Positions 1-64,000 of a DNA stretch of 64,000 nt are shown one piece after another; position 1 is the first letter of the stretch; each line of letters begins with the position of its first letter. Location: contig CP075493.1 of assembly GCA_021613535.1 (NCBI GenBank), positions 13,144,001-13,208,000 on the forward strand. The letters are read 5' to 3'. Below the pieces are notes generated by a model. The model ran no database searches. It was not told where the DNA came from and was given only the letters and a program-made list of their open reading frames with translations. The position numbers and the translations under genes were made by a program. Origin of the DNA: Adineta vaga (taxonomy: Eukaryota; Animalia; Rotifera).

Positions 1-664
1 AATCTTTTGTATACCAATTGAGAATAGTATCATTTGAACATGACTTATCAAAACAATGAATTCGAAATAATTCATTGGGAAAATTTTTATATTCTAATCT
101 ACATTGATTTAACATGATTTGTTTTAATTCATCCATATTCATGTTATTTCTCTGTTCAATTAAATGGGAAATCAAATATCGATAACAAAATATTGTTAAA
201 CTGTTGCCACTTAGATTTGTTAAGGTTTGATCAATCTTGTTCTCATACAACGAAGATATATTGATTGATAAGTCATTTGTATAAGTTAATAAAATATCTT
301 TACGTAATCGATTGATTAATTCATAGAGATTTTCGAATGGACCGACTAATTTAGAATAATCTTGTTTATCCAATTGACTAGTTTCATGTTGTTGTGTTAG
401 AGCATAAATAGAATGAATTTGAGATAAATCTTCAAAATTTGATAGACATTCTAAATTCATCAGCAGTACAAGTAGAATTTTACGTTCACTTTGAACTTCA
501 TGTATGTAACTGATACAAGCTTCCATGGAACTAAATTTCTCTAAGTAATCAGCAAACTTTATTAGAGATTTTGGCATGTCACTTGATGAAAGCCAAACAA
601 CACGAAAATCATCATGATTTTGAGTTTCATCCAATTCAGTCAATGATAAATTGTATTCTTCCAT
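1..664 (-). CDS. 5' part of a putative ADP-ribosyltransferase (ART)-family protein with receiver-like N-terminus; runs off the window start; absent from the ORF track
   Basis: Manual translation from ATG at 664 is open to base 1: MEEYNLSLTELDETQNHDDFRVVWLSS...CISYIHEVQSERKILLVL...QIHSIYAL...NQCRLEYKNFPNELFRIHCFDKSCSNDTILNWYTKD. This parallels the N-terminal part of 26187-28118 (LIWVD...CIEFI...AISWYTGGSF). Confidence 0.75.
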   Translation of the reverse strand, partial: MEEYNLSLTELDETQNHDDFRVVWLSSSDMPKSLIKFADYLEKFSSMEACISYIHEVQSERKILLVLLMNLECLSNFEDLSQIHSIYALTQQHETSQLDKQDYSKLVGPFENLYELINRLRKDILLTYTNDLSINISSLYENKIDQTLTNLSGNSLTIFCYRYLISHLIEQRNNMNMDELKQIMLNQCRLEYKNFPNELFRIHCFDKSCSNDTILNWYTKD

Positions 665-1084
665 ATTCTATGTGATGCATCCAACTAAACGAAGTATTTA
701 TACGCTGATGAATTGTTTTTACAATATGATTTGATATTAACATCGATTTGAATATATCAATCGATGAAATATATGCATGAATAATAACAGAAAACTAGAT
801 GCTTACCTATATATTAATCATGATCAAAGAGTGTGTGCTCATAGAAGAAAACAAATTTACATGTCTATAACATCTATAAAATCTCATTGTTTATTAGTAA
901 ATATTTAACATAGTCCAAACAGGAATGGCAGAAAATATGGAGATATATTCTCTATTTTTACGATTATATTAATCTGTATGTAGAAATCATTTTTTTTGCA
1001 AAAAAAAACAACCCAAGTTGAAGATAAGACCTTTTATACATCACGAAGCATGTGTACATCTATCAGTATATACTCTCGATCATT

Positions 1085-1172
1085 TTGAGGGTGGGTGGGT
1101 GTGGGTGTGGGTGGGTGTGGGTGTGGGTGAGAGTGGATCTCCCTTCTATATATCCACACCCACCCACACCCT
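1085..1172. repeat. Telomere-like (GGGTGT/GGGT)n tract followed by an inverted CCACACCC arm; hairpin- and G-quadruplex-capable element
   Basis: Eight GGG runs at 1089-1127. CCACACCCACCCACACCCT at 1154-1172 is complementary to the G-rich arm across a spacer of about 25 nt. Confidence 0.8.
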
Positions 1173-1210
1173 ATTGATAAACAGACGTGGAAGCTTCGTA
1201 TTGACAGAAT

Positions 1211-1741
1211 TTATGATTTCTTCAATAACATTAAGATCTCGTCGGTAACTCCTAGATGTTTGTAAAATATATTCATAATACCATCAACAGATTGTCTATT
1301 CCATATTTTTGTTGCATCATAATCATCTCTTGCAAAAATAAAATGACGCAAGTTAATATTATCTTGTTTAGAAGGAAAAAAATTAAATTTATTAGACGTA
1401 TTATTGACTTTTAGTTTCATTGTACGGAGTTTCGCATCAAAAAGATATTCGATTTCTTCTTTGATGATTTTCTCTGAATCTTCAATTGTTTGTACAACCA
1501 TTGAATTACGAACAATAATGATATACGAAGGACCAAAGTAAAGAGCTATTCCCCTTGGAATAGCAGTATCAGTACCAGCGGTATCAATGAAAACGATATT
1601 TACAGATAAATTTCAACCAACGGTAATAAATAAATCTTTTGCTGTATTCTGTACAAGTGTCATATCCCAATCCGATGTTGCTAACATACCAAGACTATTA
1701 ATACGAATAATAATATCATACGGGGTAACAAGGGGTGCCGT
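1211..1741 (-). pseudogene. Decayed GTPase-like gene (G3-like DTAG motif), internally deleted, with an in-frame stop
   Basis: One frame reads TAPLVTPYDIIIRINSLGMLATSDWDMTLVQNTAKDLFITVG*NLSVNIVFIDTAGTDTAIPRG...YIIIVRNSMVVQTIEDSEKIIKEEIEYLF...LRHFIFARDD. TGA is at 1613-1615. No GxxxxGK(S/T) P-loop is present before DTAG. Confidence 0.55.
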
Positions 1742-2514
1742 TAGAATTTCATATTAAAAAAGGAATCGGTATTGGATTTATATATGCATCAGTTGAGAAT
1801 ACCATACTTAACCTGAAACCAAAAGAATTTAAAGATTAAATAAAAAGTTTTTTAACTTGATTTATATTCATATAAGACATTTTTACAAAGGAAGTATCAA
1901 TGTTCGAATATTCATGTTCAAATGATAATCTTCGTTTTTCTTCTTTATTTTCTTTTGATGCAAGTTCGTATAGATATGAATGCTGTAGAATCGACGTTTA
2001 CAATTCTTAAAATGAAATCTATAAAAGTCATTTCATTTTGTTTGAAATTTATTGATAATTTAGATATGCCTTGTTCTGCAAGCAATGATCTGTTAAAATT
2101 GTTTATTTTCATCAATTCATTCAACTTTGAGTAATATACTATGCTATGACGTAGATAGTTAAATACTCGAAGAGAAAGCGGGGCATATTCTAATCTATTC
2201 TGATGGTTTAAATGATATTATATTCAAGAATATTTTTTTGATCTGTCATTGCTAATAAAAGAAGTAGTTATAGAATTTCTCACTCAATGGTTACTTCTCA
2301 TTTACTTTGATCTTAATTTATTTTGAATCTTTAAAAATTATATGTTACGACAACCATAATCTATCTTCGATGAATTATTTATTTTAGTTTTCCAACAAGA
2401 ATAACGTGACCTTTTCGTCTCCTTTTTAGATACTATATAAAAGACGATACAAGAAGTATAAGATGTAAGAGATGATATTTAGATTATAATTATCATACAA
2501 AGAAAAGAAAAGAA

Positions 2515-3599
2515 ATGAGTTCATCATCAAACGATACAACTAGTGTTGGAACTATATTGAATATTGTACTTGCTCGAAAAATAACATTTGGCTTTTTAAT
2601 TACTTTGATTCTTCCATCTGTTATTGGTTCATGTTTTGTATTCTATCGTGTCATACAAAAAAGAGAAATTCTGAAACGATTGAATAATCAATTGATCTTT
2701 TGTCTTTTTATAATTTATTTTCTTCAGGTAAATATTGTATTTATGAATATTATTTCTAGAAAGAAAAACAAATCAATATTTTAGGCTACATTGGATCTAC
2801 CTTTGACAATTACATTTCTTCATCATGGTGAAGTACCAATTCCAAATTATACATTCTGTGCATATTGGTTTATTCTCATTTCTGCTCTTAATATGTGCAC
2901 TATGCATTTAAATGCTTATCTTTCAATTGAACGATATTTTCTCATATTTCATAATAAATTTCTCTTCCAGTAAGTTAAAGAACTAAATCTCAGTTAATAA
3001 TAATATCATTTTGTATGAATAGATACAAGATTATATTACATTATATACCAATGATTTTAATAATTATCAATTCAATCGTTTTTATATACGGCGTTGTAAT
3101 TCTCTATCCATGTGAAAATCAATTTAATTATTATGCTTTAGCATGTGGCACTTCATGTTCTGTATTAGATCCAACGTTTGGAGTATTTTTATGGATATTT
3201 TCATTTGTTGCACCACTACTTATTATCATTCTATCCAATGGTTTTCTTCTTACAAGAGTTATTCTTCATAAACGACGAATGTTACAAAAGAATGTTTGGC
3301 AAAAAAATAAAGGTATGGTTTTACAACTTTTATCTGTTACTGGAATGTTATACATTTCTTGGTTACCAATAAGCATTGCTACTGTTATCAATATAGCACA
3401 TTCAACTCCACTTCTATTAGAACTTCATGGAAATTGGTTATTAGTTGGTTTGATCTATATACCTGTATTAAGTTCACCAATGACAGCTAGTATTGCAATA
3501 CCTGAACTAAGAGTTGATATTCGTGGATGGTTCAATCGAAGACGTCCCTACGTTGGTGACGGTCAAACTCGACCCACCATTCCAACTGGAACACAATAA
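2515..3599 (+). CDS. Rhodopsin-like (class A) GPCR, 3 exons (2515-2727, 2785-2969, 3023-3599)
   Basis: GT-AG introns 2728-2784 and 2970-3022 join three ORFs in frame. Seven hydrophobic segments; SIERY (DRY-like) after TM3; Cys in FCAYW. Confidence 0.85.
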
Positions 3600-3832
3600 A
3601 ATAATATTTTAAATTAAAAACATAACATTTCATTAACAATATTGATGTTGTTCTATGCATATGAACTGTCAGTCTTTTCTTCGATATCAGGCCGTTTGGC
3701 CCTTTTCTTTTCGGCCTAACGATGACACATTGTACTCTTTTGCCTTTTAAACTTGCACTATAAAGATATTTCTTTTCGCCACTTTCATCGTGCGTCCTTT
3801 ATCACTTTTTTCTCTCACTCATTGCAAGTGAT

Positions 3833-5464
3833 ATGGCAATGTTATCTTCATCTATTCAATGAGTAAATCAATTGCGAGATGAATCAATTCCTAAGGATAG
3901 TTTATTAGGAAATTTAATGCCTGATACATCTGTTCTTAATGTGTGCTATATTCCACGACAATGTGGTCTTTTAACAGATGATGAAATTAATCTTACTGAA
4001 AATTATACAGCTTGTCAACTTGTTACTCTATTAGCTCAAGGTCATTTAAAAGCTGAACAAGTCATTAGAGCTTATCTTAAACGAGCTGGTATTGCTCATC
4101 AATTGACTAATTGTGCTACGGAATTTCTTGGTGAAGAAGCAATCGATCGAGCTAAATATTTGGATGAAGAATTTCGACGACGAGGTGGACCTATAGGACC
4201 ACTTCATGGTTTACCGATTTCTGTTAAAGATATGATACCGATGCATGGACGAAGAAATGATTCAGGTTGGATGAAATGGATCGATCAAATTGCTGAAGAT
4301 GATGCTCATATTTTGAAAATTCTTCATGCAGCAGGAGCAATCTTTTATGTTCGAACAAATCAACCACAAACGTTGATGCATATTGAATGTGATAGTGCCA
4401 TTTTTGGTACTACTCAAAATCCATTTAATCGAAATTTATCATCGGGTGGAAGTTCCGGTGGTGAAGGTGCCCTTCTTGGTTTGAAAGGAAGTATTATGGG
4501 TATAGGAACTGATATTGGTGGAAGTATTCGTGCTCCAGCTGCTAATAATGGAGTTTATGGATTAAAACCAACGACATTTCGAATACCATTACAAGGTTTT
4601 AAGGTAGCTCAATTGGGAAGAGAAAGTATTATTGCTGTTACTGGACCACTTGCACGTTCAAGAGAAGATCTTGATTTATTCATGAAAACAATACTTGATG
4701 CTCAACCATGGTTAAAAGAACCATCTCTTGTACCCATACCATGGAGATCGATTGAATTGGATTCAACTAAATTAACTGTAGCTGTTATGTGGGATGATAA
4801 TGTTGTACATCCTCATCCACCGATTACTCGAGCTCTTCGAGAAACTATTGATTATTTGAAAAAATCCGGAATTCAAATTATTGATTGGGAACCAATCGAT
4901 CATCAGAAATGTTGGGATATAGCTAGTGCACTATACTTTTGTAATGGAGCCGAAGAAGAACTTGATTTGATGGCAGATGTGGGTGAACAACCATTACCAT
5001 TAACTGAATGGATTCACAATCAACCAAATGTTAAAAAACGTACCTGGCTAGAAATGAATCAACTGATTTTCGAACGAGAAGTTTATCGTAGTTGTTATGC
5101 ACAAACATGGAATGAACGAGAAATCTCATTTAATTGTTCAATTGATTGTCTACTTACACCTGTTGAACCCTCTGCTGCTCCTCTACATGGAACAAGTAAA
5201 TGGTGGGGTTATACTTCTGCATGGAATCTTCTTGATTATCCAACAGTTATATTTCCTGTGACCACAGTTGATCTTGTCAAAGATCAAGTCGAAGTTGATT
5301 ATAAACCACGAAATACACTTGATAGTGAAAATTATAAATTATATACATCACCACAAGTATATGTAAATGCTCCTGTTGGATTACAAATTGTATGTCGCCG
5401 ATACAACGATGAGAAAGCATTGAAATGTCTTGAAATAATTGAGCGAGCAATGGGAAGAAAATAA
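3833..5464 (+). CDS. Amidase-signature family enzyme (fungal acetamidase/FAAH-like), intronless; in-frame TGA near the 5' end
   Basis: GPLHGLPISVKD (catalytic Lys), GGSSGGEGAL and GTDIGGSIRAPA (Ser-cisSer). ATG 3833 is in frame with the ORF but codon 10 is TGA (3860-3862); next in-frame ATG is at about 3917. Confidence 0.9.
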
Positions 5465-5707
5465 TTGAAACAAAAGACAAACACTTTTTTTTTGTATAGA
5501 TATAATCTTATTAAGAAATTTATTTCGGTGTCGATCAAGTTTTCTCTTCTTTCTGAATTTAATTTCAAACAAATAATGCCGTAAAAGTAAATGCATTTTA
5601 TTTACATAAGAACTCGAAAAAAATCCCTCTGTTCTTACTTCCGTTTTTTTTCAGTTTATAAATTTCAATGAAAAAGAACAAAATTCTTTCTCAACAAGAA
5701 TTGATCA

Positions 5708-7424
5708 ATGACTGAGAGCTCTATTCCTCAACGTTTTCTTGATGCTAATGAAGAACCTCATCAAATTTTAGCACCTATCACGGGATATGAACAAGTTTCA
5801 CTCGTTTCATTATTAGAAGCTATTCAACCAATCAAACATTTACTTTATAATATTGATACAGTGCTCGAAACAGCACAAAGAAGTTGTCGACAACCAATCG
5901 ATGGATTAACACAAGATGAATCAACTGCTGTTTGTCTATACACAATGCAATGGCCTAAACCTTACAAAAGTTTATTTACTTTATTAAATGAAACTCTTCG
6001 CTCACAAGATCAAGATTCTCTAATACCATGGTTCCTTTTTCTCAAATTAGTTCTGACTGCTCTGCACAAACTTCCATCATTCACTGGTGTAATTTATCGT
6101 GGTGTTCGAGGAAATCTAAGTGATTATTATAAAAATAAGAATCAGGTTTGGTGGGGATTTAGCTCATGTACTGAACATATCAATATTATCGAAGGATTTA
6201 TTGGATTAAATGATGATCGAACTATTTTCAATATTGAATGTTTGAATGGTAAATCAATTCAATCACATTCGTATTTCAAAAAAGAAAATGAAATTCTTCT
6301 TCTCCCTGGAACTTGTCTTGAAATTGTGGGAAAACTAAAAGCTGCATCAGGATTAACAATTATTCATTTGAAAGAAAAACAACCACTTTACCTGACACTT
6401 CCTTCACGTTCTGATAATCCAATTCCAGTAATTCAACCATTCAGTAAGTTAATTTAGACATCAGTAGAGTGTGAGTGCCAGTTTTTCTTATTCATACGCT
6501 TGCATAACAACCCTCAACGTTCTTTTAGTATCAAAATTTACACAACACGCAACCATTGTAATGGGAGGAAATGCACAAGGCAACGAATTAAATCAACTCT
6601 CTTGTCCTTGTGGAATTTTTATTGATGACAAGAAAACGATTTTTATTGCTGATTATGAAAATCATCGTATAGTTCAATGGAAATCTGATGAAAACAAAGG
6701 ACAAATGATTGTAGGTGAAGCTAAAAAAGGAAATAGAAGGAATCAACTGAATCGACCAACAGATGTGATTGTTGATCAACGAAATCATTCACTTATCATT
6801 GCTGATCGCGGAAATAGACGAGTCATTCGATGTTTTATTGATGATCAAAACCAACAAGAAATTCTCATCGAAGATATTCGTTGTTCTCGTTTAACAATGG
6901 ATCAGTATGGGTACCTCTATGTTTCTGACTGTGAAAAGAATGAAGTGAGACGATGGGAAATTGGTGAGAAAGGAGAAGGAACATTAGTTGCAGGTGGGAA
7001 TGGAAAATGCGATCAGCTCAATCAACTCAATCATCCAACTTTTCTTTTCGTTGATGAAAATCAATCGATTTACATTTCCGATTGGAAAAATCATCGTGTA
7101 ATGAAATGGTTGAAAGATGCGAGTGAAGGAATTGTTGTAGCTGGAGGTAAGGGCATAGGAAGTAATCTCAATCAATTATTTTATCCGGAAGGATTGTTTG
7201 TTGATTCATGGAATCGAATTTATGTAGCAGATTTCGGTAATGATCGAATAATGCGATGGTGTGAAGGATCCGAAGAAGGTGAGATTGTTGTTGGTGGAAA
7301 TGGTCAAGGAAATCAGACAAATCAATTCTATCGTCCGAATGCTTTAGCGTTTGACCAGGATGGAAATCTTTATGTTGTAGATCGTTTAAACCATCGAATC
7401 GTTCGATTCGATTTGATTTTGTGA
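5708..7424 (+). CDS. NAD:arginine-type ADP-ribosyltransferase fused to a C-terminal NHL-repeat beta-propeller; 2 exons (5708-6443, 6529-7424)
   Basis: R-S-E motifs IYRG, WWGFSSCT and ENEILL. Phase-1 intron 6444-6528 (GTAAGT...TTTTAG) joins in frame to NHL repeats (QLxxPxGIFID...IADxxNHRI). Confidence 0.85.
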
Positions 7425-7765
7425 TTGAAATTTTCATTAAAAAAAAATTGTTTTCTTTTGAAAATACTAAAGTGTGGAAACCATACGCACACCCTTACCA
7501 CCAATGGTATGTTTTCTAATTACACTTTTTAAATGAGATATGCGTGATATAATATGTATGAATAAATACAAAATTACACCTGACGAGGAAAACGAATATA
7601 TTCTGTTTATTAGAAATAGAAGCAAACCATCGTATAATTAATTTTGTTTTCGTTCTGTCATTGCTTTTCGAGATCTATTGTGATATGGCGTTTTTTTTTC
7701 AATTTCTTATTCAAAAATATTAGATAATTGAGTAGGTTTCATTTGAAAATTTTTTATCTAAATCA

Positions 7766-9151
7766 ATGGCCACACTAAATCAGACGACACAATGTTTTGA
7801 ATGTAAATTATATAAAGTAAGTACATGTATTTGTGAAGGTTGTTCAAAGGAATTTTGTGGTGAAGATATAATTAAACATCAACAAATGTTAAATGAACAG
7901 TTCAATGTTATAAGTAAAGATTATGATCAATTTCAACATACTATCGATGAACAAAAACAACATTCATCAAATCAATCATTAATTGAAGAAATCAATCAAT
8001 GGGAAAAGAATTCAATAGAAATTATTCAACAAAACGCACAAAAATGTCGACAAATCGTTATTGAACATTCGAAAGAATTTCTTGATAATATTGAAAAGAA
8101 ATTTCTAGTTTTATCTAGATTAGTCGAAGGAATTCATGAGGAAAATGAGTTCAATGAACTGCATCTGAATTATTTAAGAGATAAACTAACAAAATTGACT
8201 AAAGAATTCAATGATCCAAAAAAAATTTCTATTCAAAAAAATCCATCATCGACATTTATAGATGAAATTTCAATTGTTATAGCAAATAAATTTCAAAGTA
8301 ATTAATTTTGTATGAAAAGAAAAGATCTTCTCCTTTTTTTTGTCCTTGCCTTAGAAGCAAAAAGCAAACAAGATGGAGAAGTTTTCGTGAAAGGACAAGA
8401 AAAGAAAACGATCTCTGTTGCTGATCAGGGAAAATCTCGTATCATTCAACGCAAATGTGATGGACATATGGTGTATATCATTCGAAGCGAAAATGAATCA
8501 GAAGACGTAACAGATCAATTGGAGCGACCAACAGATGTGATTGTTGACCAACAAAATCACTCACTTATCGTTGCTGAACGAGGAAATAGACGAATCATTC
8601 GATGTTTTGATGATCAAAAACAGGAAATTCTGATTGAGAATATTTCATGTCGAAGTTTAACAATGGATAAAGATGGACTTCTTTACGTTTCTGACTGTGA
8701 AAAGGATGAAGTAAGACGATGGAAAATTGGTGAAAAAGGAGAAGGAACATTAGTTGCCGGTGGAAATGGCAAAGGCGATCAACTCAATCAACTCAATGTT
8801 CCTTTTCATATCTTTGTCGATGGAAATCAATCGATTTATATTTCGGATTACGAAAATCATCGTGTAATGAAATGGTTGAAAGATGCGAGTGAAGGAATTG
8901 TTGTAGCTGGAGGAAATGGTATAGGGAATAATCTGAATCAATTATCTCATCCTCAAACATTATTTGTTGATTCATGTGGTCAAATTTATATACTAGATTT
9001 CGGTAATGATCGAATAATGCGATGGTGTGAAGGATCTCGAGAAGGCGAAGTTGTTCGTAGTGGAAATGCAAAAAGAAATCAGACAAATCAATTGGACTGT
9101 CCTACTGAATTGTCATTTGACCAGGATAGAAATCTTGATGTCGCTGATTAA
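7766..9151 (+). CDS. B-box-like zinc finger + coiled coil + NHL repeats (TRIM-NHL-like, no RING); 2 exons (7766-8297, 8355-9151); C-terminus degraded
   Basis: CFEC...CEGCSKEFC..DIIKH, then a coiled coil with INQWE. Phase-1 intron 8298-8354. The NHL exon is closely paralogous to about 6760-7424. It ends at TAA TAA, followed by a frameshifted remnant of the paralogue's NHRIVRFDLIL tail. Confidence 0.75.
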
Positions 9152-9311
9152 TAAAATCAAGAAATCGTTTCGATCTGATTTGATTTTTTGACTGAAACTC
9201 ATATTCTCACGGACTCTATCCTTGTAATGTATCATTGGTTTGTTATCATGTTTTATTATTTGTCTTTTTACGTATGTTGTTTTTTTTTGAAAGAAAATAA
9301 AATATTTTGCC

Positions 9312-11039
9312 ATGTTTAACAAACGAAGCATTATGAAATTGGAAAATTTACCAAATGAAATATTCATACATTGTTTTGAATATCTCAATGCTTCGGACAT
9401 ATTCTATGCATTCGAACAACTAAATCCTCGATTTTATCGATTGATTCGAACAATTCCATTGCGTCTTAATTTTCAAGACATTCACAAATCAATCTTTGAT
9501 CGATTTTGTGAGAAAATGATAGATTATACAGAAATTCAACAACAAATCTATTCATTAAAACTATCAAATGAACAAACACATGGACAAATTCAAGCATTCT
9601 TCATGTGTTTCTCATTGGTTCAATTCACTCAACTTCGATCATTAACTTTGATTGAGATTCAAGAGCAGAATGTCGAACAATTATCATCATTATTACCATT
9701 ACTAACACAACTAACATGCATTCGATTGATTCATTCTGTAGATGCTTATGATCTTTTTCGTTACCTTCCGAAATGTAAATTAAACACACTATCATCTCAA
9801 GAAATTATACCACTGACAAAGTTGTCTGTAAAATTTTGTATGTTGAATGATATATATCGAATATTGCAGGATATGCCATTATTGCAATGTTTACATATTT
9901 CGAGATGTCTTCAGCATGAATCAATATCATCCATTGACATACATTGTCTTCGTGAACGTGTTAATCATCTAAAACACCTAGTTATGTCTGATTGTATAAT
10001 GATTAAGACGGATAATTTAATGGATGTCATTGCATACATGATCAATTTACGAAGTTTAACTGTTTTCGTAGATGGAAATTCCGATATAATTAATGCTTCT
10101 CGTTGGCAACAGTTAATCACATATTCATTACCACATTTAGCTGTGTTTCGATTTCGATTTGGTATCTTTGATCGAAATGAAATAGTTCAAAAGTATTACG
10201 ACTTTCAGAGTGATTTTTGGATCAAAGAACATCAATGGTACACAGAATGTTTATTAGACGATCAAACTAAATCATTCATTCTCACAGTTCCCTATCTAAA
10301 TAACAAACAACCAATGACGTTAAAGTGTGTTCGACACTTTAATATGTTAGTTGATCCTTCCAAGACGTTCAATAATGTTACAAATTTATGGTTACAAGGT
10401 GAAGAAGTCATGATATCGAATAACTTTTATTTTCCACATATCACATCATTAATTATTGCTTCTCTACCTAAACTTGTTGATGAAAGTGATGAACAAAAAT
10501 TCATCATAGCTCTGAGAAGAACAATGGATATGTCACATCTCAAACATTTAAAACTTCCACTAGGTTGTCAAGTAAGAAGATCAAGAATTTTGTTAGAAAT
10601 TTTCAAACAAGCATCACGCTTAATATCACTTGATATTTTCAAATGTGCTATTGATATGCTGAAAAGTAATAAGCAAATATGTCGATATACAAGTGAAATG
10701 ATTAGAAAATTACAATATCATAGATGTTTCCAGCATTGTATACACGATGTGTCTTTTAATGTGAATTTAGTCCGTGAAATATTTCCAAATATTGAGCAAT
10801 TGATTTGTAAGGTGCAGGAACCAGTGGAATGTTTATTATTATTGAATAATTTACCCAAACTATCAAGATTAAGCGTTGTTTTTCTTTACAAAAATGACCT
10901 GAGTCCTTTCAATGCGATGAAAGAAGAATTATCAAAATTGAAGAACATCTGTTTCTACGAGAACATACAACAACGTCATGGCATTATAAAGATGGTAACA
11001 TTTGGCTTTTGGGTTGATCGTGATAACATGACTTCATAA
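9312..11039 (+). CDS. F-box-like domain + leucine-rich-repeat-like protein, intronless
   Basis: N-terminal LENLPNEIFIHCFEYLNASDIFYAF; repeated LxxLxL motifs; RWQQLITYSLPHLAVFRF block also seen in 21018-22791. Confidence 0.8.
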   Translation: MFNKRSIMKLENLPNEIFIHCFEYLNASDIFYAFEQLNPRFYRLIRTIPLRLNFQDIHKSIFDRFCEKMIDYTEIQQQIYSLKLSNEQTHGQIQAFFMCFSLVQFTQLRSLTLIEIQEQNVEQLSSLLPLLTQLTCIRLIHSVDAYDLFRYLPKCKLNTLSSQEIIPLTKLSVKFCMLNDIYRILQDMPLLQCLHISRCLQHESISSIDIHCLRERVNHLKHLVMSDCIMIKTDNLMDVIAYMINLRSLTVFVDGNSDIINASRWQQLITYSLPHLAVFRFRFGIFDRNEIVQKYYDFQSDFWIKEHQWYTECLLDDQTKSFILTVPYLNNKQPMTLKCVRHFNMLVDPSKTFNNVTNLWLQGEEVMISNNFYFPHITSLIIASLPKLVDESDEQKFIIALRRTMDMSHLKHLKLPLGCQVRRSRILLEIFKQASRLISLDIFKCAIDMLKSNKQICRYTSEMIRKLQYHRCFQHCIHDVSFNVNLVREIFPNIEQLICKVQEPVECLLLLNNLPKLSRLSVVFLYKNDLSPFNAMKEELSKLKNICFYENIQQRHGIIKMVTFGFWVDRDNMTS

Positions 11040-11383
11040 ATATATATAGTTCCATCCATATCGAACTGTGTGCATGTTCTGAATAATCGAGTTTTACATG
11101 TATGGAACGATCAGATTATAGTTAGCATTTCATAATTATCATATAAAACATAGAAAGATATTATGATTTTCAACAAAGCTAATGACGCACTACATCAGAT
11201 GTTGTTGTTTTAAGTTAAATAGAATTTTATTCATATCTGGATCGGAATGTGCGTCATAAATTTTAGAAACACATTATCAGGAGTTATGAGACGGAAATTC
11301 TGAAATCCGTTGCAAATTTTTAGTTAGATAGAACACATTCTGTTCCACTAAATCTCATCATAAAAGAATTAAATTCATGAAAT

Positions 11384-14300
11384 ATGAAGAACCTATCTTT
11401 ACTGATATTTTTCATATTATTCTATGTTTGCAATACTGGATATTCTATATATCATTCTGATGAATTATCATCAATGAACTATGGTTTTGATTGTCTTTAT
11501 GCTTATTTAACAGATGATGAAGAAAACCGTGATATTTCTTCTGACGTAACTTATCATCTGATTCCTTATTGTCGAAGATTAATTGATAATGAAGAGCAAG
11601 ATCAAGATCCATCGATTTCCTTAGATGATGTATATAAAAGTATAACATTTGAAGATTTATATAAATCTGATGTGACAAGCGAACAATTACTGAATTGGAA
11701 AGCACCAATTGATCTAGTCGAAAATTATATAATAAATCATACAGATCCAATGAAAATGTTTTATAATTGTACCTTACCATGGTTTGGTTCAACATGTCAA
11801 TACAGTTTTGATAATAAATTATCACTATCATTTGGTGAGATTGTTCGATTAAATTTTATTACACGCATAGAACTTTCCGAAGACTTGCCGTCTTCATTCA
11901 ATATTGGTACATGTTATCGATTTTTAACTAATTGTCAATATAAACATGCATTGATGTGTCTTGATTGGCGCGAAATTTGTGATGGAAAATGGGATTGTAG
12001 TAATGGAGAAGATGAAGAATATTGTCGAATATTGGAAATAAATCAATGTTTAGATGGTAATTATCGATGTCATTACAGTGGAGAATGTTTACCAACAACG
12101 TTTGTACGAGATAAACGTAATAATGTCGAGTGTCTCGATGGTACAGACGAAACAGATTATAATATAGAACAAAGGAATACTTTTGGAGCTTTATGTTATA
12201 GAGTTCCAACATTTCGATGTGAAGAAAGAACCAATCGATTTCCATATTCTTTTCAATGTGGTGATGGGCAATATATACCTCCTGAAGAATTTACGAGGCC
12301 TGATATATTCTGTAACAATGGTCGGCATATACAATTAGTATTCTCAGAAAAATCTTCATATTTATATATTCCACAAGAAATCATTGCAGGAATATCTCAA
12401 CCCACATTAAACTCAATTATAGACATTTTAAATCGAACATTAGCAAATTCGAACACGATCTACTCATTGATCTTTTGTGCATCTACTAACAAAGAATGCT
12501 TATCCAAATGGTATTTTAAAGTTGAATTATTTAATGTAAATCCTATATTTCATTTTATTTATCTACCCAATAGTCTAATTGAAGATGCTTTATTTTCTGA
12601 AAAACCTGATTTTATTTGTTTCGATAAAAAAAGTTGTCCTGGATTGATTCAATATGCAACAGATATCGGATTAACAAATGGACTTGTTTGTTGTCGTTCT
12701 ACTAAAATAACTAACGAATCATTGTCCAGTAAAAGAGAAGTACTCGAAGCTATGGACAAATTATTTCATCGCTGTGTAACGACTGGTAATGAAGAATCAT
12801 GTTCTCATTCATCTCTATTTCATTGTCCGTTCTCAATGAAATGTATTTCAAAACATCGTCTCGTTAATGGTATTTCCGATTGCTATTACAACGAAGATGA
12901 AATATTTCCTGCTTGTCAATTGAATGATTCACAACGGTTTATTTGTAAATCTGAACCAAATAAATGTTTATCACCAATAACATTACAAAATGGAAAAAAT
13001 GAATGCAAAGATAAGGAAGATGAAATGAATGAAATTCAACAAAATATCTTCAATGGATATATACCTATGGGTCTTGTGTGTGATGGTAATAAGCATATAT
13101 TATTATCGAAAGCAAATGAAACAGATGAAACAAATTGCCAATTTTGGCCATGTAATAATCCTTATACTCGATGTAATAGTTATCGGAATTGTGATGATAG
13201 TTCCGATGAATTGAATTGTCCTCAAATGAGCTATACATTGAGTGATGGTCAATGTCTTAAAACAGTATCGACAGATCTCTTCTGTGAACATACAATGCAT
13301 ATATTGGAAAAATATTTTCAAATTACCATCTTGTATACTGAAAATAATAATTCTTTGTATAACATGACAGATATTAGTACTGCAAAGTGTTTCACAGTGG
13401 CGAATTGTCTTTCTCTACGTCAAGTATGCCAATTTTTCTTAAACAATCTACCGACTCTCTATTTATGTGATGTAGACAATGTAAAATATTGTGTTTGGGA
13501 GCATCTTTATTGGATATCGATCATTCGAACAAACATATGTCCTTTTCGTTTAGACGTTACTGATGATGCTGAACGAACAGGAATGTTTTTGACATCATTA
13601 CAATTGGGTTATTTTCCATCTACATCAATACTATGGTCTAATAAAACAAATTCAAAAATTGAAAAACCAACAAATATTAAACCACCGAAGAAAAGTGAAG
13701 AAAATTGGTATTGTAATCGAGGAATTGTCGTTCGGTTTAACAATGTTAAAACAAAAAAATGTTTATGTCCACCAAGTTACTTCGGTGATCGATGTCACTT
13801 GCAAAATCAACGTATTAGTTTAACACTTCAATTCGAATATCGTACAGATATTTACATGAATACAATTTTTCAAATTATTATCATGCTTATCGATGAACAA
13901 AGACAAATAATACCTTATTATGAACAAATTACATATGTACCAAAAAATGATTGCGGTAGAAAATACAATATTTATTTACTCTATCCAACTAAACCAAAGA
14001 ATCTTTCGGCGAACTATTCAATACATATTGATTTATATAATAAAATCTCCCTAACATATCTAGCAAGTTGGCATCTATCGATACCATTTCAATTTCTACC
14101 TGTTAGTCGAATTGCAAGTCATTTGCTTCTACCAAATACATTAATGACTTCAAAAATATGTCCTTTATCTTGTGGTCAACATGGTCATTGTATTGAATAT
14201 ATCAATAAAAATTTCTCATATTTTTGTCGATGTAATCGAGGATATTCTGGTTTATTATGTGATATTCAACATCATTGTTCTTGTTCATCAGATTCCATTT

Positions 14301-16087
14301 GTCTCTCACCATCGATCTGTATTTGTCCATTGAATAAATTTGGTTCAAAATGTTATTTAAATCATTCGAGTTGTCAAATAAATCCTTGTCAAAATAATGG
14401 TCTATGTGCACCTGTTGATGATCGTATTGGATTAGATAAATTTATTTGTTTATGTAAAGAAAATTTCTATGGATTAACATGTGAATATTATAAGAATCGT
14501 ATTGATATTGAATTTGATAATGATGAAATCAATCTTATGCCATTTATCTATGTTCATTTTATTACAATCAATGAAATTTATGATCATCAACATACAACAG
14601 CTTTAAAAAAGATTCGTATTGGACAAAATATCATTACAATCTATATTAGACATGCATTTCATATTGTATTTATTGAATTAATTGATCATACGTATTATTT
14701 AGTAGTTTTACGAGAGAAATTTATTGAATCGGAACATATTCGAACGAAGGTAATATCAAATCATCGATGTTTAAAGATACATGAATTAATGAATATTACT
14801 TTTTTAAACTCTTCATTTCTACATCGAGTTAAATATTATCCATCATTATGTCAACAAAATTCAAATCTCATGTGTTTTTATGATGAAAGACATATGTGTG
14901 TATGTGATGTCAATCGTTTTTCCAATTGTTTTACATTTAATACTTCATTATCGTATAATTGTCGTGGTGAAAATACATGTGAACATAATGGTCTATGTTT
15001 TCAAGATAATCCAACATGTCCGATACAATCAGTCTGCGCATGTCCCGAATGTTACTATGGTACGAAATGTCAGTTTTCAACGAAAAGTTTCGTTTTTTCA
15101 CTTGATTCAATTCTTGGTTATCATATTCAACAGAATATTTCCATAAATCAACAATTATTTATTATTAAAATAAATCTTTTTATTGTAACATTGATGTTAC
15201 TATTTGGTTTAATCAATAGTGTATTATCAATTGTTACATTTCGTAATAAAAAAATCAATAATATTGGTTGTGGTGTTTATCTTTTAGTTTCATCATGGAA
15301 TTCTTTATTTTTAATTATTTTATTCTATTGGAAATTTTGGCATTTAATTCTATCACAAATGTTAGTTTTAACGAATCGATGGTATTTGAAAATGAATTGT
15401 ATTTTATTAGATATGATTATTAATGTTTTCATTTCAACAAATGATTGGCTTTATGGATGTGTTGCTATTGAACGAGTAGTTACTGTGTATCAAGGTGTGA
15501 AATTTAATCAAATTAAAAGTAAAAAAACAGCAAAATGGATTAGTGTATGTATATTTCTTCTGACAATTTTAACGCATATTCAAGATCCTGTTCATCGTGG
15601 TTTAAATAATGATATTGATAATGATGAACAACGAACTTGGTGTATTGTTCAATATTCTTCATCACTCAACATATTCAATATTTTCATAATTCTTTTTCAT
15701 TTTCTTACACCTTTTTTAATTAATTTAATATCAACATTTCTTATTATTATCTTGATGGCACGTACTCGTTCAATTGCTCAACCTCGATCGACATTTAAAG
15801 AACATGCACGACAACAATTTCATCAATATAAACACCATTTAATTGCCCTATGTGTATTATTATTATTAAGTTTACCACGTCTGATTATTTCATTTATTAG
15901 TGGATGTATGAAATCATCAAGAGTGCCATGGTTGTTTCTTCTTGGCTATTTCATGTCCTTTATACCATCAATGATGACATTTTTTGTATTTGTATTAACA
16001 GCAAAAAGATATAAAGAAGAATTTAATTTAATTGTACAACATACAATTCGACGAATTCGTAGACGATTTCTTCAAAGAAGATTATAA
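11384..16087 (+). CDS. Large intronless GPCR with signal peptide, LDL-receptor class A repeats, EGF-like repeats and a 7TM domain
   Basis: Signal MKNLSLLIFFILFYVC. LDLa motifs (CLDWREICDGKWDCSNGEDEEYC). EGF motifs (CLCPPSYFGDRC, CQINPCQNNGLC...CKENFYGLTC). Seven C-terminal TM segments with AIERV. Confidence 0.9.
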   Translation: MKNLSLLIFFILFYVCNTGYSIYHSDELSSMNYGFDCLYAYLTDDEENRDISSDVTYHLIPYCRRLIDNEEQDQDPSISLDDVYKSITFEDLYKSDVTSEQLLNWKAPIDLVENYIINHTDPMKMFYNCTLPWFGSTCQYSFDNKLSLSFGEIVRLNFITRIELSEDLPSSFNIGTCYRFLTNCQYKHALMCLDWREICDGKWDCSNGEDEEYCRILEINQCLDGNYRCHYSGECLPTTFVRDKRNNVECLDGTDETDYNIEQRNTFGALCYRVPTFRCEERTNRFPYSFQCGDGQYIPPEEFTRPDIFCNNGRHIQLVFSEKSSYLYIPQEIIAGISQPTLNSIIDILNRTLANSNTIYSLIFCASTNKECLSKWYFKVELFNVNPIFHFIYLPNSLIEDALFSEKPDFICFDKKSCPGLIQYATDIGLTNGLVCCRSTKITNESLSSKREVLEAMDKLFHRCVTTGNEESCSHSSLFHCPFSMKCISKHRLVNGISDCYYNEDEIFPACQLNDSQRFICKSEPNKCLSPITLQNGKNECKDKEDEMNEIQQNIFNGYIPMGLVCDGNKHILLSKANETDETNCQFWPCNNPYTRCNSYRNCDDSSDELNCPQMSYTLSDGQCLKTVSTDLFCEHTMHILEKYFQITILYTENNNSLYNMTDISTAKCFTVANCLSLRQVCQFFLNNLPTLYLCDVDNVKYCVWEHLYWISIIRTNICPFRLDVTDDAERTGMFLTSLQLGYFPSTSILWSNKTNSKIEKPTNIKPPKKSEENWYCNRGIVVRFNNVKTKKCLCPPSYFGDRCHLQNQRISLTLQFEYRTDIYMNTIFQIIIMLIDEQRQIIPYYEQITYVPKNDCGRKYNIYLLYPTKPKNLSANYSIHIDLYNKISLTYLASWHLSIPFQFLPVSRIASHLLLPNTLMTSKICPLSCGQHGHCIEYINKNFSYFCRCNRGYSGLLCDIQHHCSCSSDSICLSPSICICPLNKFGSKCYLNHSSCQINPCQNNGLCAPVDDRIGLDKFICLCKENFYGLTCEYYKNRIDIEFDNDEINLMPFIYVHFITINEIYDHQHTTALKKIRIGQNIITIYIRHAFHIVFIELIDHTYYLVVLREKFIESEHIRTKVISNHRCLKIHELMNITFLNSSFLHRVKYYPSLCQQNSNLMCFYDERHMCVCDVNRFSNCFTFNTSLSYNCRGENTCEHNGLCFQDNPTCPIQSVCACPECYYGTKCQFSTKSFVFSLDSILGYHIQQNISINQQLFIIKINLFIVTLMLLFGLINSVLSIVTFRNKKINNIGCGVYLLVSSWNSLFLIILFYWKFWHLILSQMLVLTNRWYLKMNCILLDMIINVFISTNDWLYGCVAIERVVTVYQGVKFNQIKSKKTAKWISVCIFLLTILTHIQDPVHRGLNNDIDNDEQRTWCIVQYSSSLNIFNIFIILFHFLTPFLINLISTFLIIILMARTRSIAQPRSTFKEHARQQFHQYKHHLIALCVLLLLSLPRLIISFISGCMKSSRVPWLFLLGYFMSFIPSMMTFFVFVLTAKRYKEEFNLIVQHTIRRIRRRFLQRRL

Positions 16088-16251
16088 AAGATCGGCATAA
16101 ATATACTTTTTTTGTTTAGTTAGAAATCTCTTATCTTTTTATCAGTATAAAATAAAGTCGTAATTAAATATGTCTTTGTGTAGTTATTTATTAAGAGAGA
16201 AAAAGCAGAGATGAGACTTAATTATATCGAATTTTCTCTTTAATTTCATTA

Positions 16252-16425
16252 TGCTTCTGACTGTGAAAAGAATGATAAGTAAGACGATGTAAAATTGGCG
16301 TGAAAGGAAAAGGAACAATAATTGCCGGCGAAAATCATCTAAATCAGTTAAGTAATTCACACGGATTGTTTGTAGAAATGATCAAGAAAATCGGACGAAT
16401 GAACTGAATAATCCTATGGATTTAT
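16252..16425 (+). pseudogene. Degenerate NHL-repeat fragment paralogous to the NHL exons of the genes at 5708 and 7766
   Basis: TTCTGACTGTGAAAAGAATGATAAGTAAGACGATGTAAAATTGGCGTGAAAGGAAAAGGAACA aligns by eye with 6923-6983 and 8689-8749, with indels and stops. Confidence 0.7.
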
Positions 16426-16569
16426 TGCATCAAAACTTTTCAAATATGATTATAGTATTGACTTCTGCATGGCTAAAATGGAAGTTTTCCTTCATCATTA
16501 GCATAACCTATTTTCATCAACATGATATTGAAAAAACTCTCAGTTCGTAAGAATCATTATAGAAGATTG

Positions 16570-18864
16570 TTATGTAAGTTGTAGGAATTGATTTCCTTTA
16601 TTGATTGCATCTAAATCGTTTTGTGTTTTACCACCATGTTGATTAAGATAGGTTTCTAATTCATTTTTTCGTTTAGAAATTGTTTCTTCAAATGTCTTTT
16701 TTCGTTTGTCTGCTAATGCTTGTACTTTTTCTTGAGCTTCTTCAGTATCCTTCAATAACTTTTGTACAGCTTGTTTTCGTTCTTGATCTGTTTGCATGCC
16801 AAACATTCTTGCTAATCCACTTAACTTATCCATCATAAATTCATTTGAAATATCTACATAGGTACGAGACATTACGTAAAGAATAAAAGTTTGCCGATGA
16901 ATATCCATTGCTTGTCCTTTGAGTAAATCAATGTAGAATAGTCGTTCCGATGGCGTAATATCATCGAGAGATGAAACTTCTTTCATACGATCAACAAATG
17001 GTACTAGAGTTTCCTTTACAGCGATTTGAGTACGAACGGAAATTTCAGAGAAAAATTGAACTAGTTGTCCCCATTGAACTCGAATGTTACCCAGTAGTAA
17101 GATAGCTTCACGTAAAAGATCAATAATTTGTTCATAATTAATCTTTGTCATATCAAGTTGTGAAATTTTAATCATCAAATCTTTCATCTTATTTTCCTGT
17201 TCCAACATTTGTTGAAATAATGCATCTGAACGTTGTTCAGCTTGTTGAAGACGTTGTAATGTTACGGTAACTTTGAATTTTTCATTATCATAATTGCCGA
17301 CATTTGATGAAGAAGGTGATTGTTTTTGTTGTTCTCCGCCCTGTGGTATTGTATCTTCAGCATCGACTTTCGTCGAATTCATTGATTTAGCCGCAACTAA
17401 CGGTTTCAATTGCTCAAGCGAAGTTGTTAGTAGACTGGTAATGTTACTAGCATCTTTCAAATTTGTTACATCGGCAACTGTTTGTAAAATACTATCGACT
17501 TTTTTCGTTAGTTCACTATCATCTTTGACGGTATTCATTATTTTTTTCATTGCATTAAAACCGACTTTATATGACCCAAAATTTTTAGTCAATGATTCAA
17601 TATTTCCATCGGCATTATTTGTTACAGTTTTTAACATTGAATTCGCCTGGTCTGATAACATATTTGCAACAGCCATTGATTGACTTGAAACAATCTTATT
17701 GCTCAAACTGGGAAGAGTATTACTGCCAGAATTGCCAACAGATGCCGCTCCTGCTGCAGCTGCTCCTGCTGGTCCTCCAACAAAAGCACCTACCAAAATT
17801 GGTGCAATATCATCGACCAAATCAACAATTGCTTGTGCAAAATTCTGTAAGATTTTTTCCCAACCAGTTGGCAGATCCTTCAATGCTTTTGTATATGCTG
17901 ATTGTGCTTGTCTTATTTTTTCTTGTGCTTCATTGTACTGTTTTTGGACTTTTTCAATGATCTGTGCTTGATATTGTTGAGCTACACGTGACGCATTAAG
18001 TTCCATTTCAACTTCTTGAACCTTCTGCATATGTACACCTTGTGTTAAAACTGTTATTTCAATGACTTCACCTAATAATTGCATAACATTTATAAATGCA
18101 TCATGTGTATCAGAAGCCAATTTAGAACATTCTTTTCCAATCCGATCGATGTTATTTAATGATGGTATTAAGAGTCTTTCAAGAAGTCTTGGCGAAGATT
18201 GTACTAAGATTTGAAATGAAGTTTTTACATGTTTTGGAATTTGTGCCATGTACAATTGAATTGTGTTCATTGAACTGTGTGCCTTGTTGAAAGCTTCCCA
18301 GCCATCATTAGAAATTTGAATTAGAGTAGCACGATAGGATTGTGGATGACGAATATATTTGAATTTGTAATCATTCACACTGTCCTTGAAAGAAAAGTCG
18401 ATTTTAGTAGAAAGGACAATGAGTTGCCCGAGAATATTGATAGCAACAGGTCCAGCTGAGATAAACCGTTGCCAAGGATAATCAATACCGGTCTGACTTA
18501 GAATTTGTTCATCCATTTCCTGTTTGAATAAACTATCGATATTCGTCGATTCATTAGCTATGAAAAATAAAACTTAGTGGGAATGATACAACCATGTCTT
18601 TCTTACATGTTGAGCGACGGTTTCTATTGTTGATTGGCAATGTCAATGAATTATAAAATGGATTCAATGCAGGATCAGGTGGAAGAAAAACATCTCTCGA
18701 TAAAAGAAATGATTGATCCTTGTTATTACTGACGATTTCAGATGCAGAAATATGCAAATAGAAATTGAATAAAATGGATAGACATATGAAACCTAACGAT
18801 TTCTATTGAAATCAATTACAAAATGTGTAAAAAAAGACTCACCCTTGTGGAATAATAAATTCAT
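16570..18864 (-). CDS. Secreted ~730-aa alpha-helical coiled-coil protein with a propeptide furin site (RNRR) and a central Gly/Ala-rich hydrophobic segment; 3 exons (18864-18843, 18792-18607, 18557-16570)
   Basis: Phase-1 introns 18793-18842 (50 nt) and 18558-18606 (49 nt) give MNLLFHKGFICLSILFNFYLHISASE...NRNRRSTSNESTNIDSLFKQEMDEQI, continuing into the 648-aa ORF. Hydrophobic segment IAPILVGAFVGGPAGAAAAGAASVG lies between long heptad helices. Confidence 0.75.
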
Positions 18865-18995
18865 AGGTAGCTTTATTAATCTAAAAAGCAATAGAGAAGA
18901 GGTAATAAAAATCATTACGATTCCTTAAGTGTTCTCTTTATATAAAGCAAAAAAAGAATAAATATGTATAAAGCTTTTTGAATAGGATGTTGTCT

Positions 18996-20123
18996 TTATT
19001 TCGTGCTATTACAATCGGCACGAGTTAGTAAGGTACTGAATGGCATTTGTGGTAAGGTATTGGCTAGTTGATCTAAACTCTGTTTTACTTGCGTCAACGT
19101 AGCATCACTAATGACATTGACAGATGTATTGACCAACACATTTCCTTTTGTTAATTCCGTATAAATTTCATTCAATGGACTAATCAGTAAATCGAAATTG
19201 ATCAAATTTGCAATCGTCGTGTAAAGAACAGATGATGCATCCCAAATTTTTGAAATATGATCGATAACCCGTTTTAAGTCATAATTGATTGTTGCTGTCG
19301 TATTTTGAACATTGTTAAGAATACTCAAAGCTGATTGTAATTCTTGTAATTGTGTTTGTAACTGTTTTAATGCTGCTTCTAAACTGGATTTCTGAGCTTG
19401 TAAAGACGAGAGTTGTTGACGAACATTATTGACTTGCTGTTGTGCACTTTGTAGCTGTTGTTCCGCATTATGACGTGCATCTTTAGCGTTATCAATTCCA
19501 CCCGAATTTACAACGCTACAAATTGGTTTTTCTATTACTTTATCGATTATCTTTCTTATCGGTTTAAATATTTTACCGATGAGACGTTTTCGTCGTCGTT
19601 TTCCACCTAGACAATTTCGGGCCTTATCAACCTTTTCTTGTGCAATCCGAAGAGCATTTTCAGCATTAGCCAAACCTTGTTGCTTGTCTCTCAGACCTTG
19701 TACAGCTGTATTTAACTGAGCTTGAACACCCTCAATTTCTATTGTTTTCTGTTGGATTTCACCTTGTTTACCAGTAATTTCTCCTTCTTTCGCACTAACA
19801 GCAGCAACAACATCGACAACCTTTTGATCGATTTCTACTCGAAGTTTTTGACTGTCATTAATGGCTTTATTCACTTCATTGTAGAAATTTTGTACAGCAC
19901 AAGTTAAATTCTGAACAAGCTGATTGACGGCGGTTTCATCGTATTTAGTGACATCGATCAAGAGTGGATTTAGAACATTTTCTTGTAGAATTGTATAGGC
20001 AGCTTTGTATGCTGGTACAACGGATTCTGACATTTTCGTTGCATACCATGTTTGGGTAATATCCTGGCATTGGATGATGATACCAATGGAAAATAAGAGT
20101 AGCGTTGTGAGAATAAATTTCAT
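18996..20123 (-). CDS. Secreted 375-aa coiled-coil protein with a Cys-bracketed polybasic furin site followed by an amphipathic cationic helix
   Basis: ATG at 20123 gives signal MKFILTTLLLFSIGIIIQC. Long heptads flank C-LGGKRRRKR-LIGKIFKPIRKIIDKVIEKPI-C (19518-19613). Confidence 0.8.
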   Translation of the reverse strand: MKFILTTLLLFSIGIIIQCQDITQTWYATKMSESVVPAYKAAYTILQENVLNPLLIDVTKYDETAVNQLVQNLTCAVQNFYNEVNKAINDSQKLRVEIDQKVVDVVAAVSAKEGEITGKQGEIQQKTIEIEGVQAQLNTAVQGLRDKQQGLANAENALRIAQEKVDKARNCLGGKRRRKRLIGKIFKPIRKIIDKVIEKPICSVVNSGGIDNAKDARHNAEQQLQSAQQQVNNVRQQLSSLQAQKSSLEAALKQLQTQLQELQSALSILNNVQNTTATINYDLKRVIDHISKIWDASSVLYTTIANLINFDLLISPLNEIYTELTKGNVLVNTSVNVISDATLTQVKQSLDQLANTLPQMPFSTLLTRADCNSTK

Positions 20124-20394
20124 TGTAATGATTGGTGCTCTATGAATGTCAATTGCTGACAATTTATAGATTTTTTAGTTATATATTTATATTTAAATTT
20201 GATTCAATTATCCTGATATTATTCCTGCTCATTTGCATCATATCCTCATTATTATTCTTGCATATTTTAAATAGATTAATGTGGTTAATTATTTTAGAAA
20301 TACTCTATTTTGTTATTTAAGTAGCGATGATAATACTTTTTTTTTCGGAGAAAAATATTGATTTTAGATACTATAAGTCAAAGATTTTGGCTCC

Positions 20395-20625
20395 CTACTC
20401 TCGCACATTCTATATCTTTGGGATGTATCATTGGTTTCATATCATGCTTTATTTATCAAAAAAAGAACCTTGTTAGATTCATTTTTAAAAGCAAAGAAAA
20501 TATTTTGCCATGAGTAACAAAGAAGACAGTATGAAATTTGAAAATTTATTAAATGAAATACATATACATTGTTTTGAATATCACAATGCTCCATATATAT
20601 TTTTATGCATTGGAAAAATTTCATT
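20395..20625 (+). pseudogene. Truncated duplicate of the upstream region and F-box-coding 5' end of the 9312 gene
   Basis: GTATCATTGGTT, AATATTTTGCCATG and ATGAAATTTGAAAATTTATTAAATGAAATACATATACATTGTTTTGAATATC (MKFENLLNEIHIHCFEY) match about 9200-9420. It then frameshifts and similarity stops. Confidence 0.75.
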
Positions 20626-20640
20626 GCCTCTTATATTTCA

Positions 20641-20697
20641 CCAGGGTATGGATTAGGGCAACATATTTACACATCAATTTCACCCACACTCCACCCA
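20641..20697. repeat. Degenerate copy of the GGGTG.../CACCCACAC hairpin element
   Basis: CCAGGGTATGGATTAGGG ... CACCCACACTCCACCC; same layout as 1085-1172. Confidence 0.4.
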
Positions 20698-21017
20698 TTT
20701 TCACTATACTCATACTGTTATCAGCAAAATAAAAAAGAATTGAAAACGAGAGAAGAAAATCTGCAGTCGAAAAAAATCAACGTGTTATTTTCCGTTCTGT
20801 GAGTTGATAAAAAGGTTTTTTTTTATGGTAATCGTCAATAGAAAAGGTCGTATAGAGTATAGAACAAATATTATTTACTATCGCTCTTTGACTACTCACA
20901 GAGAGAGAGAGAGAGAATGAAATAAATATTGTGGCGCGTGTTCCATGCATACAGGTAACGAAAAGCAGAAGACTTTTTTGGTCTAGTAGATTTATAGCTA
21001 TTCAAAGCCAACTATCA

Positions 21018-22791
21018 ATGTCTACGGTATCTCTCAACGGTCTTCCTATTGAAATTCTCCATCGGATTTTTGATGAGCTCGATGTACAGACCATTCTTGG
21101 ATCACTTCATCACGTCTGTACTCAACTTCGTGCAATCACGAATACGTATGATCAATACAAGTTAAATTTTAGTTCGATTTCAAAAACCCATTTTGATTCG
21201 ATTTGCCGATATATTCGTCCAGAAAATGTAACTCTTCTAACACTGCACGATGGAAATAAAACGCCTGGTCAAATCGAATTGTTTGTATCGCTTTTTCGCA
21301 TCGACGACTTCACTCGACTTCGTTCATTGTCTATTTGTTACATGGATAATCATACTCTCAATACAATTTTAATGCAAGCAATGAACTGCCCTCTCGAAAA
21401 TCTTTTGATCAAGACACGCGATCATAACATCACCGATAAAACACTCGAGCTTCTCGGAACAATCATTTCGAAGTCGAGTCTTCGAAAACTAGATATCAGC
21501 ATGCTGTATGTTTTCATTGAAAACATTCCTTGGCCAAGTCAATGTTCAATTCAACATCTGACTATTGGTAGTTGTACACTTGACAAGTATAAAGCTATTT
21601 TGCGTCATTCACCGCATTTGAGCACGTTTATCTTGAAAGATTATTCAATGAAAAACATTGATCCCGCTGTATTTACACCCAATGCATCAGCATCTTGCGA
21701 ACAATTGACTTCGTTGACATTGAAAAAAACGCAACGATCGATGAGTGAACTTGAATTACTTCTTTCATGTACACCATCACTTACTCATCTTAAATTGATA
21801 AGCGATTTACCTGCATCAAATACGTTGTTTGATGGAGCTCGGTGGGAATTTTTTATTGAGCAACGATTACCGCAACTCGAAAAGTTCGAATTCTTCCTTT
21901 CAAACACACAAGTGAGAGATCCAGCGTCGATTAATATCGACTTGTTAATTGCTCGATTCGAAACACCTTTCTGGCTCCACCGTAAGCGCTGGTTTATTAT
22001 GTGCAATTATATTCCAGATGCAACTCGTCTCAATCTTTATACGTTACCAATATGTGAAACGCTTTTTCTTTATAATTTCTATTCGAAAGCTATTTCACGC
22101 ACAACATCAAGTTCGGCAGCTAATGATGAAGGTCTTATGAATAATGTGCGTACAATACGAATGAACTTAACACAAGCAGCAATTGATCTCAGTGAAAAGA
22201 AGGTAAACGGAGCGCCTTTCTGTCGTGTTGTTTTTACTTCGATCGAGAAATAAGAGTAATGTGATTTTTACGTTTTAGAATGAATGTTTAACAGCTCCTC
22301 GCCAGTTTCGTCGCGTAAACGAACTGAGAGTGATTGTTGATGGTGAATGGCCAATTGGATCGCATCAATTTCTCTCACAATTGATCGATCTATCATATAT
22401 TACCAAAATCATGTTGGGCATTGATTTTCATCGACTTGCTAATCAATGTACAGCTACTGATATTCGCACGCTGCTTGAACAAACCTGTAATCTTTGTTCA
22501 CTCGAATTTTTGCGCGCGAACGTCACCAATCAATATAACACAGCTATAGAGAATGTCCTTTTAATGATACCATCTCGTGTCAAACATTTGCGAGTGTCAG
22601 CGAAGACTCTCGATGATATGACTATGATTTTGGAACAGCTCAAGCATTTATCAAGTGTATCATTTCAACTCAATGCACTTGATTCGACACTATGTCAACA
22701 GTTGTTCAAATGGCTCGCACAGTCAGGAAGAGATTTTACTCAACGGCAGTACAAGTGCTGCATACAATTATGGCTCGGCAAAATTACATAA
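21018..22791 (+). CDS. F-box-like + LRR-like protein, 2 exons (21018-22202, 22279-22791)
   Basis: MSTVSLNGLPIEILHRIFDELD F-box-like start. Phase-0 intron 22203-22278 joins the two ORFs in frame. ARWEFFIEQRLPQLEKFEF block. Confidence 0.8.
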
Positions 22792-22984
22792 ACATTATTA
22801 TCTATTACTCTTGAATTCTTGTGTGAGGATGAATTCTAGCTACTAGGAAATCATTAAACGGTTTTTATTTTTGTGATTAAATATATGCGAAAACCTCGAA
22901 TTATATGTACTTCATAAAATAGAAATAACTTAATGAAGCAGATAGCTTAAAAGAAACACTTCAGTACACACAGATTTAACTCAG

Positions 22985-23047
22985 TTGAGGGTGGATGTGG
23001 GTGTTAGCGAGGAATAGATTATATACAGGCAGCCACACCCACCCTAA
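22985..23047. repeat. Second clear copy of the telomere-like inverted hairpin element
   Basis: TTGAGGGTGGATGTGGGTG...TATATAC...CCACACCCACCCTAA. Arms are near-complementary and share the TTGAGGGTGG start and TATATA spacer with 1085-1172. Confidence 0.65.
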
Positions 23048-23356
23048 CGAGAGAAGATTCCCAGGTGTTGCGCTCCATCTTCAATCGCACATAGACCATT
23101 TTGTAGAGTGAGTGATTGTGAATAATTTCGTCAGTCCATTTGGCTGAGTATTTTAAAACCCGTTTACAACAGTCCCTCATCACACCTGTGCAGCAATAAT
23201 ATCTTTATCATTTTTTCAATAGTTGAAAACACGAGCGTTGTGTATGATGAAATATAACACGTTCTCTTTCGTACTTTATGCACGCGTACTATTCACGTAT
23301 ACACAGCATGCTTCTCTGTATAAGAAGGTGAGAAGAACAGCGAATTCTCATACACT

Positions 23357-25027
23357 ATGTTATTTCAAACTTGTTCTACATCCACAAATGGTTGGGTGTT
23401 TGTTGTTTTATTCATGTTAATTTCTCCAGCAGTGTGCTTAAATGTTTTGATCGTAGTTGATGGTGCTGCCGGCCATCTAACACCAGTGTTTGAATTAGCT
23501 AAGGCAATGAAAAATCATAATATTACTTTTCTCACTCAACAACTGGCTCGATCTTTTATTGATATGGAATCGTTTTCATCTCCTCTATTTCGTTTTGTAT
23601 ATACTGATGATTCACCCGAAGCTTTTCTTAAAGAAAAATATCTTCAAGACCAAATAAATATGGGCATGACTAACCGTTCGATACTTGATGTATTTCCCGA
23701 AGCAGTACCACTAGTCATTAAAACTTTGATACCATTATTGAACAAAACAATCCATATTTTGATGCACGAACGTTTTGATGTAATTGTAGCTGGTCAGATG
23801 GTTTTTGGGATACCATTGTTGTGCCATAAGATTTCAACACCTTGTGTTATTCAAAATGCAGCACAATTTCCTGATCTATTCGATTTTAATGTTCCAAATG
23901 AGTTTATCTTACTTACATCAAACGAAATCACTCAATTTACATATCGTGTTTACAATGTAGTGTTTGCTTTGAATGTCGCAATCAGATTAATACCAAGATT
24001 AGTACCCAAACTTTACACACTTTTTCAATCGTTACCACAAGTGCCAGGTCCATTTTACGATACTTTCACATTGAAAAATTTTCTATTTTCAAAATCTAAA
24101 TACCTTAATTTAATTAGTATACCACCTTCATTTCCGACAGCATCACATCCGCATCATTATCGAAAGTATTTGGGTCCATTTATAGATGAAACACCTATTG
24201 ATGCCGATAATAGTACTCTAATTATGTGGATCAAATCAAAACCAATCAATTCGATTGTATATGGAGCTTTTGGTAGTACTTCTCTTATTAATTATGATCG
24301 AATGTACAATTTAATCAATGGTCTAGCAATGTTTTTGCTGCAAACAGAGAGTAGTTACCTAGTATTAGCATTGCGCAATACCAACTATGATACATACAAC
24401 GTAGTCTTGAAAGACTTACCTAATAATGAATATCGTCAAGTTTTAGAAAATCAAGAACGAGTGAGAATCGAACAAGGATTCGTTAAACAAAAATCGATTT
24501 TACAACAAACATCTGTGAAACTATTTTTGAGTCATTGTGGAATGGGTTCTGCTATGGAAGGTTTGTATTTTCGTAAATCCATAATATGTATGCCATTCAA
24601 TATGGATCAATTTCATAATGCAATTACGATCGAGCATTTAAATATTGGACAATCATTGTTTACCCGACCTCCATTATTACAAACATTGCTTAGTCTTGGC
24701 GATTTTACAAAGTATACATTTACGGCTGAAAGTGTAACAAACAAATTAATGATTCTATGGATGAATACGACGTACGAAAAAGCAACTGAACGTATGTCAC
24801 TAGAAATAAAACATGCAGGTGGTTTGAAGCGAGCTGTAGAAGAGATCGAATTTTTTGTTAATCTCGATGGAAATCTCGATCATTTCGAACCCTTTCAAAA
24901 TACTCTACAATTATATCAACGATATCTTCTAGATATACTAATTGTATTCATCATTTTACCTCTGATGATCATAACTAGTCTCATTTTGAAATGTAGAAGA
25001 AGACAAACAAAAACTAAAAAAGACTGA
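23357..25027 (+). CDS. UDP-glycosyltransferase (GT1 / UDP-glucuronosyltransferase type), ER membrane-anchored, intronless
   Basis: Signal peptide; GAAGHLTP catalytic His; signature FLSHCGMGSAMEGLYFRKSIICMPFNMDQFHNA; C-terminal TM and dilysine-type tail KTKKD. Confidence 0.92.
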   Translation: MLFQTCSTSTNGWVFVVLFMLISPAVCLNVLIVVDGAAGHLTPVFELAKAMKNHNITFLTQQLARSFIDMESFSSPLFRFVYTDDSPEAFLKEKYLQDQINMGMTNRSILDVFPEAVPLVIKTLIPLLNKTIHILMHERFDVIVAGQMVFGIPLLCHKISTPCVIQNAAQFPDLFDFNVPNEFILLTSNEITQFTYRVYNVVFALNVAIRLIPRLVPKLYTLFQSLPQVPGPFYDTFTLKNFLFSKSKYLNLISIPPSFPTASHPHHYRKYLGPFIDETPIDADNSTLIMWIKSKPINSIVYGAFGSTSLINYDRMYNLINGLAMFLLQTESSYLVLALRNTNYDTYNVVLKDLPNNEYRQVLENQERVRIEQGFVKQKSILQQTSVKLFLSHCGMGSAMEGLYFRKSIICMPFNMDQFHNAITIEHLNIGQSLFTRPPLLQTLLSLGDFTKYTFTAESVTNKLMILWMNTTYEKATERMSLEIKHAGGLKRAVEEIEFFVNLDGNLDHFEPFQNTLQLYQRYLLDILIVFIILPLMIITSLILKCRRRQTKTKKD

Positions 25028-26186
25028 TAGATACTCTATATTTTCGATTTTGTTCGATTTTGATAATTAGTTTATTGAATGAAATCTACCCAAGATAAGC
25101 AAATAGGTTCTTTTTTCAGGAAAATAAAATAATTACTTCACAGACACAAAAAAAAGAAATCTAGATTTAAAGCGGTTATAAACGTATGCGAATTATAATA
25201 TTAGTTTCCCATCAATATGAATCTTTTCTATCATACTGATCCTTGTAAAAATCGTTTGAAGAAAAACCGTTCGATAAAAACATTGATAAACAAACAAAAA
25301 CATATTGATGACACTAGAAGTTCAGTTCTATTTAATTTCTATTCAAAATTATTGAGACAAAGTACTTGAAAATGAGAGAAGATTTATTATAATAGAGAAG
25401 GATAATTGTGCGAGGAGGAAGTATCGGCACATTTCGATTACATCTCAGAAGAACAGTAACGGTTTTGTTAGAGAACTTGGTCACTGCCAAATTTCGCTTA
25501 CCATTATTTCTAAAATCACCTACTACTCAATCTAATTTTGGATAACTATTAAAATTTATGTCTCACCGACAAGCTGCCTTATTGCGTTAGACTGAGTAAT
25601 TTAGTTCCACATCTTTTTGATGGCTTTCGTTAAATCTAAGAGTTTCCATAGATTATTTATCTGAATATATCATTCTTGTAGAGTATCCTATAGTCACAAT
25701 GAGAAAAGTGTGAAAAAGGCGATAGAAAATCTGCTTTTCAACATCGTCTATCCTTGAATAATTGAATCTCTGTGAATGGACTCTATAGAACCTCAAAAAT
25801 CGGAACGAGTTCAATCGTTAAAAACTATCTATATATATAACTATGTGTGAATTGAGCAAAAGATTGAACTTTATTTTCCTTCAAAAGTAGACACTTGATA
25901 GTCTGATTTTGTATTGATCCTTGTATCTTGAAGAAAATAGTTTTGTTTATATGGATTTTTGCCTCGTGTTTTATCAATCGTAATAACTCGTCATTCACCT
26001 GTTTATTCTTTCCACGTTTTATAATAATACATACTCATTGATGCAAAAAAAAGAAATACCGAAGGGAAAAAACCTACAAAAAAGAATGTGAATACACTAT
26101 ATAAAAGAAACTATACATCTTCTACTCATTGATAATCATTTTCTTACCAATAATCTGATTTAACCGCATCTTAGATGCATTAATCA

Positions 26187-28118
26187 ATGAATCATACAGA
26201 ATTAGTGACAGCCAGTAACTCTGTTGGTGCGCAAAAACCAATATCAACACGTTTAAATATTAATCACATGCAACGACGTATAACTGATCATTGTCTCCTT
26301 ATATGGGTAGATGCTGATATCGATGAATCTCACGAAGATTGTCAATCTACATTAGCACAATTGCGTGCTGTCGTTAATAGCGTCGAGATATCCACTCGAC
26401 CAGAAAGATGTATCGAGTTTATCAATGAAATCGATGACATCAAGGCTTTCGTCATTGTTTCAAAGTCTTTAGTTCAAGATTTATTGGTAGATGTTCATAG
26501 CATATCGCAACTAGAAGCCGTTTACATTCTTGCCGATGATAAATCATGTCATGAAGAGCCAAATAAAGAATGGAATAAAATTCAAGGAGTATACACGTCA
26601 ATTACATCCATTTGTGATGTATTGCAACCCATTGTTAAACAATATGATCATAATTCTATTGCTATGAGTTATGTGCCGATGAGTGAAATAGAATCTTATG
26701 ATAATTTGAAGCAATTAGAGCCTAACTTCATGTACACACAGATTTTCAAAGAAATCCTACTTGACATGGAATACGGCGAACAATCGATTAAGGAATTAGC
26801 TACTTACTGGCGCAAACTGTACGCTAATAGTACTGTAAAAATGGACATAATCAATCGATTTGAACGTGAATATTCTTCAAATATGGCGATTTCTTGGTAT
26901 ACCGGTGGTTCTTTTATCTACCGGCTATTCAACCAAGCACTTCGAAATCTTGAAGTTGAGACAATTATTAACATGAGTTTCTTTCTTCGTGATATTCATC
27001 ATCAAATACAACAATTACATCAACAACAAATCACAGATTACAAAGGAGTGCCATTCACTGTTTACCGAGGACAAGGTCTTTCTAAAATTGATTTTGAAAA
27101 ACTGTTGAAAACCAGAGACGGACTAATATCTTTTAATAGTTTACTATCTACTACTAAATCTTCAAGCATTGCCCTCCCTTTTGCCAATGGTGCAGTGATA
27201 GATACATCTACTGTTGCTGTACTTTTCATAATGCTCATCGATCCAGCAATCATATCAACTCCATTTGCTTTCATCCAAGACGTTAGTTCTTTTCAAGAGG
27301 AAGAGATTCTTTTTTTCATGCACACGGTATTTCATGTAGGCGAAATAAAACCACCAAATGATAAAATTCCCGCTTATCAAGTAAATCTTCAATTGACTGC
27401 AGATGATGATGAACAACTTCGAATACTTACCCAACATATACGAACAGAAATTAAGGCTCCAACCGGATGGAGACGACTATCCATGTTGTTGTTGAAATTA
27501 GAGCAGTATGACAAAGCTGAAGAACTTTACAATGTCTTGCTCGAGTAGACATCTACCCCGCGAGATACGGCATTTTATTATAATCCACTTGGAAGCATTA
27601 AAGATAACCAAGGTGATTATCAGAAAGCTATCTGTTACTATGAAAAATCATTTGCAGTGGAGGAAAAAATTCTTCCTAAAAATGATCATCATATAGCTAC
27701 TCTCCACAACAATCTTGGTGCGATATATCAAAACCTAGGAGAGTACTCAAAAGCACTTTCGTTATATAAAAAAGCATTTGACATCCTACAGGGATTATTA
27801 CCTTCAAATCATCATCATCTTGCTTATTGTTACAACAATATCGGTGATGTACATCGACAAATGAAAGAATACTCGAAAGCACGTTTGTTCTATGAAAAAA
27901 ATCTTGAAATTCTGCAACAAGTTCTTCCTATAAATCATCCTTTATTGGCCTCTTCATGCAACAATATTGCTTGGGTATGTCAAATGATGGAAGACTATTC
28001 AACAGCACTTTCTTATCTTAAACGTGCTCACAATATTTATCAACGTTCGTTACCTCCTAATGACTCGAGGATTGCAGATATACAATATGGCATTGAGATA
28101 GTAGAAAATAAAATTTGA
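26187..28118 (+). pseudogene. Receiver-like N-terminus + ADP-ribosyltransferase + TPR repeats, interrupted by one in-frame TAG (27546-27548)
   Basis: VYRGQG, FNSLLSTT and EEEILF motifs. ORFs 26187 and 27657 share a frame, and the intervening sequence reads TSTPRDTAFYYNPLGSIKDNQGDYQKAICYYEKS (a TPR repeat). Confidence 0.8.
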
Positions 28119-28351
28119 TGAATAAAAAGAAATATCTCGAAAGATTTACTTTCAGTAACGTTCTTGCTTAGTTAGCTTAACAAAGTGATACACAGCTGAT
28201 ATTAACAGTACAATTTCAATCATCAGGTTTATTAAACTTTTAAATTTTGAACTCGGGTTCTGGATGAAACTATTCTGTTCATCTAGTTTGTCCACATCCT
28301 TAAAAAAGCATATAGAGAAAAATATTGTCATTAGCAACATGATTTCATGTA

Positions 28352-28894
28352 TTATGTGATGTACTTCAGACACTGTTTAGTATAAATATACCACTCCTGA
28401 TTTGTACCAAAAGTTGCTCCAGTTCCATACAAGAGAACAGTTGTTATTCCATTTCTATCGAAAGTAGTATGCCATTGTTTATTTGTTGTGATAAGATAGC
28501 CAACACAATCACTGATCTGATTGCAGTAAACAATTGCATCAGCTAAACTCATTGCACACTGACCTCTAATGAGATTATTCGAATTTGAATCACAATTGAT
28601 CAGAGAACCACCTGTCAATCCACCTACTGTTGGGCCATTATAGTGAATTACGTCGCAGTTTTTCCTAATAATGTAAACTTTTCGTGTTGATATTTTTTCT
28701 ATAAATTCAGATGACATAAAAGAAAACGGGAATGAAACTCGCTTTACTTCACGTACAACTGAATTACAAAAGTAGATAAATACTTACGATGATATCGGTC
28801 CACCAAACATTGATTTTTTCAAAGATAATTCGTCGGATAGACAAATCATTGGCAATAAAAGAAGACAATATAATGATAGCATCATGACATACAT
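28352..28894 (-). CDS. Small secreted Cys-rich protein with a PAN/Apple-like motif; at least 2 exons, junction uncertain
   Basis: Signal exon MYVMMLSLYCLLLLPMICLS from ATG 28894; donor GTAAGT at 28787; phase-compatible acceptor at 28665. Mature part contains AIVYCNQISDCVGY...WYIYTKQC. Confidence 0.55.
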
Positions 28895-29489
28895 GTTTCT
28901 GTTTGTACGAAACTATTTTATTCGATTCTCTTTATATAACTTTACAGAACGGAACTGATCTGATGTCCTGGTGATATATTTTGTTTTGATATTTGTATTT
29001 GACTATAGATTGAAAGACTAAATATCATACTTGAAAGAAAATCATGCATATTTATCGTTATAGAAAAAAGGAAGTGACTGTTAGAGCAACTAAACATCGT
29101 AGGAAAGTTAGACTTTTATAATAATTACAATCACGTATATTGTATAGTTATAAATTGTAGTAATGTATCGAAAACTTTCGTATCCTTGTGGAGTAATAAA
29201 AAGTTTGAATCACTATTTTATTGAGTAATAATTTTCATAGCATTATTCTTTGAACTTTGATCATCAGAATATCAGTTTATATTTTTATTGGATGTGAACT
29301 TAAAGGTGATAACAAAAAAATACGCTCACGTCAGTGCCAGCACCCACACCCTCAGTTTATTCTCACTCACTTTTTTGCATAATATCAATCGAGACTATAT
29401 ATTCCATCTTATTTTATTGAAATTAGTTATCGACAATCAGAAATAGTTGTTTTAGAAAATCAGTTTAGCCATATTAATCATGTTCCATT

Positions 29490-32400
29490 TTAACGAATCT
29501 AAAAACATACATATATAGAATGAATAAATTATTGATTTATAAAGCATATATTTACTCGATAGAGTATTTCCATCAGTCGATCAGTTACTATAGGAAAATA
29601 TTCGAACGTATCATAATAATGAAGTTCCATAGATTTATTTTGTTCTTGATAATCTAGTTCATCTGATTTCATCAAACCAATCCAACATAAACATTTATTT
29701 ATCATATAATCAAATGCTTCTTGATCTTCATTTTGAGTTAATTTCGCTCTTTTTTGAACAATTCGAAAACTATCAATAACTATCGATATAAACATATTCA
29801 TACATATAAATACCACAAATACAATGAATAAAATAAAACAAATTGGACCAAGTATCTTATCTGCTTGATATAAATCTTCGACATTAAATTTTAATAAGAT
29901 CATTTCAAAAAGCATAATTGATGTATGTAATAAACTTGAACATGAGAGAATTTTTGTTAAAAATAATTCATAAAATAGAATCATAAAACTAATAAATATC
30001 ATTACGAACATAATCATAAATTGAATTAGATCGCTTTTCGCATTATATAAAGTATCATTAAAGACAGATAAACGTGAACTAAATCGACACAAATGAAGAA
30101 GTTTTATCGTACCAAAAAAACAACAAAAACCAAGAATAAAATGAAATACATCATTTATATATGCAAGAAATTGTAGATTAACATAAGCATAACCATTAGT
30201 ATCACGAAAAAGATTTGTAATTCGTTTGATTTCAAAATATCGCCAGACATAAATACTTATACCTACCCAAGAAAAGATAATTATACTAATATTCATCAAT
30301 GACCAAATTTGACAGAAGTAACGAAATTTTAAATGATGAATCTCTTGAAATTCCTTAATCATATGATAGATTAGAAGTGATATATGTATACCGATAAATA
30401 TCAGGTAAATAACTGATGTTAAATCTAAAAGTTTAAGATAAAAATAGAGTTAATTTAATTGTGCACTCTTACAAACCTTGAATGTGGAGAGGTTCAAAAC
30501 GAGACGATGGAAATATTCCTCCAACTGGTAATAATTCCAAGAGAAAAGTCACGGATGTAAATGTTTGAATATTAGGATTATATAAACTCATTTGAATTAG
30601 AATTGCTCGTGTATATTGATCAATCCATTTTAATTGACGAAGAAGTGAAAGATTTGTACGAAGTTCAGAGAGGCGACCACGAAATTCATAGACATAACCA
30701 CCACTATTATAAGTTTCATGATTACCAATGTATGTATATGTATCCAATTTTTGACTTGATTGATATTTAAATGCATTGATTATTGATGAACTATAATTCT
30801 TTAAGATTAAATCAGTCCATTTTGGTCCAAATGAACGTTGTTCTTCATTAGAATAACTATAACCAACATCACATGTTAAATTCAATGATTGATAAACTGA
30901 TGATGGTATATGACATAAATCTAAATAAAGTGAATTAGCTAATTCTTCAAAATATATAGAATATGTATGATACAAACCAGCTTTAATACGTAATTGTCTC
31001 ATGGTTGCCCATCCAATTAAACGGTTCGATTTATCATCAATAAATCCACTTAAATTTCGTGGTGGTGCTCCATTATACCATTGTTGTGCACGAATATTTT
31101 CTACAAAACTATTCTCTAACCAAAGCCAATATTCATTGATTGTTGTAATCTATTCAATCAAAAGAAATAATTTAAGTGAAAAATCTTCTTCTTGCTTTTC
31201 ATACTTTTGTATAATCATGTGTTGGTGAATTTGGATTCAGAAAGAAATGCTGTAAATGACTGACTTGAAAAAATACGTTGGTATTATAATTATAATATGC
31301 AATGAAATAAATCGTTCCAAGGTAAAAAACATATGAAAATATTTCTTCGATAATCGCTCGTATACGTATTTGTCGAAAACGTTGACGACGAGCTGTAGCT
31401 ACTTCAGTTTTATTTAAACGATCAATTTTAGTATAAGATAAAGACTGATCCTAACAAAACGAAAATATTCTTGAAAAAAAATGAACTAAATAGAAATGTT
31501 TCTACAAACTTCAATTGTATGAATATACTCTTCAGTATCATTTAAACAATGATCATCCATTGATACGGGATGTTTACCTTTTCCTCTTGAGTAAATGATT
31601 GTACAAATCGTCATGATCAATATCTATACCAAAAAATATATCTTTTTTGAGCAAAAAACAAGTGAACTTTCTCTTTCATACTTGCAGAGGTTGAGTAATA
31701 CAAGCTGATGATATAAAACCAGTTAGAATTGATGTTAACCATTTTTGTACTTGTATATCACCTAATTCAATACTTCGACCAATGATAAATAAAATTGATG
31801 TTCCAACAAAAATAAATGATAGAAAATATGCGAAATAAATACACCACCAAGGAAATGTAATTTCTCGATGTTTTCTATTCACTCCTTTAGATCTTATACG
31901 ACGAAAGAATTGTACCAGAAAAGCACTTGGAATGATTGAAAATATTTCCATTATTATACCAATGATAATCTATAGAGAAAAAAACATAAGAAATGAACAA
32001 AAAGATCTAGTTTTTGTCAATTAGTAAACCTGTTGTAATGAAATATAAAATGGTCCAATTGAAATGCTTATATTATGTTTAATATTTTCCGATTGATTTG
32101 TTACTCCATAATATAAAATATTAAAAAGCATTGTTATAAAAAATAGAACAAAACAACATGTACATCGTTGAACACGTGTAAAATTATTGGATATTAATCG
32201 ACTAAATATTGAAAACCATAAATGACGATCGGAAACATTTTCATAGACTTTTTTGGATAAAATATTTGAATAATTTTCTTTTTCAGATTCACTTGCAACA
32301 GTTAGAAGTCGTTCGATCTATTATTCAGAAAAATACAAAATCAATCAAAAATATGACTTTTCTACTAACTGCTCCATCATCATGTTCAACTGCTAACCAT

Positions 32401-35400
32401 CGTTGGCAAATAAAATGATAATGTTCCATTGTTTGTAAATCTCGTACAATAATATATTTAAGAAACCATGATGCCAATGTATCTTTACCACTATTATCAT
32501 GCCATATATGTAAATATTCTAACGAACCTAATGGTCTAAAAGAAAGAATTTAATCAAATTTTATTCGATCGAACAGAATGATTTACTTTGGAACAGTAAT
32601 AACAAATGAATCGATTCCACCACATTGAAATATTTTTCGATGTGAACTACTAAATGTTCGAATATTTGTTCTATCATTTTCACCAATAAGAACGAAATGA
32701 ACCTTTAAAAAAAAACAATATGAAATAGAATTATATAAATCAAATCAAATCAAATTCTACTTTTGATTCTGTATTTGAATGAGCACGAAAACCAGTAAAA
32801 ACAAGAATTTGATAACTATAATCATTCATTTTAGCCTTAGTTGCTAAAATCGATACTCCTAACTAAAAGTAATTTCTAAATAATGAAATGATTTTAAAAT
32901 TCTAATGAATTTACTTGTTTAATATCATATTTATCATGACTACGAGCATAGATAATTAATACGAAGTAAATCGTTAGAACAATTGTTATTGTTATATAAA
33001 TAGTTTTATTTTGAGAAAATTTTGCATGAGCAAAGACATAGTTCCAATTAATTGGTGATGGTAAAATATGTAAAGCACCAGCAAATGTTCCTGAACGTGT
33101 AGAAAAACATTGAGTTTGAACAAGATTTGTTAATGAACCAAGCTTAAATGAAATGGATATTCTAAAATTTGACTAATCTATACGTAAGTTTTTTGTTACT
33201 TACAACTAATCCATCGGATAACCAATTATTATTTGAATCAAGATAGTAACAACCTGATGTATAAAGACGTAATTTATAATTGGATGAAAAATTCCATGAA
33301 TTATTTAAATTAATTGATTCTAATGAATGAGAATTATTTGAACATAAAGTTTCAATTTCATGAGAATCTAATTCTCGTAAACCGAAAATAAGTGATTGAT
33401 GATTTGATACATCTTCATTATCAATAAAATATGTATACAAACTTTCATTAACCAAATCTAAATAATAGAAATTCTTTGAAATAGTCTACCATTTAAACAA
33501 ATATACTTACTCAATGGACAAAATAATGCCCAATTCTCAAAATGATTCATTTGAGGTATATCATCAAAATTATAAATAAATATATAAGCAAGATTAATAT
33601 CCATTGGATACATTTCAAAATGAATGGATATACTTAAATTATTTTCTCGTGTTAAATTAATATAATGTAAATTAAATGATCGATTGAAATTTTTCATTGA
33701 TGTGACATTTTGTAAATTAATTGATGATGACATTCCATTGATATCACGAGGAATGCGATATTCAATGGAATTATTCATATTTGTAGTTAAAAACATTTCA
33801 TTATTATTCATATCAATTAATGATAATGAAACTAATCTCGAAAGATTAGTATATGATTGACGTGGAGAGTTACCTAGTGGCGCAAGTGGTAACATGATTG
33901 ACTAAATTAAAAGGAGAGAGTATACAATTTTGAATGTTGAAATATGTTCTTTTACTCGAAGTAAAACAATATCCGTAGAATTCGGGATAAGATTGAAATT
34001 TTCTGGAAGTTTTATTTGACCATTTCCACTTAATTGAATAAGTTTATTCGGAAGAGATTGAATCAATAATTTTTCCAAGGAAAAAAATATCGATGTTGTA
34101 TTAAGAATAAATTTTTGTTCAATATTTAAATGAACTTGAAATGCAGCTGTTAGTGAAGCAACGATATCAGTCCATTGATTATTGATAACATTTGCCTTTA
34201 GAATTCAACAACAAAATACAAAAGTTCTTTTCAATTACATGAATTTCTTACTGTTTGTTTCTGATAATACGTATTTCTTCCTTGTTGAATTGTATTCCAT
34301 GAAAAATCATTCCCATTAGCAAATAATTCTTTATTGAAAGAATTCTATACGATGATTTTTTTCAATTGAAAAGCATAAAACTTACTTGAATTTGACCAAA
34401 TCGATTCTAGATCAGTATCATAATCATCAGGAAATATATTTGCTCGATTAAAATCAAGATCTAAAATGATTCCTCTGTCTTGTAAAGGTTCATTGATTGC
34501 CTTGAGAAAAGAAAGAAAGAAATCTTTGATATTCATATCAAATAAAATAATCTTACAGTATAAACATTAGCAGCACATTGTACAATTGATTGTGCAGCTG
34601 TTTGAAGATCTTCAGAGGAAATTTGATCTGCCATTGATTGCAATTCAGTAGATAGTTGATAGCATTTCGTTGATGCTAATATCTATTAGAGCAGGAAGGA
34701 AAGCGCACAGTCTAAAGAAAATTTTAGACGGAAAAAATCATACTGAAGTTGTTCGTGTTAATTCATTCGGTGTATTTGTTAATTGTGATAGAGTTGATGA
34801 TTGTAAGAGAATACTTTGCAAGTTTGTTATTGAAAGATTAGTTATATATGTGATGAGATAATCACGTATAGTGGAATCTTGATTGATATAATTAGTATAG
34901 ATTTCCAATGCTGATGATGTATTCAATGTAATTGAAGACTTAATTCATATTGATTTATAGTTTAATAAATGAATTGAAGAAAATAAAACTTACGATAGAT
35001 TGATAAATCGTATTTAAAGATGATATGGATATAGTTGCGAGAGGTATTCCATCTGTAGATAAAGAATATTAGAAAAAAATAAGAAAAATTCATTTCATTA
35101 CTTCTCATTGCAATTTCTGTTTGTTTTTCATTCATTTCATTGAAAAATTCTGATATTAGAGTAATAATTTGTGCTAAAATATTTGGATCTCTATTAGCAA
35201 ACAGTTCTAACATTAAACTTGAATATTCTATATGATTCATCCATGTATTTATCTCAATCCAATCAAGATAAACTATCACAGGTTCTAATTCTACTTGTGT
35301 TACAGCATTCAATCCATCTTGTATAGTAACAATAATATTTACTATTGAGATATTCGAAACACTCGAAGGTAATCGAACTTGAAAATTTGGTATGGCAGTC

Positions 35401-38400
35401 GAACCAAGTATAATCTTCTGCGTAGAATCGGTCGTATAAGCTATATAAAAAAATGAGATTCAAATTACATATAGTTTATAAACGAAACATTTACCATAAA
35501 ATGAATAATCTGTGATACCATTTTCATCAAACCAATTTGAACAGCTAATATTAAATAACGTTGTTATTGTACCATTTGGAGGATTTATTGAACAAGAACC
35601 ATAGCGTGGTGGTTGATTGATAACAAAATCTAGTGCACCTAAACTGATTTTTCTATTAAATGCATAAGCAACTTCAAAACGCCAATAAGAAATATTTGTA
35701 TATTGAGAAAATAAATGATTTGTTATTGTGAAATTTCCTGTATGTATTCCTTAAGAGTGAAAAAAAAACGAATTTGATATCTGAAATGCTAGATTTGATC
35801 ATGTATTTACCGAAAACTTGATTGGTATCATAAAATGAATTTAATGAAGTCCATATGACAGTATTTGTCGAGTGATTTTTTGAACCTTGATAAATATTCC
35901 ATGTAATATTTGTTAATAATGTACAATTTCCAATACAAACAGAGAAAAGAGCTATCTGTGTAGTCGGATTTATATATTGATATTGAAGACTTGCCGAACA
36001 CATTGTATGAATGACACAACTATAGAAAATAAAGAAGAAGAAGAAGAAGAAGAAGTAGTGATTGATTCGATTTTCTTTCAATAGAACTTACGCCACAGCA
36101 ATCATTGGAAGTTGAACATTTTCAACATTCACTGATACATAACCATTAGCTTGTATACGAGAATTTTCACGATAAATCATATTAACAAGAAATCGATATG
36201 TTCTGTTACTGAGAAGTGAACCAGCATGTATAATCACCGATGATTGTGGAACATCTGAAAGACCATAACTCCATGCTTTGCTATTATCTATAGTAGAAAT
36301 ATGTCAGTTATTTGAAATTTTTTGCCGATGTGCATCCAATAATACATACTAGATTTATTCGAAAAACACGGATGATTAGGTTCGTCAAGTTGAATTAACG
36401 TTCCATCAATAATCATATGATCTGTATTATCTGTTAGACAATAATATGTATAATTCCAATTCTATAAAGAAAAGAAAAACAAATAATTCAAATTCAATGA
36501 TAATTAGTTACAGTTATATCAAATAAATTTGAGTCTGGATCGATGGAATATTTTCCCGGATCGAGTATTAAATCATTTTCATAACTACTAGTTATAACAG
36601 AAGTACCATATTGAGCAAGATTAACGATAATAGTTGATGGAATAATTGCAATATATACAGATGATGATACAATCAATGTTGTAGAATTAATCATTGTTAA
36701 AAGTAGTTTGAATTGATAAGTACCATAAGAAAGAGTTCGTGGCGGAATAAAAAGCTGATTTGTTGTTATATTTAATCGATGATTAATATTAATTTGTAAG
36801 TCACATGATGTTGTACAATTACTTATAATCCATTGTATGGAAAATGAGTTTAATGAGGTACAATTCTGATTAATGTTTAAATCAATACGAATATTATCAC
36901 CTCGTCGATACTGTGCTGGTGTTAAGAATGATGTATCGTTTGGAATAAGTGTGATCATTGACAAAAAACATTCTAGATATTCATCTGTATAATATATCTA
37001 AAAATGAATTCAACACTTACGAGATAATTTCCGTGAAGTATTCTGCAATTCTTGATTTGTTGTCGAAGTTTCTGGCGTATCCGTTGTTGTCATTAAAGTT
37101 CCTTGTGTACTATATGTTGACATTGATTGTAATGAAGACAATTGTCCTAGATAGCTGCGGATTTTAGTGAACTTTAATATGTGTGAAACAAACCTTCTGT
37201 TGATGTTTGTAATTCTTCAGTTGTATTATCGATACTCTTCGTTGAACTATCATCTGTTGAAAAGTATTGTACATCAGTTGTAGAAGTTTCTATTCTATTC
37301 GATGTCAACGTTGATTGTAATGATGATAATTGTTCTAGATAATATGACATTTTAATAAACTTTAACATAAGTGAAACAAACCTTCTGTTGATGTTTGCAA
37401 TTCTTCAGTTGTATGATCAATACTCTGTGCTAAACTTTCATATGTAGAAGTTTCTATTACATCCGATGTTGTTATTACAGGTTGTTCTGTACTATCTGTT
37501 GACATTGATTGTGTCGAAGAGAATTGTCCTAGATAGTTCCAGATTTTAGTGAGGTTTAACATATGTCAAACAAACCTTCTGTTGATGTTTGTAATTCTTC
37601 AGTTGTGTTATTGATACTGTCTGTTGAACTTTCACCTGTTGAAAAGTACTGTTCATCAGCTGTAGACGTTTGTATCGCATCCGTTGTTAATATTGATTCT
37701 GATGTTGAAAATTGTTCTAGATAAGTTAAAATTTTAATAAACGTTAATATGTGTAAAACAAACCTTCTGTTGATGCTTGTAATTCTTCAGTTGTCTTGTC
37801 GATAGTCTTTTCTGTTGAAAAATACTGTTCATCAGCTGTAGACGTTTCTACCGCATCTGATGTCGACATTGATTGTGTCGACGAGAGTTGTCCTAGATAG
37901 TTCCAGATTTTAGTGAGGTTTAACATGTGTCAAACAAACCTTCTGTGGATGTTTGGAATTCTTCAGTTATGTTATTAATAGTCTGTGTTGAACTATCATC
38001 TGTAGAAAATAAAAGTTCATCGGAATCAGTAGTGGTTAATGTAGTGATTTCGTCTAAGATAAATATACTATAATTATAAATAAAATTATATGAAACTCTT
38101 TCTACCGATTAAATTAGTTGAGTATGAATTTGTTGTCATTAACTCATTTGTAGATATTTGTTCTACTGATGTTGTCTGCTCTAAATGAAATATATTTGAT
38201 TATGAATTCTAAAATTATTTATTTAACTTACTACAATAGTTATTAGTTACAGCAAAGATTTGAATACGTCTATTACCATGATCTGTAACATAAATATTAC
38301 CGGAATTATCGAACGCAATTTGAGATGGATAATACAATTGATTGGCTGCTTGACCAAGTGTACCAGTACATCCTACTAAACAATGAAATCCGTTTGGTCC

Positions 38401-41400
38401 AGATGTTATTATTCGATGAGCAGCCCAATCCGAAATAAAAAGATTGTTATCACTATCAAGTATAACATCTGTTGGGCCCGTGAGTTGAATAGTATTTGCA
38501 GCACCACTTCCTGCTAATGTTATTCCATTCAACTGTCCAGGTTGAAATTGTTGGATTCGGTTATTTGACCAGTCGGCCACATATAAATTGAAATTATTAT
38601 CAACATAAATACCTTTTGGTTCATAGAGTGTGTTGGACGCAGATGCTGCAGTTGTATTACCGGCAATAACAATCCAAGCAGTAGAATTATCATCATCATC
38701 ATCAAGTGGACGTTTTATTACTTGATGGTTATCAGACATTGAACAATAAAGATAATTATTTAAATCAATGAAAATTTGTGTACATGGTAATGTGTCGACC
38801 GAGATTATTCGATCAATTGTGGCATTTAATGTCCATCGAGCGATTTCACCATTATAGAAATAACTAATATAAATATCACCATTTAGAGTAACAAATATAT
38901 CGGAAATAGCTGAGAAATTAGTAGATATTGTTCTTGTAGAATTAATATTATTTTCAAACCATATGTTAATTGAATTGTTATATTCAGATACCATATAAAC
39001 GTTGTTCTTCGTGTCAATGAAAATACCATTAGGTTTCAAGTCAATCGTATCATTACCAAGAAAAGTTGTAGCATTCGAATTCCAGAAAACATCCGGACAA
39101 AACTTTGGTTGATTAAATGATATATCTAAACAATAAATATTTTTAAAAAACAAAATTAAATATTCCAAATCATTTATTACTACGAACCAGATAGATTTAT
39201 TGGTGGTTTAGTAAACGTCTCCATCGTCGTCGACTGATCTTTGAATTAGAAAGAAAAGATAAATAGGAATGTATTGATTATATTTTTGATAATCATTTAT
39301 CAATCAATACCTTCTTGTACACTCGTCATTATGTCAGATGATGATAAAGAAGTATCAGAAAGGATATTTGTTGTTGTTTCATCTATATAGCAAACAAAAT
39401 TAGAAGATTAACTCATTCAAGTTCATAAAGAAAAAAGAAATTGTTTTCTTGAAACTTACCACATGAATTATTTGTAAGCATAAATTTTTGTACTCGTCGA
39501 TTACCAGGATCCAAAATATAGAGATTACCATAACTATCAAAAGCAAGACTTCGTGGATAGAACAAAGTATCTGATGTTGATCCTAATAGACCAGTACATC
39601 CGACTATACACCGAAAACCATCAGGTCCTGATCCAATAATACGAGCTGTGTACCATTCAACAATAAACAAATAGCCATCAGCATCAAGAGTAACTGCTAT
39701 TGGACCAGCAAGTGAAATTGTTCCAGGAGCTCCATCTCCTGCTAATGTTATTCCATCCATCTGTCCCAATAGAAATCGTTGAATCCTATTATTTCCCCAA
39801 TCAGCAACATATAAATAAAAATTATTATCAACAAAAATACCATTAGGCATGTTAAGACAATTTGGTGTTGATTCTAATGATCCATTACCAGCAACAATTC
39901 TCGACGAATTTGAATTATCATCTAATGATTTTGCCATGACTATATGCCGAAGATCCATAGAACAATAGATAGTATTATTTATGTCGATGAAAAGTCCCAT
40001 ACATTGTCCTGGAACAGTAAATACAGATTCACCGTCTGTTGCATTTAATGTCCATTTATCAACTTGACCTTGATTTCCATTATCGACATAAATATCTCCA
40101 TTGATTGTAACAAAACTAGTAGCTGGCAAATTGAGATTAGCAGAAATTATTCTTGTTGCATTATTACTTCCAACTGGCCATACTTGAACAACACTTAGAT
40201 CTAATATAGTTATATAAACTGTATCATAGATATCCACAAATACATGATGTGGGTTAAGACCAATTGTACCATCAGGTGCAAATGTTGTTGCATTTGGATT
40301 CCAAACTGCCTGAGAACAAAATTTTGGCTGATGATTTGATGTACCTATAATCATAAAAAAAAGACTTTAGAATACTGTACTATATATCCGTCTTATTATG
40401 ATATAAAATACTCAAAACTTTAAAAGAACTGTTAATTTAAATTTCATCAAAAGAGTATAGATTGCTCTTCTTTATACTCAATTTTAATATAACAATTCAA
40501 TACGAACCAGACAATCTTCTTGATCGTGTACTTGACATGTCACTTGTCAGCGATTGATCTATATCTTCTCCAGTAGTTGTCATTATGTTCGATAACGATG
40601 ATGATGAAGTATCCAAAAGCATATCTGTCGATATCTCATCTAAAGACAATTTCAATTCAAAATAGAACGCAAAAAAAGAAATAATTACTCGTGCCAGTAA
40701 CAATCGTTGTTTCTTGATCTATAAAAGACAATATTAAAATAGACTGCTACTCTTCACCTATAGAATTCTTTTATTTTCTTAGAACTTACTACATGAATTA
40801 TTTGTAAGTATAAACTTTTGAATTCTTGAATTGCCTTCGTCCGCTACATACAGATTGCCATAACTATCAAAAGCAAGACTTCGTGGATAGAACAAAGTAT
40901 CTGATGTCGATCCTAATGCGCCAGTACATCCAACAATACACCGAAAACCATCAGGTCCTGATCCAATAATACGAGCTGTATGTCGTTCAACAATAAACAA
41001 ATAGCCATCATTATCAAGAATAACTGCTGTTGGACCAGCGAGTGAAATTGTTCCAGGAGCTCCATCTCCTGCTAATGTTATTCCATCCATCTGTCCCAAT
41101 AGAAATCGTTGAATCCTATTATTTCCCCAATCAGCAACATATAAATAAAAATTGTTATCCACAAAAACACCATTGGGATAACTCAAAGTACGTGATGTTA
41201 AACCCATACTTCCGTTACCGGCAACAACTCTTGACAAAGCTGAATCATCATCTAATGATTTGGCAATGACTAACTGACGCTTATCCATAGAACAATAGAT
41301 AGTATTATTCATGTCAATGAAAAGTCCCATACATTGTCCTGGAACAGTAAATACAGATTCACCATCTGTTGCATTTAGTGTCCATTTATCAACTTCACTA

Positions 41401-42436
41401 TTATTTCCGTTATCGACATAAATATCTCCATTGATTGTAACAAAACTAGTAGCTGGTGAATCAAGATTACCAGAAATTATTCTTGTTGCATTATTACTTC
41501 CTACTGGCCATACTTGAACAATACCTAGATCTAATATAGTTATATAAACTGTATCATTAAGATCAATAAATATATTATGTGGGTTAAGACCAATTGTATC
41601 ATTAGATGCAAATGTTGTTGCATCTGGATTCCAAACTGCATGGGGACAAAACTTTGGTCGATGGAAGGAGATACCTATATCAATATACAATAGATGTTAA
41701 CATATTTTTGATATTCTTGCAAATAATGAAATGAAAAATATATGTCATACACGATAGAATGTCATGTTTTTTTTAAAGTTTCAGTCTGGTTCTATTAGTT
41801 GTTCAGAAGTAAAAATATTTTCAAACAATGAAAACATATTTTATGCACACCAGCATATATTCGTTATTACAAGCCTTAAAACGGCACTGATACAAATTTA
41901 GATTCAAAATCGTACTCAGTTACATTTACATCTGTAGGGCATTTTTTAAGGACATAAAAGTCTGTTAGAACGTGTTTAAAAGAATTAATTATTTTTTTCT
42001 TATTTGGAACTAATTAATTTCTTTTAAAATAGTAATTACGAAAAACAACTCATTACTTTTTTTGTGCAAAGTCATCTATAACTACGTCATTGAGATATTT
42101 AATTGCATTTTTTCGGACATTAGGAGGGTGTTATTTGCATATTCATAACCAACATAAAAATGGTTTTGATAATTCAATCAGTACACATTTAAAAAGTGCA
42201 TGTCGAAAACAAAACGTCGATATGAACATATCGTGAAAAATAAATGATAATTGTGAAGTTTAGTTCTCAACAATTTTTCTTTAATATTTACATTCAATAC
42301 AACGAAGGAAGGAAGTATTTATCTTATATATCAGATCGTTTATAAACTATGCTTGCTCGCCTTGGGCTGTCTTACCTTCCATTACACATCCATTTACAAA
42401 GATCAATAACCATAGGATATAATATATTCTATTCAT
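29490..42436 (-). CDS. Polycystin-1/PKD1L-REJ family protein, multi-exon: signal peptide, 3 NHL propellers, Ser/Thr mucin stalk, REJ, GAIN/GPS, PLAT, TM and polycystin channel domain
   Basis: Signal exon 42436-42376 (MNRIYYILWLLIFVNGCVME, phase 1) splices to 41674. REJ region (LILDPGKYSIDPD). GPS region YTSGCYYLD..NWLSDG...QCFST. PLAT (LGSLEYLHIWHDNSG...SWFLKYIIV...FICQRWLAVE). Channel region LIGWATMRQLRIK, YNSGGYVYEF, WIDQYTRA. Last exon ATT CGT TAA ends at 29490. Not every internal junction was verified. Confidence 0.85.
36031..36055. repeat. (AAG)n microsatellite in a polycystin intron
   Basis: AAGAAGAAGAAGAAGAAGAAGAAG; it generates the spurious poly-Phe in ORF 35674-36081. Confidence 0.9.
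37095..38060 (-). repeat. Five to six tandem exon+intron units of about 180-195 bp encoding Ser/Thr-rich mucin repeats
   Basis: AAACCTTCTGT/GGATG recurs at about 37190, 37378, 37572, 37760 and 37937. Exons end TTEELQTSTE-G|GTTTGTTT and mostly start CTAG|G/A-ACAAT. Confidence 0.9.
38215..41690 (-). repeat. Three tandem NHL beta-propeller exons of the polycystin gene
   Basis: ORFs 40779-41690, 39413-40354 and 38215-39168 each begin PKFC and end NNxC|GTAAG. The first two share long near-identical DNA stretches. Confidence 0.88.
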
Positions 42437-43666
42437 GGTCGATATAAACAGATGATTAGCACTCTGTTCTTGTCGTCAATAAATAACTGATGTTTTAAAA
42501 TTTATTTGTTTGACTATATCGTATGCGGTAAAAATGAGAAATGAACAATGAGGAAGAACAAAATTATTTTATTTTATTTTCAAGATTTCCTTAAAGAAAA
42601 TGATCAATTTTTTTTTAAAGAATACAATGACGTTAAGCATTTCTATATAAGTACGGTTTATTAGAACATTTCAACTGAAAACAACAGGAAACGTTGAATA
42701 TTGTATAAATAACATCTATATAAAATAGCAAAAAAAGAATTTGTTTGTAGAGTGCATGTCGTCAGTGATAATGACGATTATAAAATGCACTACATAAATT
42801 GAACAGGTGAATATTTAATGAATAGTTTTGAATTTCAAATACATCAACCAGAGTGGGATTGATTGAAAAGAAATAATGCAAGGATCATATGAATTCTATT
42901 CGAGATCATCAAAAAATAGGATTTTACTTGTTAACCTATTTCTTATTGCTTAGAACTACGTGAACTTACAACAGTATAGAAGAAAACAAAACTCATCTGA
43001 GATAAAATATCTCTTATCTCACAACGTGATAGGAAAATGAAAATGAGTGTGACTTATACAAAAATATGATTCATTGAGTTACTAATTTGTTAATTATATA
43101 ATAAAAATGAATCATATATATTAGTATATTGGAAGTTTGAGAAATATTCTGCAAGCTTTGAAAAAGTTTACGATGAAGGTATCGATGATAGCGAGTTCGC
43201 GTAAAAGAAGAACTTCATTTCGGCACTCATACTACATTTTCGTTGTTATAAAAAGTCTCTATTTTTTGTAATTGAATATACTATGTATTTAGTAGCCGCC
43301 TTTTCTTTATGATGTGAATGTATTACGTTTAGTCATCAATCATATGTAATTACATTCACCTTGCAGTAGACTCTTATCGCGTCCTTTTTACCTTTTTATC
43401 ATCGTTTTATGTGCGTTTGCACATTTGAATGTGATGTTTCTTTCTATACTCGAATCTTCTACCACTTCATCATAAAACTAAATTTCATACTCATCGTACA
43501 TTTTTCTACGCAATACTGTTATCAAATTCTTTTTACTTTTTTACCTCTGTTTAAACTGATATCTTTCTCTCCTATTTAAAGCTACTCACTACACATTTTC
43601 TGTCAATATTATATTTTAAACACATCTTCTTTGTTGTCAACATTTTCATCTTGAAGAATTCTTAAC

Positions 43667-43999
43667 ATGAAATCATTTATCGTCATATGCGTCTTAATTG
43701 GATTATTGGTTCAGAGCAGCAGCGGTACACGTTGTGTTTGCAAATGTTGTGACACAGATGGTTGTGATCCATCTAAGGGTACATCACAATCATTCGATTT
43801 AGCTGGTGTATGCAATCCTGTAACCTGTAATCGTGCGACATGCTCAGTTAATTTTAAAGAATGTCCAATACCAACATCTGCCGGAAAGGTTGATGCAACA
43901 TGTGGTGAATCAAGCATGGCTTCTACAACAACACCTATTGTATTTGCCAGTTTAGGTGCAATTTTCCTTGGAATTTTTATGAAAAGAAACTTATATTGA
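43667..43999 (+). CDS. Small secreted 10-Cys protein with a probable GPI-anchor or C-terminal membrane signal
   Basis: Signal MKSFIVICVLIGLLVQSSSG; CxCxCC start; 10 Cys in the mature part; SSMAS then hydrophobic PIVFASLGAIFLGIFM. TATTTAAA lies upstream at about 43573. Confidence 0.8.
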   Translation: MKSFIVICVLIGLLVQSSSGTRCVCKCCDTDGCDPSKGTSQSFDLAGVCNPVTCNRATCSVNFKECPIPTSAGKVDATCGESSMASTTTPIVFASLGAIFLGIFMKRNLY

Positions 44000-44323
44000 T
44001 AATCTTGAACATATTTTTTATTTTGTGTACTAAATAAACTTCGAATAAAATGATCTTCTTTGTTGCATCGAGAGAAAAGGAAAAAGAAGGATGAAGAATT
44101 GAGTAGAGCAAATAGATTCTCACCTCTATACCTTAGCATTCAATATAATGTGCTCTTCGTCGAATAGAAACCGAAGAAAAATAAAATTAAGTTGATCCTA
44201 CCAGCTTATCATATACATAAATGTCAGTACATGATTTGCATATACTGATATATAACAGAAGAATCATTGAGAAGCTTTGTACGTAAGTTATTATGAAGAA
44301 TAGTTGCTTGTTCATTAGATTAG

Positions 44324-45280
44324 TTGTCATTTTCTGTACTTTGGTCGATTACACCATTAGTAATAGTGTCTAGTTTTATGTCTGCTTACGGACTTACAGT
44401 ACGTTCTTCTTCTCAGCTCAATAATCAACTTTATGAAGTCGTAGTAGCATCAAATGAAGTACGTAATAATCAAAAGATTCGAATACTTCTTCCATTGGAT
44501 TATACTACTGACAATAATAATAATCGTCGATATCCCGTCCTATACTTATTACATGGTTCGTTTGGCGGTGCTGAAGATTGGACGATATTGGGTAGAGCTC
44601 AAAGTATTTGTGGTAATGCATCATTAATTACCGTAATGCCAAATGGTGATCCGTTTGGATTCTATACGAATTGGATTCTTCCTGGTAATTCTACTCCACA
44701 AAATTGGCTTACATTTCATATGGAGCAATTAGTACCTTGGATCGATTTTAATTTACGTACAGTTGCTAGAAAACAAGGACGTGCTATTGCTGGTCTTTCA
44801 ATGGGTGGATTTGGTGCTATTCATTATGCTGAATTTTATCCTGATAGATTCATATATGCAGTAAGTTTTTCTGGTGCTCTTGACTTACTTAATAAGGATA
44901 TACAAAATGTAATTCTTAATTTAATTATGATTGATGATAGTCCATCATTAATTGGTCCATTCGGTTATCCTAATGCGTCGTCTATCGATGCTAATGGATG
45001 GTTCATTTATGATCCAATCACTCATGCTAAAGACTTACGTAGTACAATGGTAGCACTCTATACAGGTAATACAGGTACTTTAGAGAGTATACTACGGAAT
45101 AGTAGTTATTATTTACGCGATACATTGGTATCATTGAATATTTCGATTCACTTCAATGATTATGAAAATGGACAGTCGATTGAAAATGATTGTGATGGAG
45201 CACATACTTGGTCATGTTGGAATGCAGCACTCATTGATGTTTTTCCTCGAATAATGGCTATTTTACAACAAGACTTATAA
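44324..45280 (+). CDS. Alpha/beta-hydrolase esterase of the antigen-85 / putative-esterase type (bacterial-like), intronless; start codon uncertain
   Basis: RRYPVLYLLHG, AIAGLSMGGFGA (GxSxG nucleophile), GAHTWSCW (catalytic His). ORF opens with TTG; the nearest upstream ATG (44293) is out of frame; in-frame ATG at 44378. Confidence 0.85.
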   Translation: MSFSVLWSITPLVIVSSFMSAYGLTVRSSSQLNNQLYEVVVASNEVRNNQKIRILLPLDYTTDNNNNRRYPVLYLLHGSFGGAEDWTILGRAQSICGNASLITVMPNGDPFGFYTNWILPGNSTPQNWLTFHMEQLVPWIDFNLRTVARKQGRAIAGLSMGGFGAIHYAEFYPDRFIYAVSFSGALDLLNKDIQNVILNLIMIDDSPSLIGPFGYPNASSIDANGWFIYDPITHAKDLRSTMVALYTGNTGTLESILRNSSYYLRDTLVSLNISIHFNDYENGQSIENDCDGAHTWSCWNAALIDVFPRIMAILQQDL

Positions 45281-46053
45281 TTAATATAATTTTCATGACC
45301 ATATAAATATATTGAAGGATTTGAGGAAAAGTTTAATCAATAAAATAATATATTTTTATGCAGGTATGTACGAATGTATGCATGGTAGAACCTGATGAAA
45401 TTTTCAGAATTTGTGCGGCTTTTCTCGTTGATCATAAAACGTTTTTTTAATTTTATGTGGTCTTTCGATTAGGGTCTTGATGGGCAAATAGACAGTTCAA
45501 TAGAATAGATCTTGTTCTATACAAGATGGCATATTTTGTTTTTTGATGTATCTATTTATGAGTTGATATCGATATTGTCTTCTCTCGAAATCTTCAATTC
45601 GACTTTTCAAAAGATATTTTTAATGTATCAATCAGGTATGATAACACAAGATTACTGATTGCTTATGCTACATCATAGAGCGTTTTGCAACCTACTTCAT
45701 ATGTATTTGTGTAATTGAACATGTGTTTATTTCTTTTACTCTTATGTCTTGTGATAGGAAACAAGAGTTGTTCTATGGCCATAGATGATTGCTTTACTAC
45801 TCATAGTTAATGAAAAAAAAAACAAATAGTTCACCATTGTCTTTACTCACATATTATTATTCGATACACTCATTTGCCTATCACACGATCAGTATTGAAA
45901 CAATAACTACTTAAATAATACTGAACATTATTTCGAGTAGTTTATCTGCTTTTATTAGTATTTCATTTAGCATGGATGACGAGAAAATACACTGTCATGT
46001 GGTGAAGTTAATGAAAAAAGCAATGATTCATATTTAAAATGAATGCATCAACT

Positions 46054-47717
46054 TTAATATTGTAAGAGGACGCTAATAGTATTTGAAGCAGAATTACTGA
46101 CAATAATATCAGGAAGACCATCATTATTAACATCATTTACTACTACAGAGTGTGGATTGCCGCCGACTGTACAAGTAACTTGATTGGAAAACGTACCATT
46201 GCCTGTATTGAATAAAATTATAACATTGTCCGAACCCGAATTCGCGACAATAATGTCAGCTTTGTTATCTCCATTCATGTCATTAACCGCAACAGAATAG
46301 GGCATGCTACCGACTGAGTACGTGATTTGATTCAAAAATGTTCCATTACCTGCATTGAAAAGGATGCTGATAGTGTTTGAATCAGAATTTGCGACAATAA
46401 CATCTGATTTAGTATCGTCATCGAGATCAAATACTGCAATTGAATATGGCTTACTACCAACTGAATAAGTAATTTGATTTAAAAATGTGCCGTTACCTCT
46501 ATTAAAAAGAATGCTAATGCTGTTCGCACCAGAATTTGAGGTAATAATATCAGGTTTGTTGTCGTCATTTACGTCAATGGCAACAACTGAATATGGCATA
46601 CTACCAACTGTATAAGTAATCTGATTCAAAAACGTGCCATTGCCTTTATTAAGTAGTACGCTAACTGTACTTGAATAATAATCTGTAGCCATAATATCAG
46701 GCATACCATCATTATTCAAATCGATTACTGCAACTGAATATGGACTAGAATCGAGTGAGTAAGCCACTGAATCAAAAAAAGTGCCATTATCTCTGTTAAG
46801 GAGAACACTGACTTTGACTGCACCCTTATTTCCGACAATTATATCAAGTTTACTATCATTATTCACGTCAACTATAGCTAATGAACTTGGACCACTGGCA
46901 ACTGAATAAGTGATCGAATTCGAAAACGTTCCATTACCTTCATTGAAAACAATGCCGATATTGTTCGAATTAGAGTTTGCGACAATGATATCCGATTTAT
47001 TATCACGATTCAAATCACCGACGGCAACGGCTTCCGGAAAATAGCCGACTGTATACGTTACTTGACTACGAAACGAGCTGGAAACTATACGTAAGAAAAA
47101 ATATTTCTTTTTAATTTCCATTGTTAAAAAAAGACTATTGGAGCCTCGTAAGCTAATGAATTCTGGGAAAGGAAAGCAATTGGTTAAAATACAAATAGAA
47201 ACTCATCATCTTCATTATTTTGAACAGTCAAAGAAATATTTTATTTTCATTGTACAGCATAATCTAAATCTATGTTTTATGTAAAGAACATCACTAACCA
47301 CTTCTTGTTGTAGCTGTTGTTGTTGATGATGATGACATGGAAGTCAAAGTTGATGTTGAGGTAGCTATGAATTAAATGAGAGAATTAATGACGAGACGAA
47401 TTTTGTTTATAAAACTTACGATTCGTGTAAATTGATACTGATGATTGTTTATTAAATATAAAGGTAGAATTGGAATAAAATTCAATAAAAATCGAACTTG
47501 TATTCGAATAAAATAAATGACAAGTCTGATTTGTTGAAAAATAATTTAAAGCATATGCCAATTCATTTGAGTTTATCATTTGGCAAATACATTGTTCTTG
47601 AGTGATATTGAACAATGATATACTTGTATTACCAATCAATACGCAATTCTCTATTTTACCGATACTAATAGAATTAATAATAGAGAGTAATGATAAAAGA
47701 ACAAGTTTCCAAAGCAT
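46054..47717 (-). CDS. Secreted protein: Apple/PAN-like domain + Ser/Thr linker + FG-GAP/VCBS-repeat beta-propeller; 3 exons (47717-47420, 47364-47299, 47084-46054)
   Basis: Signal MLWKLVLLSLLSIINSISI; QCICQM...ALNYF..NQTCHLFY. Phase-1 introns join in frame. Seven repeats of PxSVAVxDxNxDxKxDIIVAN...VSVLxNxGNGTF. Confidence 0.85.
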
Positions 47718-48229
47718 GTTTGGTTTTCTAACGAGTTTCATCAAATGTTCTCTTGTATATTTCTTCTATAGATTCAATGTAATCACAATATTCAATTGCT
47801 ATGAATACGTTTATTACAGAGAAGAGGAACAAAATGAATTGCATTTCTCTTACTCGAATAGAACTTTTTTTAATGAATTATTGTTTGAAAAAAAGGATCT
47901 AGCGGAAATGAAATGGAATTTGTTTTATCGAATCTAACCATATGATCTTGACAGAAGAAATCATCTTAAGAATGTCAGTGTTCGAATTCTATCTACAAGA
48001 GCTGTTCTTTGTTTTTGGTGTAGTTTGGTTTTTTTAATATCCTAAAAGATTGGCAGTAGACAATAACAAGGAAATTGAAGAGAAATTTCTTCTTTTTTTA
48101 GGTTTTATCATTTTATATTAATATCTAAATTCATATAGGAAATTAACAATGTAAATCAAATATGAGAAACGATCCATTTATTAATTGATTTTCTATATCA
48201 TTTTTGTCTAGAACATTATAAAATTTTCT

Positions 48230-48870
48230 TTCAAGAAATAGATCACATTTGATAAATACATATTTATTGTCCAAAAACAAGAAAAGAAAACAATACTTTT
48301 ACAATAGAACATTGACCTGTTACTCGAATAATAAATAGAAACTATTTTTGCAATAACTATATTCGTGATCAAAGCAGCAGATGCAACTCTAATCTTTAAT
48401 TCGAACATTTTTCATTATCTATAAACATAAAATAATCAGTAGAAAATGAATAGCAACTCAGCACTCTAACATATATATTAGATTGAAAATAGCAAAAGTC
48501 ATTACCGGATATAGATGTTATAATATTCATAGAAACTAATGTATGATTATGGTTTATTAACCAAAATATGGTTACAATGATGATACGTTTGTAAGCAAGA
48601 CGAGTCTGGTACTTCTTCGTCTAAGTTAAAGCACTATGCGAAGTAATTGTTGTTCGATCAATGGAAGCTAATACTAGATAATATGATGATAATACATCGA
48701 AAAGAAATAGTGTATAGAAATGAAATCGAATCGATTGTTATACTATGGAGAATAAGACTGAGTAACAATCGAGAAGATATTATCGATATTAAATATATTG
48801 AACATGGATTTTTTTCATAAATTCTTTCTGCTAAAAACAAAAACACTAAATATGCAACTAAAAATTCCTA
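48230..48870 (-). pseudogene. Decayed GPCR paralogous to 59921-60892
   Basis: Fragments KNPCSIYLIS (about 48790-48815) and YLVLASIDRTTITSHSALT*..RRST (about 48605-48680) match LRKNPCSIYM and CLILASIDRLLVTSPHALTRQRST, with stops and frameshifts. Confidence 0.7.
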
Positions 48871-49698
48871 CAAACTATTAGAATTTATCCACCAAATTGA
48901 TGTAATTTCTTTTAACATTGTTGCGTAAATCTGATTGAGGGAAAAAAAGGAAAAACGAATATGTATTTCTGAAAGGATTTAATTTAATTGAAATTTTCTT
49001 CGCTCTTGTCATATACAATTATGTAACCCATATACTTCAGTAAGTTTATTAACGGAGGAAATTCATGTTTATGTTTTTATTCTTTTACGCACACGATTAT
49101 TTAGGGAGTCATATTGAAGTTTTTCTATTTGTCAAAAATTAATTATCAGAGCTGCAAATAGAAAATAGATAGTTAAAGGTATGTTCATAATTAACTATGA
49201 TCATAATTTGATGAATGATAATTTTCATTGAAATTCTTTGATACTATTGAATGTAATTGTATCGCTGTATTTATTCTCTGTAAAATTGAAGATTATGTTG
49301 TTAAATATTCTTCTAAATATTCCTTAAAATTTGTAGACAATCCCTTGATCTTTCATAATAAATTTTATTATCAACGGAAAAAGAGACAAGGCTATTTTTA
49401 AGAACTTTCTTTCCCATTAAATGTCATTTCAGTTGAATAATTGCATGTGACAGAAATTTAACAAGACATATACAAAATCTCTATTTCATAATGTATATCT
49501 ATTAAATGCAAAGAATCATTAGTGCAGAAATCTAATTTTTCGTAAAAATAAAATATCTGATATTTACGCTCTTATATTTTCTTTTATATTATGCGCATAA
49601 TATAAAAGAAAAATATTATTTCTGTCGCATTTTTAATAATACTCAAATTCTTTACGATATAAAATAGTTTTGACAAAATAAATTAACAAGCGAAAGAT

Positions 49699-50640
49699 AT
49701 GTCGTTCGCTGCATCATTATCTATTGTACAACAATATATGACACGTTATGGTATGACAACATATGTTATACTTGGTAGTATTGGATCATTCTTCAATATA
49801 CTTATGTTCAGTCAAACACAATACCGTCGAACACCTTGTGCACTCTATATTTTGGCTATGTCAATCAGTGGTATATGGGGTTTGAATGTGTCTGCTGTAC
49901 CAGTTATTTGGGGATTAGATTATCCAAGTCCATTTCTTTATAATCAAGTTTCATGTGGAATGTTTTTCTATTTTCGACATTCATTAAATCAAATGTTACG
50001 AACATTTTTTGTTCTTGTCTGTATTGATCGTTATGCCTGTTGTAGTGATCGAGCAAGAATTCGTGCATTCAGTCAATATAAAGTGGCCATACGTCTTATT
50101 CCAGCTGTTTGGCTTTTCTGGTTTCTAGTATGTATTTTTCCTACAGCAATACGTACTTTATCCAATGGTGTTTGTGATGCCAAACCGGGAGTCTATGATA
50201 TTATCTATACAGTTTATATTATATCTACCACTGGTATACTTCCATTGTTAGGTATGGTTATAACTGGAATATTAATGTTTACAAGTTTACGAAAAATGCG
50301 TCGCCGTGTTGTGCCAGCTACATCTTCAGAAACAGGAACGGCCATTCTACGAAAACGCGATCGAGATATGATGAAAATGTTATTTATAGAATTGGTTATT
50401 TGTATGTGTACTCTCTCACCTAACACAATTACACATATCTATAAAACAGCAACTACACATGTAGTCAGAACAAAGGAACGTCAACAAATTGAATCATTCT
50501 TTTATTTCCTGAGTCGTTTATTTTTACTCTACATGGCCAATACATTCTCATTTTGGGTTTATATATCAACATCACAGACATATCGTATGGAATTAAAGAA
50601 TCTATTCATTAAATGGTATCGATTTATCATGCGTAAATAA
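49699..50640 (+). CDS. Rhodopsin-like GPCR, intronless
   Basis: Seven hydrophobic segments; PCALYIL; CIDRY; basic ICL3 (RKRDRDMMKML). Confidence 0.88.
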   Translation: MSFAASLSIVQQYMTRYGMTTYVILGSIGSFFNILMFSQTQYRRTPCALYILAMSISGIWGLNVSAVPVIWGLDYPSPFLYNQVSCGMFFYFRHSLNQMLRTFFVLVCIDRYACCSDRARIRAFSQYKVAIRLIPAVWLFWFLVCIFPTAIRTLSNGVCDAKPGVYDIIYTVYIISTTGILPLLGMVITGILMFTSLRKMRRRVVPATSSETGTAILRKRDRDMMKMLFIELVICMCTLSPNTITHIYKTATTHVVRTKERQQIESFFYFLSRLFLLYMANTFSFWVYISTSQTYRMELKNLFIKWYRFIMRK

Positions 50641-50898
50641 GATGAAAAAAAAACTATATACTATAATTGAACTCATATGAACATAAAATAAATATTGTCT
50701 CTTCCTACTTTTATCTTAATCCTTATCATGTAGTTCTGCATGATAGATGCAATAATGGATATAATGAAGTTTATTCTGTATAGTTAAATTATTTGGAATA
50801 TAGTAAGCTAACTACAGTATGTGAAGGGAAATAAATGAATGTAAAGTTAAGTAATAAAGTCTAGTAAAAATCAAATAATTAGTCGTTAAATATATCGT

Positions 50899-53800
50899 TT
50901 AGTTAATAATAGCTTTTTCTGTAGCACAGCGACCAAAATTTTCTGGTGAATACATTTCTTCTGCTTTGGCTGGTGGCATTATAAATGTTCCAGCAGACGT
51001 TGCACGCATAATATAGCTCCATTCATAAACACCAGGCCAGACTAATGATCGAAAAGCTTCAGCACGTTCATCACGTAAATTTTCATGTTCAGTCCAATCA
51101 GTAATTGAATATGGGAAACAACCATGTTGATTTGATCGTGAAACGGATGAACTTGTATCACCAGTAATTGTACCTTTTAATTCTGTATTTAATGGTTCAC
51201 AACCAGCTGGTAAATAATCAACTAATGCAATATGATATCGTCGTTGTGTAGTTGTCATTGTTAATATAACTTTAATTTTTTGTCCTAATTTAAAATTCCA
51301 TGTACCATCAGCTTGCTTTTCAACATGTGATGAATCATCTACAGCGACATATGTTCGTTCAATTTTAAAACCATAATTAACTGCATTTAATTGTAAACTT
51401 TTCGGTGCATAATTCAATGCAATACGATAGTATAATCGACCAACCATCCTTTTGCATAATTAAATTCTTATTATTTCCTTCGGATGGTGATAAAATAACT
51501 TTCATTGGGATATTAACTGTATATGTATTGGTTGATCGACCTTTATATTCATGTTGACCACAATAATCATTATTAAGCCAAATATTTGCAACGAAATCGG
51601 GTGTATCTTTTTCTTTGATATGAAAATATTTTTCCAATGCAATTAATACAAAACAATTTTCTTGTGTTGATTTCCATGCACCTTTAACTTTATGTGCTTG
51701 TAAACCTTTACATAGTTTCGTACAAAGTGTGGATTTTGGATCGATATATAATAATGCTTCTAATAGAATGGCATCTGTTCGTTGATTTGAATGTAACATA
51801 ACTGATTGACCATCGTCACCATACGATGTTATAAAATTGGCTGTTTCAGCAGTTTCACTTACTTTACCTTTCAAATGTTTATAGATTGTTTCAGTAAATT
51901 GAGTTGTTTGAGCATTTTTATCCGTAGATAATGCAATTAAGAGCCAACCTAATGCTTCTAAACTAAGTTTATTAAGTCCACTACGTACAAAAAGATCTAC
52001 TGCTTCATTTGCTACATTTTGTGAGTCTTTAGCTCGTACATATAGAGCATAACTAATCAAACTAAATCGAGTTGTTTCAGACCAATATTTTGCATATAAT
52101 AATTGATTGATTTCCGACTCAATATTAGTCAAATATCCAAGTACATTTCTGACCGTATTTCCATCAAAATCACATACCTTCAAAAAAGATTACAACAATG
52201 GTTTTTTTTTTGTTGAAAAGAAATGCTCAATGGGTATGAAAGTTTTCGACTATTTACCTGTTTTTGTTTAACAATAATGAGACAATGTGCAGCATGTACA
52301 CTAACAAATGGATCAGCATAGGAACCATCTCGATTTGTCCAATAACCAAAACCACCATTTGCATATTGACGACCTTTTAATGTACTTAAATCTGATTGTA
52401 ATTTTGTTCTCATTACCGATATATCCGGTAGATCTTTACATTGAAATGCTTGTAAAACATCCCATAATGCTTGAACACCTAATAATCGTGAACTTAATTG
52501 TTCTGTACATTCATATGGATATGTATACAATGAAATAATTGCATCTGTTAATGATGCTAATGCTGTTGAACTTGTTGAAATTGATAATTCACCAAATTGT
52601 GGAATAACATTTTCTGGTGTTTTAATTGGTTGAAAAACAATTTGTTCTTCACATACATCACCGTAAGTTGCAAATGCTTCTGATGTTGCCGGTGTAAAGA
52701 CAGGTACACTTAATTCAATTGCATCACCAAATGGTGTTTGATTTTTATCTGCTACAGTACTAACGATGAATTGAAATCGAGCAGTACCTGCATCAACTGT
52801 TGAGAGTGGAAATATTACCGCACTGCGTTTATTCGGTTGAAGTTGAACTGCATAACCAACAGCTTGTTGAGTGGTATCTGATGTAATTAATTTTGCATTG
52901 GTTGCTTTCAAACCAGCATGTAATAATAATGATGAATTCGTCTGATTTTGTAAAACAACTGACAAATGAGCTGTATCTCCATAATTAAGAAATCTTGGTG
53001 GTGAAGGACGGATCATTACTGGTAATTGTACAGTGAATCCCATTTCACTAAAACCATATTGTTGATCAGTTGTTGCTATAGCCCATACACGATAACGTGT
53101 TAAGTTATCAGGTAATTTGAAATCGAATGAAACACGTCCAGATGAATTTGTTGCCGATGATGGTATCCAACATGCTAATGGATTGAAGTTCGATCGGACA
53201 GCTATTGTTTGATCAGCACCACCACCACCGCCGCCAAAAGCACCGAAGCTAGCCATACACATAGGTGCTGCAAACATTTTCGCGTCCCTTGAACAACACT
53301 CCATCATCATCATGTGCTGACTTCCACCATGTCTCTGTTGCATATCTTTCTTGAATTGTTGAATATCTTGCATATTGAATAATAGACAACGATTTCTACC
53401 ATGATATAGTCCAATCGTTGCTTGTCGATCAGGATAAAAGAAATCTAATGGATCAGTTAGTTTATAATCAGTTAACGATAAAATTGATTCATCGACAACA
53501 ACAAGACAAACTTCTGCTTTATCCACAGGTGCTTTATTTGTAAATTGTGTCACATCGACATCAATATGGACACTAGCTGCTGGTGTATACGTCTTCTGTG
53601 CGTCTTTTGTATTAACTGACACATTCAGTTTATATACATCTTTGGAGACTCTCAATGCTACTGAACCAACAGCAATGGCTGGACGACTGGGTGCATTTTC
53701 TACTTCTGTTTCTCTTGGCATAGAACCAGTTAATTCCACATGTGCAGTAAATCCTGGTATCCAATCTTTTGAGATTTTAAAATCGATCGTTCCTGAATCT

Positions 53801-56800
53801 TTACCAGATTCAATCTGAAATTTGATTGGTTGTGAGACTTGCCCTTCACAATCGAATAGGACGAGACCATTTGCTGGACTAAACGGTGCTAAAACTAACA
53901 ATTCACATGTATCATCTGGTTGATACTCTGTTGCATTCGGTAGAATTGTTAATGTATCCGTTGGAATATATTCGACTTTTTGTCTTTCCATTTCTTTTCC
54001 CGAACCACCAGCAATATAAAGATTATCATAGAAACTCATTGCTAATCGTCCTTGTTCATCTTTAATCGTAAACGTGATATTGTATCGACCACCTAATATA
54101 AAGAAAAACACAAAGTATAAGTAATATTATAACAAAACGATGAATCTTACCTAATTTTGGTGTAAATTCCATATTGATGGCATCTTTACTGGAACTAGTA
54201 TTTGTAATTTGTTGTTCATCTTTAATTTCTTCATAGATTGTTAAACCATTTGCATCTTCTTTTCTTTCTTGACCTACGCCAACTATTTTACATTCGATTG
54301 AAACATTATCAATTAAATTTCCATCAACATCTGTAACAATCACTTTGGTTTGAATTGGTTGATCTTTTTTGCCATAATTGTTATTTAATTGAAATCCAAC
54401 ATAGTATGTGCTTGGATGAACAAGAAATTGTGTTTGTGTTTCCTGTGTTTGATTATTTAAATCTGTAATAGCGGCTAATGCATTAACCGTTATTGGTCTT
54501 GGTTCATTTTCAACACCATGATATGAAATTTTAACTTCATGCGTACCTCTACTATCCGTTTTACCCTAAAAGTAAAAAAGAAAAGGTAATTATTAATCTA
54601 TTTTCATTCATATATGTATTACTTCAAAATATTTATCAGGATACATTATATCATTATTATTGTTACTATCATAAAACCAACAAAAGAACGGTTTTGCTCT
54701 ACCAAATGTATAGTCAGATCTATTTGGTGGTGTATATGTTGTTGTTTTACCATTGATTAACCATCGAACATTGGCATCATTCAAAAAGCCACCAGCAAAT
54801 AATTTACCTTGACAACTACGATGACATATTCATCATTGGTTGGATGACAATAATGTACTGTTGATGGTCGAGTTGTTGATGAAACTTCATATTCAGGTCG
54901 ACGAAATTCTTGAATTTTGAAATTATGTATTGTATGTGTTTGTACACTTGGTAAACTAAATGATACGGATCCTTCACCTAAGTTAACATTATCTGGTAAT
55001 GTAAATTTCATATCGAATGCACCATAATTATTCAATTCAACTTTAGATTGTAGAAGTTCTTGACCACGAGGATCACGAACTACATAATCAATAACACCTT
55101 GTGCATAAGTTGGTAATTTTGCATCACCTTTGACTTCCAAAGATCGAACATATCCCTTGATATGTACTTCTTCTTTTGGTTTATATAAACCTCGATCATT
55201 AAAGACATGCCAAACATAGGTATTCGTATTTAAAGAATATGAAGAAATATCTGGTAACATACATAGATCATCACCTTTTTGTACAATCAATATTTCATTA
55301 TTTCCACAGTTCTCCTTTGCAATAGTACATAATCCTTGATGATCTGTTTCATTTTTTGTATTTGATACAGAAACAGTTGCTTGTTGAACAGGTATACCAG
55401 TCATCAATTCAGTAACCCATGTAGTTAATCGAGTATTTGAACCATTATTCGCTGGTGAAAGAAATACATCAGCTGTTAATCGAGTACATTGTAGCCAGGC
55501 GCAGATGACTGGTTTTTGTTCCCATTCGTTATGTTGACATTCTGTCCAAGATTTTTCTGTCGGTTCAATATGAATAATTAATTGACCAACACCAGAATCT
55601 TTTGTCAAATATGATTTCAAAGGAATTTTCATTTCCTTCGGTTCATCGCGTTCACAATTAGTTTGTACAGTTTCATTCAATAATTCTTCTCCAGGTAATT
55701 GACGATTGGTTTCTGTTTTTCCGTGTACGTAAGAATATGGTTGAAAACAAGGTAAATTTGGTTGATAATGTTCTGGTTTAACTCGATTGATACGGAGTAT
55801 TATTTCTGAATAATTATAAAGCATAAATGGATAAAATGGATCGTCCAATACACCTGGATCCATTATAATCATACCTATAAGAGAAAATTTTTTTTTCTTA
55901 GATCCAAAGAATATGGTAGGCTTTAATAAAGATAGTTACATACCCATTGCACCTGATATTTGACCCGTTAATGGTGGTGAATCATGTACGTGAAATTGAA
56001 TTGGTTGTTCAGCATGATCATGTTCTAATGTTTGACCATGAATATCTTTCAAAACACCTGATTGTATAACCAATGTATAAACAGTATTGGGTTTTGAACT
56101 ATTATGAATGGTTATCTGTTGATCGTTGTATTCGACATGTTCAATACCTGAAATCATAGTTTTTCTTTAGTGTATATTCAAGACATTCTATGCAAATTTA
56201 CCTAAACCACTGACTTCTGGTTCAATTTTGAACAATGATTTGTTAATGGTTGAACGATCTAGTGAATTATTGAATGTCACTGACCAACTATCACCAGGAT
56301 TACAAGATGCTTGATATTCATCTTTTTTATTTGGATACCAAGTAATAATTTTCAATGGTTCATATGTTTGGAAAGTGGCCGACCATTCTGATGTACTTTG
56401 TAAAGGACCTTCAGCTGATGGACAACCTGCAGGTAATTGAATTGTATATCCCGTTGCTTTTGATAAATCATTTTTGAATGTAAATGCAACAAATCTCTCT
56501 TGAGTTCCTTCATCAGCATCCAAATAACTTTTAAATTCTTTTTTTGTTCCAGCTTCATCTAGTAATGCTAATTGATCAGTTGATATTTTGCGTCCATCAC
56601 TGCCCGTTACAGAAAGATGTTTTAAAATTTTACTTTGATCAATTTTTTGATCAAATAATAGAAAACAGTTTGGTTTCAATGTTGAAACTGTACCATATGG
56701 TGAGAATTGAACAACACTCGGTGGTGCTGTTGAAAATTCGAATAACAATTCATCTTCTAATTTTCCTAAAAAATAAAAGAATCATTCGAATTACAAAGAA

Positions 56801-57505
56801 CTCTCACGTCAAATACAAGTTACCCCCAAGTTCTGATACACAATTTTCCTTCTTGACTTGTAATTTATATTTTGTTGCATATGGTAAACGATGTTTTGGT
56901 TCAAATTGTACTGTTTTTGTTCCTGTCCATCTCCATCGACCTTCTAATTTTGGTGTTAATGATATACCAAGATTTTCTACATTCGTATTTTCATCCACGG
57001 TCGAAACAGCAATCATCGGTTGATTGAATGTGATTGTCACCGATGCTACTGGATAACTAATTTCTGTTTCAGTCGGCGAATATCGCTCGATGATCAATGG
57101 ACCTACTTCTCGTTTAGCTAATTGTTTTAATTGTTCAATATCAATCTCGGCATCTTCTTGACGATCTTCGGAAGGTGGTGGAAATGGTGTTTGTATGATT
57201 TGACCTGTTTTTGGTGCTTTAATTGTTGCTTCACGTTTGAAAAATTCTTGTTGATCATTGGATTCGGCAACCAATTTAGAACTTGCTCGAGTAAACAATT
57301 GTTGTAATTGATCGGGAGTTAAGTTCTGTTGTTGCGATTGTGAATCGCCTGTCAATGGCCCCACGTCAGCATCTGTTGTACTCTGCTCATCCGTTCCATT
57401 TGCTTCGCTAAGATTAAAACAGAATTGATGTTGTCCAGATTCATCAAATGGTCCAGATTGTCCATATCGGGGTTTTTTAATTCGATAGGGTTGTGCTCTG
57501 CTCAT
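50899..57505 (-). CDS. Bacterial-type alpha-2-macroglobulin (YfhM-like, Ig-like N-terminal domains), 7 exons, two apparent 1-nt frameshifts
   Basis: ITFNQPM...EGRWRW.GT (Ig-like); [17 protein letters not shown] (MG2); [11 protein letters not shown]...[16 protein letters not shown]; [11 protein letters not shown]; thioester YPYECTEQ; [11 protein letters not shown]; [15 protein letters not shown]. Introns 56766-56823, 56148-56201, 55875-55943, 54566-54622, 54093-54150, 52178-52257. Frameshifts at about 54818 and 51444. Confidence 0.88.
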
Positions 57506-58187
57506 GATATCACAATAATAAAATGAAGCGAAAGTAGAACTGTACTTTTATCTACAAAAAAAAATATATTCTTAGTGATGCGATTAGACACGTGCATTGC
57601 TCACAATCATTCTCATCGTCAACGAAGCGAATATTTGTCGCAAATAGGCGCTCTATTCACATCAATATTTTCTATCGAACATGCAAGTATGAAAATACAT
57701 TACCTTATTTTTGGTTGTGTGAATCTCACTCTCACAAGAACATTTTAAGAAAAATGTCATACGATGGTGCAATTTTCTCTTGTTTTTATATGAGAACAAG
57801 CGTGAAATGATATTTACGAAAAAGAAAATTGCACAAAAACAAATATAGAACACATTACTTGATGTTTTTATATGCTTTTAACGAGATATTACATTTTGTG
57901 CAAGTTGTTTTTTTTTCTTCTTTCTGTCTTGATATGCACGGTTTTATGGAGATGTTTAGCATCGCAAGCAATGAAAGGAAAGAAAAAAATAACTAATCGA
58001 ATGCTTTTCTAAACGAGAAAAGGAAGTATGAAACAGATGTCAGTGAAAATCAGTAGTCTTTCAAAAACTTTATAATGCCTACGTAGTCAATTAGAACTGA
58101 TAACAATCGATGTTCTTTCCTATCACCTTTTTGTTCACACCATTATAAAAAGAAGACGCTGACACATGGAGAATAGAAACGTATACG

Positions 58188-58490
58188 TACGAGGGGACCA
58201 GAACGATGAGCACCGGAAAATTCAGCAACGAAAATTTGAGCACAAGATATGAATAAGTCTACATTTTAAAAAAGGTAATTTACTGAACCTTTTCAAAAAT
58301 AATTTCTGAGATTTGCAGAGTTCAAAAGGAAGTTTTTAGATTCACAAACCTTTAAACGTCTTTTCTGAACACAAATTTGGAACCTTATGATATGAAACCT
58401 TTGCTACACGTCGTAAAGCATAAAAATGATTCGTACGAAAAAACCAAAACATTGAGAGTTTATTCCTTGTGCTCGTTGTTCCGGTTTCCA
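58188..58490. mobile_element. Putative degenerate MITE / non-autonomous DNA transposon of about 300 bp
   Basis: Left GGGGACCAGAACGATGAGCAC versus reverse complement of the right end GGAAACCGGAACAACGAGCAC (16/21 identical). A second GAGCACAAG...GAATAA block also mirrors the right end. No ORF inside. Confidence 0.45.
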
Positions 58491-59920
58491 TAATTAGTAT
58501 CTTTCAGAGACAGAGAGAGTAGATGAAAATCAATGTTTTATCCAAAAATGATATTACAAGAATATATTCTGACCTTCTTTTATTGCTGTATAAGTCAGAC
58601 TATTTTACTTCTTACTACACCACATACATAATGTCCGAACGATGAACACTTGCACACAATCATAAGGTTAGTATATCTTTTTTAATCTACTTTCTCATTC
58701 GGTAACAGAAAATGCGAGGAAGATGAATGGGGGAAAAGAAAAAGAGAAAAAACGATGAATTGGTCATAGAACGATCAGAAGTTAAGTCAGAAGAAACCAT
58801 AATATAACGTTTGTAGCTATGCTCGGTAGTCCATCAACGAACATCATATGTAAATTTAATTTGAAATTATTAGAAAAAGTATTTAACGATGAGACATACA
58901 ACTGAATGTGATAGAAATAAACGTAAATTCATTGACTATAATTGGAAACCATAAATAGATCGAAATGTCACATATAAATGGAACCTATGACACTTGCTTG
59001 ATTTAATTTTTTCACCAGGCAAATATAGGAAAATATTACATTATGATTTGCCCGCATATACATGTTCTATTTCACTATAATCCTACTCATCTAATTCGAG
59101 GGAAGAAAGTCATAATGTTATCAATCAGTTTCATCTATGTTTACAAACGAATAAACTAAAGATTTGAATAAGTGAATGACATATAATAATAGATGACACT
59201 CAATTATATATAACACTGCATGGCTCTAAAACAGATTGTAATCAAAATAGTATACTGTCTGATTGTTGTAGCGATTTATCTCCTGCAATGTATGAATGAG
59301 ACCATCGAAGCATGTTATAATCTTTATCAATTTATACAGTAAGAATTATTATCATTATTGGATTAATTTTATACATTGCTACATAATTTTGAATTTAAAT
59401 TAATCACTTATGTAATTGAAGATGCTATCGAAATCAAATGTGTTAATGGTTTATATTGTCATTTATCTATATACAATATAGTAGATGGGCTCTCTTACAA
59501 AGTTCTACATAGAATTCTTCTCAATTTGACTTAGTTAATTTACTCATCAGATTACATAAATTTATCAACTCGATACACTCGATTACGATAAGTAACTATA
59601 TATTTTATTTCCTCCCCAGCCTGATGCGATACATAAGACCCGCTTTATCGGAAGAAGAGATTTAATGAAATTTGAAATTAATTAAATGTGTGAGGTATAC
59701 ACAGATTAAAAGAAGGAAAAACGTATTCGGTACAATTGAACTTAACATCTTCAGAAATATGATCGATATTTTCTTTAAATCAATACTCTCAGATTTTCCG
59801 AAAAAAATGAAGTTAAAACACAACACTGCCTACGTGATTGAATATATAAACATATAGGCTACAGAAAATATTAACATAAAGTTCTATTTATGTTCTGTAC
59901 TGCTTGTGCATGTCGAAGAT

Positions 59921-60892
59921 CTATTTGCATAAGAATATGTTTTTAACCTCTTTTCGAAATATTTTTGAGACGAATAAATTACTGTATAAACCAATACAAT
60001 ATGGAATAAAACCACAAAATGAACAGAAATATTGAATTAAAATGTCTGCTTGTTGTCGGTCAAAATTTTTCGTATTATATTGAGTAATTTGTAAATATAA
60101 GTTAGTTCCTGTCAATGGATATGTACATATTACATAGATTCCAATATCAATCAGAAGAATACGAACCAATTGTCGATCCTTTGAATAAACTGACTGTATA
60201 CCACGATGATTTCCTGTGCCAACTCTGGACGCATCAACAGCAACTACATTCTGACGTATCTTTCGAACATTTCTAATCGTCAAAATACCTAAACTTGCCA
60301 AAATTAATGGAATTATTATGTTTTTCACAAATATATAGTAATTGATAACTATAAGATATATTTGAGTTTGTGAATAACAAATGACAGTATTTGGTCCGAG
60401 TTCGATAAGATGCATCAAAATCAACGCATGACTGTGAGATAGGAACCATAGTAATGATATACAAATGAGACTGATGAAAGCAAGACGACAAGTACTTCGT
60501 TGTCGCGTTAGAGCATGTGGTGAAGTAACTAAAAGTCGATCAATTGAAGCCAAAATTAAACAACTAGGACTTAAGATATCTAAAACGAAAGCCATATACG
60601 AAGTAAATCGACAAAGACCTAGAGTACTTGTAATAGTTGCGATATCGTAACCAATTAATAAGGTGGACGGTAATATGATTATGATGATATGTGCAAAATT
60701 AAAAATTTGAAAGGCGGTCATATAGATTGAACATGGATTTTTGCGAAGAGTCTTTTTCTTGAAGACAATCCATCTAAATACGCAACTGATAAATCCTAGA
60801 ACTACTATGATCAATCCACCATATTGATATAGATATTTTTGTACGTGTTGTAATAATATTGTCGAATCACTGATTTCAAATTGCGAAGACAT
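59921..60892 (-). CDS. Rhodopsin-like GPCR, intronless
   Basis: LRKNPCSIY, LASIDR, KDRQLVRILL; seven hydrophobic segments; ends FVSKIFRKEV. Confidence 0.88.
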   Translation of the reverse strand: MSSQFEISDSTILLQHVQKYLYQYGGLIIVVLGFISCVFRWIVFKKKTLRKNPCSIYMTAFQIFNFAHIIIIILPSTLLIGYDIATITSTLGLCRFTSYMAFVLDILSPSCLILASIDRLLVTSPHALTRQRSTCRLAFISLICISLLWFLSHSHALILMHLIELGPNTVICYSQTQIYLIVINYYIFVKNIIIPLILASLGILTIRNVRKIRQNVVAVDASRVGTGNHRGIQSVYSKDRQLVRILLIDIGIYVICTYPLTGTNLYLQITQYNTKNFDRQQADILIQYFCSFCGFIPYCIGLYSNLFVSKIFRKEVKNIFLCK

Positions 60893-61771
60893 GGTAACGG
60901 TAGGTTTTCAGCAAAAAATAGATGAAAAACAGGGATGACAATTTATTTTATATGGCTACATCAATACTCTACAGTATAATACCTTCTTTGCGCGAAATAT
61001 GGAGAAAATTTATATAAAATCCTCTAGTGAAAGCTGCATGCATCTTTTTTTATTATCTTTTCCGCGTCATAATCATGCTTGAAAGTTGACTAACGTATAT
61101 TTTCTAATTAGTATAAAGAACACTTTTTATTTGATATCCGTTTTTTTTTCTCCAAATATAGCAGAAATGAATGCATCGATGAAGTTTACATAAAGTCAGG
61201 GAAACAATTATGACGTCAGCATCGGTACTGTTTTTAAGTAAATATTCCGATGAATATGAACGTCTTTTTGGTATTAAAAGAAAAGATAATTAAAAAATAA
61301 AGGAGGTAGGCATTGATCTGTGATGTCTGCAGAAGGTTTTTGTTTCCTACTTGTAAACAGATATTTAAATTAATTTAAAAATTCAGTCAGACTTTGTCTT
61401 ATTCTCAACTAGATTGTCTTGATTCTTTCAAGAATATTTACTAACAGTAAATTGTGCTTGCGAGAGTGCGTATGTTTGTGAGATTTATTTCCATTTCTCA
61501 GTTTCCTTCTGTCAAGAGTTCTTTTGTTTTTTGAGAAATCATTTGCTTTTAATAAAAGGAGAAGAATGCTTGATTAATATTTATGAAGATAAATAATTTG
61601 TAGATTGTACTACAAGCGAAAAAGAAGGAAACGGTTAAAGTTCAATTATGAATGCACGTTTTAGTTAGCAATGATACAAAATATATAAATCATAGATCGA
61701 TTCATATAAAAATTGAATAGAATAAAATTATGTTTCTTTTGCTGTCGTTTTACTAAAAATTCCTCTGAACG

Positions 61772-63065
61772 ATGTTCTCGTTTTGTTTAGTCTTTACCTT
61801 CTTCTTCTTATTGAATCAAGTATCATGCAAACAAATGGGATGTATATCCAATATAACATTTGTATCAATCCATAACAAAATAACACAGTTTAATCAAACA
61901 TTCAATGAATGTATATGCTATCAGTTGCAATATAATCTCTCTGGTTTTAATTATTTCATACAAAATCAAACATGTGAACTGTTTAGAAATTTTACCACAG
62001 ACTTCGTCTTGGTACAAAATTTACAAACACGATTTTGTTTTGTTACTCAACCACCAGGTAAACTCTTCATTCTCTTACTTTACATGATATACAAATAAAA
62101 TAAATTCTTTCATAACAATAGAATTGACTACTAGTTCTGTGCAAACCTCAACTTACACTACAATGTTATATGACACTACACCAACAACGACTTCAACATG
62201 GAATTCAACTGGCACTACTGTTGCGACTGGGAATGGAAATGCTAATATTCTTAATCCTTACGGTGTATTTGTTGATGATCAATATTATATATATGTTGCA
62301 GAGAAAGAAAATAGTCGAATTTCTAAATGGCCTCCCAATGAAAACGGTTCAGCGTCTTCAGCAATCTTTCAAACAGCTAGTGGACAAATCGGTAAAACAC
62401 CTAGTTTATATGTTGATAGTAATACAGGTGATATATATGTTGCGGATGAACCAAATCAACGCGTGGTACGTTTTCCGAACGGATCAACAATAGGTTTCAC
62501 TATGGCAAGCATTCTTCTAGGTACACTACCTACCGTCTCAGGTATTTATTTGGATCCAAATGGAACTATTTTTATTACAGATACAGGTCGAAATCGTATC
62601 TATAATTGGTTAACTAATCAGAGCGTTGTTGGTGGATATGGATCCGGCACCAATGTCAATCAATTGAATCAGCCAAAACGTTTTTTCATCGATAAAAACT
62701 ACACATTTTATGTTACTGATTCGGGAAACAGTCGAATACAAAAATGGTTGAAAGGAGCAACATCAGGTCAAACAGTAGCTGGTGGTTTTGGTTCAGGTTC
62801 AAATGCAAATCAATTAGGCGGACCTTTAGGTGTTGTTGTGGACAGTAAAGGAAATGTGTTGGTATGTGATTCAAACAACCATCGAGTGCAGATGTGGCGT
62901 CCTGGTGCAGTTACAGGTCAAACCGTTGCAGGCAATGCAAATGGAGCATCAGGTTCAAGTCCAATGGCATTAAATTCACCTAAAGGAATTGCCATTGACA
63001 AAAGTGATAATTTTTATGTTGCTGATACTTCAAATTTGCGAATACAAAAGTTTAGTATTCTATAA
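61772..63065 (+). CDS. Secreted protein: Apple/PAN-like domain + Thr-rich linker + NHL beta-propeller; 2 exons (61772-62057, 62122-63065)
   Basis: Signal MFSFCLVFTFFFLLNQVSC; ECICYQ...GFNYF..NQTCELF. Phase-1 intron 62058-62121. NHL repeats such as LNSPKGIAIDKSDNFYVADTSNLRIQKF. Confidence 0.85.
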
Positions 63066-63691
63066 AGTTTTTTTCAATTAATAAATGTTTTGACTATTTG
63101 AAAGTAACAATAAGTCTTACAAGGATGTGCTTTTGATATGAAAAGGCGGTGGGTACATGAAGAATTATCATATCTACATTATTTAATTAGGCATTTTCCC
63201 ACCAAAATCACGTAGATCTACGGTGTTCTTTATGGTCGATTTTTAGTTTTCAAAAATAAGTTGAAATGAATTCAAAGAGTCCATTTTCCTAATTATATTC
63301 TAAAAAATCATAATTATTTAAAAAGTTAATCGAAGCATTACTGGATGAAATCTATTTTCTTCGTTCATAGTGAACGTACCAGGATAATCTCTGTTATATT
63401 TAAAGCATCAATTTATTCCAGAGATATAATCATCAAGAAATGATGATTATATCCATGTATTTATGGACTATTCTTTGATTCTCAATTCATTTCAATGGAT
63501 GAATCAACCATGTGGGTAATTATTTTTCACAATTACGTCATCAGTTTTGAAAGATCTTTATTGTTATTATCAGAAAGAAAAACTCTTAAAGGGATAATCT
63601 CACAGACGAACGTTTCTCTGTCGTACTCTGCCATACAATAACTTTGAGAAGGATATTTGCGATAAATACATAGATACATAGAAGAAATTAA

Positions 63692-64000
63692 ATGACTTCA
63701 ACACTGAAAAATAATACATTCGATTGGAATTTATCCGACTCGGTTTATGAGCTAGGAGCAACATTACGTTTTTGGCTTTTTCTCATCGTAAATGTGCCTT
63801 CGGTTTTCTGCACTATCTTTGTACTCTATCATCTATTGATAGAAAAAAATTTACGTCAAGCTCTTCATAATCATACAACAATCGTTCTACTTTCGTTCGG
63901 TTTAGTCTATGGTCTGATCGATATTCCAATGCATTTACAATTCTTTTGGTCAGGAATCGTTCGTCCAGCTACATCGACACTCAGTCTTTTCTGGTGATTT
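63692..64000 (+). CDS. 5' part of a rhodopsin-like GPCR (TM1-TM2), with a possible premature TGA at 63995-63997; cut by the window end
   Basis: FWLFLIVNVPSVFCTIFVLYHLL...LRQALHNHTTIVLL...LIDIP parallels the N-terminus of the 2515 GPCR. Confidence 0.65.

Follow-up and report, generated by a model that had tools for sequence, protein, structure and literature searches.

A tandem pair of ClyA-like helical proteins predicted from the genome of the bdelloid rotifer Adineta vaga: a candidate bipartite pore-forming effector

Two adjacent genes on the minus strand

In the window, the 64,000-nucleotide stretch of Adineta vaga contig CP075493.1 analyzed here, two genes that we call B and A follow each other on the minus strand, B being transcribed upstream of A (all positions given below are those of the window, on the minus strand). 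Gene B (18996..20123) is intronless and encodes 375 aa, from an ATG at 20123 to a stop at 18998-18996. Gene A (16570..18864, ATG at 18864) encodes 731 aa in three exons (18864-18843, 18792-18607 and 18557-16570), the joined translation of which contains no internal stop. Its introns of 50 nt (18793..18842) and 49 nt (18558..18606) both have GT-AG borders and are skipped in the RNA-like contigs of two and three of four runs respectively, runs that share a single study code and whose RNA nature is guessed and not on record. Skipping of the 50-nt intron was observed a second time in a further contig comparison. An initial annotation had proposed two co-oriented genes about 130 bp apart and had rebuilt A across two introns of about 50 nt; both proposals were borne out, the exact gap being 131 nt.

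This spacer (18865..18995) contains the B 3′ UTR and a TATA-like box at 18944; it also has, 17 nt ahead of the A ATG, an acceptor-like pyrimidine-AG site (18881). An AATAAA at 19000 overlaps the B stop. RNA-like contigs of B span 20141 to 18931/18882, with ends at 18931-18940 and one at 18882, and in all four runs they continue past the B stop into the 3′ UTR. An A contig starts at 18877, and no loose contig end suggestive of a spliced leader was seen at 18881. The GC3 values of A (0.23) and B (0.26) are close to those of two in-frame neighbours (0.16 and 0.25), two further neighbours being out of frame and excluded from this comparison.

The public GenBank model I4U23_004323 merges B and A into one 1064-aa protein, in which the hydrophobic N-terminus of A would be internal. 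Fused models of like kind are found in Didymodactylos and Rotaria sp. Silwood2, and single-ORF fusions exist elsewhere (P0143 and P0183). Against a single gene stand the splicing of A exon 1 onto exon 2 in contigs, the passage of B contigs through the B stop and the presence of a signal-like start of its own for A in two metagenome loci (L001 and L002). Neither a contig bridging B to A nor the splice joint of the GenBank fusion was found in the contigs of six runs (one of them empty), although contigs cannot prove absence. Since both A introns are spliced out in the RNA-like contigs, which also cross the B stop, B and A are distinct genes, spliced and transcribed separately, and the existence of the 1064-aa fusion in A. 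vaga is extremely improbable. The fused public model, which hid the pair, is hereby corrected.

Signal-like N-termini, furin-type sites and stalk tips

Both proteins begin with the signal-like stretches expected from the initial annotation, as judged from hydropathy alone: the Kyte-Doolittle 19-mer (KD19) peak is 1.98 at aa 1-19 in B (signal-like peptide 20064..20123, aa 1-20) and 1.56 at aa 10-28 in A. The other elements that it had listed, RNRR and a Gly/Ala segment in A and a Cys-bracketed KRRRKR with an amphipathic helix in B, are all present in the sequence.

In B, a stalk-tip loop running from Cys171 to Cys202 (19518..19613) sits between model helices 63-178 and 207-296 and holds both the polybasic site and the helix. 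The two cysteines, kept in 12 and 11 of 13 aligned members respectively, are predicted to form a disulfide. The furin-type site KRRRKR (19584..19601, aa 175-180) is a run of six K/R of a kind found in 0.05% of 20,000 shuffles of B, any R-x-K/R-R occurring in 4%. This shorter motif is present in the low-pLDDT tip loop of 11 of the 13 members. Behind it lies a cationic amphipathic helix (19521..19583, aa 181-201, net charge +4, moment 0.77), which would become a new N-terminus once a convertase cuts. No 18-mers of B have higher hydrophobic moments than those at 176-183 (0.69-0.87), and the KD19 of the loop reaches only 0.75. Among B relatives, the helix after the cleavage site has a net charge of -2 in P0018, P0022 has a dibasic site only and P0021 is devoid of the loop.

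In A, the furin-type site RNRR (18614..18625, aa 64-67) ends a propeptide whose conserved motif, F-L/P-P...N-P-F, was retrieved by regular expression in 14 proteins, mostly near-identical Rotaria copies. The site itself occurs in 3 of 11 full-length members of the clade of A and is missing in its orthologues from Rotaria socialis and R. magnacalcarata (P0005 and P0006). The putative cleavage site behind the notion of a protease-armed pair is thus well conserved in B but not in A.

An uncharged Gly/Ala hydrophobic segment of A (17734..17808, KD19 1.67-1.75), which follows an amphipathic helix and lies at the tip of the stalk, is a candidate membrane anchor. The A model has low pLDDT at residues 229-280, which form this tip, and the KD19 of 1.75 is matched by a window in the first head helix. 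Neither the A nor the B tip is a strong transmembrane hairpin. Both proteins carry a candidate membrane-active element between their stalk helices, hydrophobic in A and amphipathic in B, in each case of modest hydrophobicity and low pLDDT. Since the membrane-active parts of the ClyA family lie at the stalk tip (PMC6162564), the position of these candidate elements supports a toxin reading. A four-helix insert of A (17377..17706, model residues 284-393), located between the two stalk helices and outside the bacterial match, is missing in L002 and L004; 28 of 187 profile-matched proteins have a gap there, some of which are probably gene-model errors.

Predicted folds of A and B

The initial annotation had likened the pair to toxins such as ClyA, Hbl and YaxAB, and the best structural matches of both models were indeed ClyA-family toxins, the support being strong for A and moderate for B. 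The A model (92-sequence alignment, pLDDT 81.5), compared with 48,161 chains, matched XaxA best (Z 18.8, rmsd 4.3, 314 aligned). In this wide search the ClyA family filled ranks 1-8, and the highest-scoring unrelated chain had a Z of 13.2. A second look with VIA gave ClyA-family toxins at ranks 1-17, including YaxA (Z 19.6, rmsd 5.7, 313 aligned), XaxA (Z 19.4, rmsd 4.1, 292 aligned), AhlB, MakA and SmhB. Foldseek ranked an unrelated umbrella-toxin chain first, with AhlB only at E 7.8e-3. The ClyA superfamily is characterized by a five-helix head bundle and a long helical hairpin (PMC6162564); both are seen in the A model, with predicted helices at 6-49, 74-119, 122-226, 422-529 and 535-584. 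We consider it very probable, on the basis of this model, that A has a ClyA-superfamily fold.

The B model (pLDDT 77.6) consists of a long helical hairpin and a small head bundle, with apparently one N-terminal helix fewer than the ClyA head. Foldseek ranks 1-10 were AhlB and SmhB pore chains (E 1.9e-5 to 2e-4), and AhlB aligned with a Z of 13.8 and an rmsd of 3.8 (274/322 aligned, over model residues 15-325); XaxA came first in the wide search. The top matches of B are ClyA-family over model residues 15-333, with Z values of 13-13.8 that lie near the helical background, helical models reaching Z ~13-14 by chance. Unrelated coiled coils scored similarly (dynein stalk 13.0, Smc 12.5) but over ~130 residues only. 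As a weak independent hint, the Pfam family Bacillus_HBL (PF05791) matched B at E 5.9e-4 (20.1 bits) and its best relative, P0018, at E 7.8e-6 (26.3 bits), both under the gathering cut-off of 29.1 bits. Taken as a whole, the model makes a ClyA-superfamily fold likely for B.

Could both be ordinary secreted coiled-coil proteins, whose toxin matches reflect long helices only? PF05791 did not match A in the Pfam search. By sequence and profile, solved structures gave no toxin match for A or B, only generic coiled coils and designed bundles, and a viral structure library gave coiled coils and no fusogen for B. The generic Pfam and PDB sequence matches, and a B score within the chance range, are what this explanation predicts. 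Opposed to it are the ClyA matches of A, which exceed the best unrelated chain by more than 5 Z, extend over 85-99% of the chains matched and involve many distinct family members, so that it appears very unlikely. ESM Atlas matches to PF05791 clusters (0.84-0.86) had low recognition and are leads only. Compared with each other, the A and B profiles match weakly, over 95 columns (probability 7.6%).

Conservation of the pair and its relatives

The A-B adjacency recurs, with B before A, in other bdelloids and in two metagenome loci. It is seen in Adineta, R. socialis, Silwood1, Silwood2, Didymodactylos, L001 and L002. In R. socialis, B, a second copy B′ and A have consecutive accessions on contigs of equal lengths; in Rotaria sp. 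Silwood1 the same three lie on one 5,486-bp contig. Fused B+A gene models represent the pair in Didymodactylos (P0002 and P0120) and Silwood2 (P0048). B was upstream of A and co-stranded in both metagenome loci long enough to judge, and L002 keeps this order at 36% identity. The accessions seen for A and B of R. magnacalcarata do not line up.

The A family comprises 1,532 unannotated clusters. Its named members come from shark, lungfish, newt, reptiles, teleost, Daphnia, Lingula and tardigrade; judged from these sequences, it is not rotifer-specific. In P0143 and P0183, an N-terminal hairpin precedes an A-family protein within a single ORF. The B profile scored 47 and 11 bits on these hairpins, against -4 and -3 bits when reversed, and weakly (6.0, 4.8 and -1.9 bits) on reptile partner proteins. 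The idea that tip hydrophobicity moved from A to its partner in vertebrates was half supported (partner KD19 1.9-2.2) and was weakened by near-equal A tips between clades (median 1.27 vs 1.06). None of 69 pattern matches was confirmed as a prokaryotic relative in GTDB genomes; because this word-based search is insensitive, the result does not decide on a bacterial donor.

Comparison with known pore-forming systems

XaxAB of Xenorhabdus and YaxAB of Yersinia provide the best structural match of A (Z 18.8-19.6) and the first wide-search match of B. Like the rotifer pair, they are encoded by two adjacent genes and combine a head bundle with a long coiled-coil stalk. According to the available text of PMC6086661, one XaxAB subunit has a hydrophobic tip and the other an amphipathic helix, a distribution that resembles the one of A and B. 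In contrast to these bacterial proteins, with which no sequence similarity is detectable (7-11% identity in structural alignments), the rotifer pair has introns, signal-like peptides of eukaryotic type, a propeptide and a furin loop bracketed by cysteines, and A, owing its features to the tip insert and extra C-terminal helices as well, has roughly double the length. The amphipathic helix of XaxB swings out without proteolysis whereas B has a furin loop, and the B model is closer to XaxA and AhlB than to XaxB.

The tripartite AhlABC, SmhABC, MakABE, Hbl and Nhe toxins (PF05791) are similar in that B best matches the AhlB, SmhB and MakA pore forms (Foldseek, VIA), that A also aligns with them (Z 18-19) and that B has its weak, sub-threshold PF05791 match. 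They differ from the rotifer system, which has two genes (three in R. socialis, through B duplication) and no beta-tongue in either model, although these all-helical, pore-like models may reflect a modelling bias.

Among animals, the Drosophila hemolysin E-like proteins are secreted ClyA-superfamily members with an immune role; the available part of PMC11731912 gives the family a probable prokaryotic origin and a scattered distribution among drosophilids, and describes neither two-component pairing nor a furin loop, the comparison being made by description only. Passing notes of animal ClyA/Hbl-like genes, as far as the accessible texts go, concern the teleost "Cry6Aa homolog" HOG0034670 (PMC12107551) and cnidarian PF05791 genes (PMC5288695), which owe their names to HHpred or Pfam alone; these notes describe neither a pair nor a mechanism and survey no family, and the genes are likewise set beside A and B by description. 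The initial annotation recognized no characterized system for this pair. This stands for paired ClyA-type systems, none being found for animals in the literature searched, but single ClyA-like animal genes are already published.

Proposed mechanism and alternative roles

The predicted folds, the kept adjacency and the B site favor the bipartite, protease-armed effector initially proposed, while the non-conserved furin site of A does not. On these models, a membrane-damaging role is likely for A and B. With somewhat less assurance, we lean towards a secreted, convertase-armed, bipartite alpha-pore-forming defence effector, and we give a similarly slight preference to obligate cooperation of the two proteins. 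Both would enter the secretory pathway, where a furin-type convertase would cut the stalk-tip loop of B and free its cationic amphipathic helix, still tethered through Cys171-Cys202. A may anchor in the target membrane through its Gly/Ala segment and pair with B via the head bundles, by analogy with XaxA and XaxB; the pairs would then oligomerize, the B helix lining the pore. The four-helix insert of A might protect the tip or direct the complex to its target, and the targets would likely be microbial or parasite membranes.

Tandem paralogy alone can account for the adjacency. Both proteins could be membrane-damaging and ClyA-type but form separate homo-oligomers, as do ClyA, Cry6Aa or AhlB alone, B could assist A as a chaperone or hold it back as an inhibitor, or a third subunit could be needed, the adjacency reflecting an old tandem duplication and co-regulation. 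This set of possibilities is rather unlikely. In its favor, AhlB and SmhB, the best matches of B, make homodimer pores according to the available text of PMC13622607, two copies of B adjoin A in R. socialis, most A-family matches are without known partner and the A-B profile match is weak. On the other side, the B-then-A order persists at the divergence of L002, single-ORF hairpin-plus-A fusions occur and the tips look complementary.

A domesticated toxin fold that does non-lytic work on the rotifer's own membranes (wound sealing, remodelling or fusion, gut lipid handling) seems more doubtful still. The cleaved B helix would then be fusion-peptide-like or antimicrobial-peptide-like, and the uncovering of an amphipathic N-terminus by furin cleavage is reminiscent of class I fusogens. 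Transcripts of the pair are found in several runs of unstated condition. MakA alone is reported to tubulate membranes, and the available text of PMC5288695 reports PF05791-domain genes strongly up after wounding in a sea anemone. However, the Drosophila proteins are described in PMC11731912 as secreted, parasitoid-induced and parasite-binding, and lineage-specific duplication and varied tips would suit conflict proteins.

If the bipartite effector reading is correct, the pair would represent a new class of animal pore-formers alongside MACPF, aerolysin-like and gasdermin proteins, multi-component ClyA-type pores having been described so far as bacterial weapons. The bacterial pairs have no counterpart of its putative protease-gated amphipathic tip. 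It would be a candidate for bdelloid attack on fungal and other parasites; the pathogen-challenge study PMC11258130 uses different gene models.

A broader and tentative proposal, which we hold at somewhat less than even chances, is that the A family is part of an old and overlooked two-component ClyA-type pore system of eukaryotes, with a hairpin partner of ~300-370 aa encoded just upstream or fused. Most non-rotifer members, without signal peptide, would then be cytosolic effectors of lytic cell death or intracellular killing, and bdelloids would export the pair and gate it by the disulfide-tethered furin loop. The predicted fold of A is also assigned to a large family of "uncharacterized LOC" genes of non-mammalian vertebrates and invertebrates. 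Under the eukaryote-wide proposal, the ~700-aa A family would be present in sharks, lungfish, amphibians, reptiles, teleosts, crustaceans, brachiopods, tardigrades, rotifers and probably ascomycetes.

Organization and expression of the gene pair

Gene B (20123-18996, minus strand) is an intronless ORF of 375 aa and gene A (18864-16570, minus strand) encodes 731 aa across two GT-AG introns (50 and 49 nt) with no internal stop. On the minus strand, B precedes A by 131 nt, in agreement with the initial annotation, which had described two co-oriented genes about 130 bp apart and two introns of about 50 nt in A. The protein encoded by A exon 3 is 100% identical to part of the GenBank hypothetical protein I4U23_004323 (Adineta vaga, a bdelloid rotifer), a 1064-aa model in which gene B and gene A are merged. 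Transcription was evaluated in contigs of four runs guessed to be RNA. The 49-nt intron was spliced out in contigs of three runs and the 50-nt intron, linking A's own exon 1, in contigs of two; all runs with spliced A contigs carry one study code. In the four runs, B contigs read through the B stop into the 3' UTR; the outer flanks had zero depth, and additional contigs at the B/A junction repeated the picture from these first runs. B and A are two expressed genes. Because A's own exon 1 is spliced and B contigs extend past the B stop, the GenBank fusion is probably a prediction error.

Contigs covering the B 3' UTR end at 18931-18940, with one at 18882, and the A contig starts at 18877. Within the gap (18865-18995), position 18881 has a pyrimidine-AG acceptor-like site and position 18944 a TATA-like box. 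A promoter of its own may drive A from inside the B UTR, or A may arise by trans-splicing of an operon-like transcript; the contigs examined showed no spliced leader at the A 5' end. An ATG at 18915, upstream of and in frame with A, lies outside A contig coverage. An 11-nt insertion allele at 18990, in the B 3' UTR, was present in contigs of two runs.

A rhodopsin-class GPCR gene with LDLa and EGF repeats (11381-16087, plus strand, 1,568 aa in a single frame) is convergent with gene A. The other neighbours (9291-11039, 20892-22791, 23324-25027 and 26184-28118) comprise F-box genes to either side, a UDP-glycosyltransferase gene (these by Pfam) and then a gene whose C-terminal part looks TPR-like by eye.

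Predicted folds of A and B

The exon-3 part of A (661 aa) was modelled from a 92-sequence alignment (pLDDT 81.5, pTM 0.66). The model comprises a helical head and two stalk helices (122-226 and 422-529), between which lie a low-confidence amphipathic/hydrophobic stretch (229-280), a four-helix insert (284-393) and a linker. Among 48,161 solved chains, the best match by the VIA structure comparison was XaxA (Z 18.8, rmsd 4.3, 314 residues aligned). The top eight ranks all went to ClyA-family chains, and Z had dropped to 13.2 at the first unrelated row. When Foldseek candidates were re-scored, ranks 1-17 were ClyA-family, led by YaxA (19.6) and XaxA (19.4); Foldseek itself was weak on A, placing AhlB at rank 2 (E 7.8e-3) after an unrelated umbrella-toxin chain.

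B was modelled from 13 sequences (pLDDT 77.6, pTM 0.61) as a long hairpin whose head is smaller. Foldseek returned AhlB and SmhB pore chains at ranks 1-10 (E 1.9e-5 to 2e-4), and VIA aligned 274 residues to AhlB (Z 13.8, rmsd 3.8). In the wide structure search XaxA came first (Z 13.0), and these toxin matches barely exceed unrelated hairpins, whose alignments span about 130 residues. Pfam Bacillus_HBL matched B and its relative P0018, both under the cut-off, and sequence and profile searches gave no toxin among the PDB matches of A or B. The ClyA-type folds initially proposed are clear for the predicted A structure and probable for that of B (Z 13.0-13.8).

Candidate processing sites and tips

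By hydropathy, both proteins have hydrophobic, signal-like N-termini. In B, the polybasic KRRRKR sits between Cys171 and Cys202 and is followed by the most amphipathic helix of the protein (moment 0.77, net +4), as had been noticed from the sequence; a six-residue K/R run occurred in 0.05% of B shuffles. Of 13 aligned B-family sequences, 12 retain Cys171, 11 Cys202, all Cys75 and 12 Cys371. An R-x-K/R-R site is present in 11, of which 10 have a post-site helix of net +3 to +7; of the remaining members, one has a dibasic site only and one lacks the loop. At the B tip of metagenome locus L002, a dibasic site replaces the full furin motif.

A contains a hydrophobic Gly/Ala segment and, at 64-67, RNRR. 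The furin-type site reported in A does exist in Adineta vaga, but only 3/11 full-length members of its clade have one, and it is missing from the orthologues of R. socialis and R. magnacalcarata. The A of metagenome locus L001 carries such a site. The four-helix insert is absent in L002 and L004 and hence optional. In these short variants (L002 3224-4339, L004 235-1701), the hydrophobic tip runs directly into the return helix.

Pairing in other genomes

The adjacency extends beyond Adineta vaga. Consecutive accessions on size-matched contigs (for example 35,617, 33,218, 33,216 and 104,057 bp) cover two B genes and A in R. socialis, and one 5,486-bp contig of Rotaria sp. Silwood1 contains B together with an A fragment, linkage being deduced in both from accession order and contig sizes rather than DNA. 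The A and B accessions shown for R. magnacalcarata are not in line. Gene models fusing B and A occur in Didymodactylos (P0002, P0120) and Silwood2 (P0048). Two of four metagenome loci extend sufficiently upstream to judge; in each, B precedes a co-oriented A, and one of the two has only 36% identity to A. The B of L001 is split into three pieces.

A putative two-part pore

A and B are a real, expressed and conserved gene pair with a predicted ClyA-superfamily fold, whose function we infer. Published work describes ClyA-family toxins as sharing a five-helix bundle, their membrane-active parts lying between the two helices of the stalk (PMC6162564), and XaxAB as a pair in which a hydrophobic tip anchors one subunit and the pore is formed by an amphipathic helix that swings out of the other (PMC6086661, PMC7979752). 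The tips of A and B would correspond to these roles, hydrophobic anchor versus amphipathic pore helix. Both proteins would be secreted; a convertase would cut the B loop, leaving the freed cationic helix attached by a disulfide. A would anchor in the membrane and pair head-to-head with B before oligomerisation on microbial or parasite membranes, its optional insert perhaps shielding or aiming the complex.

We moderately favour this secreted, convertase-armed two-part pore. Pores formed independently, or of other composition, are a less probable arrangement, and a membrane role without lysis is somewhat less probable still. That the two proteins are generic coiled coils is improbable: the Z of B is hardly above that of unrelated hairpins, but the eight leading ClyA-family ranks of A, with Z 18.8 at the top against 13.2 for the first unrelated chain, argue against it. 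A single fused gene is the least credible reading, given the splicing of A's own exon 1 and the B transcripts that pass the stop.

ClyA-family genes in animals are already known. Published studies report HlyE-like proteins in Drosophila anti-parasitoid defence (PMC11731912), a teleost Cry6Aa homologue named via HHpred (PMC12107551) and anemone PF05791 genes induced by wounding (PMC5288695); PMC13622607 treats the family as bacterial. Searches of the open-access literature listed no paired or furin-gated animal ClyA system, nor these rotifer genes.

The wider A family

The A profile matched 1,532 clusters at E up to 0.001 and 428 at 1e-30 (1.84 billion searched). Names looked up for 18 within the best 150 of the 1,532 included skink, gecko, python, newt, lungfish, whale shark, a characiform fish, Daphnia, Lingula and the tardigrade Hypsibius; turtles also have members. 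In ESM Atlas, further clusters came from Chordata and Ascomycota (0.97-0.98), recognition being low, and 0/69 pattern matches were confirmed as a prokaryotic relative. In a midpoint-rooted tree of 96 sequences, A belongs to a rotifer/tardigrade group (support 0.999) that stands apart from the vertebrate clade. Signal-like N-termini were found in 7/11 full-length members of the rotifer/tardigrade group, 2/15 of the vertebrate group and 1/38 others. Unlike most vertebrate members, newt P0099 and P0221 combine a signal-like N-terminus with a furin motif (as measured on P0099), which suggests a separate move to secretion.

Three long A-family matches, one skink gene model and two single-ORF proteins (3.3-3.8-kb contigs), bear an N-terminal hairpin whose tip is clearly hydrophobic (19-residue Kyte-Doolittle window, 2.0-2.2). 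Gecko and turtle encode the N-terminal part of the skink model as a gene of its own. The B profile scored 47, 11 and 5 bits on these hairpins (reversed decoys about -4 to 1), and profile-profile comparison gave a probability of 88% over 194 columns, tip opposite tip. Because of coiled-coil bias, this likeness to B is suggestive only.

In P0123, a 987-aa gene model, an A-family protein is combined with stonustoxin-like domains (PF21109, PF18078) and with FN3 repeats. This is a hint that some animal has A-family genes next to another pore-former locus; the model may be mis-joined. P0219, a 949-aa Didymodactylos A-family model, has NHL repeats at its end.
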